Assembly: GCA_964304625.1 (NCBI GenBank)
Contig: OZ199839.1
Coordinates: forward strand, 1,376,221-1,440,220
Reading direction: 5' to 3'
DNA length: 64,000 bases
DNA from: Kudoa neothunni
Taxonomy: Eukaryota; Animalia; Cnidaria
Part shown: one piece after another, positions 1 to 64,000 of the stretch
How positions within the stretch are numbered: position 1 is the first letter of the stretch
How the letters are laid out: each line of letters begins with the position of its first letter
Program-made: the position numbers and the translations under genes
The notes under the pieces: model-generated
Database searches by the model: none
The model's input: only the letters and a program-made list of their open reading frames with translations
Told to the model about the DNA's origin: nothing

Positions 1-439
1 ATGCGATAAAATCATTTTATGTTTATTTAAAAAATATTAAAACTTCTTACCTTTAATTAAACATGCAAAGTAAATAATTTATTCACGTGTATTAATCTTA
101 CGTTAAAAGAACAAATCTACGTTTACAACGAGCCCCCGCCTTCGCACGAACAAATGTTGTAAATCGTCTTAAGTACGTTCAAACGTAGAAAAGAACAAAC
201 TTTCAAAGTTTCAGCTGTATTGATACATGCAGTAAATTAGAATTATCTACGCATATCACTGAAACCATTAGGAAATCACGTACTGTGGTAATCTTATTAT
301 TGTCAGCTCTAGTCTGTTTACAAAAAGTTTACACTACAAATTCACCACTTTTTAAGAAAGAAGACAACCCCGTTATATTTTTTTAGTTAATTTTATAATT
401 TTTAAAGTACAGAAATAATCTCAAATATTAATTAAAGTC

Positions 440-2389
440 TCTGTATGAGGAGAAGATTAGTGCACACACACGGATACTACAGTCGAGATTCGATATTGCG
501 TAATTTTTGGGACCAAGGAAAAACTACGCAATAAAAAGGTTTTACGCAATATCGAGCCATTCACATGCGCATTTGTAAAAATATTCGATTTAAACTTGTT
601 TTGTGCGTTTGTCCTACTTTAAATCATTGCTAGTGAAAGAAAATAAATATAAGGAATTTTATTTAAATCAACCAGACAAAATTATTAATTTTTATGAAAA
701 AATGAAGTAATTTTAGTTTGGTGCCATCTTTGAGATGATATTTTTAAAATTCAATCCATTATCGGATAAAGATCGATGAGTCCAGATGGATCTTCCTGAA
801 TAAACATCTTCCTTAATGTACTTACGACATGCTTTATATCTTTTATTGGAACTTTTGGTTCTTCTTCATTAGATTCGATTTCATTCTGAATTGGATTCAC
901 TGTTGATATAAGACGTCGCCGTTATCATCATCAAAGTTGGTCTCCCATGTTTCCTCCTCGACTATAAAAATATTAAAATTTTATTGTATATTTATACTCT
1001 GTTCATCTTCGAAAATATTATCATTTGTTTCCGTCTCTGTATCTTCTATGATAATGGATTAATTTTTGAAGTTCGCATTAGCTTTTACTTTCGCTAAATA
1101 TACCCGACTTTTTAAAATAGTTGACAATAATTTCAGGTGGAATACTGTTCCATGCTTCTTGGAGTGTCAAAATTGCATTAAGTAATGTAAATTTATTATT
1201 TAACGAATCATCACATAATGCCATATGGCTACACAATATTTGTTTATATCTACTTTTAAGACAATTAATCACTCCGAGATCGAGTGGCTGTAAAACACTT
1301 GTAGTATTTTTCGTTGTTCTGACTCCATTTTAAAATTTAATTTTTTTCAGTATCTGGAAAAAAATAGCAGATGTCATCCAAGAATTTTGTTGGGCATAAT
1401 ACTCATAAGGTAAATTTTTTACCCCCTTGAAGCACCTGGGGTTTTGGTATTTCCCAATTACGACTAAGGACAACTTTTCTCCGCTTAAAGAGCACGATAC
1501 CAGGATCGTTATTCTTTTTTTCGATAGCTTTTTACCTTTAATGTCATTTTCTTCTTTTAATAAATAACTACTGTTCTGTAATTTCTCATCAAACAAACCA
1601 GTTTCGTCAATATTGATTATATTTTTTGGGCTGTATATGCTTATCAAATTTTTATTTTCATAGATCCACGAATCAATAGACGCGACGTTAGCGCTCGCAG
1701 CTTCACCATGAAAATGATTCCAAACCTTTTTTTAAACCCTGCTAGCCAACCCCTGCTTGCTTTAAAATTTTGAACTTTATTCTTTCTGGCAATTATGGTG
1801 GCCATTTCAAGTATTACGTCACCAGAAATAATGTGACCATTGGTGCGTTTTTTGATAGAACATCCGTAAACTCCTTCGTCTATGTTGATAAATCTTCCAT
1901 TTGAATGCCTCTTCCTATTTCCTGCAACATCTGAATTTTTCAGCTTGGTTTCATGAGAAAGAATTCTGTCAAGCGTTGAATGTTCTTTAAAAAATAAATT
2001 GTTATCGATTAAAAATAATCATACCATTAAGTTTAAACTTTTCAACCGTCATTTTCTTTGCGCCCTTTATTGATTTTATTGAATTGTAATATTGTATTAT
2101 TCTAATTTTCTCAGAAATTTCACGCTGCTCCCTGGACATATTGAAGATGAAATCACGCAATATCAAGTCGCGTTGGCAATTTACGTTACGCAATAAAAGG
2201 TTTTACGCAATACTAAATCAGAGGCACGTAGAAAAAATATTTTTTTATTTTTATTCCATATAATTAATTTAATAAATAAAGTAATGATATAACTCTAAAA
2301 TTAAGTCCCAATGTAAATATCTTCATATCGAAAATCTTAAATTACGCAATATCCAATCTCGACTTTACTACTTTATATAGTAGGATAGA
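440..2389 (-). mobile_element. Helitron-like element 5' end, interrupted by the Tigger
   Basis: Minus strand reads TCTATCCTACTATATAAAGTAG-TA-[Tigger]-GTATCCGTGTGTGTGCAC, matching the TCTATCTACTATATAAA...TCTGTCCGTGTGTG starts at 17530 and 59301. Left boundary not defined. Confidence 0.65.
480..2365 (-). mobile_element. Tigger/pogo (Tc1-mariner) DNA transposon, degenerate transposase
   Basis: TIRs CAGTCGAGATTCGATATTGCGTAATTT (480) and AAATTACGCAATATCCAATCTCGACTT (2339-2365), TA on both flanks. Minus-strand fragments include an N-terminal HTH-like piece (EKIRIIQYY), NIDETG...KKRITILVSCSLSGEKL...NSWMT and QPLDLGVINCLK (DDE_1/CENP-B type), broken by frameshifts and stops. Confidence 0.9.
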
Positions 2390-2418
2390 TATTAACTTAT
2401 ATAACGTAATTTTATAAA

Positions 2419-5400
2419 ATGATCAATGCCAAGAGAATCATATATCCTCTCATCTTTTTGATTGCAAATACGTGAATGCGTATTGTGCCGTGAAAAATTG
2501 ATTACGATTGATTTCCTTCTGATTACTTAGAATCTATCTAATTTCCGTGATATGTCTTTCAACTAATATTCAAGGTAATAAATCACCGCCCTTCAAGATA
2601 TTTTTGAAGGTGAATTAATACTTCCAAAATGTTTGTATTGATGCTTCATTGAGTTTAAGTCGAACAATAATTCTGTGTGTGTATATATATATGAATTATA
2701 ATCTGATCAAATTTTTGATTTTCATATTGAACGACAACTATCGTTCAATATCTTTTACAAAATATAATGAAAAACTTTATCCACCTTTTGGGAATTTGTA
2801 CTTTTTTGTCATGTATATACACATTCGACTAAAAATATTATTAATAACCTATAGCCTACTTTTTGCTTATATACACGCAAACGGCCCAAAGAGATGCTTC
2901 AAATCCAGTCCCTACTAAAAGCTCTTTAACTTACAAACTTCTAAAAGAGACAGGTGAATTGAAGATTAATTTGATATTAAGTGGAACCGATTATACTGGA
3001 GAGAAAAATTGTCATATTAAACAATCCAACAAAGATGACACAGATCTTGCTGAAATTACTACATGTCCTGGTCATGGTGCAGAAGAAATTAGTGGTAAAT
3101 GTGTTTGGAAATGCTCTGGAAATGAGAATAAATTAACTTTTGACAAGTCTTCTTCAAGTGCAAAGTATATTGCCGTTTTTACAAACGATGTTGCAACAAC
3201 CGCCTCAAATAAAAATAATGATGGGGCTGTATTTGGATTAGAGTTACGTAATTAAATCATCTAATAATTTCAATAAATTTCTTCTAGCATTATTGGTCAA
3301 TCCGCAAGTTACAATAACGATAAACGATCAAAAACTTAAATTGAGCACGAAAACATGTAAACCGGTGAAATGTCCGATATTTTACAAGGATGTGAAATAT
3401 GGGGAAGGGGAAGTTAAAAATACTTGCGCTGATAATAATGAAAGTGAAATGGAGTTTAATTTGATGATCCCACATTATGAAATGAAATGTGATAATTATC
3501 CCAGTTTCTTTTATAAATTGCAAAATAAATACACTCTACAAAAATTTGATGTTTATCGACCACAGTATTATGTGACCTCTAGTTCGAGTGCCGCAACGAA
3601 GTATATGCTAAAGTTTACAAACAAATTTCCCTTTGAAATGTGTCTTTTCAGTATAAGAGAAGTATTAGGAGCCAACACTAACAATGACTACACATCAAAG
3701 TGTGGTTCAGCGGATAAATGTTACGCACCTTGTAATAATGTTGAACTCGAATTCACGACTTCTATGTCTATTGTTGAAATATTGATTCAAACCAGACACG
3801 TATCGTTGGTTAAAAGTGACACCACATACGATGGATATATTCAGAAAAAATTTGGTAGTTCATTAATATTTAATATTGATTATCTTCTCGTAGTTGTCAA
3901 CGAAGACATTGCTCCTACATTATTGTCAGCACACGCATCGGCGGGTGTTACGCTAAACATTCCACTTTTTACGCCAAATAATGATATTAAATTTTCTAGC
4001 TGTACTGTAACTTATTATGAAGCAGACAAACTTAAACCTGCTGCTCCCGGAAGAGCGAAATGTGGAAGCACCGAAAAAGATTGTGATACTAGGTGCACAT
4101 CTGCTCTAACGATTACAGAACTTAGAAGTGGAAAACCATATATTCTTGAAATTGCAGCAGGAAATGACATTGGTATTGTTGCTAATTTTAAAGAACACAT
4201 ATTTTTTCGCACAGGTATACAACAGACAGAAATATCTTGTTTTTTAATGAATATATAGAAAAAAAATCTAGTCCTACCTTTTCTGAAACAAACCCAACAG
4301 TTAAGGATACAACCGCATCAATCAAAGCAATAGATGGAACTGACCCAATTACACAAGAAGACAAAACATGTGCTTACTATATAAGCCCACATGGAAAGGA
4401 TGTATATGTATGTGCAATGTGCGAAGATAGCTATCCCTGCAGGGGTTATTGCAAAGAGTCTAAAAAAATTATAGGATTAATGCCTGGAACTGAATATGAC
4501 CTCAAGGTAGTTGCACATGAGGATTATGGAGAAAAAGAGTACAAAATTAATACGAGTATATAAATAGTTAAATTCTAATTAAATAATTAATTCTATTTCC
4601 AAGCTTTGTCAACGCTTACATTACGATCGGAATTTATAGAAAAAGGCTTCAAGGTGGTAGGTGTACTGTCAACATCATATCCCACAGCTGTTTGTCACTA
4701 TAAAGTAAGAGTAAAGAAAGGGAAAGAATTTGAATTGGTCTATCAGTGCCCACCACTGGCTTTTATAGCAAACACTGGAGCAACCTCTACTGTATCCAAA
4801 GCTTCTAAACTAGCAATAGCAAGGGAAACTAATGAAAAACAACCACAAGATACGCCATCCTCAAATATAAAAACCGAAATCACTCCATGCACACAGCCAC
4901 CATTATGCACTGATATTATATTTAGTGAAGTATATGAGGCAGACAAAGAATATGAAGTTTTAGTTACGGCTGTTGGTAGATCTGCGGAAACTACCATCAA
5001 TATATCCATAAGTAATAAAACACCTAATTTTAAATTAATATCTTCTATATTTTAATTAAATTTTCGAAGATATTAAAAATATGTACGTTAATTCTAGCTA
5101 TACTCTCGGCAACCGAATTTACGCACTGCGGATTTTATGCACTTTTTTAAAAAAACAACTTAATGGCTCTCATATTAAATGTGTATATTCTAAGGTTTAT
5201 TGTAATTAATATCCCTCATTTTACAAATATAAAATCTTCATTTAATATCAAATAATGCCAAGATACGTAAAATCCGTAGTGACCAACTTTACGTACATCC
5301 TTATTCCGATTTCTATACTACTTGCGGGGTTTACGCAATCGTTAGCTTTGATCATTGATAGCCAGATGCGTTGAACATTGAAAGAAAAATATGAAATATT

Positions 5401-6498
5401 GAAGTTCTTTGAAACTCTTTCTCCTAAAAATGAAAAAAAAACAATTATTATTCGTTAATTCAAGATTCCCACATTATATTCTTTTTATGAAATAAAAAAG
5501 GATAAAAATGGCCAAATGATACTCGAATAGGAGATAATAAAGATTAAATGGTTGGTTTTAATGAAAATAAGGAAATTATGTAATCAGCTATGAAGGATAT
5601 AGAATAGGAGGAGGTTAAAATAACACCTATAAAGTTTCGTAAAAAGAAATTTATTGTGTGAAGTTGAAGAAGAGATTTATGAAATGTCGTTGAAAAATAT
5701 TCTACAATTCAAAATAACGGAATTTTTTCCATGTTTTAGAAACCAAATTAGAAATTCAATATTATTGTGTACATATAATTATAAATTAATAAAGTTTACT
5801 CACTTTATTTTTGTAATTTTTAAAGCCCTGATATAATTTTAACAAATAAAAATCTGTCGTTTTTTTTAAATTTTTTCGCGTGCGCCTGTTTGATACGTAA
5901 AATCGGTTACCCATTGTACTAAATTTTACTTTAGATCCACAGTCTATCCCCCAAAAGAATCGAATCAAATTAAATGTGGCGTTTACAAGAGAAGGTGAAA
6001 ACATAAAAGTTAAAACGTCTCTACCTGCAGGTGTTGATGAAAAGTCGTTATGCAGATGGGAATTGAAAAATTGGGATGATCCATCCAAACCAATCGTCCA
6101 AAAATGCATGACCCTTGGTGAGCAGGGTTGTTTAGATTTTCCATCATGCAAGGAATTTACAATTTCAAATGTGGATAACACCAACAATTACCGTTTGATG
6201 TTGTATCATAATACAGATAGCAATATTACTGGTTTTGTCGAAATCCAGAAAGGTAGTTGAATCGATGTTGTTGGTTGTTATTTCTGATAACTTGATTAGA
6301 TGATGAATCGAACAAATCCATGTAAAATATAATTTTTGAATTATTATTTATTTATTTTAGGTCGAAAAATACAATGTACTCATTTATGGGGATATCTTGT
6401 TAATCAATTATTTTAGAATTATTGCTGTAGTAGTCCCAGTGCTCATCATCGTTGTTGGCGTCGGGTTCTATTTCGGATACTGGAAAAATAAAAACTAG
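2419..6498 (+). CDS. Uncharacterised type I membrane protein with about 7 Cys-containing beta-rich (FN3/Ig-like) repeats, 10 exons
   Basis: Hydrophobic N-terminus (MINAKRIIYPLIFLIANT/IYLISVICLS). In-frame GT-AG exons 2855-3247, 3288-4214, 4259-4555, 4604-5011, 5935-6252, 6300-6321, 6361-6375 and 6417-6498, ending in TM IIIAVVVPVLIIVVGVGFYFGYW plus KNKN*. Confidence 0.8.
5103..5916 (+). mobile_element. Internally deleted Tigger-like element within an intron
   Basis: Degenerate TIRs (CTCTCGGCAACCGAATTTACG / CGTAAAATCGGTTACCCATTG), TA flanks, transposase N-terminal remnant KEKYEILKFFETLSP near 5380. Confidence 0.55.
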
Positions 6499-7030
6499 AT
6501 TTTTATTTTTGATGAACGCTTTCACAAATTGGCACTCGATTTAACAATAGCATTAATAGCATTAATAACATAAATATTATTTATTTGTTAGTTTTTTTCA
6601 TTTATTACTTTTAAATATATAATTATTTAATTTCTTTCATATTTTTTATTTCAAAAATTGTGTTTCTCTCTTTATTTTATATTATTTAATATAAAAAACT
6701 ATGATAACATAATATCATTATTTTAATAACTCTATTTGAAAAATTATTAAATTTTTGCAATAAATGACTTTTTTTATCATACAACAATTATTAAAGCATT
6801 ATACTTACCAAAACGGATGAATTTTGTGTATAATTTTTCCAAATATTATCCATTGTAATTTCGACCTTCATATGGTTATTAAACTACAATAATTGATATT
6901 AAAGAAATCATCAGTTAATGAGCTAACCTAGAATTCCACTATATTATTTGTATCAATTATAACTTAGGTGATGTAAAAAATAAATAATTCGATGTAGAAT
7001 ATACTTATCGTTATTATATTATCGAACAAA

Positions 7031-7053
7031 TTAATTAATTAATTAATTAATTA
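7031..7053. repeat. (TTAA)n palindromic microsatellite; further copies at about 29783, 30033, 45935 and 62173
   Basis: TTAATTAATTAATTAATTAATTA seen directly. Confidence 0.9.
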
Positions 7054-8834
7054 TTAAACAAGAACACCCTCAATCGATTTTTAGATTTTTTGAATAAACA
7101 AGTTAATTCCAAACACCTTTAGGATAGGAAAACACGGTTAAACTAGTTATTAAGAAATGTTCAGTCCATTTTAAATGAGACTAAACAATTTTTTCACAAT
7201 GTATTTTAGTAAACATTTCGAACCACATTAGTATTATCAAAGTATATTGGGCAAAAAAATAAAACTCCGAATGAACTCTTAGAGGAGTCAACATTCAGCT
7301 TCAATGTTTTTTTCACAACTCCATCGCACGGTCAGCAAACTCAGCAGTTGTAGTTGTAGATTACTGATTATACTCGTTAATCCCATAGGTGAATATTGAG
7401 ATTAATTTGGAAAGGATTTCCTTTTGAATCAGGCAATTACCTTTTAAATATAATTTTAAATCTAATAACCGGATAAGAAAAAATATTAGCTAATGAGAAA
7501 TAATGAAGGAAAAATGAAATCAATTACGTGTGTATGCATACACTTAACTGAAAGATAGTAATAAAGTATTTTCGAGTTATTCGTATTATTACCTCTCACA
7601 TCCAATTACGTTATTGTTGACTGTTGCTTTATTAGTTGAATTGAGTTTTCAACATAGAATAAATAGTTCCCAAATAAATATATCCTTAAAAAAACTTGTA
7701 TACATTAACTATCATAAGCTTTTCGTTCAATAGATTTCGTCATATTATCCATATAAATGAATATCCTACATTCAAAGAATTTTTACCACCCAAAGTAGTC
7801 TATAATTTAAATAGATATACTGAGGCCAAATTATTTTATGAACATATGTTTGATTATAATCATTAACAATTTCAGAGTTGTTTTTGTATGATTGCTCAAT
7901 AGCATTATCATGGAAATTTGTTGACGATCGAAAAATATACGCACTAGCAAACCCCAAATAACAAAATTACCAATCGCATGTCTTAAATTAATCCAAAAGT
8001 AATCTCATCACCCATCGGACTCTGTCGGCATAAGTTAAAAGTGTGGTTCCTTAAGGTTGTTACAGATTTAATTTTGATTTTATTTAGTCTTATTAATATG
8101 AAAATTAATTTTATATCGTAGAGTAATCATTGCATATCCTTTTTAATGATATTTCCAGCAGACGTTAGTCATTTTCTTTTTAGAAGAGTTATATTCAATC
8201 GACTTCTTTCAAACTGAATACTCAGAATTTATTAAATAAAATGGTGAATTATTATATCGAGAGATATCGCTGAATATAAGGTCGAGATTTAATTTTTAAA
8301 AATACTCAAATTAATATTTGAAGTGAAATATTGCATAAATGATCAAATTTCTATTTAAAAACAATAACAAAATATTTTGATCACATAAGCATTAGCAATA
8401 CTGTAAGCTGACATGTGGAAAAATCGGTTAATCTTCTTTTTTGGATAATTCAATGCATAAAGTTAATCATACTACCCTTAATCTTAGTATCATTCACATT
8501 TAAAGCTTATAGCGTCTTTTCTCGACACATCATTTTAAACAAACATTTACACTATAACTTTTGAGATTTTGAATAGTTGATAATTTATATTATCTAAATA
8601 AACAAAAAACATTATTCGCGCAAGCGTAAAATACAAATTGATTGTGCTTTTCATATAAAAGGGTTCTACTGTTATTTACCGCTAGTATCTAAATAACACA
8701 ATAATCTAATATAAATTAAAAGTTTAGACTCTCGCCTAGCATAAAGTTTGTTTGTTTGATTATGATAGATAATACCTGCTTAGCAACTTTCAGTTATGGA
8801 TTAGAGATGACTAGATATTTTAATATTATCACCA

Positions 8835-10156
8835 ATGGTGTTAGAACAAGAGTACACTGTTGAATATGTGCAAATCAAGTCTAGCGCAATGATATATGCG
8901 CGAACATTCTTCAGTATGGAAGTAAAGGACGTTTACCGAATGAATCTTGAGATGTTACAAAGACATCAACAAAACATCGACAGCATTGTGTACAGTTGCC
9001 CAAGAGCTTGTGTTCTTGTGAGGAATGAAGCTACAAACAAGTTGGTAATGTGTTGTTTTATGTCGAACAGTGAAAACTGCACGATATAATAAACCGATTA
9101 TTTTATGATATTAGCAACTAAAACCTAAAATTTTTAGGACAACTGCAAGATTGAGGGCACACTTTTTATAGTTTTAAAGTAACCCACTGTGGCATTGCAT
9201 TTAAATGATATATGATGGGCTCCTAGAAAAGGAACCACTCCTGCGGTGGCCGTTCTAGTTGTTGGTAACTCAAACGAGAACGACATCTATTCCGTGTATC
9301 TCTATTCGGACACCGAGATAGTTTTCGATCAATTTTTGTATATCAAAAACAAACGTCATGAAGGTTTTGATGAAAAAATTCGACGCTCAATCATTGATAC
9401 TTTGAATATTTGTTATAGTGAATGCGGTTTGGGTTTTGGAAGATTGGCGTTATTATGTTTTAGTAGAACTGTTAAAAAAGTTAAGTTTTATTGTTTCTAT
9501 CTGTGCCAATAAAGTGTCACATACATAATCTAATTTTAATATTTAGAATTATTGATAAAAAGTGCAATTATACACAAATAAAATATTTTTTAAAATCCAA
9601 TGATTATAAGCGTATTAGCGGGTGTGTTGATGGGCCCACCGCCCAACAAATGCTTAACATCACACGTCGTCTACCGAAAGACGAATCCATTAGTAATAGT
9701 TCAAGCGATTTAAAGCGATCAGATATGTTGACTAAGTTTGCTCAATCTCAAACAAGTAATGTCTTGTCTATGGTCACGTGGAACTTGGATTTTATTGTCA
9801 GCTCGTTGAGTTGACTACTACTACAGTTGTTGTTGTTGTTGTAGGACCCGACGTGCTATCGTCTTCAATCGAGGATTCCCCAATTAAATCCAAATCTCCG
9901 ATGAAGGGTAAATTTGTTTTGCCGATTTTTCTATCTAAATGTGAACCGGTTAGATTCATCGATAGCAATATCTGACAGCAACTCGAAAAGTCACACCTGG
10001 AGTGAATTCATCAAATGTAAATTAAACAAATCGGATGACTCAGAAAACAACCCCGCCGAACTCTCTCTAATGCGCGCCCATATAATCCGATGTTTGGAAC
10101 AAGATGATAAGCTTGTTCGTTCGCTTTATTATGTCCTTAGCCAAAACAACAAATAG
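8835..10156 (+). CDS. DCP1: mRNA-decapping activator DCP1 (EVH1 domain plus C-terminal trimerisation domain)
   Basis: Spliced product MNLEMLQRHQQNIDSIV...KIEGTLFIV...FDQFLYIKN...VNAVWV resembles the DCP1 EVH1 domain (MNLAALKQHDPYITSI...IEGTLFVY...IYSIWF). C-terminal MRAHIIRCLEQDDKLVRSLYYVL resembles the DCP1 trimerisation domain. Start may be the ATG at 8916. Confidence 0.8.
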
Positions 10157-10791
10157 AAAAACCATACATCAGCATAATTTCAAAATTGATTTGTCTATTT
10201 TATAAAATTTATAAACTTTGGCAACACATCAAGAGATATATTTGAGCATGAAAAAATGCTGTCACCTAAAAATAGTTATTAGAATGGAAAAATTATAAAT
10301 ATATCAAGTTTAGTTATTTTGCTAATATTTTAAAATTTTTAATTACTTATGTCTTTTATTACTTAAATCTCTTTTCTAACTTGGATAATCTAAAATATAA
10401 ATAGTATGCCTAGCCTCCAGAGCGTTAATTAGATTTTCAAGGGTTTTACCATTGTCGTGTTATTCTCGTAATTTTCAGAATGGAACTCATTGGGGGTGTC
10501 ATTTCTAATTAAACATTTTAATAATGTGAATTGGGAAATGATGAGTTTTAATATTTACTTTAGTTAGATTTTAAATAGGATTAATTGTTTGATTTTTAAT
10601 GCCTGCGCTACTCCTACAGAATGTTGGAGAATGGACAAAATTTTGAACTATCTGACTTTCTTTGGTAATGCATCGATAAGTCATGAGTAAGAGAATATAT
10701 TGAAATAATTTATTTTGATATTAGATTAAAAGTTTAAATGCCATATTTAAAAAATATCCTAGTAATTAATTTTCTATTAGATATCTTAGAA

Positions 10792-10940
10792 CAGGGGTTC
10801 TCAACCGGAAGAAAATTTTAAATGGCAGGAGGTAAATTGAGTGAAGTGAAAATTTGATAGGGACGATTTTTGCATAAAGGAGTTTATGACGTACATAAGG
10901 ATTTCCAAGAAATTATATTATTTAGGACTTTTAAACCCAA
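10792..10940 (+). mobile_element. hAT MITE end; same family inverted at about 51600-51711
   Basis: TCTTAGAA|CAGGGGTTCTCAACC; subterminal GGTAAATTGAGTGAAGTGAAAAT...TTGCATAA matches the reverse complement of 51620-51710. Confidence 0.6.
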
Positions 10941-11752
10941 TTAAAAGTAGGCAGAAGTGCTTAAAATATTTTTGGGAATAAACATTCACAACTATCTATC
11001 TATATAACATAATCGGTATCTTTTTTGTGACTCGTTTATTTTGTAGTGATGTCGCCCGGTCATGGGCACAACTTTTTGGGATGCCGGCCAAATTAACACC
11101 TTACAGACGCTCGGAGGGCCGCATTGTTGATTACGTGTTTTTTTGATAATTTAAATAGCTGTTGGTGGCTATTCTAAAATTTTTGGTACAATAAAAAAGT
11201 AAGTATATAAATTAATTTAAAAATTCTTCCAATTAGTAAGATCTAATAAGAATTAAATATATTTTTCAAATATAGAAATTTTATAATTGGCATACTATTG
11301 TAAGCTACGACTGAAATAATAGACTTTATACTTAATAAAGTTTAATTTTAACAGAAGTTGTGCAAAATTTAATAATATTCATTAAGTAAACATGATATTC
11401 AGTATAACCTATCCTACTCTAAAAGAGGCCTATATTATAAATATGATTATAATAAAGTTAACCCGAAAAATTAAATTTATGATATTTCAGATTACACAAA
11501 AATTTTGGTGACCTAAATATCATTAACGCATAGAACTAATTTTTTTTAATTTATTACGAATATTTCAATTCCAAAGTATGAGAAAAATAACTTGCAATTA
11601 AAAAATTCATCATTTTTGGGAATTATCAATGTAATATGATTTTTCAGAATAAAAATTCCACCCGACAAAATTATCAAATTATTATCTGTTACCCTTAATT
11701 ATTGCTTTCAATTTCACTTATTTATATCGATAAATATAAGAAATATTTACAA

Positions 11753-11785
11753 CTAGCGGGAACTGCCCAGCGTTGCTTGGGGAAG
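11753..11785 (-). mobile_element. Helitron 3' terminus
   Basis: Minus strand CCCAAGCAACGCTGGG hairpin followed by CAGTTCCCGCTAG|T. Confidence 0.6.
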
Positions 11786-13260
11786 ATTTCGCATAGATAC
11801 GTTTCTTAACAATATTCGAAAAATATATTAAAGCCTAAAACCCATAGATGCAAAATAACTAAAAATTTTCAAACAATATACTTTAACGATTTGGATTATG
11901 ATATTTAAATTATGTTCATTTCTTTGAAGGTGTGTTCCAATCCTGGCGTTCATTTAAAATTTCGTGGCTCGGCACCAACGCTAAATAAGCTAAGGTCAGC
12001 ATCCTATTTTTTTTATTCCCAAATTATTTAAATCCCGTTAAAGTGTTATCTAAAACGTTATTTTTTGATCGGAGGATTCTTTAAAGTCGGATTCTGGTCC
12101 CGCTCAATAACTGTGTGCACCACTATCTTTTAAAGAGATAAAAAAGTGGAGAAAATAATAGAGATAGAAGAAAACGTATGAAAATTCATTGATATTGCTA
12201 AAATTAATATCGTTTTGTCCGCAAAAACCTTAATGCGCTTTTTCTAACAAATATTTTAAATAATCGGATGAAATAACCATCTGCACTAAATTGAATCACT
12301 GAAAGTTCAACGTAACAGACGGTTTCAATGAAATCTACAGACACGGTACTTGCGTTATAGTGCTTCAATCTATCTGATTATAACACGCATAACCAACTCA
12401 ATAATAATGCAAATATTGACATTTTTTCGTATCTAAATCCACTAATAGAGCCTTCAAAATATGTTTATCAAGTCAATTACATTAAAACTCCCGATATAAG
12501 GAATTTATTTGTGCAAACAATAAAATAAACGTGCAAATCATATACATAAAGAAGGATAGCATCGTTTAATTAACATATGATGGAGCATATAAGGGATATA
12601 GTTAACTTCATTTAAATATTTTTTAATAGTCTCACTTAGGTATTAAATAATTAAAAATATATAAAGTCACATCGCTTTGTACCATGAAATTAAATAGGTC
12701 CAAGAAATACGCGAATAGTTACGTGTCTAAAATTTAATGAATAGAAAAATTAACTCGCATTTTTTTCTAATAGTTTTTAAAAAAATCTTTGAGCGTACCA
12801 AAAAAGCGAAAGAGAGAATGAGTATTGCCTGCTTAGGAAACGTGTTGACCGTTTCAGGTCGCACGGTGAGGTAAGTTTTTTTACCGTTCCCCATCATGAT
12901 ATGTGCTCTGTTACTCATGAAACAATAATATATAACTTAAATCAATATAATATTTATATTGTATCAATATATCTTAACTCCAAAAGTTAAATAATATTCT
13001 CCATCTCAAGACGATCCAACACGGCATGAGGCCCGGTTTTCTTGTGCCGTCCCAATTAGTCAAAGAATTTTTCATGACCCACACAAAATCTGGCATGGTC
13101 CCAAGTTGGGAAACACTGATCTAATGATTAAACTATTTAAGGCACTAACTAAAATTAATCAATTTATCCAAAATTCGGTCTTAATTATTAAAATTCTATT
13201 TTTTATATTTTAATAAAATTAAAATGAAATGTTTTTATTCCAATTCCCAGTGGTGACCCT

Positions 13261-16131
13261 TTACGGGGGCACCATATGGCGATCTCGTAAAAGATTAATA
13301 TACGGTTGATTTTTTCCAAAATAATTACATTCTTGGAGATGGCGAGTGGCCATCCTCAAATTCATAAAAAATTTGTGGTTCATGGCATTAGCTGGTTTTA
13401 TCCGGTGTTTTGGATTGTACTACAAACAATAAAAATCAGCTAGTTATTTAGGTGTAAAAATAAAAATAATACAATACTTTTAATTGCGATAAAATGAGAT
13501 TGTTGAAATCGTCAGGCAAACTAAATAAATTTAAGGAATGATAGGTATATGATTGTTGATATAGACTGGCGTATAAGCATTTCAACATTAGGTACAAATA
13601 AAAGTAAATTACCCATTTAATAGATCGTTTATTGTTTGTTTATCGAAACACTTATTATAGTAAGCACACTTCGCAATCAATCTATTGGTAACTAATCGAA
13701 GCGTCATGACATAAATTGGTTCAAGTTTAAAATCACCTTTCATGTCATGAACGTTTTTTTGGTAGAAAGTTGTTTGTAGTAGGGGAAGAGTATCAGATGT
13801 TAACGGCCCTAAACGCTGAAAATGATTTTTTTTCATTATGACTCTCGTAATGTCGACATTACCTGGATGATCAATTTGAGCTGATTCTTTTCATTTTTCC
13901 CCTTCCACATTGGGCATCGAATCATCAATTCTACCATCAGACATCCAATACTCCTATAAATTCCGCAATTATAACTCATTATTATTTGTCAAATAGAATT
14001 GGTTACCACATATCTATTGAGGGATCGTAATTGTTGAGGCCTAACAGCACTTCGGGAGCGCGATACCTAAATTGAAATAACTTAGTCTATATAGAATTTA
14101 TTTTATTAAATAAAGAGCGTTTTAAGCCATTTTTTAAATTTTTAAATGTTCAGAAACTATGCTATATTCTATAAAATTACACAACAAAATCACAGAGCCT
14201 ATAGTTAATTTTTTAAAGTGATAATGCGAATTTCCCAAACATTGTGATAAACTTTATTGTTAAGAATACTAACAAAATAATTATTTAGTTTATGCATGAT
14301 TTTTTATTAAAATGATAAACGATATTCAACTTTGTTATTGTTGAAATTTAAAGAAATTATCATATCTTTCAATTTAGTATCAATAAAATTTATAATTGAT
14401 TACCAAAATCTTGTTTCTATTACATAATATGAGAAACATCACGCAATTATATTGTTCTCATGAATGATGAATTTTTAATTACATAAAAATTAAAGATTTG
14501 CTTTGGCAAAATTGTTGGTCATAAATATTAATTTCTTATGAGAATTAAAATGTATTAAATGAATTTTGTGCGTAAATAAAGCTACTCAGAACAATATTTA
14601 AAGGAGGTATTGATTGGGTGAATGGTGGATTATTCCAATTTTTCATACTTGACTTTAAATATTAATTTTTAATATATTTTCACTTTTTACTAAATCTTAA
14701 AGATTTATTAGATGAGAAAATTCATTTTAATTATTTGATTATTTATATTTTTACCGATTAAAATCAGGTCTACTGATCTACGCAAAGAGCCTATTATCGT
14801 TATCGTTGTTCTATTTTTGAAGTATATTACATCGAATTGAAATAAAAATTGGCAGGATCTATAAGCATAAATTCGCTCAAATGAAGGTCTTAATAAAAAT
14901 ATATTGTAAAAATACCATAATGTAACAACCATTGTGGAAAATTGAGAAATAGAAGGAACCGTCATTCTGGATAATCCTACAAATATTGCTCAGTATTTAA
15001 ACTATCCTAAACTGTCTCGAATAATAAAAATACCAAAATCGGCTATTTTAATCTCTCCATTCTCAGTTACCAATATATTCTGAGGTTTGATGTCCCTAAA
15101 AATAGTTTTAGGGAGAAAATCACCCCAAAACACACCACCATGAGTTACACATACCTATGGATGATATTTTTCCTATGGATATATTCGATACCCCTCAAAA
15201 TTTGAAATAAATATACCTTTGAAAAAATATTTGATAAAATAAAAAATTATACAATATTATAGATGATAATTTACCTTGGTGTCATTTAGACTAAGTGTAT
15301 CTGAACTATGTCTGATTATTTGCCTCAAGTCATAAGACTAATCGAATGAATAGCGCTATTGTTGTTAGTGGTAGAAAAACTTACGATGTATTCAAAAACT
15401 AAAATCAACCGGTTTTGATCATTTATCAAGTCGTGTAACATTAAAATATTTGGATGAGAAAGTTGACGTAAAATAATTACTACAAAACGTTGAAATGCTA
15501 AGAGATCTATTACGTCGTATTACTTTCTCTTAGAGCGGTACTTGGAGCCCCTTCTTCTCGTTGATATTTGATTACCTTTAGAGCAACACTTCTTTTATGA
15601 ATTCTAATTTTAAACTCATGAAATCATGAGAATATTCGACAATTCGGGTTTTACAAACTAAGTGCCTTGTAGACTTTCGCATATGTTCCCTAAAAAATAA
15701 AATACACCAACTGAGTAATTGATATCGTATTACTTCACCAATTTTACATACTATTGAATAACTGGAAAAATTCCCATATTCGTATTGATGCTAGAAATTG
15801 ACCTTATTTAAAAAACTAAAATAACTCACACACTTTATAGGTCACTGGTTGGCTGATAGATGTATATTTAATGTTATCGTTGTGGCGATGACATCGTATC
15901 CTTACTTTTGCTCCTCCCTAGATTAACACTCAATGTCTTGCTGTTTCAACTCTTCGATCATACCTGTTTTGCAGGTGTGATTGTATTGCTTAAAACCATT
16001 TCTATTTTGTCAACACTAGTATCCAGTTCTTTAAATCACGTAAACAAATATACCCATGTTATTGAGTCTGTTTTTAATGACATCTAGCAACTCGACTCAA
16101 AGAGAAATTAATTACTTAAGAGCATTTTCAT
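13261..16131 (-). CDS. Cyclin-dependent kinase, PCTAIRE/PFTAIRE (CDK14-18)-like
   Basis: Spliced motifs YGNFSSY..KIGEGTYAKVYK, VALK, EEGAPSTALRE, HRDIKPQN, DFGLSR, VVTLWYRAPEVLLG, IDMWSIGC, YNPKHRI. First and last exons uncertain. Confidence 0.9.
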
Positions 16132-17529
16132 GTGTCTGTGATAATACCGCGATAAGCTTCTTTAAACGCCAAAAATAGGTCAGAATCGATTTCAACTACA
16201 CTTTTTCTATTGAACTATGTTGAATTTAGTTATTTGATATTAAATAATTTATATTTGTTGAAACAAATTGTCTATTAATGATATATATAATTGTTTACTC
16301 ATTAATCCTCACATTAGACGATGACAAGTAAATAAAAGTCAAACTTTGATATAAGGATTAAAAAAATTATTTGTGTTTGATTTCGCTCATAAAAATTGTT
16401 TTGGTGGACGAATAAAGATATATAATGTTTTTCGCATCAATCACTTTGAATACCTAGCAAAATTCTTCAAATTCATAATATAATTACTTTGAGAGAAATT
16501 AATCAAATTTATAATTATTCATTTTAAACGTAACTTTTTATTTTTATGTTTTTAATTACAAACAACAAGATTATCCTGAAAATAAACAAATTCACATAGT
16601 ACACAGTCTCGCTCATCATATTAATAAGTATTTATGCGGGGTATCGTCACGTTTTAACAATTTAATTGCTATTTGGTCAAATTTAGCGCATATCAGTAAA
16701 TAATCGCAAAATTATTACCAAATGAGTGTATATACCAAGATAATGGAGTTTTACAGACAAATAATCCCATAATTATTTGTTTCAAATATCCCCGTATTAA
16801 ATAAAAATTTATACAAAAAAACAATACATTATTTTATTTATTTTGAGTCATCGCACATTTATAAACAGACAAGTATAACGTTTAACAGTTTCAATGTTGT
16901 GATTAACGCAATCTTTCATAAGAAGTATTTTCTTAAGGCTTATGTGCTTGAACCCGACACCGGTTCAATGAAACGTATTAATTTTACCAAAGAATTTATA
17001 AAGAGTGTGCCACGTTGATTATTTTCACATGTAAATATGAACTCTTCATTCAAGCATTCTCTAATTTAATTCATTGGATTTAAGCAAAATATTTTCCTAT
17101 ATACAATGATTATAGCTGCATAGAATTAATTATAATGAAAAATGCTTGTAGAATGTACGTAGTGAATTCTTTCTGAGTTTTCGTGATTTAAATATTTTTC
17201 AACGAGGCTGTAATTGAGCTACTTAATTTGGGAGATGGAAGAACCATTCAATAATGTAGAAAAAAATTTTTATTAAATTATTAGAGATTTATTTGTTATA
17301 AAATTTTCCTTATGTAGATATTTTTATCATGTGTTTATTATTCTTCATTTAAAATTTTTTTAAATACATGAGTGGTGCACGATTGAAGAATTTAAAAAAT
17401 AAGTATATTGAGTTTTTTATATTCATATCACAAAGATAAAATCACTCATTTTTATTATAAATCGGTTAAGTCTTATTTCTTAATGTATTATTATTATTAT
17501 TATTATTAGCTTAAGTTTCGATATTTTAA

Positions 17530-17620
17530 TCTATCTACTATATAAAATTTTTTGTCTGTCCGTGTGTGTTCACAAGTAAGCATGCGCGTTAATTTGTTGG
17601 CGAAAGAAACATATATTGAA
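17530..17620 (+). mobile_element. Helitron-like 5' terminus
   Basis: A|TCTATCTACTATATAAAA...GTCTGTCCGTGTGTG, same start as 59301 and 2389(-). Confidence 0.55.
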
Positions 17621-18544
17621 ACTTTTAATTAAAGTTATATAATTAACTAACTGTTATTAGAATGTGTGCGTTTTTCAACAGCTATGTGAGGCATATTAAT
17701 TGAAATATAGCATGTTTAATGTTGTCACGTGATTTACGAACATCGTTGAACGTTGTCTTAGAATGTGTTGCGCACTGTGCAGCGTATGAGAGAACTCAGA
17801 AGGTTATTTAAGAGTTTTCCCGTGTACATTATAGTATTTAACATAAAATAAAAATTATTAATAATGCAGTCTTAAAAATTAACTCAATAAATTTGACGAA
17901 ATATTGTAATAAACAATTAATTTAAGATGTAAAGTTTAGGTAACAAGACACTACATATAAGGTCTTAAAATTTAAAATCAGAACTGAACCAATGTTAGTT
18001 TATCTTCATTATTATTTACGATCCTATCTAGTTTAATTCAACAAATGATTTTTAAATTATCAAATATTAAACCATGTCAATGAGAGAATTGTAAATATTA
18101 TACTTGATTTTATAGATGAATGTTTTCAACTTAAGCATAAATTATCAATTGTATTATAACGTTTATTGATTCGAAAAAGGAATTTCAAGTGATTTTTAAT
18201 CTTTTTAACGTCACAACTGTCCTATTTTTTAATTATAATTTTCCCGCAAATAAATTTCAATCTCTTCGTAATTATTGAATAAAATAAAGGATTAATTAAA
18301 ATCAACCACAAAATGTTACTAATAAAAAATCTAATAAATCTTCACGAAATCTCTTTTTACTACCTTTTTGTTATGTGGCCTATTGGTAAATATAATATCA
18401 AAGGGAAAGACATCCTGTCAAATTAGTAAAAAGAAATTTTTTTATATAAACCGAAATAAAAACAACTTTTTTAAATAAAATTAAATGCTAATTTTATTTA
18501 TTAAGCCGTTTATTTCAAAATATTAAAAATACGATTCTCTATAA

Positions 18545-18700
18545 CAGGGGTCGACACCCTTTTCGGCCCAAAAAGCCACAAATATATCATAACATATACA
18601 GTAGGTAACTGATTTTCCGTAATCCCCCGGTGAACATGGAAAAGTTAGTGAGGAATGCGCCAGTGACGTATATTTCCGCAACTTTCTGCGGGTGCAAAAA
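18545..18700 (+). mobile_element. hAT MITE end with a Tigger-type MITE end inserted at 18600
   Basis: CTCTATAA|CAGGGGTCGACACCCTTTT, then TA|CAGTAGGTAACTGATTTTCCGTAATCCC, similar to the right end of the 27601-28191 element. Confidence 0.55.
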
Positions 18701-20040
18701 TAAAAAAATATATCTATTTTAAAGAAATTAATTTTATTTATACAATCATCTAGTTTTATTTAAACAATGCGTTATTTTACGCTATTTGTAATTATACTTA
18801 TAAATTATTTAATTAGAGTAATTCTAACATTATATAATTTTTAAAATCATTTAAAATCTGAGAGAATCTTGTAATATGTTATAACACTTAATGTGCGTGT
18901 GACCGGTCAACTGTTGTAGCTACGAAAATTATTGACTCACGCATTCATACTAAATTCCACTCTAGCCCAACTTAATTGTTAAATAATAAACTAGATAAAA
19001 TCATTTGATGTAGTTAGAGAGTTCTTAGTATATTTCGTTTATTTGCGTATTTTCGTATATGCATGCGGTGAGTTGGGGATTCATTGCATCCCGAAATTGA
19101 ACAGACCCACGATATATGCTAATGATTTTGTCCATGATTTTAATTTTCTGGTTAAAGTGGTTGATGTCAGATTTATGATTTCAATATTTTGTTATGTGCA
19201 CACAACAAAAAATAGGTATTTTCTGACCTAGTCATGCGTCATAACTCTTTGAGCACATTCAAATTTATTAATTCAAGTGTTGAACGATGGATATAATTTG
19301 AAATATGACACGTTTAACCTTTATTAAGATTAAATTCGTTTATTTACAAAGAAAAATTAAAATGGTTTGAAATCCTCAAATTTATGTCAACCGCGAATTT
19401 TTGCAATATGTGAGCGAACAATTGCATCTTACTGGTAAAAATAAAATTAAACTATACAAAAGTCGATTACTAAGAATTTGTTTTCATGTGACCGTATAAG
19501 GTTCTTGTTTATTTTACACTGAACACCATTTTAATCTATTTAAAAACAATTAAATTATTATTTATTAATTTTAAATATTCCAAAAAAAAAAATTAAATGC
19601 ACTTACTTTTCGGATATTGAATTAGTAATGGCGCCAACAGATTCGATTATGCACAGATATATCTACACACTTCTTCTAATAGAGAACTGCACATAAAGTA
19701 CTTTTAAAAATATCGAAATAAAAACGTGAACCACCAAATTAGTTATATATTGATGATTTTTAATCGAAAGGAAACTAAAGAGCGTTTAATCCTTCAATAT
19801 CAATATGAAAATATGTGAGCAATCTCATATTTTAATTGAAGAAATTAAAATAAATTTTATAATAAACATATTAAGCATATTGTTGATAAAACTTGTATAA
19901 GCAAATTACTAATCTAGATTTTGTGTGCGCAAGCACCAAAAAGTCCACTTAGTTGCGGGAGATTAACTTTGAGCCATTAGTTATTAGTGGTCTATAAAGT
20001 GTCACTGTCGGCGGGGAAGTGCACTATCGAAGCCTAACCA

Positions 20041-23000
20041 ATGACTGTAAAACTAGACAGAATCGAAGTTGAAAATTTCAAGTCATACCACGGGAAACAC
20101 GTGATAGGTCCATTCAAAGGTTTCACATCAGTGATTGGTCCCAATGGGTGTGGTAAATCTAATTTGATGGACGCAATAAGTTTTGTGCTTGGTGACACGG
20201 CGTCAAACCTGCGAGTCACATCTATGACAGGAGTGATACACAGTTGTTCGACAGCGGAACACGCGGGCGTATCTGCATTTTTTATCAATTCCACCGAAAC
20301 TCGCGTCTTTGAAAGAACGTATATCGCTGGCGCAGTTTAATTCACATTAGTTCCTATATTATCCATATTATCCTTATACGTATAGGATTCGAAAAAATGG
20401 AAAATGTGAATATCGTCTAAACCACCAAACAGTCACCGCCAACTTCTATCAGGAAAATTTGGAAGAATTAGGAATTGTGTTGAAAGCTCGGAATTTTCTA
20501 GTTTTACAAGTTGAATTATATTCGAGTCTATAGCTCAAAGTTTAACGAATTTTAAATAGGGCGGGATTGAATCGATTGCTTTACAGAATGCTAAGGAACG
20601 CGCTCGAATGTTTGATCGTATAAGTGGGTAAGTGTGTCTTTATTTTCGACGTAATCTTCTAATTTTCTATACCGCATTAGTTCTTATAGACTAAAAGAGA
20701 AATACGACCAATTGAAAGAAACGTTCCAAAAAACCTTAGAGCATGCTCACCAAGTGATTTCGTTGAAAAGAGTAATTGATTTATGTTGTATCCAATTTAT
20801 TCTACAATATATTTAATTAAGGGAATTGTAGCCGAAAAGAACCTAGCGAAATACGAGAAAGAAGAAGCTCAGAAATATCAAGATTATTCTAATTCGCTGG
20901 TAACCATAATTTATTAGTAGTATCTGTACAATTGTTTATAACAATGCGTTTTTATATAATAGAAATTGATGACAATGGAGCTGTATCTTTTCAAGTTGTA
21001 TCACATTGACTTGGAAGTCGAGAGATATCGAACGAGCATTATTGAAGATAAATCACAGATCGCACCCACTGTAATCTTATAACAATTTATTATTAAAAAC
21101 ACGATTTTCTGTAGTTGAAAGATTTGGAACGTTTATGCAAAGAAATATCGACCAAAAAGAACGAGTACATCAGCTGTTCGAAGGAGAAAACAGCTGTTCA
21201 ATTAGAATTACAAGAGAGCACGCGGCAAAGTGAGAGTGTACGAACAAAAATTTTGAAATGGAACACATGTGTGAAAATCTAAGCAAAATATGCCAAGAAA
21301 TGAAGTATTTGCTTGCTTTAGATTGATTGATTGATTTGTTATCGTAATAATATAATATAATATAATTTAATAATAGTTCTAAGTTATCTCAGCTAAATAT
21401 TGAATATTCCGCTGGTGTGAAAGAGTGTGAGTTGCTTGAAAAGGAACTAGCCTACACTGAGAAATGTCGTGAAAACTATAACGACGAGCATTTTGTTAAA
21501 GCGTCAATTTATGAGGATTATTCTCAGTCGGCCGATGTGAATAACCTCAATCACACTGCAGTTTATAGTTAACAATTTTAGTTGGAATATCAGCAACTCA
21601 TTGAGTCGTACAACAAAGATAATGCCGCCTCATTGGAAGAGTTGAATAAAGTTGGTCGAGATATGACTGTTTAAAGTAATACGCATGTATCTTTATAGTT
21701 GAATGAGAAGTATTCGATTATTGATAAAAATCATTCTGACATAAAACAAAAAATCAACTCCAATCTTAAGTTAATTGACTATTTGGCGAGTAAACTGTAT
21801 GTATACGTTATCAGAATAATATGAGTAATGTATTCTTCTAACATTAAGAGTTGGTATAAATGAAAAGAAACAAAAGGTTGAACAATTTATAAGGTTGCTA
21901 ACATAATTTGTTGTCATATGGGCATTCTTTTTTCCATGGTACATAACATAAGTCGGTTATTGGGTTATTTAAATTTGGATTCGACCTGAATTTTGTCGTG
22001 TCCAATAGAGAAATATTATTTATTGCATCGTTGGGTTTAATTGATTAAGTAATAATTTTTCATAAAAAGAAATGCCAAAGTTTGCTTAGATTTTTGTGTG
22101 TGAATAAATATAAATTGTTTTAATTGATGAGGTTCGAGTAAACGTTGGCCCAATAACATCCTTCCATTGATGACATCCATGGAAGATCGATTGTCCACTA
22201 TGACGGCATAACCATAAATGATTTGAATTATTGAGCGTGTTTAGTGAGAGCTTGGAAAAAATCTCAGCACTAGAAAATAATATCGAATCTAAAAGAGCGG
22301 AACATTCGTAACAAGAATTGATAGTTTGATTGTGATAACATGCGATAGTACCGACTCCATCAATCTTATAAAATCCCAACAAGAATTGGATATCGTGAAC
22401 GAAGAGATATCCAGCGCCAAATTTTCGATAAACTCTCAAGTTCAAAACGAACGAAATTTTGAGTTGACTATGTCACTAAAGAAGAATTTTGTTGGTGTGT
22501 TAGGGAGATTAGTGGATTTGTGCCAACCTTCACATAAAAAGTGAAACAGTTTGGTGTGGATTGTTGAAGTGTAAACACCATTGCTATTAGATACTCGATA
22601 GCTATCACCAAGGTCACTCAAAAATACATGGATTCATTTGTGGTTGACACTGAGATGACGGCGCGTGAATGTATCCAGTTTTTAAAAGATAGGGTAATTA
22701 GGTTGGTTAGTTGCTTTGATTATTGTTATTGTACAGCATGAACCACCTTGTCTCTTTCTACCCGTTGATTCACTCACCAGCGTTACAATTAATGAAAAGT
22801 ATCGTGAACTTGGAGGCACCTCCAAATTGCTTTTTGATGTGGTCAAATACGAACTACCCCAAATGAAAAAAATCGTCGAATTTGTGTGTGGAAATACGAT
22901 AGTTTGTGAGTCCGAGGAGGAGGCTAAACGCGTTGCTTTCCATAGTCAAAGAGAACGCAGAAAAGTAGTCACTTTAGAGGGCACCCTTTTTCTTAAATCT

Positions 23001-26000
23001 GGAGTTATTTCCGGTGGTGTAGCGTAAGGCGTTATATATTAGCGAATTAGCAAATTATCAAATCGGGAAGTTACTATTGGCCTCAATAAATTTGTAAAAA
23101 ATAATTGAATGTAGGAGATTTTAAAATATTTAATTTGTAAGGTTTTCTGTGGGTGAGAAATATTGAGATTAAATTTGTAATGGCGCATGTTTTATATACT
23201 ACGGGAGATGACAGGTCGTTCGTAAATTTTTGAAGATGTACGCGCTTTATTGTATCAAATCACACAGGGTAGAAGGAGTTGATAATTAATAAAATTTATT
23301 TGTTGTAAAAATATTCTATAATTTTGGTATTTTCAGTGTTTTTATAATTATTTAATGTACTTCGTTTTCAATATCATTAAGTGTATTCGTATTTTTTCGA
23401 CCCATGCTCGATAAGGTATTGCTTAAGTTTGCCTAAATAAGATAGGACAGTTTTAGAAATTGATATTTTCATTTTTTTATATTTGAAATAATAAATATCC
23501 CTTTTGATTTCTATTTCTGTGATATCGTCTGAATATTAATTAACTTTTATGATATTTTCATGTTCATTGGTAAGATTGTCATGTCCGATAGCCACCACGT
23601 TCGATACTATTTCATCATTGTTCTGTTCATTTATCTCATTAAAAAAAGTTGTATTCTAATTTTTAATTTTCGTTTTTATCCAAATTATCAGTAATAATAG
23701 AAATTTTTTTTGCGATTAGATTTCGCTATAACAAAAGCAATTAAAAAAAATAGTGGATTTAGTCATTGCAATCAAAAAAGTGCATTCAAAATATTAGGAG
23801 ATACAGGTTCCGTCGAAGTGTTGGTGGAAGAAATGTGGAGTTTTATCGTATATACTTTTTAGTGAAATTTAAACGATTATATTATGCCCTCATCTATGGG
23901 TCGGAGTGCTTTTGGGAAGAAAAATTAGTTTAATATTTGATTATTCCAATTTTACATGACAGTTAGTCTTGTCTAAAAACAAAAAATCATTTCTTTATTG
24001 TTTGTAAAGTATGTCATATTTTCTAAGATCAAACTGAGCTTAAATGCGCCAATTATATCATCCTTTTTATTAAAAAACAAAACAAGGTGGATATGGATGA
24101 TGCATTACAAAGTTTTGTAGTCCTTGATTTCACCTCTGCTTTTGACTGACTGTCAAAATAATTGATTATTTTTTATTCTTCGGAAATAGATCTAACATTT
24201 TTTTGTATTTTTATCTTCAATCAATAGTTTGTACAAAAAACTGGACGTTTATGTTTATTCATCCGTAATGTTACGAACCGCGAGTCAGTCTATCAAAATA
24301 AGGAAAAATACAAAAATTTGATTATTGATTATTTGAAAGCTAATATTTTCCCCCACTTAATGTGTTTATTCGAATGTGTATTTTGAGTTAAAATTTAATA
24401 ATTCATTTTCATTATAATTTCTAAGTTTTACATATTTTCAAAAGTTACGAACCACCCGTCATCGACTGTCTTCTAAGAGTAAAATTAACGTGTCAACAGC
24501 TTGTCATATTTAATTATTTTGTACCGCCGCTCGCTCTTTAAACCATAAAAAATCAAATGCAGTCGGTAATCGATTTTGCAAACTTTTTGTTAAGTTATTT
24601 AATTGTTATCATAATTCTAATGTTTCTAAAATTTATATAAACAAATATATTCAACTCAAAGTTAATTTACATTTGAAGAAATTATTTGAAATATCTGACT
24701 GTAAGCGATGCAAAATATATAATTGTGTATCACGCGGTTAACCAATTTTACACACTTTTCATGGAACCGATGGGATTGTGGAAAGTCGATTGTCTATTGT
24801 ATAAAGGATTCTTAAAAAATAAGTCTGTATATAGCTTGTAAGGGAGAGTTACGATGGCTGAAAATTATAATCACACGCGCATTGGACATGCCATTTGGGG
24901 TTAAAATTCGTCATATCTGATTATTGTTGGTTGTCATTTCACTCTATGGACAGAAAATAATTTAATATTACAAATTCTGAAAAATTACATCCGTATATAG
25001 CTTACGAGTAAAAGTGTTTTGATTCAAAACAGGCCGTGCGCGTGCGTGAATTCATATATAAATAATGATATAATTTATGAATTGAGGTTAAAATTGACAT
25101 GGCCACAACTCGCAAAAATCATAATGTGCATATCTCTTACAAACCTGTTGTAGGACATTTAGCTGGTTATATCTCATTAAACTTGGGATTATTTATTTAA
25201 AATAATATTTTGCTCTTTTTAATGATAGATGTATAACGCACAAGAATATATTATGAATATTAAAACACAGATCGGAGGGTATAAATTCTTGTATAATGTT
25301 TATTTTTATGTGAATGACCACTAATCTAATTTAAAAAAATATTGGAAATGTGAAAACTCCGCTAGTAAAGGACGTCTTATCATTTCACTTTTGTCAAATA
25401 ACTTTCTTTCAAGAAAAATGCGACCATAACCACGTTGTTACGTTTTATGATATGAATCGGGCTACTATTAACGATACAATTAAAAATGTATATATCAAAA
25501 TAATATTCAGCTAGCGGGATCTGTCTACACGCAACTTGAAATATTTTTATCAACTATAAACGCATATAATTCCGGTAAAGACCATTTTAAAAGGAAAATT
25601 TCAAATTAATATCAGAAAACAGTGACAAATTTTATTCTCAATTTTATTTAAATTTTATCTGGGATCAATTCCTAAAAAACATAATTAAACATGATAATAA
25701 TTTCAAATCGTAATGTTATTTTGCTGTAAAACTGTCTTTAATTATTACATGTCGTTGAGCGGCTAAAATTACCATGACAATAGATTGTCATGTTTAACCT
25801 TCTAAATAAAATGGGGTAGCATTCTACCCAAGTGAATTTTGCCAACAATATTATAGTGTATAAATAGAATATAACTCCTCTCCACTTATTGTGATCTTAT
25901 TTCTTTGTGAAAGCTTTCAGAAAAATGAGTAGAAATTTTTGTTCGTCATATATCAAAAAAGTTAGTGTAAGAACACCTTCCAAACAAAATTATTCAAAAT

Positions 26001-29000
26001 ATTGATACATGTGATTTTTAACAATTTACGTAAATTCTATTGAGTAAATAATGAATAAATAACGAAACACCCTATTCGCAATGTCGATATAAGCATGTCG
26101 TTCTCTTTTGAATACAACGATAGCTCACCAATCTCTTATTCTCTCATTGTTTTTATTCCAATTATTCGAAATAATATGACCTTTCGTCAGGTTGCTTATT
26201 TCTACACTGTAGAGAGCCTCCAAAAACGTAATTGGAAACTATTAACCAATATTCTTAGTTTCGTATTAAAGAGGGCATTAAAAAAACATACGATATAATT
26301 GTTCAATATTTTGACAAGCTTTGCGTTTTCTGCGCAGTTTTACACTGCGTTGTTTAAAATAGAATAAATTAATTGGCAGCTGTTACACAATTTGAATTGG
26401 GTGTTACTTGAATTAAATGTTACAACTAAAAAACCACAGAAATACACCTATAAATACAATCGTACATCACAGAATTGTACCAACATTAATTTGCGCGCGC
26501 GTGTGCAGAATATAACTTTGATAATTGGTCATTTATTCAAAATTTACTCTATGGATTTTCCTCGCATTTTGTCAGTCTATGCTGAATTTTATTTGGAGGG
26601 TGTAAATTTTTCAGCTACTTAGAAGGTCAATAATTTTGTATCATGGCCTCTCCGCTTTTGATTTCCAAAATAATTATATGTAACATATTCTAAAAATTAA
26701 ACCTATATATGGTTGGTAAGTAAGAGTTGCTGTGATTAAAAAATGTCACACACATACAATTTAGGATTAAAATTCGGTTTTCAAATAATCTCTGCCAAAA
26801 TTTAATCTCCTGTGCGTAATTTTCACAATCGATATTTTTTCTTATGCTTGCATGTAGCGTTCCTAAATAAACTATAGTTGATTCTAATAAATTAACATAA
26901 TGAATGAATGAGAAATTGGAGTTAAAGTTTTACACGCGCATTCGCACCGGGCAAATAAGATTAAATTTAAAACGGTCACTAGTAACAACCTTTAAATCAT
27001 TTTACTTTATCTCGAAGCATTTCATTTAAAAAATTTACATAATTAGGGATGTTAGCGCTAAATCTTCGAAATGGGATCAAAACCAACTCAACTCATTAAA
27101 ATCCAAACGAGACATTCTCAACACTAAGATTCGCTCCCTTCAACCATCCACCTCGTCTCATTCATCTACTATTCATCAATTAGGAACCGAATTGAGTCAG
27201 CTGAAAAATCGAGTAGAAATGTCAAGACAACAGCTTAAAAATTGTGTAATCTCATAATTGGTTCTTCTTGTGCCTAATTATCCAAAAGGATAATGTTTTA
27301 ATTGACGACATACAACAACAAATCAGCTCTGCAACGAAAGAGAACCAAATTCTTCAAGTAAGTCATCCATACAACAATCTACAATAATTATTGTTGTTAG
27401 AATGAATTGTTTGAGGCTGACCAACAGAAAGCCAAGACTGAACCTCAAGTAGATCACATGACTAAGAGATTAAATTTTGCCAAAGAAGAGGTTTTATTTG
27501 TTATTGTTTCTAATGTGGTTTATAATTTGTTCGACAGCATTTTAGCGAATTCAACAATAAATACAACTATGAAACCATTCTGTAAATATCAAACAATATA
27601 CAGTAGGTAATCGAGTTTCCGTACTTCTACTTGTTCCTCTCTTATACATAATTATCCGAGCCAAAACTATTTTTCCAACTTTAGACAGTTTATTTTATGA
27701 AACTGAAATTAACAACTACAAAAAAGTGACTTATAAAGAGGTTTTTTATAAAAAATAGGGATTTTCGTAGTTTTTCGGCTACAACCTTAATTTTCATAAT
27801 CCTTTGTTTTGGTTAATTACATCCACGATAACATTGAAAATAATGTAGCATAATTCTTGTATTTTTCAAAAAATTCAGCAAATTAACTACTTTCTCTCAA
27901 CAAGCGAATAATTTATTTTTAAAAGTCCAACTACAAAGGTATTTCGATTAAAAATCACGTATTCGAAAATAATAGCGATCCAAATACACAGCCTCCAGAT
28001 TTTCTTCGAGTTATGTTAAAAAGATAAGTATCCTTTGAAAAATTAATAATTTTGAATCTTATTATAATATTACTTCAATACAAAATATTTTAACCACCCA
28101 CCAAAAACTACGTAAAATCAGTCAGTCAGTGATGCGTTTTCAGGGACTTTCTCCAGTCCTAAGGGGATTACCGAAAATCGATTACCTACTGTATTACGTT
28201 AAATTGAACAAAATACATAGTTGGTTAATAGGGAATTTGAAAAGACCTATGTGGTTTTTCGATCCACTATAGAAGCTCAAAAATTGAAATTTGATTTGGA
28301 GATAGAAAAATTAGTAACTAAAGTATGTTCGCGCATGGGCGAATTTATATGATGGATGGGATTTTTAAAGCGATGATAATCACTAAATTTCGTTAGATCC
28401 AGACCATACAAAATTCGTCACTTCTATCTCAGATTAAATCTCTCAATGAGAATCTTACTAGTAAAACCGTCACGCTAGAGAAAACTCGCGAGGATCTTAC
28501 ATCCTCGAAAACCACATTGAATAACTTGATTCTCACTCAACAGGCGCTAAATGAGAACTTGAACAATTTCGTTAAGCTTACGAATAATTTGGTATTTTTA
28601 ACACAATTGTTCTGAACAATATTATTTGAATAATCATTTGTCACTAATCGAAGGATACACAATTAAGGCTATTAACGTCCGAAAATATTGAAAAGAAAAA
28701 ATTAGCGGAAACCCTTAAAAGAAATTCTCTAAGAAACGTACCAATTTAAATTTCCATTGATAATTTATTGTTACTATAGAGAGATAATTTGAGTGAGATT
28801 ATCGCTACGAAACGCCATATTTTAAAAAATGCCAAGGTTTAGTCTTAATTGTTGAATATTTGGTTGGAATTTTGGGATAGATTGAGAATATTGCCATACC
28901 GACAACAGCAACAACGATGACCGACCAATCAGATAATTATGTTGAACAATTCGAACAACTTGATCTTGACTTGACGGATATAACGCCGCATACCATTTTG

Positions 29001-30028
29001 GATGTAAATTCTTACGTATTGCCGCTGTAATAATGATTGAGTGAGCTATTGTTTGAAAGGATTGTAAAATTGACTACGAGAATTTATCCCCTGAATTACG
29101 AATGGATTCCAACGACAATATTGAGCGCAATCAAATGGAGATGAAACTCCAATTGAAAATCGATAATTTTAAAAAAGAAATTTCACGACTCAATAAACCT
29201 AACATGAAAAGTTTTGATAGGTATTAAACAATATTTGTCAATGTGCTTAATTTAATACATTTGAATGGACACTAGACTTGAGCGTATAATGGATAAAATT
29301 AAGTTGACCGATCAGGAAATTGAAAAATGTCGACATAATGCGCGAAAATCCAAACTCGAATTTGAACAATGTCGCAAAGAACGCACCCAGATCTTCATGG
29401 AAACGTTTGAGAGTGTAGCTGGATGCATCGATACTATCTACAAGTTGTTAACTGGTAGCCCACGAGCTCAGGCCTATTTGTCAGTTGATCTCGTCGACGA
29501 ACCTTATCTTGGTAGTGTTAATTTTAATTCAATTGTTCCTGGTAAAAAGTACGTGTTGCTATGGAGAAATTTAGCTATTAAAGTTGCTAATTATCCACCT
29601 TATTATAGGTACCGTCCTATGGACAATTTGTCCGGAGGAGAGAAAACAATAGCGTCGTTGGCGTTACTGTTTGCTATCCATCAACACAGACCTTCTCCAT
29701 TTTTTATTTTGGATGAAATTGATGCCGCTCTAGATACCAACAACATCGAAAAGGTGATTCATTTCTGAACTTCTTATTTATAAATTAATTGATTAATTAA
29801 TTAATTAATCTATTTATTTAATTACTCAATGACGTAATTTCTATGACGATCTAGGTCGTCAATTACATTCGAATGAAATCCTCCGACGAAAATATGCAAT
29901 TTATCGTGATCTCACTGAAAGAGGACCTATATTCGGCAGGCGATGCTGCTATCGGTGTGACCGCTCGTGCAGATTCTAACAATCACATCGAGAGTTGCTT
30001 GTTTACACTTGACCTCACTCTTTTTTAG
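20041..30028 (+). CDS. SMC1: Cohesin subunit SMC1, about 25 exons
   Basis: ENFKSY, Walker A GPNGCGKSNLMDAISFVLG, NFLVLQG, hinge GRLVDLCQP...TLEGTLFLKSGVISGG, signature LSGGEKT, Walker B FFILDEIDAALD, QFIVISLK. Stop TAG at 30026-30028. One apparent frameshift near 21250. Confidence 0.95.
21909..22208 (+). ncRNA. Candidate structured intronic RNA (long G-U-rich hairpin with C/D-like K-turn)
   Basis: Five nested helices with about 9 G-U pairs and no A-C mismatches on the + strand; CTGA (21986) opposite TGATGA (22125). Family not recognised. Confidence 0.6.
23024..27046. mobile_element. 4-kb SMC1 intron filled with TE debris (MULE/FLYWCH remnants, Helitron 3' end)
   Basis: Remnant YFYVNDH*..KKYWKCENSASKGRL...DHNH at about 25260-25440 resembles the 48725 FLYWCH ORF; GC-rich CGCGCATTCGCACCGGG followed by ...CACTAG|T at 26979-26983. 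Confidence 0.5.
27601..28191. mobile_element. Tigger/mariner-type MITE (591 bp) in an SMC1 intron
   Basis: TA|CAGTAGGTAATCGAGTTTCCGTA ... TACCGAAAATCGATTACCTACTG|TA. Confidence 0.85.
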
Positions 30029-31130
30029 TGGATTAATTAATTAATTAATTAATCAATTTATCACTATTACAATATCTATCGTCTTTGTCTAGACACAGCC
30101 TCGCAATTAAAATATATTATCGGCACTACAATCGATAATTATTACGATTAATCCACATTCTTATAGTTGAATAATTGTTTTAATACATTAGAAATAATTG
30201 CTGAATTAAATTTATTGAGATTATGACCTATTGCTGATATAAAACGATTAATCAGCTTATTTTTTTTTCTTGTTGTTTTAGGTAGAGTTTAGATAACCAT
30301 TTTTATTCAAAAAATACAATTTCTTCATATCGATTAATAACTAGTGACTACTGTTAAGTTTATCAGCCGTTAAGATCGGATAGCCTTTCTTTGTTGGATT
30401 AGAGACTGAATGTGAATCTGATTGTCATCAGGGTCAGTATCAATGAGGCCATCACTACTTAGGTGGATACATTCGTTTAGTTGGGGATTTCATGACACAC
30501 GCAGAAATCCAATGTATATTGGTCATACAGGGTGTGGATAGATTTCGAATGGGTACGAATATTGAAAATAGCTCCTTGATTTTACCTCCCACGCAGCCCC
30601 ATCTACCAAACACGCATTCGACTAAAATCCTCTTAGTGAGCCACTATTAATCACGGTTAATGCCATTCATTTGAGAACTGCTCTGCGAATTATTGATAGT
30701 GCACACCGGCATCGTTGAATATAATAGTACCGATTTGACATTCACCTCTGACACAATAATACCTTCATAATGAGTGCAGGTTGTGACCTTTTACGTAAGT
30801 TTATTGTTTTCGATAGGTCGCGACCACCGTTACCAACAAAACACTCTCTTTGCATGTTTCCAACCAAACGTGCCAACTCAAAAGAACTGAATAGGACTTA
30901 TTAATTTTTAACCTCGAAACTACCGTATTCCATGAATATATGTTTTTAGTTAATCTGTTCACTCTTTTAAAATTAAATTTGGTTTTATGTGATTATCTTC
31001 ACATTGTTAAACTTGATTAGAGTCATGTTCGCTTTGATAGAAAGAGGAGTGTTTTGGAGTTCGGTCGGTAATGGAACTGAACAGCACAAACAATATTGAT
31101 GTTTCAATCTCTTAACTTTTCTATCTAGTT

Positions 31131-32246
31131 ATGTTTAACGCAAGAGATAAAATACGTGAAAAAAATTTGGTGATTAATCAACTTCGAAATAAAGTTTCAA
31201 TGTTAGAAGAAAAGTTACGAGAGAAATGTGACGAAATCGCTGTACTCCACGAGCAATTGTATGCTCTTAGTCATCGTGTGGATTGGCTTTCCTCACGACG
31301 AACTCAAAAATTCACCCGTTTTGTTACTTCGCGGGACAACCCATCCACCTCACACCTTGATAATGGGGTAAGCTCTTCGTTGGATAACATGAACAAATTC
31401 GATGCTGGCGAATCCAACCACAGCAAACTCTCCAGACAACTCGAATGTTTTCAAATGTTAACAGCAAAAAGTCCACTCAATATTAATAACTCTAGCGCAA
31501 AATCATCCAAAACAATAATCTACAATTCTCCATCAGAATTTCCTATCTACGACGATCATCGTGAAAAATTCACTGGCAGCAATTACAACGATTTTTCATT
31601 TAATGATATTATCAACGGAGAGGAAAGTTACCACCACAATATAATCAACCACAACGATTTCATCACTTCTCCTTCAACTTCGGATAAAAGACCCAGAACC
31701 TACAGTGAATTCCCTCGACACTCACACTCACATCAAGATTCTTATATCCCATCGATTTTCGTTTCCAATCAAATCGACAACAACCGCAATTCTCCTTATG
31801 GGTTCTCGGCTGCACTTAAAACTACTCGCGGCCACAAAAAAACCAACTCTCTATCATTCGCTACTAAAACTTTCAATTCCTCCAACAACTCCCTTATTGG
31901 AGAGGACAAAACCCCTCCTCCTTTTAGCATCACCACACCACCTACTGATGTTCGAGGATTGATAAACGGTGCCAACAAAGAACTCATTTCACATGTGAAC
32001 AATAGCAACAAAATTAAAAAACAATTGGTGGAAACGTTTAACAATATCCAACTCCAACAATATTCAAATCTTGTTGATTGTATGGGTGTGCATTCGATAG
32101 CGGAAAAAAAACATGACAGTCTTTTTCAAAAATCCTTACTCTTCACCAAATACTCCTTCCAAAATCAGCTTCTACACACAAATGAGGAAATTATTCTTTT
32201 CCTCAACAAACTAATTTTTAGTCTGCAAAGTCACGTGTTCAAGTGA
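31131..32246 (+). CDS. Uncharacterised protein: N-terminal coiled coil, S/N/P-rich disordered middle, helical C-terminus
   Basis: 371-codon uninterrupted ORF in AT-rich DNA. A probable upstream exon at 31021-31063 (SHVRFDRKRSVLEF) joins in frame. Confidence 0.75.
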   Translation: MFNARDKIREKNLVINQLRNKVSMLEEKLREKCDEIAVLHEQLYALSHRVDWLSSRRTQKFTRFVTSRDNPSTSHLDNGVSSSLDNMNKFDAGESNHSKLSRQLECFQMLTAKSPLNINNSSAKSSKTIIYNSPSEFPIYDDHREKFTGSNYNDFSFNDIINGEESYHHNIINHNDFITSPSTSDKRPRTYSEFPRHSHSHQDSYIPSIFVSNQIDNNRNSPYGFSAALKTTRGHKKTNSLSFATKTFNSSNNSLIGEDKTPPPFSITTPPTDVRGLINGANKELISHVNNSNKIKKQLVETFNNIQLQQYSNLVDCMGVHSIAEKKHDSLFQKSLLFTKYSFQNQLLHTNEEIILFLNKLIFSLQSHVFK

Positions 32247-32570
32247 CTTTTTGTAGATTGGTTTATATTGTTTTCCTATTTGTTGTATTTTGTTTTTTTG
32301 TAATGGCAAAGCTTTTGATTGGAATTACACTTTGACCAATTAATGGCCTGATTTTTCGTCATTTTCTAGTTTTAAATTATTTGAAATTTTTTAATCGCAT
32401 TTAACTCAAAACTTGAAGATTTTGCACATTATTTAAAAGGCTATCTAATAGGCGGAGGTTATTTATACGGTAAATTTTAATCTTAACCTAGCGTATACGC
32501 ATACACACTAAAAATTTGTAATCAAAGCAACTTTTATTTACAAGCTGTATACAGATTTAATCTTTTAGAA

Positions 32571-33456
32571 CGGGGGTCACCAAAGTTTTTAACTGACGGG
32601 CCAAATTTTTGATTTTCATAGGCTTCGGAGACGGATTAAAACTTTTTTTCGAAAAGCAGTTGTAAAAATAAAACAAACAAAATATCAATATACAAAAATA
32701 ATGAATTTTTATTTGAATGTGAGTGTGAATGTGAATGTGAATGTGAATGTGAAGCAGGAAACCGATTCCTATGGCAGGATTCAGTATATTTCTATTCTAA
32801 GGTTTTCCCATTGTATTACGAACCATCCATCATCTACTGTATAATTCCAAAAAATCGTGAAGTTGGTTATATTTATGGCTGTATTAAGAATTTCAATTTT
32901 TTCAATCATAAAATTCTTAGTTTATTTATTTGATCATGGTAAAAAGTTGCGTAGACGCTAATAAAATGTTCATTTGTCGAGTTTTAAATTTTTATTAATC
33001 CCTATTTAGGTATAAGTATGCAAATTTGTAGAATATTGTATCTAATTCTAGAAAATATCTAAGGAACGATTATTATTGTCTCATCATTTTAAATTTCTAG
33101 TATCAAATCAATTAAACTCAACCAGATTAAAAATAAGAGCTAATCAATTTAATTTATTAGTTTAAGTAATTAAGAATTTTAAACTATTAGACACATAGGA
33201 AACAAATAAACCTTGAATCATGTATCTGATGGATTCATACGTTTTACATTAAGAATATTGTTATATTAATGTGTTGATTTTCTCTTTTGTTTCAATTAAG
33301 ATAAAATAAGAACACTAAAGGAATTAAATGATTTTTTAATCAATACGTATCTATTAAACTAATGTATTGATAGTCTTCAAGTAAGTCAACACAATTTCTC
33401 CCGCGCGTTCCAATGTTTAGGGGGACACACCGAGGGTCGTACTTTGGTGACCCCTG
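32571..33456. mobile_element. hAT (Charlie/Buster-like) non-autonomous element
   Basis: TIR CGGGGGTCACCAAAGT / ACTTTGGTGACCCCTG, perfect 8-bp TSD TTTTAGAA. Confidence 0.9.
32715..32753. repeat. (GTGAAT)n hexamer repeat inside a hAT element
   Basis: TGAATGTGAGTGTGAATGTGAATGTGAATGTGAATGTGAA. Confidence 0.9.
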
Positions 33457-33822
33457 TTTTAGAATGATATATTTAATTATTTTTAGTGTCCAGGAGCGAA
33501 CAAAAGACCAGAACTAATTAACAATTGTCAAAACTAGTGTCATGTGAATATTATTTACCGTACCAATAGCCACTTTCATTATTTAAACAATTGTTATCAT
33601 TTTTATTAATAGTCTAATGCTTGATTAGAATAAATCCCGGTAGTCTTCTCAACTCCAGGCTATCGAAATCAGGATCCCCAATAGGTTACCGGTCAAACTA
33701 TAAATAAAATGTTGTAAAAATACGATGACTTATGTATGGGTCGCACGTAATCAAAGAGGAAATCAAAATCATTACGCATGAGCCGTAATTGAGCACAACA
33801 CATAACATGCATTCATTATAAC

Positions 33823-34045
33823 TAGGGAATGCAATTTTCGACGTTTATTATGCGCGCCGAATATCGTGACCTTTTATTCTGCAATAAAAAAGTCCTAACT
33901 TCAAAAATAATAGGATCAATTTGTGACTATTTTTTATTATAATCCCGCTGCAATTTACACATAAAAAGAGAATAATGTAGAAGACGTTAAAAACTTGTTC
34001 ATTAGAATTGGCGCGCATAATAAACGTCGAAAACTACGATCCCTA
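33823..34045. mobile_element. hAT MITE (223 bp, TAGGG termini)
   Basis: About 37-bp imperfect TIR TAGGGA..TTTTCGACGTTTATTATGCGCGCC, 8-bp TSD ATTATAAC. Confidence 0.9.
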
Positions 34046-34348
34046 ATTATAACTATTGATAATGTAATTTTTCAAGAGGAAAATTGAAGCAATATGTTGC
34101 TAATGTTATAAAGTGTAAGTCAAAATTTCTAAAAATTGATTAATTTATGATAAATTGCGATATTACGTAATACCCCTAATTATGCACGGCCCATAAGTTG
34201 TTGTATCTCTTAGAACGCAGTTTCTGTTAGACTTTTAGCGATAAAATAAATTGGGTAAATAATAATTTTTAATGAATCATAATTTTTTCATTCCGAGCTA
34301 TGAAAGTATGTCCATGTGACCATTTATAAGCATATAAATACTATAGTA

Positions 34349-35257
34349 TAGTCAGTGACCGGTTTTATGTAATCCTCTCGGGACCAGTAAATAAGTGTGT
34401 AAATTTGGTCATTTTCGATTTTACTCACTTCTGCGGGTCCGCATTACAGAGAATTAGTCAATTATTTATTAAATGACATAATTAAAATGCGCAAATTTTT
34501 GTAAAAACGTTAATTTTTTTTTAAATTAAAGCACAGTCGTTAATCGGGTTTGAGAAATTCCTTTAGGATCACGGAAAAATTGGTGTGAAATTGGTAACAT
34601 CGAGTTTTACGCATTTAATAGCGCGCGTATAAAATAATATACATAACTATTTAATATAATTGATTTGCATACATTAAGAAAATGATTTCTCTCATTTAGG
34701 AATAAAATAATTCGTTATTTTTATCCCAAAAAATTCTTCCAAATAATTTGAAATATAGCTTTTTTCATTGCGAACATGATCCATGGATTCTTTTTTGTCA
34801 AAATTGGATAATTTTTTCAACTCATTTTAATAAATTCACAAACTAAACAATAATCTGTTTGTTTTCTATAATTTAAACAATTTTATTTTTTTTCTAACGA
34901 TGCCGTAGGGGTTGGATATAAAGGATATGTTTGGTGTTTTATAGTAACAGATTTGACACTTTTTTGAAGAGATAACGTTGGCGTTTTTTATTATTTTATG
35001 TTTAGATTTTATTTTTGTCGTATCACCTATTTCCTTTGAACATTAGATAGCATTCATCTATTTTTTTCAAAAACGTTACGAATAAAGTGCGTAAAACTGG
35101 ATAGTCGTGATTAGCAATCTAGAGAATTTTCAACCTTAGTATATTATTTAGATCCATAATATTTTTTAAAAACATTCAAAAAATCTTATATCGATTGTAC
35201 ATTTGATTATTCAAATTGTGCTGCTTTTTAAAAGTGCGTAAAACCCATCACTGACTG
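34349..35257. mobile_element. Tigger-like MITE
   Basis: TAGTCAGTGACCGGTTTTATGTA ... TGCGTAAAACCCATCACTGACTG. Confidence 0.6.
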
Positions 35258-36706
35258 CAGTTATTGAACGTATGCAATGTCTAGAGTATGTTATAAATTA
35301 ATTATAACTTATATGTTATAACTAACAATTAAAAGGAAATTTATACCCTAATTACGTTAGATAATTTACAATTCTTTAGTAATAATATTTTTAATTTCCC
35401 GTGAATTTATCCCTTTTTGAATTATAATAAGATTTATATATATATATACCAAATCTATTTGGTTTGATGTTTGACTAATTTAATTTTTATAGTTTGCAAT
35501 AAAATATTTTATACCGCAGACAACCAAAAGTTTGACTCGCTTAAAAAACATTCATGCGTGCGTGAGAAAATTCTGACAATTATTACGCTTTCTCAAAAAT
35601 TCAATATTATTGTTGAAAACTTTCACTTAGCAACAAAGAATCATCTAATACATGAGATTTGTGTTATCAACCAAGTAAAATTTACAAAAAACTCATTAAG
35701 TTGAAAGCATAATGAGAAAACTAAATAACCAATAATTATGCGAATCAGCTAGATAATTATAACATAATAAAATGTGTATTGATTGATGTATTAGGTTAAT
35801 TAAGAATATACATTACCTGGGAAAATAAATAATACAACATACGATGATACTCGAGTATAAGCGAAATATAATCATAATTTAATGCTACAGAAAAGTCATG
35901 ATAACCTAAAAACTTTATTTATTGGAATAAAAAATAATATGCTTAATAATATTAATTATCAACAGTAGCGCCGAGTATAAATAAATAAAGGTTTAATATT
36001 AAGTATATTTGTGAGATAATTAATTTAATGAACCACTTAAATGAGAATATATTAGGTTATTATTATCATCTAGTTATCTCTTCAATTGGATTAATGCTTA
36101 ACTTAACACAATAATATATTAGGAGCGATTAATAATTTTGGTGAAAAAATCCAAAAAGATGCTATTAATTGTGTTAGGGGGTTTTGCATTTAGGAATAAT
36201 CAGCAGGTGTGGACGCTGTAAAAATTATTTTATATGTTTCCAGCCGTAATTTAAAAGGAATATTTCTGATAACACCACAATTAGGACTAACACCTTAATA
36301 ATGAGCACCGGAGCGGAAGTTTCTATGGATTGGGTGGCGAATTTAAAAATTTTATTTTTGAATAAAACCATCTAATCTACTAAAGCTTAAGTGTTATAAC
36401 AACCCCTGTTTGAACTAGGTTTTTGTGTACTGTTCAATGATAATACACCACTGAGAGGATCGTTAATAGAAATTAGATTCTAGATGAGCCATCAATAATG
36501 CCTTGTTTATTAGATTAGTTTGTGCAAATCCTCAACATGCATTCTGCCGGAATCTACTTTTTGGTACATCTAACTGGACAGGTTTCTAAACCATTCAATT
36601 TCTCATGACTTGATTGTTGATGCTAAGGTGAGAAATGGTTTTTGTTTCTCCCGAACAACAATTAACAATAATCCAAAAACGCGCATATCCGAAAACATCT
36701 GATAAA

Positions 36707-37299
36707 ATGAGTAACCCACAAGGCCAAGGCAGCAGATCAGTGTTCAACTCCATCGAAAGTGAAAGCGCCTCAACACGCCGTCGATCACTCAGTGCTAGAA
36801 AAGATGACTCGCAGACACCAACTTTTGTTCGTTTAAGAACCAGATCTATGTATAATTGATAGTTGATTCAAATTTGGCTAGGAAATGATTTGAAAATGTG
36901 TTAATCGCGGGTGTTTAGAATTGAATACATTGCCCAGGCTGATACCATGTATGGTGTTGTGGTTGAATTTAATCGAGAAAAGGGTTTTGGATTTGTTCAA
37001 CCTCGAGATTCTTCAAATCATGCCTCCTCGGAAGATGCAAACAGCGAAGCTCTTCCACCACTTATCAACAAACAGAAAATGTTTTTCCATATCTCTGAGT
37101 AGGCCTCGAGTTAATGAGAAATGGTCAGTTTTTAAATCTTTTTCTAGCATCGCTTCAGAGTTTATACCATTGATAGGCCGATAATGTTTCATTCAAAACT
37201 GTACACATTCCACCAAAAATCAACGATCCACATGCTGTTGAAATCAAAATTTTAGCACTCACCCCAAAACACAAACGCTGGAGTGATCCCAAATGTTGA
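36707..37299 (+). CDS. CARHSP1: Cold-shock domain protein CARHSP1/CSDC2-like, with a +1 frameshift at about 37178
   Basis: RLRTRS..., YGVVVEFNREKGFGFVQP (RNP1), MFFHISD (RNP2), IASEFIPLIG/DNVSFKTVHIPPK...AVEIKI...HKRWS, resembling CARHSP1 [22 protein letters not shown]...AVEV...HETWS. Confidence 0.85.
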
Positions 37300-37939
37300 C
37301 CAACCTCCTCCACATCAAAATATTCACCCTCCTCTATATATTTATGTATTGGTTGACCTCATGTTGAATAATATTTTTAATTTTTCTAACCACTTTATTT
37401 GTTTGTTTATAATTGACTTTATTTCCCTACGGTGATATGCGCAAATAAATTCACTGCTGTATTTTGATGAATGAATACATTTTAGGAGGTTGAATCCTCA
37501 ATATTACCTGAGTTATTATTAAGGGGGTTATGTTGGCCTACTAATCCAACATTAATCTACTGATTATTACTCGTAAGGCGTATTCTTGTGGTTAAAAACA
37601 GTTTTATCAATGAATTATAGCAAATATTTAAAACTTTGGCAAACCTTTAGCTTTTTCTGATTATGAGTGATTGGTTTTATTCAATTTTTGGATATTCATA
37701 CAAAAATCAATTAAAAGATAAACGTATTATTTAAATTAGTAATTTTAATTTAATATTACAAATTTTTTAGAGAAATGATATTACTCAATAGGACTAAATG
37801 AAGTGGCGTCTAAATTAAAAGTCAGAAAGAATATTAATTAGCTATAATATTTGAAAACTTGTATATATAATTTTTTAAATTTTATGAAATGGAAAAAATA
37901 AACAACTTTATAATTGATCGTTTAATTACAAATCATATA

Positions 37940-38387
37940 CAGTACAACCTCGGACTTCGACTATAATCCGTGCTAGTGGAAGTGGGTTCGAACTCCGGAT
38001 AATTTTTCCCGTGCAAAATAATGAAAATTAGTTTAATTCGTTCCTGCGCATCAAATTAATGTCTAATTTTATTCCTATTCATGAAAAACATACATATGTT
38101 GTGTTTATAAATATTAAATATATTAATAAAAATGAAAATTAAAATTAAATGTAGGATAAGTATTGTTTGGTTGTCATACGATAGATTATAAAGTTTCTCT
38201 TTCGATGACGGTCGCACAATTTGATTGAGTGACTCTTCTTCTAAAATTTCTTTTCTTCTCTATTTTTTTCACCAACTGGATTTGTTCTGAGTACCCTTTC
38301 TATATGTGTTCGAATTCAAAAGTGTTTGTGACCCAAAATTTTTGGTCAAACTCCAATTTCTACGAGTTCCGAGATGTTCCAACACTG
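37940..38387. mobile_element. Tigger-like MITE, degenerate
   Basis: TA|CAGTACAACCTCGGACTTCG ... CGAGTTCCGAGATGTTCCAACACTG. Confidence 0.5.
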
Positions 38388-38724
38388 ACGTTATATTGTA
38401 TAATGAAATTTATAAACCTTTAGTTATCTCTATACAAAAAGTTATAGCGCTGAATATTATCCGTTTAGGCATTTTATATTAAAGATTTCTTTTTCATATA
38501 TGAAAATTAATGTCAATAAATATAATATTAATAATTAAAAATGATTTTTAACATCGACGTGATATTTTACGTTTTAAAACGCTCCATTAAAATTTATGAA
38601 AATAATAATTAGATAAAAAGAAAAATTCTAAATTTGAAAAATATGACTTATGTAACTGTATTGAGTCTACATTATTAAGTTTAAACGCCATACTAATGTT
38701 TCATTCCTTTCTGGCGCTCTAGAA

Positions 38725-39357
38725 CGGGGGTCCTCAACCGTTTTTCAAGTTTATCCATGAGGCTGATGAAAAAAACTAAGTTTACCCTCTTAACTAGGAA
38801 GTTCAATTCATATTTACTTTATGGTTTTATACTGACTTAGCTATGGCAGAGACTACATACATGGTAAATTCTAATCCTAAAAGACATAAACGTTTGTGCA
38901 ATGGCAATTTTTAATCCCATCAACTCTATCACAAGCTGTCTACAAATTCAATTTTTAAAATTTTTCTAAATTGAATTATTTCTGGGCAATTCCTTCTCTT
39001 TTGAGTCCAGAAATAATTAAAAATAATCAATACTAGTGGCATCTGAATATTATTTACCATGAAAATAGCTATTTTAAGTATCATTATTGTTAAGCTACAT
39101 CACTAAAAGATAAACAAGGCGTAAAAGAATGAGACTTATAATAGTTTTATAAATAATTGTTAAATACTTGTTCCTGAAAACATTTTAAGCATGCCTGCCG
39201 ACTTTTTATTGAGATTTAATAGTCTTTAATAATATAATTCCTTAGAAATCCTCAAATACGGCACAAACCTCATTATGCGACAATTGTCCTATCTAGTTTT
39301 AATGTTACTTAATTTACTCCCTGTTATTTAAAATTCTTCCTCGGTTGAGAACCTCTA
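38725..39357. mobile_element. hAT MITE
   Basis: TIR CGGGGGTCCTCAACCG / CGGTTGAGAACCTCTA, 8-bp TSD CTCTAGAA. Confidence 0.85.
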
Positions 39358-41174
39358 CTCTAGAAGGATTGTTTTTTTCTGAAGCGAAAATTATTAATCG
39401 ATTTCTTCTTGATATTATTCCTTTATGAGTGAATATTCACATTAAGTAAAACTCTGTAAAATATTATTTCTCGGAAAAATAGTATTAATTTCCGGTATTT
39501 TAACGCGACAACTCATCCCAGGAATATACTTTGATTATTTCATAGGTCAAGGTTTTAAGTACCGCAATTTTGTTTACAGTAAAGCGTATTAAAGATCTTA
39601 CTTTTTTAGTCATCATTCTTCCAAAATTCAAAGAACGGATAAGCTAAAATAGATTGATTTACTCATTAATCGTTGATGTTATGAAATGGTTTTCTAATGA
39701 CATTCATCGCATAAATATTATATAATCCAAATATGACTGAACGCAATTTAGAAAATGACTTAAAATATAACATTAGCTATTGATAGTTTTAATCCTAAAT
39801 GATATTTACGCATTCGCTTTGCAAATTTTTAATCACAGAAACTCCTATTTATAATTGATATATAAGATTTATTTTTGAGAATGTGTGGTGTTTAATTATT
39901 TTTAACATATCGCTACAGCTCTTAACGACCAAAAATAATTACCTACAGTCAAATTTACACTAACCTGGATATTATGATCTATGGAAGTAGCCATTTTTAT
40001 TTATTATTGTATTATTTTCCTTTATAAAATATCAGCCCTTTTTCCACATGTCATTTAGATATTTTAAATAATTATTATTCTATCTTGTGCGCATATTCCC
40101 AAGCAGTAAAGTTATTATTTGTTAAATAACCAATTATATATTCGAAACATTTTAATAATTTTTTAAATTAAATATTCGTTCATCAACTATTTAAATATTA
40201 GAATTTGTTATTGCCGTAAGGGTAAACAGAAGAATTGATTATTTTTACTATCGTCTTTGCTTTCATATTCCCGAATTTTTACAAGTTCTTTTCGTTAATG
40301 TATATGTATTGAAACAGTTGGAAATTGCCATGCTCAACTATAATGTTTCTTTTTTCCCAATTTTAGTGTTTACTATATCGTTCATTGTATCTAAATTGAA
40401 TCGTAATTTGGTATTCATTTAAGTCCACGTCATCACTCCATTTGGGACTAAATCCAGCCTCTCTCGACACTTTTATATTCTGTGTGTTTTGACGGCTTTT
40501 TTAAGATCTTTTCATGCGAAACAAATACTACTGTGGGTCTATTCGTCTGATTACAATCAAATATTCAATTAAAAATGTCGATCTTTTTATTAAATATCGT
40601 TTATAGATGAACTTAAACGAATAAAAATTATCTGGCCCATTGTTACAATTGATAGCTTATAAGCTGTAACATTTAAATTGTACTTCTTGGAAGATCATAT
40701 CAATTCAATGCTGAACAATTTTTCTGATGGATGGCAGTTAGAATTATCAAAGGAAAATTATAATTATTTTATTTTTGATTTTACTAATATGACCATATTT
40801 AATAGCGCTTAAATATCTGTAAGTCAACCACGTTTTCCTTTTAGAAACATTGCGGGATGAGGTTCGCGTTAAAATAATGATTAACGTTAAATGTTCATAA
40901 TGGCTAATTACTAAGTTCTCAAGTTTTTAATCCACCGTCGATGCCTTAATAAAAGCTTAATTCTATTTATGGAGCTCTTATGGCTCATAACACATTTGAG
41001 AAGTCGTCAGACAAGACGTAACTTCTCCCTAGGTTAATTTTCATTTGACTTATATTTCGTCAATTTTTATTTTTTAGAATTATTATGAGCTAAGGTTTAA
41101 TTACTTTTTTTATGACTATGTTTCCGATAGATAAATTTTCAGCTTACATATTTTTTAAGTGATATGCAATAAAG

Positions 41175-41873
41175 TACCGTATTCATTCGAATATAACGCT
41201 CAAAATTCTCTACCAAAAGAAGGATCCAAAGGTTGGATGTGCCATCTACTCGAATAACTTTATAATAAATTATACTCTCTTATATAAAGGGTAATTGGAT
41301 GCTTTTGATTTAAAGTAACTGTCTCGTTAGAATTAAACCCCTTATCGGGTTAATAGTTTTAAACTAAAAGTTTATGTTAGTCTTGCCATCCATTATTGGC
41401 TTCTGGGTGTAAAAATTTTCTTCCGTCATAAAAGTCTAATTTAAGCGAATTAAATTAGTCTTTAAACTAAATATCAATTGACATCCTCGTCATATTAATT
41501 TTCTTCTCAATATCATTACGTAAGGTGTACAGGATTTCTCAATTAAACTTGGCACCTTTGCAATTGAACGCAGCACTTTTTTGACTTTTTTGGTTCTGAC
41601 CAAAAGAGTATTTAAACATTAAAATCTTTATAAATAAATATTTGTTATGATTTTTATTTTAAAAGACATACTCCAATGGAAAAAATATACACTTCACTTT
41701 ATTATTAAATACATTTCGAGTATCTAGAGAAGTTTTTACGTATAGTCTATGATAGGTTCGCTTTAAGTATTCTTATTTAAATGTTATTTTTAGAGACAAT
41801 ATAACATAAAATGAGACGCTTTTACATTAATATAAAATGTTGGAACAAAAAATCACTTTGACTAAATACGGTG
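41175..41873. mobile_element. Tigger-like element (TACCGTA termini)
   Basis: TACCGTATTCATTCGAA ... TTTGACTAAATACGGTG. Confidence 0.5.
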
Positions 41874-44610
41874 ATAAATGCAACGCGAGAGCATAAAAAA
41901 ATCGAATAGGTTTCTTTGTTATTCCAGAAAATGGGGTTAGAAACAAAATTCTCTCATTCTATTAATTACATGTGGCGGAAACTAACCAAGATCATTGGTT
42001 TCTAAGGTTGAGTTTTCGCACATAAATTATTCTAGAATATGACCTATAAAAATATTAAATTTAATGTTTTTTATTTCATTTTTTAATCCGGTCAGGAAGT
42101 TGTTAATAATTTTGTTTAAGGCCGACGTTTATTTGTAATCTGGATGCTAGATGGGTTATAATATTTAATTTATGAAGAAATTGGAAAACAGGAATAATTT
42201 GTAAACGTAAACCATAATTTTTTACGGAAAATATTAATAAATCAAATATGTAAAAAAATTTTATAACTATTCCTAGCCAAAAATTGATATTACAGTAGTC
42301 CGAAAAGGATTTTAACGTTTAAGTATGGATTTGGGTCAGATCCAAAAATGTGTCGAGTTTAATCGTAAACATGTCGAGTTCAGTTGCAAATTTCCGCGTT
42401 CAATTCAGAAACCCTATAATTTCCAATGATAGAACCTATAAAATTTGCAGTGCCATTCAAATAATTCTTTCGCAGATTTTTTGTTGCTTTATTTAGTATT
42501 TAGTTACTCCGTTCTCAATTAATTCCTTAATTTGTACTTTCTTATACAGAATACTACTAAAACTTGATTGGAATACAAGACTAAAAATTTTAGTACTGTG
42601 ACTTTTATGTTTTCAAGGTGGACTTGAAACATTTTAGTAAGCGACAATTATTATTAATTATACAAGCTTTTGAGGATTTTTAATCACCTTATGAATCAAA
42701 TGATAGCTAGAGACATTTTTATGTCAACATCATCGCAAAAAATGCGTTTAATAAATAATAGATTAAGATTGCTGCATTATATTGAATTTCTTTTTCCGAA
42801 TCATTTTTCGGATATTGAAAATCATTTAAAATAAATATTTAAACATAAATTTAAGTCATTTGTTTAACATACGATAAATGCCGTTATAAAATAGCTAATG
42901 TTCGCATTAGTTGTATTGTGTGTTAGCCGCCAACCGACGTACCTCATAAATTTCTTCTGGCCCAGAAAACTACATAATAGCCAGATTCGACTGTAGTTTC
43001 ATCTTCAATTCGTATGGTTCACGACTTCAAATTGAATGATATGTAGAAATCATCAAAATTTAAAACAATTTAATTATTATATTAAAATTAATTTTATCAA
43101 AAAATTTTTTATTATCTTTAGAAAGTTAATAAATAATAAATAAAAGTAGTATGGATTTAGGGCGTATCGCAAAGGTCACAGAAATCTCACATAATTTAGA
43201 AATTATTTTTTAAAATAATTATTCTAATTTTATCATACCAGTAATTTGAAAAATGTAAACAAAAACATCTCGCGTATAATAAACTTCGGATAATATCATA
43301 TTTTCCGACATGGCACTAGAAACCACGGTTATAAAGTACTTCAGTTCTGAATCATTTAAACTTGAAAAATATTTAAGTATATAGTAATAAATATTGATAT
43401 ATAATTCTTTTTGATCGCATCGCCGTTCGAATATACCAATAATAATATATCTTACTTTTGTTCCCCTGTAAATAAAGTAAACCCTCATATTTTCACTTTT
43501 TTGAGCAATAAAAATATCAAATCACAATAGAAATCAGAATTTACAGTTTTCCCAAAGTTATAATAAAGGCGGAGCTACCAACCAGTTAATAAAGTGAAAA
43601 TTCCAGATCATTAATCCACCAGTGAGAAGAGGCTTAAATATTTAATTCATTAGCTAACCAGAAGGGAATAACTAGTCCAATCATGGATTTTGACAAATAT
43701 TAGCAATTCGTTTACTAAACTCCTTCATTTAACGTTTTTGCAATCGAATTGTATTACTAACTTTTCACAAAAGTTTCTTAATCTTTTGTTATAAACTTAT
43801 AATAAATCAACGTAATTAAAATGTTGATTTTTGATATATTTCATAACTTTAATTTAATGAAACTTCAAAACGACAAAACCAAATAAAGGATGATAAAAGT
43901 TGACAAAATACTTTAAAGTAAACAGAATCACAACATTAAATCTACATTATAATGACGATTATATACGACAGTTGTCGACTAATCCTTTTTCTATATGAGC
44001 TTCTTGAATAATGCAAATGGGATTTTTATTTAGTGAAAGGATTCTTCTGAAAATATGAGTTAAATTTTACCTAAGTTAGTTAACCATAGCTTCCGACATC
44101 GAATAAATAAATGAATAATTACGGGGATTATTTGTACACAATTTGGCAAATTCCGACAAAGCGATCGTAGTTCATATTATCAACTAGGTTAAAATAAATA
44201 ACAAACCCACAGAATTAATTCGGTAGTATGTCATTCTTGGTTGGTGAACCGATGGAATAACCAAAACAAACCGATTACCTAAATAGAATATTATTTATGT
44301 GAGAGCCGAAATGTATTGAGAAGGTAGGCTGAATGAATTTAGGTAGTTCCAGTGAAAACCCACACTATTGTGGTAGTAATTAGGATCACTACATTCTTAA
44401 ATGAAACGACTAATTTGAGCCATAATTTGTGAGATAAATCTTCAAAATTGTTCCGAATAAACCTATTATTGATATTTTAAATGTGCATTCTCGTTTAGCT
44501 ATTGGAATGTTGTTGAAAAAACTTTCCAACAGCATAGCTGTATTTAAGCTGACTAATTAAAAATATTAACCATCGACAAAGATTTTCTAACGCTTAAACA
44601 TAAAATCCCA

Positions 44611-46499
44611 ATGAACAAGAGTGAATCGGATTATTTCGTGTGTGCTAAAATGGAACTAGCTCCAACCTATACAGAAGGTCGACTCACTAATGCACCCTTA
44701 TTATACGAAACAAAGTACACAAGACCATTTTATTGAAATTTTAAGTTTTTCCCAGAATGAATGACACCGAAATCGATTCTAATAGTGAGATTGTCCATGA
44801 GAGTAACACCTCTCGAAAATCTCTTTTTACCTTTTCTGCCATGTCTGCAGCATATTCCTTGTATGCAATGGTATCTAATGTTGGTTACACATTTAAAGAG
44901 AAAATTTTTCCTCGTCGATATGAATTTTTAGAACAAACTGAACAACAAATCTATCGATGTATTATATCTAAGGGCTTATTGATTAACTACAATTCACATT
45001 TTTTTTTAATTAATGCCGTCCAACTAGATAATTTGAAATCAGCTTCTTAATTATTGTTCTATCATAGGTGTGAGAACCAACCTTTATCATTATTACATCG
45101 AAGTTGGAAACAATGTTAAAATATGGACCATATCATCTGTACCTAGAGAAATTATGACCAAATATAAAAACAATGAACTCACACAATCCCAAATTGAATA
45201 TTTCAACTTGGATAGACTTCCAGTTTTGATGATTCATGGTTTTTGTGCAGGGTCGGGATTTTGGAGTATGAACATTGACCATATTTGTGAAACAGATTCA
45301 CCATTTTTCGCCATTGATATCCCTGGGTTTGCACACAGCTCAAGAATAACATTCCCTACTGATCCTCAGGAAACCGAGGATGTTTTTGTGGAATCTTTTG
45401 AACAATGGCGAACAGAATTAGGATTAGGAAAACTTATTATGATTGGTATGTGTCGCTAGAATCAACATTTTGATCGCTCAATATTAAACGATTATTTTTT
45501 AGGACACAGCATGGGAGGATTTTTGACAACTGCATATGCGTTGAAATATCCCAACAATGTTCTAAATATTATTCTTGTTGATGCATGGGGATTCCCTGAT
45601 TTGAAAGAAACAGTGACAAATGTGATGCAAAAAGAATCATCATCTGTTGTTGGTTATCATCTTGTTAATAAACAAGGCTGGTTTCGTGTTTTGATGTTTC
45701 TGTTTAAACCATTTTCACCGTTTGCTCTTCTCAGATGTTTCGGATCTGTTTTCGGCCCTAAACTCATTCACAAAATTAGACCACAATTTGCCCATCGTTA
45801 TGCCAGAGTTTATGGAGACGATGACTATATCACAATTAACAACTACATCTATAGCATTAATTCGTTCACACCAACGTAAATGATTAATTTTTAAATCCCT
45901 TTTGTCGAATATATTTTTATTAATTTAACTATCAATTAATTACTTAATTAATTAATTAATCAATCGAATGTTTAACTTTATACGAAAAAGATTATCGATC
46001 GAAAACAGCAATCATGTAGTAAATAATGTCTGTGTAGAGGGGAAGAAGCATTTCGAAGTTTGGCACACCCACTAGGATGGGCCAAAAATCCTATTCTTCC
46101 TCGAATTCATAAACTTCCTCCCTGGGTGTGTATCAACTTTGTTTACGGCTCTCGTTCGTGGATCACTTCAGAGAGCGGGTTTGATGTAGTTTTTTGATTG
46201 GTGAAATATTCTTCAAATCTTCATCCTTATAGGCCAAAGAAATCCTCAAAGATAACAAAGTCAAAGTGTATGTGGTGGATAATGCTGGCCATCATATATA
46301 CGCTGATCAACCAGAAGTTTTTGGACATCTTTTGCAAAAAATTATACGAAAACATAACGTTCCGAAAAATTCGTTTGACTTGTTGGATGGCAGCTCACCA
46401 CATTTCACTGAAACCATATCGTTGGGCTATAAAACCAATGTTGAAGATATTCGTTGCAGTTTCAGCTACGCACTTGATGACAATCAAGTCATTTGGTAG
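44611..46499 (+). CDS. ABHD4: Alpha/beta hydrolase ABHD4/ABHD5 family, catalytic Ser present, 6 exons
   Basis: PVLMIHGF, AIDIPGFAHSSR, GHSMGG nucleophile motif across an intron, LVDAWGF, GEEAF...GWAKNP, YGSRSWI, AGHHIYAD (HX4D). Confidence 0.9.
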
Positions 46500-47410
46500 T
46501 GATGTTTACCTGCTCGAGCACAGATTTTCATTCTTTAATCTTGCAAAAAATTTACTTTGTAGTCTGTATCTTTGTATTATTTTATTTGTTGGTCCATATT
46601 AAAATGTTTCTGTTTTCTTAGCTTATGAATTTTCTGATCGTAATTAAATTTACTATATTTTATACAATGCCGTGAACGAGCTTAGAAGGCGGGGATAACG
46701 TTCGTGTTGGAAAAGTTTTTCGCTGAAGTATTAAAAATTATCCGGTTTCATTTAGCCAAAAGATTTAACTCAATGTAACTGAACTCATTTTAACTGTCTG
46801 TGTTACTACTATTCCGAACAAATTAATTAGGAACTTTGTTATTTATATTTTGTTAGAATTGAACCCATTATCCGATGAGCCTGAATTATAAATAACTCTT
46901 TTCGTCTACTGAATAAACTCTACTGAAAGCTAAATTACTCCTGCTAATATTTTCGAATACGTATTAGAGAAATACACTAATACTAATGAAAAAAAGGCGC
47001 GTATGGTTCTATCAGCTTAATCCTCTTATGTAGGGGTTACCTAAAGTCTCGACTGAGGCGATTTTATTAACTCCTTTTGGCAGGATCCGATGAAATTGTA
47101 CCATTATATTTGCATAGTTATTTATATATAATTTTTATTCCATAAATCTACTGAGAACGTTGTAATTATTATTTTTTAATTTTTATATTAAAAGTTAAAT
47201 CAAAGCCTCGGCTAGCATATCATTACAAGATTCTGAGGGTGATAAAATTGAACAATGTATCGTAAGCATGGATCACGGCAGACTTTATATTGATCTAATT
47301 TAAATTTTACAATAATTAAAATAAATTGTTGTTTTGTTTTAGTTGACAAAATTCAGATAAATAAAATATAAATGACATAATCTTTCCCGTAGTAGTGGAA
47401 AAGGTTAACG

Positions 47411-48077
47411 GATTGTATCCCAACGTGGCCCCACGCCCCACTGTCGAGACAGAAATTTTTGAACGTTTAATGCACTGCTTTGGTGTGATATGGATAATGA
47501 TGAGATAATTAGAAAGTATGACGTACTTTGAAATCCATATCGCGATTTTCGATATCGTTTATTTTTAAATGACGGTTAATATCATGAAAAATATAAAAAG
47601 CAGTTAATAACAATATTTGACGCGTCCTTCATCCAAATAAAATCAGAATGGTCTGAATCTCAATCTTGTCTTATTTTGAATCATATATCCCCTTCATTGA
47701 TTTAACCTTGTATAATATTGATTAATTTCGTATTTATACTATTTATTTTCGCTTCATTAGCCTTGTGTACACGAAAGTCTTTCCCAATGAAGGTTGGAAT
47801 ACCAAGGATTTCACTTGATGCTGGTTTGGACGGAACGAAGAGCTACAAATGTATATTTTTAAGATCCATCCATAAATTAAGTTAGATCTGATCGAGAAAA
47901 TTTTAGTAAGAAAAGAAATATATATAAATTTCTTTAAACGTTTAATGTGATGGGGAGCTTTATTCAAAGTTATAAACAGTTTCAATTTAAAAACATCGAT
48001 ACTTTTTAAGGAGATGGGACATGGGACATTTTTTCAAAAACAAGTGGGGCACGATAGCAAAGGGTTGGAAAACATTG
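47411..48077. mobile_element. hAT MITE, old
   Basis: GATTGTATCCCAAC / GTTGGAAAACATTG, degenerate TSD GGTTAACG / GGTCAACA. Confidence 0.55.
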
Positions 48078-48655
48078 GGTCAACAGACGTTCTAATGGAG
48101 TTAATTAATGCGCCTCATTAAATATCTATCAATACCACCTAATGCATTCTCCAGAAAATGTTTTCTTAATTTTCGAATTTCTCTATTTATGTTTAGTTTT
48201 TTTAATTTAACGCCTAAGAATACATGTCTCGAGTAAGATGAAAAATGAATTGTAAAAGGTTCGAATAAATTTAACTTTAACTGAAATAATAAGTCGAGTT
48301 GTTAATGAATGGAATAAATTAATAGAGTTCCATAATTACAAATTACCACAATTCATTACTGTTCCTGTATCACCTCAATTTCCTTACATTTTTGTTAATG
48401 AAATATTGAATTAAAATGAAAAAATTTTAACAATTCAATTTTACATTATATTTAGAATAGTTATTCAAATATTCAAATGCGGTAGAAAATTTATTCTCAG
48501 GGTTAGGTACATTAAATTCTATATTTGCCAAGGCCTTCCACGTAGTTCAAAATTCAAAAAAAACAACTTTTGACATTGTTTATGACACAGCAACCATTCG
48601 CAGGAAATACTTTTTGTCGGATAGCATGCGTGCACCCCTAAATACTAGTTTAAGA

Positions 48656-50010
48656 ATGAGCGGTAATGATTCCACTGTTTTGGGCTATATAATGCTGAAA
48701 ACTAAAAGATAAAATGATAAAATATTGTTTAAAGATTTTTTCTACGTAAAAGACTATGCCAATAAAATAAAACAATACTGGAGATGTGAGACATGGACAT
48801 GTAAGGGCCGTATTACAACCTCTCCGTTAGAGAATATTACTGAAATCAATTTTATTTCACCCCATAATCATATTGTTTCGGAAGAAAACATTAAAAAAGT
48901 AATGTTTCAGGATGAAATAAAAATATTGGCTCAGAAAACCCAATACTCTACCAGCAAGGTATTTTCGATAGCGACTACTTCTAAAAATATCAACTCGCTC
49001 CCTATTATGGTCAAAAACTCGATTTACAAAAATATTCAAGCTATTAGACAACGCAAAAGCATTTCTATTTCTACGAATGAAGACCTATCAAAATCAAATA
49101 TTACGACATTCAGAGGTGGAAGTTTTTCTCTTTGACTCAGGTTCTGAGTCTGACTCAAGAATCATTATTTCTTCAACTGAGAGTAATATCCCACATCTCA
49201 AAAATACTTCTGTTCGGATAGCAGATGGCACTTTTAAAGTTGTGCACCATGAATTTTATAAACTGTGTATAATTCACGGGAAAATCTTCGGAAAAATATT
49301 TCCTCTAATCTATATTCTCGTGGAAAATAAAACAGAACATGATTATGATATTATCATAAGAATCATACATGATAAATTAGAATTGGAATTTCCGGAGAAT
49401 ATTATAATCGACTTTGAAGTCGCTGTCTATAATTCGTTTAGAAAAGCCTCCAAAAGAAGTAATATTTATTTCTGTTTATTTCATCTTAGGCGGTGTCTTT
49501 GGAGGAAAATTCAAAAAAAAAGGTTAACAAAAATATATAATGCAAATTTAGATTTTAGGTGCTTTTCTTCCAATTTCAAACGTTGAGCAAAAGTTCAATA
49601 AATTTAAATCCAGAGCATTAACTTTCAAAGGTAGTCAACTGCTAGAATTCATTAATTAGTTTGAAAAATTTTTTATTTTATACAAAAAATATCCGATTTC
49701 ATCTTGGAACGCCAATTTTCGAGTTAGGTAAGACGTTTACCTTACGACGAATACAGCGGAACTATTTCGTCTCCATTTATCATCAAGATTCAGTCAATTT
49801 CATTCTGGCATTGATACTTTCATATCTAAATTTAAGGAAATCCGAAATTTAGTGTAACAGGAATTATGTTTTGTGCTACCCAAATACTAAGAATTCAAAT
49901 TATAAATCAAAAATGGAAATAATTCGAAATATTTGTCCCCAATATGATAAATACTATGGAAACCTATTTTTAAAATCCATTACAAGAATTTATAGTTAGA
50001 GATTTGATTA
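48656..50010 (+). mobile_element. Mutator-like (MULE) transposase with FLYWCH finger, frameshifted
   Basis: YWRCETWTCKGRI...HNH; ADGTFKVV...LCIIHG...PLIYIL; IIIDFEVA; FCLFHL. Confidence 0.85.
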
Positions 50011-50150
50011 AATTATCCGTTAAAAAATATATATTTCAATAATCTATTACATTTGTTTTATTGCACACGATCGGCGAATAGTCGCTTAGCGATATTTATG
50101 AAGTCACAAGAAATTCTGTTGCTAAAAATATGGGCCAACGCTAAAAAAAT

Positions 50151-51417
50151 CACGTTCCCACGCTGGGGGTCAAAATGACCTCCAGCCTTTTTGAGAAAAC
50201 TCTTAGTTTTTTAATGGTTTTTAGATATAATAAAGTATTATTTATTGTTATAGAAGACTTATAAAAAATTTTAATCAGCGCATGATAAAATATGGATATT
50301 GCCAATTATAGTCGTACACGTGACACAATGGATCCTGAATTCACTGAATACGATCCTCATTTTGAAGAAACTAATATTGAATTTAGCAATTGTATAATTG
50401 AGAACCCCACATCAGATTACTATTATTACGATAATAAAATTGATCTTTCCATCGAAAATATCTACGCAGTGACATTAAAGGAGGGAGAAAATGGTCTGAG
50501 CAACCAACACGCATTCGAAGACAAATTGACGCAGAGAACATTTTCAAACATAAAATACCCTTAAAAAATAATGCACTAAAAATTTTGATACTCTAATTTT
50601 TGAGTTTTTAAATTTTCTGGAAAATGAAATGTTAGATTTGATTGTTGAATATATAAACAAATACATAAAGAATGAGTTACAATAGCAAAATTCAATTACA
50701 AAAGAGGAATGAATGAAGTTTATTGGTTGTTGTTAAATTTAAGAATAATGAAGAGGAAAAATATGGATGTGCGCGATTACTAATATTTGCAATCTCGAGT
50801 TAAGCGAATTTATAGGCACGTATAGAATTTTTTACAATGACTACTAAATAAGTTAGTCCTGAAATGCGAGCAAAATGTTGAAAGATCCTATGCTACAGCC
50901 GTGTTAATGGTCTTATTGCTAAAATCAATCTCATCATGAAAGTCTTGATAGTCTGGTTGTAATAGGGAATTCAAAATATTCCTCCACCACACATAAATTA
51001 TGTATTATTTAAAAAAATTGTTTTGAGATTTTTCTATTTCCAAAAGAAGAAAATTTTCGGTGGGTTACAATCTAAGACACACGTTTGAATAAGAGAGTAA
51101 TTTCTTAATATTTTTTAATTATATTTTAATACTATTACTTTTTCTGTTATAACAAACACACCTTTTTTGAAATACAATGTCAACTGCTTAATTACTATTC
51201 GGAGTTACTAAAAAAATTGTAGGGAACGCGATTTTTTATGCATCGAGGCTTGAAATATTTTTAAAGATGAGATATAAAAATTTTTAATTTTGTATTATAA
51301 TCGTTAAGTTTCAACAACAAATTAGAGTTGAAGAAATTTTTTTCTCTTGGATATGTTTACAAGAGACATCGATTAAGTCCGATGGGTTCAAAATAACCCC
51401 CACCGTGGGTATGGGGT
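50151..51417 (+). mobile_element. piggyBac-like non-autonomous element
   Basis: CCCACGCTGGGGGTCAAAATGACC / GGTTCAAAATAACCCCCACCGTGGG...TTAA; remnant FLENEMLDLIVEYINKY near 50615. Confidence 0.65.
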
Positions 51418-51849
51418 TTAAATTGGAAGCTAAATTCATATGTACTTTAAGGTTGTATATTTTTTAAAGTACAATTCGGCTACATTTCTAAAGAAAAAAT
51501 CGAGACACACAAGAAAGAAACTGACCATAACTTTATAAATAATTATTCCCAAAAACATTTTGAACACTTCTACCAACATCTTAATTGAGATTAATAGCCC
51601 TGAATAATATAACCCTTTAGAAATCTTTACGTACGTAATAAACCGCATTATGCAATAATTGCCCCTATTCGATTTTGACGTCACTTAATTTACCCCAGGT
51701 TGAGAACATTAGCCTATATTTTTTAGAATGTGTAACCCAAACTCTAAATTTAACTGGGAAACTGTTGATTTCTTGTAAGTGTACTAATTTAAGTGATTAG
51801 ACTTTTATATAGCTATGTTAAGTCAAATCAACTTAATTTATGTTAACAT

Positions 51850-53544
51850 TCAAGGGAGGCAATTTAAGCCTATAATTTTGTTGCGTAGAAATATATTGAC
51901 TAAGTAGTTTCTATTGAAATTATCAAAGATTTCGATTTCAGCTTTTCTGGATAGGGTTCGCAATTTCTTTAGACATTCCTTAAAGTCTTTACTAAAACAA
52001 AATTATAAATTTTGAAAGTTATGCATTGAATAACATAAATATAATAGTTTACTCTGATGTATTTTCCATCTCACAAATCAGTCCATTTAAAAGGGCTTTA
52101 TCTTGTTTACTCATTGTTATTGTGAGCTCTAGGGAAACGTTGTTTCTAGATGATTAATCGTAAGCTACAGTGGGCAAAACAAAAATCTAGTACAGTTGTA
52201 GATCGGTAGGAGTTAATCCAATAAATTGCATACTATCACAATTATAACACTTTTCCAAATGATTAAAATTCTTTAACATTTTTTATTCACAAGACTATCA
52301 TTATGTTTATTAGCTTACCTTAGATCCATATTTGTATGTCTTAAAAATACAGAAACCTATAAAGTAAAAAGTCACCAATTTTTCGAATTTTTTTTCTCAA
52401 GTATACCATGTGGATTCATATCACACAGAGTATAAATTGGTAGGTTTAATTGGGAGTGAATTTTATTAACAAACATTCTAAATTCTAAATCTGGATATCC
52501 TTTCCCCTACATACAACACAATTATGCATGTAAACTGATACGCGGCTAACTAAATGGATAGATGTACAGTTAAAAGAATATGTGGTCCTAGTGTTTGTTG
52601 AGTGTATCTATTTGCTAATCTATAAAATATTGCTTCCTTTTCTACCAAAATAATAAATATTCTGTTGGATTGGTTCGAATCTAACTAAACCTGATTTAAA
52701 ATTACTTCAGTGGCAACCTAATAACCTTTTCAGCGCATAATGTCAACTTAATTTTTTGTATATAACTAATTTTGGTGGAAATACTGTAGCCCTAGTTATA
52801 ATCAGCGCTTATATAGCTATATAAATCTGCTACACCATCGTAGAAACAGTCGATTGTTTCATCATCATTTTGGCATAACACACATGGTCCATATATCATC
52901 CCTTAGCAGCTAAATCGTTAGAATTGCAATGTAAACAATAGAAACTTACCTTTGGAATGAGAAACCTACAATAGGTTTTATAATATATTTCAAAGTTTAA
53001 TCAATTACTAGATTCAGCTGAGATGGTGAGACATTACAAATTTTACTCAAATTCTTTATATCACCCAAAAATATTGAATAATTTTTGTAAAGATGTTTCA
53101 ATGAATAGAAGATATCCCTTAATATTTCAATTAATAAAATTAAACAAATACTAGTTATAAACGATTTAAAAATAAATATAATTGGTATCATATCTTACGA
53201 TACCTTAGTGTTATGCGATTTTTACTTCTGATCAACTGGTACATTGAATTAGCTAAAAACATTCTTCGACCTATCTTTGAATATTACTATATGTTATACA
53301 GAAAAATGTGTTACAAATGATCCTTATTTTATTCCCGTCAATCTTACTATATAATTGAGTTAAGCGCGAAAATACTGAGACAACTGTACGTACATTCTGT
53401 ATTGTAACGACCCGTTCTTGTTTATCTTTAATATTTGAGTCAAGCTTTTATACATGTAATTGTCTATTATATTTAGCAACCTGACAGAATATTTTTTGTT
53501 TGATTAAGTCGAAATTACTTATTTTGGAAATTGCCATCATCCAT
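51850..53544 (-). CDS. SPO11: Meiotic topoisomerase-VI-like endonuclease SPO11, 14 exons
   Basis: Hand-spliced: MYQLIRSKNRITLRDIFY (catalytic Tyr), NLVSHSKGMIYG, ILVEKEAIFYRL, LLTGKGYPDLEFR, LCDMNPHG...YKYGS, FIGLTPTDL, KAEIE...YL..FLRNKI. All junctions GT-AG and in frame. Confidence 0.92.
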
Positions 53545-53812
53545 ACTAGTATTTAATGATATAATTGGATATACAAGGTTATGAGATTATCAATTATCTA
53601 GTAGTTACTTTAGCCAATAACGTCTGTTGTTTGTTAATTAGAGATATCGTGCCAACAATTCTACCAATTAGTTTAATTGCTGTTAGAATCCCAGTCAATT
53701 TATTCTTTTGAAAATATAGTCAAAGACTGTTTCTAAACAATTAAGAAATAATTGTTTCATAACAACTGTTTTAATTATCCATATAGATTTATTAATTTGT
53801 TGAATTATTTTA

Positions 53813-54487
53813 CAATGGATAACGTGTGGTTCGTAATTTGAGAAAATGTTACAAAGTTAACGTACACATAAGATTAAAATAAATTATTTATTTCTCCTCA
53901 AACTAATTAAAAAAATATACATGAACATTAAGATAATAAATAAAATATTTTTGAATTAATTATGTTTTTTATGGATTATTTTGTAGTGGCGTGTGGTTCG
54001 TATCTTTTCAGGTACGTTGAGATTTTTGTTTTCGAGTGGTGGCGAAATGGGGACAGACATAAAAATTGAGTTAGGAAATTAAAAGAGAAATATGAAATAA
54101 TAAAGTTTTTATAAAACCATCGAGGGCCTGGAGAGGAAACAATATTGAAAATGACGCCAATATTAGTGTTTTTATAAGTGATGGTAACTGTCACAGAGAT
54201 GACAAGTTTGTAAATTTGGTAATGTAGAACAAATAATTATTCCATTCAAAATTGCACCTCCTTTATTTTTTTCGATTTAGGAAATTACTTGAAATATCAT
54301 GGTTTTAATAGTTATAAACATCAAACGGATATTGAACGAGAAATGTACAATATAATTGTCATAAAACTTCAAAATATTACTATAACTGAATAATATCCTT
54401 CTAAATAATTTATTATACAGTGTGTGACACGTGGTTAGTAATCCCATTGGAACCAAGAAAAAATTACGAACCACACGTCACCCATTT
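53813..54487. mobile_element. Tigger/mariner-type MITE
   Basis: TA|CAATGGATAACGTGTGGTTCGTAATTT ... AAATTACGAACCACACGTCACCCATTT|TA, with an extra internal left-end copy at 54418. Confidence 0.7.
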
Positions 54488-54587
54488 TATATATATTTAT
54501 ATATATGTAGATCCATAAAAAAATTTCAAGCGAAAAATGCTCTTATAATAATGGAAGTATTTTTACTACATAAAATCTTTAATATAG

Positions 54588-54890
54588 TTAATTATTATGC
54601 TTATTAAAATAAAGAGTTAACAAAGTAGGAATTACTATGTAGTAAAAGACGGGATTAATGCAAGAAAAGTGTTTTATATATAAATGATAGACATTAAAAG
54701 AATATTTAATGAGATTTCTGTAGTTGCTTTCATCAATATGTTCACAGAATTCTGATAATGTATTTGAAAGTTCAACGTACATATAAGCGATTTCGTGGTT
54801 TAGTTTTTATGGTAACCAGCATGGAAATCGAGTTTAGCAATAATAGGCAGTTGTAGAAGGAGTGATCACACCAACTGCATAGCATAATCA
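54588..54890 (-). pseudogene. Class A GPCR TM6-TM7 fragment
   Basis: One frame reads C*TRFPCWLP*KLNHE...HFSCINPVFYYIV (CWxP and NPxxY motifs) with two TAA stops. Confidence 0.5.
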
Positions 54891-55384
54891 TAGTCAGCGG
54901 CATTAAGAAATATTATTTTGAAATTTTTAGTTTTTGTCAAACAACCTACTGTATAACTTTTGTTTTTTATAAACTTTTTTACAACATCAGTTAAAACATA
55001 AAATATGTAAATTTTGTAACAAACAAAATATTTATAAGTAACAATAATGCAAGAGTAAATTTGAAGTTTTTAATAATTTGGCTAATATTGAAAAATACCT
55101 AAACAAAACGAATGTATGATGATACAACTAGATTCAGATTTTATTAAAATTATTCACGGAATCCAAGGTTAGGAACCGCTGTACAAGATATCGAGTATGA
55201 GTGAGTTTTTGCGCCAAACAATTGCAATATTACGACGATACATTTAAATTTAATATCTGAAGACGTGATTATAGAATCGTAAGAAGATTAAAAATGTTAT
55301 TATATACAATTATTCTTGTTGGTTGTATTTTAAACTAGCGTTTTTCCCGACCTTTGATTTTTTACTTAAATTTGGTGTTTTTAA

Positions 55385-56850
55385 ACCCCCTGGCAACGCT
55401 GCTTCCAAACACTTTATGTCATAATGACCCAAGAACATATTGTAACATAATATTGATATATTTTTTCTAGCTAATAATAATTGATATTCCATTTATATAT
55501 TAATAAACAAATGTTTAATATATTGCGAGAAATAAGTTTTAAATTATCTAAATAATAAGATATGCGTCCTTTTTACATGTAATAATTTTGGGTTGTGTAT
55601 GGCCCAAATTTATTGTCATTAAATAGTAATCGAAAATTTAAAGTAATATAAACTAAATTTAAATAAAATTTTATTGATAAAAAAAGAGGAAATGAAGGAA
55701 AATATATCCGAATTTGTTTGATCGGCGTCGAAGGGGATTATTTGTATGGTGCATTGTTTTGACCAAGAGAATTCCACAGATTTTTAGAGTTATTGTAATT
55801 AAATTTTCGAAATTACCCCACGTAATGATCCAAAGTCAGATTCCTCATATTCTATTTCTGATAAAAGTGGAGTTAATTTAACTTTTGTATCACGACAAAA
55901 ATAATGCCGTATGAACTGCAGAAATTCCCGTATCATCCAGATTCTGGAACGTAAAATGAAAATATCATGGATAAAATTCCGGATGTTACTGAATTTGTTG
56001 CATTTATAATATCTGAGTTAGCTGACTCTTTTCACATATTTTTAGGGGAAAATTTCTACGAATAATTCGTTATAAAATACATAAATAAAATTGAAGTATA
56101 AAATTATAAAGAATGCTGGAGCGAATTGACAGGAATCAAATTAAGAGATTATATAGTTCTTATATATATGGCGATACTAAAGTCGAAACTGGAGTCACTG
56201 AAGTTGGCGTGAAGCCTAGAGAATGTTAGTGACGTATTTAGACAAATCATGCCTTTCAAAAGGTTGATTGAAAAAACCAGAATCTTTCATTTTGATGATC
56301 ATGTTACCAGACTTGCAAGGAGAGAAATTGATAAATTCTGTACCCCCTGCGAAATTGTTTAAAATTGGGAAGAAATACTTTCACAATGTCTAATACCATA
56401 TTCTAATCTAATAGTTGATGAGCAGTCCATCTTTTATAGGGGATAAATGCCTGTTTAAGCGATATATGCCAGCAAAGCCGGTTGTTTATGGCATCAAATT
56501 ATTTCACTTATGGTTTCTATGACCAATTATAGTCATAATATCTTTATCTACATGGGAAAAGTTTTCGAACAGAGGGTTAAATGTCTAGGCGAAACTTTCG
56601 TTTTAAGTCTTGTATCTCACTTGGAGTCAAGTAATAGAAACGTTGTCTTTACAGTTTTTTCCCTCAATACACCTTACGAAAAAATTACTAATCTGGAACT
56701 AATTTTGGTTTGAACAATCCAAGAAAACAAAAAGGGGCTTTTCTGAATTGATGAAAGCCAATAAATCCAAGGAGGTATTAATTCTCTCTTTCTCTTAAAT
56801 GGAAAAAAGGTATTAGTATCATATGTGTTCAATAATAATAGGAAGTGGCT
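55385..56850 (+). mobile_element. piggyBac (PGBD4-like) transposase relic
   Basis: TTAA|ACCCCC start; remnants LIVDEQSIFYRG, YMPAKPVVYGIK, IFIYMGK. Confidence 0.7.
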
Positions 56851-57294
56851 ATTCTTACAACAATGAATATCTTTTTTCCTACTTTAGATTTTTCAAATCT
56901 AAACTTAAAAACGCGGTATTAAATTTTTTTTCATATAAAATTCTTAGGTTTTACAAATTGTTATTCTAATCCAACTAATTCATAAGTTTTAGTCATTATT
57001 CCTTCCTTCCGACCATTTCCTAAGTTTAAAAATAAATTATTTTTCTATTTATGACAGTTTAGACGTATTTAAATCAACAATTTTTGCTAATTGTGATAAT
57101 GTAACTTTATTTGCATATGAACCCATTGGTTCACGTGTCAACGCTACGGCTTCACCAGATTATTGAGAGTTTGACCAAGTTTGATGTTAAATACATGTAA
57201 CCCTACAATGTTGTTTAAAAAATTAATTTTTTTAAATTAAGAAAACAAATTTCTGTATAGGTTTTTAATTTTTAGTAACTTTTCTTAGTATTAA

Positions 57295-59280
57295 GCCTTC
57301 CCCTACGGCGTACGAAAAAATAACGCGCGTATTGATGGGTTCCAATTTGGACCAAAGAGGAAATTAATTATAAATGCGTTCAGTTGTTTAGAAAATAACG
57401 TGACACAATTTTAAGGCATTTATAAATATGAATTAACCAAATCTATCCCCTTTCTGTAACTTTAAATGCAGATATAAGACCAATATTAATTGATCAAGTT
57501 GGACCAATGTGGTAAAGTCACTGCACGAATTTCGACACGAACGTTTCCAATAAAATCATATCTCCTGAAGCTGAGAGCGAATTTTACTATACAGGTAATT
57601 CGTATGTGAAAATGTTAGTTTTATTAATATAATTTAAGTTGATGAATATACTGAAGAAAACGCATAAACCCACATAATATTAGATGATAATGTATTTACC
57701 TAATTAGTAGTAACTAAACGTATAAATCAAACAACTAATCATAATAAATATACTATTGTGCACGATGACTCAGCCACTAGATATTAATCCTAAGAAACAT
57801 TCTTAGAATTTTCCGTTGAAAATTTTCCCTTACATATTGTTAAAGAAACAAATATTTATGCACAACAAAAGAATGATCACACGTTTCACCTAACCGTAAA
57901 AGATCTTAAGTCTTTTATTGATATTTTATTATTATCGGGCTACAATCGATTATCTCAGCAAAATATGCATATGTATTGAGAAACTTCAATGGATTCTGGG
58001 GTTGAAATCGTAAAAAAGTCTGTGTACTATAAAAGATTCAAGTTGATAAAACGACATCTCCCCTTTAATAATAATAATAATAATTCAAAACTCGATAAAG
58101 ACGATAAGCTTTTCAAGATAAGCCCAATAATTTGAGAATTTTAAAAAATTTGAATATTTCCACGACAACTTGTCTGTTGATGAACAGATGGTTCCATATA
58201 CTGGTCACCACTCCTGCAAAATGTACATGAAAGGAAACCCCATCTGTTTCAGTTTCAAGCAGTGGGTTTTGGCGTCTTCTGGTGGATATGTGTACAGTTT
58301 GAGTGTATATACAGGTAAGGCAGAAATATACAACAAGAATTTTGGCCTAGGTGGAAGCATAGCACTAAATTTTGTCGACGAGCTAAAGGATAGAGGTATG
58401 TTCCATGTTTATTTCGATAATTTCTTCACCTCTTACAAATGATTGGTTGAATTGAAAAGAAGAGGTGTTAATGCTACTGGAACAGTGAGGATGAACCGAA
58501 CGTCGAACAGTCCCTTGACGACTCCGAAAACAATGAACAAAAACCACCGAGGCTACCATGAATATTTCAAAGATTCCATAGCTGAAACCAACTGTATTCA
58601 ATGGAGTGATACGAAATCTGTTACTTTTCTTAGTAATTCGCTTACTGTTGAACTAATTCAACATATGAAACGTTACTGCAGAACAAAAGAGCGCAATGTA
58701 CCGATTGAACAGCCTCAAATTTGTCATATGTACAACAAGTGTATGGATGGTGTTGATACCGTGGACAATTCTGTATCTTGCTACAGAATAAGAATTTTCT
58801 CTAAAAATGGTATTGGTCTCTTTTTACTAACATGATATCGCTCGCAACAGTTAATTCATGGAAAATGTTTAATTTTAGAAGCAAAGAAAAAGTAAGCTTA
58901 TTAAATATTAAATCACATTAGATACATCGTAGTCAATGTGACCAGTATAAATAATTCTGAAAAACAAACCCGTCGATCATCCATCGCAATTATTCATGCT
59001 ACGTCTTTGTGTAGACGACCTATGATGAGTACTAATGCTGAGAAAAGGAGACGAAGATGCGTTGTGTGTAAAAAGGAGACTATCTACTTTTGTCAAAACT
59101 GTCACAATTATATTCATGTTAAATGTTCGATAGATTTTCATAGTTAACAGTAGTTTGCTCTCCTATCGATATAGAACGGTTTATTTTTCTCGTATTCTGT
59201 AACACAACGTTTAATTAGAAAATCACACGTCGGTGGGTTTTGGTTCCCTCTTCGGCCTTTTGGTAATAATGCCATTTTCC
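57295..59280 (+). mobile_element. piggyBac (PGBD2/3-like) transposase, degenerate
   Basis: SVDEQMVPYTG, YFDNFFTS, GTVRMNR, YNKCMDGVDTVD, C-terminal CVVC...CQNC...HVKC...H Cys-rich domain; TTAA at 57291; stops and frameshifts. Confidence 0.9.
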
Positions 59281-59300
59281 TACAAAAATTTAATTTTTAA

Positions 59301-61359
59301 TCTATCTACTATATATAAAGCTCTTACGTCTGTCAGTGTGCGTTTGCAGCAGTACGTGTGTGCCTAGTTCCAAGAACTTTCTTTAAATACAGCTTTTAGT
59401 ATACATTTGAATAGATGATACAATTAATAACAATCGTTCATTTACTTAGAAGTATAAATATAATCAATATTGTTATCAGAAGTAAGAAATTTTCTGGTTT
59501 CCTATATCAATTAACAGATTAAAAGTACTTGAATAATATTGGTTTGTTAATTTCGAAGTGATAATCAATTAGAATGAACTTATACTCAGTGCATACAAAG
59601 AAAATCTGTTAAATTTTATATAGAATGTTGAAAAAATGTTACATATGCCTGTTTGGAGTAATTTTAAGACAAATAAAATTATTAACGTTACATTTACAAG
59701 AGTTTTTGCCTTTCCCTTAAAATTTGTAGCATATTACATTTTTTTTAAACGTAGATTCATTTTTCAAACATTATAGATACATTTTGAGAAAAACGACTAT
59801 GACTATTTTAAATAAAACACATAATTTGAGGTTACAAGTTGTCTCCTCGTTGGAATAATTTGGGTCTCTATACACATTCTAAAAACGATGTAAGAAGTGT
59901 GTAGAGTTTTCAAATAATTAAATTTTTGTGATAACTTCTTAAATGGAAATTACGCTCCAATGGAATTCCTGAGATGCGACAAAATTTTTTTATCAAATAT
60001 ATCGGTCGAGATTGAAACTATATTCGTTTTTTCATTGAAAAGTTTTTACGCATTTTTTTGTTTTTCCTAAACTTTCTTGCAAAAGAGCTGGCATAATGAA
60101 TTCAATAACTTTCTATGTTTGTTGGGATAATTTTTCAAATAATGTTTAAGTTCTTAGTAACCTAATTATTCCCTACCCCCAGACCTTAAGATTAATATTC
60201 AAATCAATATACTGTTTTCTTTTCGCTAAAACTAATTCATTATAATATAAAAGCTGGATGAAAACATGCGGCACCTCATTCTACACGTGGTTTAAGAATT
60301 AATATTCACGATTACTTTTGCACAAAATACAGTCCACTCTCAATACGTGTGATGTAAGTTAATAAGAAATTATTGGTCTGTTCGATCTAACCGATATTTT
60401 CACAAAGTTTTCGTTAATCTAAGAATAGTTCAATACAAAGAAATTATTTTGGGGAAATAAAACAGTACGTTAATTTTTAAAAGAGATGCATTCCTTCAAA
60501 AAAACCAGATGATGTTTAAGCGTTACTATAATTTTTCAAACCAAAAACACCTTTATATTTTAGATTTAATCATATCTTGTTAATTACATTTGTATATTTT
60601 TAAACCACTAAGTATTTTCGTTAAAAAGAAAGGTTGGATTTATTTATAAATGGTGGAATTTTGTTAAAATAATGAATACGTAAGCTACCGCTCGCTCACA
60701 GCTTATTAAAACCTCATTAACATCCTTTATAAAATTGCAAAAAAACAGAGTAACAATTAATATTTTTGTTTCTGACGCACCTTAAGTTGATTTTATTTTT
60801 TTATCGTTTGTAGACTAATAATACATTTTATAATTAGAAGAATTAATTTTGATCGTAAGATTTTGAAAATAACTGAAAGTCCTATTTAAGTTACTTAATG
60901 ATTTTGTTTCATGAATAACTGAACTTTAATCGCTAATTACATTTCTCTTAGAATTAAGGTCATCATACTTTTGACCAATAATTTGTAGAATCAACTTAAA
61001 AACATTCATTAATTTCGCTCAATACCTCCACTTATATTTGAGTGGAAAATGCTTGCATAATTTTGTTTATCTAAATCACCACATTGCAAAAATAATGACA
61101 AGTTTTAAAATGCAACAATTAAAATAGAAAAATAAAATCTACAGCGTGTAACGTGCTAGTTAGATCAAATCTTCCGTAGAATTTCTCCATTCAAAAATAA
61201 AAGTAAAAGTTAAAATCTTCCATCAGACAGCACCAGACATAGGTGCGCATCAGCGCTACTTACTTAAAAATCAAAAAGGCTGTCGCCTGCGCCAAGTCTT
61301 AGTCTATTAGGTATTTGGCTGGGTAAGGAAGTCTTCGCGAAGCGGCGCTTTTGCGCTAG
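59301..61359 (+). mobile_element. Non-autonomous Helitron (about 2.06 kb)
   Basis: A|TCTATCTACTATATAAAG 5' end; 3' hairpin CGCGAAGCG-G-CGCTTTTGCG followed by CTAG|T; inserted between A and T with no TSD. Confidence 0.7.
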
Positions 61360-61454
61360 TTAATAATAATTTAATGTCGCCATTAAAAGTTTATTGTCAA
61401 TATATATTTCGAATTTTAAGGAAATTTAAATACTGAACTCGGAATGGGTTAAAA

Positions 61455-61652
61455 CATGGGTTCCCAACTAAAACTGGACGCGCACCCCCCCCTTTTTTTG
61501 ACAAAACGAAATTCTCATCCCTTTGCATACGATAAGGTGTAACTTACATAAAATTTATCAAAAATTATTTCCAATTTTGATCGGATCTCGCACCACCTGA
61601 GGCCAAAGTTCGCACCCCCTAAGGTGCGGACACCCCCAGCTGGGAACCCCTG
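61455..61652. mobile_element. hAT MITE (198 bp)
   Basis: CATGGGTTCCCAACT / AGCTGGGAACCCCTG, perfect TSD GGTTAAAA. Confidence 0.9.
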
Positions 61653-62203
61653 GGTTAAAAACAATATACGCAGGCGCACATAATATATCGGTATCGAATT
61701 CGACCGAAAATTTCAATACTCGCACTCGTTTAAAAAAATTGATACGGCGTTCCAAATTAAACGTAAATTTTTGTAATTAAATCAAATTATAATAATAAAT
61801 ATCAGTTGCTAATCAGGTCAGATTTCCGAACGACTGCTGATCGTACGATAATTGACATGTGCGATCTTTAATCTTTATGTGTGCTTATCATCGTAAATTC
61901 TAAAGTGCTTTTCGTTAAAATAAAAAAGATATTTTTAGTTATAAATTTAATTTTTAAACGACCATCCATACTGACAGTTGTAGTGTTGTATAGTTGTAGT
62001 TTGTTCCGGAGGTTTAACAGTTGAATAATTACACCATAAAATATCATTTAATCTTTGAGATTTTCAGAGTTTATTAACAGATAATTATCTCTTATTAACC
62101 GAGCTCTATCGCAACAACTTTGATGTACAGCTCGAATCATTAATATAAGCGTTAAAATAAACAATTACTTAGTTAATTAATTAATTAATTTAAACATAAA
62201 ATT

Positions 62204-63585
62204 ATGCATGTGCATAAATCCAATAATAAGAAGATTAACACTGAGTTTAAATTGATTCGAGAGCGTCAGTTGGTCCGTTAAAGTTATTTATTCCGCCAAG
62301 TAGCATAAAAAATACTGGAAATAAATATATTCATAATTGCAGTGGGTAAAATTATACTGATGCACAAACCGCACCTATTTGAATAGTTTCAAAGGGATTA
62401 AAATATGTTAATCCATTTCAGAGGATTTGGGTGGATTGTCATAGTATGAGAATTTTTCGAGCGTCCACCTGGAGAAAGAAGTTTTATAGACTTTTACATT
62501 ATTTCTATGATCCCAACAAACGAAAAGCTCTGGGGAAATCTCCAAAAGAACTTTGTATATTCTATCATAATATTGTGCGATCGCTTGTGGTGACATTGAG
62601 TTATTTAGTGTTTTTGTGTCTTTTTCTCGCCACGTTCTATTTGTTTATAGCGGGTTTATTCTATTCGGAATTGTTGATTGTTCAAGAATGGAAGAAAAAT
62701 TTTCAAATTAGTGAAAATGTACCAGCTGATAGGGAGATTTTAAAAAACAATATCGGTAACTATATCTCCCTTTTCTCAGCCTATAGTCGCATTGGTATTA
62801 GGTTTAATAGTTTTAATGAACATCCAAAAAATTCCACCGAAGGATATGACGTTTGATGCTTACAAACAAACTTACTTGGCTGAATATACGGAATTAATCC
62901 AGAAGTACAACACTTTTTTGATGTTAACCCCGGTGAACTATTTGTCTGTTTCTTCTATTAGATTACACTTTACGTTTGCCTTCGTCTAATACACAATGTG
63001 TTGTAAAACAGCAGCAAGAATCTGCCTTCATGTTTCATTCCTATTACTAACAGAGAGGCATTCGGGCATTGTTTGGATGGAAGCGGCACGAATTTGGCTG
63101 AAGATAGAATGGCCTATTGGTTAACCATATCGAAAGTATTCATCTAAAAATGGTTGTATTCATTATTGATATCTTCGAATTAGGTTGTTAATTTTGTACC
63201 AAAGGCTGTATCCCCAAACTCGAATACTATTGGTGTAGAATGTCATGGTTCTAAAAATGGAGTAGAAATAGTGTGATTGATTGTTCTGTTATGTATTCTC
63301 ATATAGGAGGACAGTGCTCCATTAGACGTCTTCCCCACCGGTGGTATAGACCGTAATCAACTTCCCTACAAAAATACACTACAATATGGTTTGGGACATC
63401 AACTTATGCCACTTACGTGCACACTTGTGAATGTGAGTATGTACGATCATTTGGAATGCAGGTTGAAATCAAGTGATATCAAAGTTGTTTTCAGAGGGTG
63501 GCCCCACTTCCTACGCAGGATTTATTCGTGTAGAGTTACCGAAATTCATTCAACCCTTCCCCGACAGCTAATCACAACACTATAA
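62204..63585 (+). CDS. ATP1B: Na+/K+-ATPase beta subunit-like (type II membrane protein)
   Basis: YFYDPNKRKALGKS followed by a TM helix (compare FIWNSEKKEFLGRT), SCFI...FGHC, LTISKVVNFVP (compare IKLNRVLGFKP), VECHG, FPTGGID...LPYK. Some splice sites ambiguous. Confidence 0.75.
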
Positions 63586-63773
63586 CAAATAATATATAGA
63601 TAAAATTAGCGCTGGCCTTGGTTGCATTTATTAAAAATTGTATTTTTCGCTAATTTCAGCAAGAAAACCATATATTAATACAAAAACACAACGATTCAAT
63701 TTTATCACTATCTACACAGCGCACTTGTAGTAAGCTCACATGAGCAATTAAATGAGAGTTCGTTTGGATGTAT

Positions 63774-64000
63774 TTACTGGGATGATGAATTGCTAGAATG
63801 AGGGTAGCTGTCTGTGTTCTGGGAGGGCAGACGATTCCATAAATTTCAATATTATTACCCACTCGGGGGTGCCCAGAATTTGAGGGCGTTGATTCGGTGG
63901 GCGGGGGAAGAAGATTGAGGTTTCTAGATGCATGAGGGTCGACCTCAGTTGTTCCAACCACGCTGCGTGGATCCCTGCCTATTGGAGTTTGCCCGCAGGT
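63774..64000 (-). CDS. 3' end of an unidentified gene (P/S/T-rich tail) running off the window
   Basis: GC-richer open frame TCGQTPIG...GHPR, probable 44-nt intron, then NTDSYPHSSNSSSQ*. Confidence 0.4.

What the first reader, a model, noticed from the sequence alone, without database searches (positions are those of the whole stretch)
21909..22208. Unrecognised ~300-nt structured RNA inside an SMC1 intron, with a C/D-type kink-turn motif
Seen: intron 21894-22244 (351 nt, against about 50 nt for its neighbours) has no TIR or TSD but folds as a rod. Helices are TGTTGTCATA-TGGGCA (21909-24) with TGTCCA-C-TATGACGGCA (22192-208); TTTTCCATGG with CCATGGAAGA; GTTATTGGGTTA (21956-67) with TGGCCCAATAAC (22146-57); ATTCGACCT with AGGTTCGAGT; and an apical GAGAAATATTATTTA (22008-22) with TAAGTAATAATTTTTC (22046-61). 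All ~9 non-Watson-Crick positions in these helices are G-U on the + strand and none is A-C, whereas a decaying DNA inverted repeat should give both about equally. CTGA (21986-89) lies opposite TGATGA (22125-30), closed by ATT/AAT, the geometry of a D'/C' box K-turn bound by Snu13/15.5K (established). A UGUGUGUG tract, as in some C/D scaRNAs, is in the apical part. Terminal C/D boxes and SRP, U3 and RNase P/MRP hallmarks were not found. Inference: a selected intron-encoded ncRNA or a cis splicing/editing element of a possibly new class.
Basis: partly seen in the sequence, partly recalled or inferred. Interest (0 to 1): 0.85.

Follow-up and report, generated by a model that had tools for sequence, protein, structure and literature searches.

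The report
Unassigned folded RNA in parasite intron
One intron of the cohesin gene SMC1 in a tuna parasite (very probably the myxozoan Kudoa neothunni) carries a single-copy 300-base insert that folds unusually well as RNA and matches no known RNA family, but nothing yet shows that it is expressed or conserved, so it may be a new intron-hosted RNA or the remains of an old insertion.

Summary
The structure is real. Intron 21894-22244 is an ordinary 51-nt intron (15+36 nt flanks) holding a 300-nt insert, 21909-22208. The insert folds far better than shuffles on the sense strand (z -5.1, antisense -2.3) and ranks 2nd of 1682 genomic windows. It is single-copy and has no Rfam match. SRP, RNase P, U1, U2, U3 and U6 RNAs are encoded elsewhere in the genome.

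Three corrections. The favoured fold is a cross (basal rod plus three hairpins); the K-turn rod is 9 kcal/mol worse. The CUGA/UGAUGA pair lacks K-turn flanking stems, and there are no terminal C/D boxes. The G-U bias (8:0) falls from p 0.004 to 0.036 once intronic strand skew is counted.

The same intron in the only relative reachable (distant) is 34 nt and unstructured. RNA runs gave no test.

Best reading (0.4): an orphan intron-hosted structured RNA shaped like U90 scaRNA but not a member. Rivals: decayed insertion (0.3), splicing zipper (0.2). One post-hoc lead: part of the insert is antisense to both flanking exons at junction spacing. The scan had not reported this element elsewhere.

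The parts
21894..22244 (+). SMC1 intron, 351 nt, GT..AG, phase 2
   Evidence: Frame is kept across it; orthologous intron at the same site and phase is 34 nt in L011 1783-1816
21894..21908 (+). 5' flank with the 5' splice site, 15 nt
   Evidence: Outside the stable fold
21909..22208 (+). 300-nt structured insert, ends TG..CA, no convincing target-site duplication (TAATT / TAACC)
   Evidence: z -5.05 sense, -2.26 antisense; 2nd of 1682 windows; single copy
21909..21939 (+). 5' strand of basal helix P1a/P1b, pairs with 22177-22208
   Evidence: 24 Watson-Crick, 4 G-U, 3 pyrimidine mismatches, bulged C22198; pair probabilities mostly above 0.95
22177..22208 (+). 3' strand of basal helix P1a/P1b
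21940..21955 (+). 5' side of a 16x19-nt internal loop (other side 22158-22176, which holds a second UGAUGA at 22168-73)
   Evidence: Only weak pairs predicted; motif census
21956..21964 (+). P1c, 9 Watson-Crick pairs with 22149-22157, closes the four-way junction
21975..22005 (+). Hairpin A; CUGA 21986-89 lies in its loop
   Evidence: z -3.8 sense, -3.3 antisense
22008..22061 (+). Hairpin B, A/U-rich
   Evidence: z -1.6, not significant alone; pair probabilities about 0.8
22074..22149 (+). Hairpin C; holds the UG tract 22095-22102 and UGAUGA 22125-30
   Evidence: z -4.0 sense, -1.2 antisense
22083..22095 (+). Segment antisense (12 of 13) to the downstream exon at 22257-22269
   Evidence: post-hoc
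22109..22119 (+). Segment antisense (11 of 11) to the end of the upstream exon at 21881-21891
   Evidence: post-hoc
22161..22185 (+). Local alternative hairpin that competes with P1b
22209..22244 (+). 3' flank, 36 nt, with candidate branch points and the 3' splice site
   Evidence: 22209-22219 predicted unpaired; branch point position is inferred, not shown

Best explanation
The insert is an intron-hosted structured non-coding RNA that is selected as RNA on the sense strand. Shown: an ordinary-sized intron (51 nt of flanks) carries a single-copy 300-nt segment that is predicted to fold into a cross (long basal rod plus three hairpins). Inferred: it is transcribed with SMC1, released by splicing and debranching, and trimmed by exonucleases to about 21909-22208, where the 31-position terminal duplex protects both ends in place of C/D or H/ACA proteins. 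It would then act as a nuclear scaffold RNA. It arrived in this intron after the split from the distant relative, as intronic guide RNAs often do (established knowledge). No target or protein partner was identified.
For: Sense-strand z -5.05 vs -2.26; 2nd of 1682 windows, and the only better one is a hAT MITE. Two inner hairpins are significant on their own, hairpin C on the sense strand only. In helices bounded by Watson-Crick pairs, 8 G-U to 0 A-C (p 0.004 at 1:1, 0.036 at the intronic 2:1), whereas the MITE at 33823-34045 shows 4 to 4. No second copy by BLAST, terminal pattern or covariance model. The fold starts 15 nt after the 5' splice site and stops 36 nt before the 3' site. Size, intronic site and cross shape resemble U90 (PMC4041459).
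Against: No expression data. Not conserved in the SMC1 introns of the one relative. No C/D or H/ACA signature and no guide. The basal arms align as a gapped inverted repeat of about 56 nt with TG..CA ends. The target window was cut at its best boundaries, the background windows on a 100-nt grid, which favours it. The genome is about 46% repeats (PMC12239612), so relics have a high prior.
Confidence: 0.4

Rival explanations
1. Neutral relic of a DNA insertion (extinct MITE, foldback element or solo LTR) in a 51-nt intron. The rod is the decayed terminal inverted repeat; the G-U excess comes from the sense-strand T>A and G>C skew of introns.
For: Flanks add up to the modal intron length (median 49 nt, PMC12239612); arms are a gapped inverted repeat with TG..CA ends; the same gene has a mariner-like MITE in another intron (27601-28191); skew explains a 2:1 bias; an earlier look-alike in this genome was reported as transposon ends (s1-682527, not checked here).
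Against: No relatives in the genome (the tool warns these are lower bounds); target-site duplication only 3 of 5; inner hairpins A and C are not part of the terminal repeat; 8:0 G-U to A-C against 4:4 in a true MITE.
Confidence: 0.3
2. Cis-acting splicing zipper. An insertion is kept folded by selection because the basal rod brings the 5' splice site back to within normal distance of the branch point; no separate RNA product matters.
For: Effective length is 51 nt; the fold avoids both splice signals; duplex energy of the intron ends -58.7 kcal/mol; zipper stems are common and poorly conserved in sequence in yeast (PMC12350175).
Against: The two other long SMC1 introns (about 4.0 kb and 0.85 kb) have much weaker end pairing (-25.6, -20.8), so this organism apparently splices long introns without one. 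The yeast geometric rule (42-85 nt of linker, stem ending 20 nt or more before the branch point) is probably not met. A zipper needs no inner hairpins.
Confidence: 0.2
3. A divergent or decaying box C/D scaRNA of the U90 (SCARNA7) type, with CUGA and UGAUGA as D' and C'.
For: Intronic, 300 nt, cross-shaped; D'-like then C'-like order; a short UG/AU tract in hairpin C could form alternating U-A and G-U pairs.
Against: No terminal C or D box; K-turn stems absent; no Rfam SCARNA hit at E up to 10; no guide to U1, U2, U6, 5.8S, 28S or the 3' third of 18S next to a D-like box. U4, U5 and the 5' two thirds of 18S were not tested.
Confidence: 0.05
4. Junction-antisense regulator. 22083-22119 pairs with both flanking exons, bridging them in the pre-mRNA or, after excision, binding its own spliced SMC1 mRNA.
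For: 11/11 and 12/13 pairs with 13 nt between them against 14 nt across the junction; score reached by 0 of 12317 shuffles and 4 of 1715 genomic 60-mers.
Against: Noticed after the fact; A/U-rich helices (-9.8 and -8.9 kcal/mol) compete with hairpin C (-19.4); the middle 13 nt do not pair; another junction of the same gene scores 19.5 against 21.5 (approximate boundaries).
Confidence: 0.05

Closest known systems
U90 / SCARNA7 and mgU2-47 long box C/D scaRNAs (PMC4041459)
   Same: Intron-encoded, about 300-330 nt, predicted cross-shaped fold with three hairpins, a short GU-rich tract
   Different: No terminal C/D boxes, no guide to U1 or U2, GU tract only 8 nt (20-40 nt in vertebrate U90 and mgU2-47) and in the long right hairpin, no Rfam match
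Yeast intron zipper stems (PMC12350175)
   Same: [quoted passage not shown]
   Different: Much longer, carries three further hairpins, linker probably shorter than the yeast minimum; other long introns of the gene lack one
Stable intronic sequence RNAs and excised linear intron RNAs (PMC4621838, PMC11460701; abstracts only)
   Same: Structured intron-derived RNA of about 300 nt without snoRNA boxes
   Different: These are defined by measured stability, which could not be tested here
MITEs, foldback elements, solo LTRs
   Same: About 300 bp, terminal inverted repeat, TG..CA ends, insertion into a normal-sized intron
   Different: Single copy, no clear target-site duplication, strand-biased mismatches, inner multibranch fold

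Membership tests
Box C/D snoRNA or scaRNA | Box C (RUGAUGA) near the 5' end and box D (CUGA) near the 3' end forming a terminal K-turn | tested here: not met
   No RUGAUGA; UGAUGA only at 22125 and 22168, CUGA only at 21986; termini are Watson-Crick paired
Box C/D snoRNA or scaRNA | Internal C'/D' motif with K-turn geometry | tested here: inconclusive
   Core pairs fit, flanking stems do not; that fold is 9 kcal/mol above the minimum; C'/D' motifs are often degenerate and protein binding cannot be modelled
Box C/D snoRNA or scaRNA | 10-21 nt guide to rRNA or snRNA ending next to D or D' | tested here: not met
   None against U1, U2, U6, 5.8S, 28S, 3' third of 18S; U4, U5 and the rest of 18S not tested
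Long C/D scaRNA (U90 type) | Terminal stem of consecutive G-U/U-G wobble pairs from a 20-40 nt GU repeat | tested here: not met
   8-nt UG tract; at best 5 alternating U-A and G-U pairs, not in the minimum-energy fold
Box H/ACA RNA, composite U85-type scaRNA, U17/snR30 | Hairpin-H-hairpin-ACA with a pocket 14-16 nt from the box; m1 and m2 motifs for U17 | tested here: not met
   ANANNA and ACA strings occur but ACA 22156 lies inside P1c, no ACA follows the basal helix, no pocket at the right distance; motif definitions from own knowledge
Telomerase RNA | Template complementary to the telomere repeat | tested here: not met
   Telomere is (TTTAGG)n; the intron holds no CCUAAA template
SRP, RNase P, U1, U2, U3, U6 RNAs | Match to the family model | tested here: not met
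   No hit here; each found elsewhere; no pairwise similarity to SRP, RNase P, U1, U2, U3
MITE or solo LTR | Dispersed copies | tested here: not met
   searches give lower bounds
MITE or solo LTR | Terminal inverted repeats | tested here: inconclusive
   Gapped inverted arms of about 56 nt, ends TG..CA
MITE or solo LTR | Target-site duplication | tested here: not met
   Best case TAATT vs TAACC, 3 of 5, within chance in A/T-rich DNA
Stable intronic RNA | Accumulates as a discrete RNA after splicing | not testable with these tools
   Three RNA runs under the same species label held no reads of this gene
tRNA or tRNA-derived SINE | Cloverleaf, A and B boxes, T-run terminator | tested here: not met
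   ARAGORN at lowered threshold finds none; only loose A- and B-box-like strings at 22082 and 22131, no terminator

The most novel reading that the evidence does not exclude
The intron encodes a box-less, duplex-protected, cross-shaped RNA of a kind not described so far, possibly one that switches to pair across its own exon-exon junction and so tunes SMC1 splicing or mRNA. The probability given is for a truly new functional class; the junction-pairing mechanism alone is about 0.05.
Probability: 0.15. Interest if true: 0.8.

Novelty: new variant of a known kind. Interest (0 to 1): 0.4.

Why it matters
Myxozoans have the most reduced animal gene sets, and the paper search found no study of their small RNAs. 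A 300-nt RNA kept by such a parasite outside every Rfam family would be either a lineage-specific invention or an unrecognisably diverged ancient RNA. It is cheap to test by aligning one intron across existing Kudoa assemblies. If it is a relic or a zipper, it is ordinary.

Tried and rejected
Rfam at gathering and E up to 10: only chance hits. SRP, RNase P, U3, U1, U2, U6: found elsewhere. Telomerase RNA: no template. Hammerhead ribozyme (UGAUGA ... GAA at 22168-22184): core and stem I do not fit (own knowledge of the consensus). tRNA or SINE: rejected. Terminal pattern search: 254 hits against 200 for the control; the repeat families among them are unrelated. Covariance model from the single sequence: no paralogue, nothing in the relative's SMC1 contigs. 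Close relatives: three protein searches, the representative search, one protein scan and one pattern scan of metagenomes, and two exact look-ups gave only sample SRR31175926. RNA reads: no test. A genome search for SCARNA7 failed for technical reasons. A wider genomic background could not be fetched. The 28S rows are against the wrong strand and were ignored; one search has the right strand.

Full report
Organism and gene. The assembly has 40.26 Mb in three chromosomes and an 18.2-kb contig with mitochondrial features, with one (TTTAGG)n end. This matches Kudoa neothunni as described in PMC12239612: 40.2 Mb, N50 12.0 Mb, three chromosomes, one TAAACC telomere, median intron 49 nt, 45.6% repeats. 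The gene is SMC1 (starts at 20041; best hits are SMC1). The intron 21894-22244 keeps the reading frame. Contigs of the source sample cross both ends of the insert, so it is not an assembly join; this is the same sample and not independent support.

The observation. The intron folds at z -3.73 on the sense strand and -1.77 on the other; the core 21909-22208 at -5.05 and -2.26. Among 1682 windows of 300 nt from about 170 kb of this genome it ranks second. That ranking favours it slightly, because its boundaries were optimal. The one better window is a hAT-type MITE at 33823-34045 with an 8-bp duplication. The flanks outside the fold are 15 and 36 nt, together 51 nt, so this is a normal intron plus a 300-nt insert.

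The fold. The basal rod is as described: 31 positions with 24 Watson-Crick and 4 G-U pairs, a 16x19-nt loop, then 9 Watson-Crick pairs. Above it the ensemble prefers three hairpins, A 21975-22005, B 22008-22061 and C 22074-22149. A and C are significant alone (z -3.8 and -4.0), C on the sense strand only; these z values are for stretches chosen after folding. In the favoured fold CUGA is in the loop of A and UGAUGA is inside C. In the K-turn register the four core positions fit, but neither flanking stem forms. Both strings are common at this base composition, and a second UGAUGA lies at 22168.

The G-U argument. In helices bounded by Watson-Crick pairs there are 8 G-U, 0 A-C and 5 other mismatches. 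Against 1:1 this is p 0.004. Short SMC1 introns, however, have T>A and G>C on the sense strand, giving about 2:1, and against that p is 0.036. The MITE control gives 4 to 4. A gapped strand-neutral alignment that runs through the loops and flanks gives 14 to 7. The bias therefore supports selection on RNA, but moderately.

Copy number and identity. BLAST, a terminal pattern and a covariance model built from the single sequence find nothing else in the genome; the tool warns that these are lower bounds. Rfam gives nothing. SRP, RNase P, U3, U2, U1 and U6 are encoded elsewhere, and the insert resembles none of the five compared. There is no telomerase template. Terminal C/D boxes, an H/ACA arrangement and guides to U1, U2, U6, 5.8S, 28S and the 3' third of 18S are absent. 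The closest look-alike is U90, a 330-nt intronic cross-shaped C/D scaRNA (PMC4041459), but its defining boxes, guide and long wobble stem are not met.

Conservation. Only one relative could be reached, Logan sample SRR31175926 (L011, L070): 22% G+C, SMC1 exons 64-66% identical in protein, probably a distant myxozoan (inference). Its intron at the same site and phase is 34 nt, and neither contig matches the model. So the insert is not ancient at this position. At that distance the result cannot separate a young relic from an RNA that moved between introns. Close Kudoa species were not available. Three RNA runs held no reads of the gene.

Cis role. The rod would restore a normal 5' splice site to branch point distance, as yeast zipper stems do (PMC12350175). 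But the other two long introns of this gene, about 4.0 and 0.85 kb, pair their ends far more weakly, so a zipper does not seem required in this organism.

A post-hoc lead. 22109-22119 is complementary to the last part of the upstream exon (21881-21891, 11 of 11), and 22083-22095 to the downstream exon (22257-22269, 12 of 13). They are 13 nt apart, against 14 nt across the splice junction. The joint score was reached by 0 of 12317 shuffles but by 4 of 1715 real 60-mers, and another junction of the gene came close. The helices are weak and compete with hairpin C. Allowing for having noticed it afterwards, I put it near the edge of chance. The exons were compared one by one; a joined spliced model was left out.

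Verdict. The structure is real, single-copy and unassigned. An intron-hosted RNA selected for its fold is the most likely reading (0.4), ahead of a decayed insertion (0.3) and a splicing zipper (0.2). Processing, stability and function are all inferred. The K-turn claim should be dropped unless binding is shown. Interest 0.4: one alignment across existing Kudoa genomes would settle most of it.

Noticed in passing
window 33823-34045: hAT-type MITE (TAGGG..CCCTA ends, 8-bp duplication ATTATAAC); the best-folding window of the background, with symmetric G-T and A-C mismatches (4 and 4).
   Followed up: yes
window 27601-28191: Mariner-like MITE (TA flanks, terminal repeats of about 24 bp starting CAGTAGGTAA) inside an 853-nt SMC1 intron; a related end lies at 18599.
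   Followed up: partly
window 23025-27046: About 4.0-kb intron right after the SMC1 hinge exon, in a gene whose other introns are mostly 30-70 nt.
   Followed up: partly
L062 (G000:C2:5424600-5434500): Next to 5.8S and 28S only the 3' third of 18S rRNA (model positions 1158-1823) is present; the 5' part was not found in the following 7.7 kb. Only one 28S match was returned for the genome. May be an assembly break or collapse.
   Followed up: no
L067 (G000:C2:670702-671375): Two clearly different U1 snRNA genes about 350 bp apart in divergent orientation (110 and 90 bits), with differing 5' ends.
   Followed up: no
   Followed up: partly
G000:C4 (L005, L009, L010): 18.2-kb contig, 44% G+C, with very divergent mitochondrial-type genes and no tRNA found by ARAGORN.
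   Followed up: no
L011 and L070: SMC1 of an unnamed, very A/T-rich (22% G+C) probable myxozoan in SRR31175926, with intron positions shared with this gene.
   Followed up: partly
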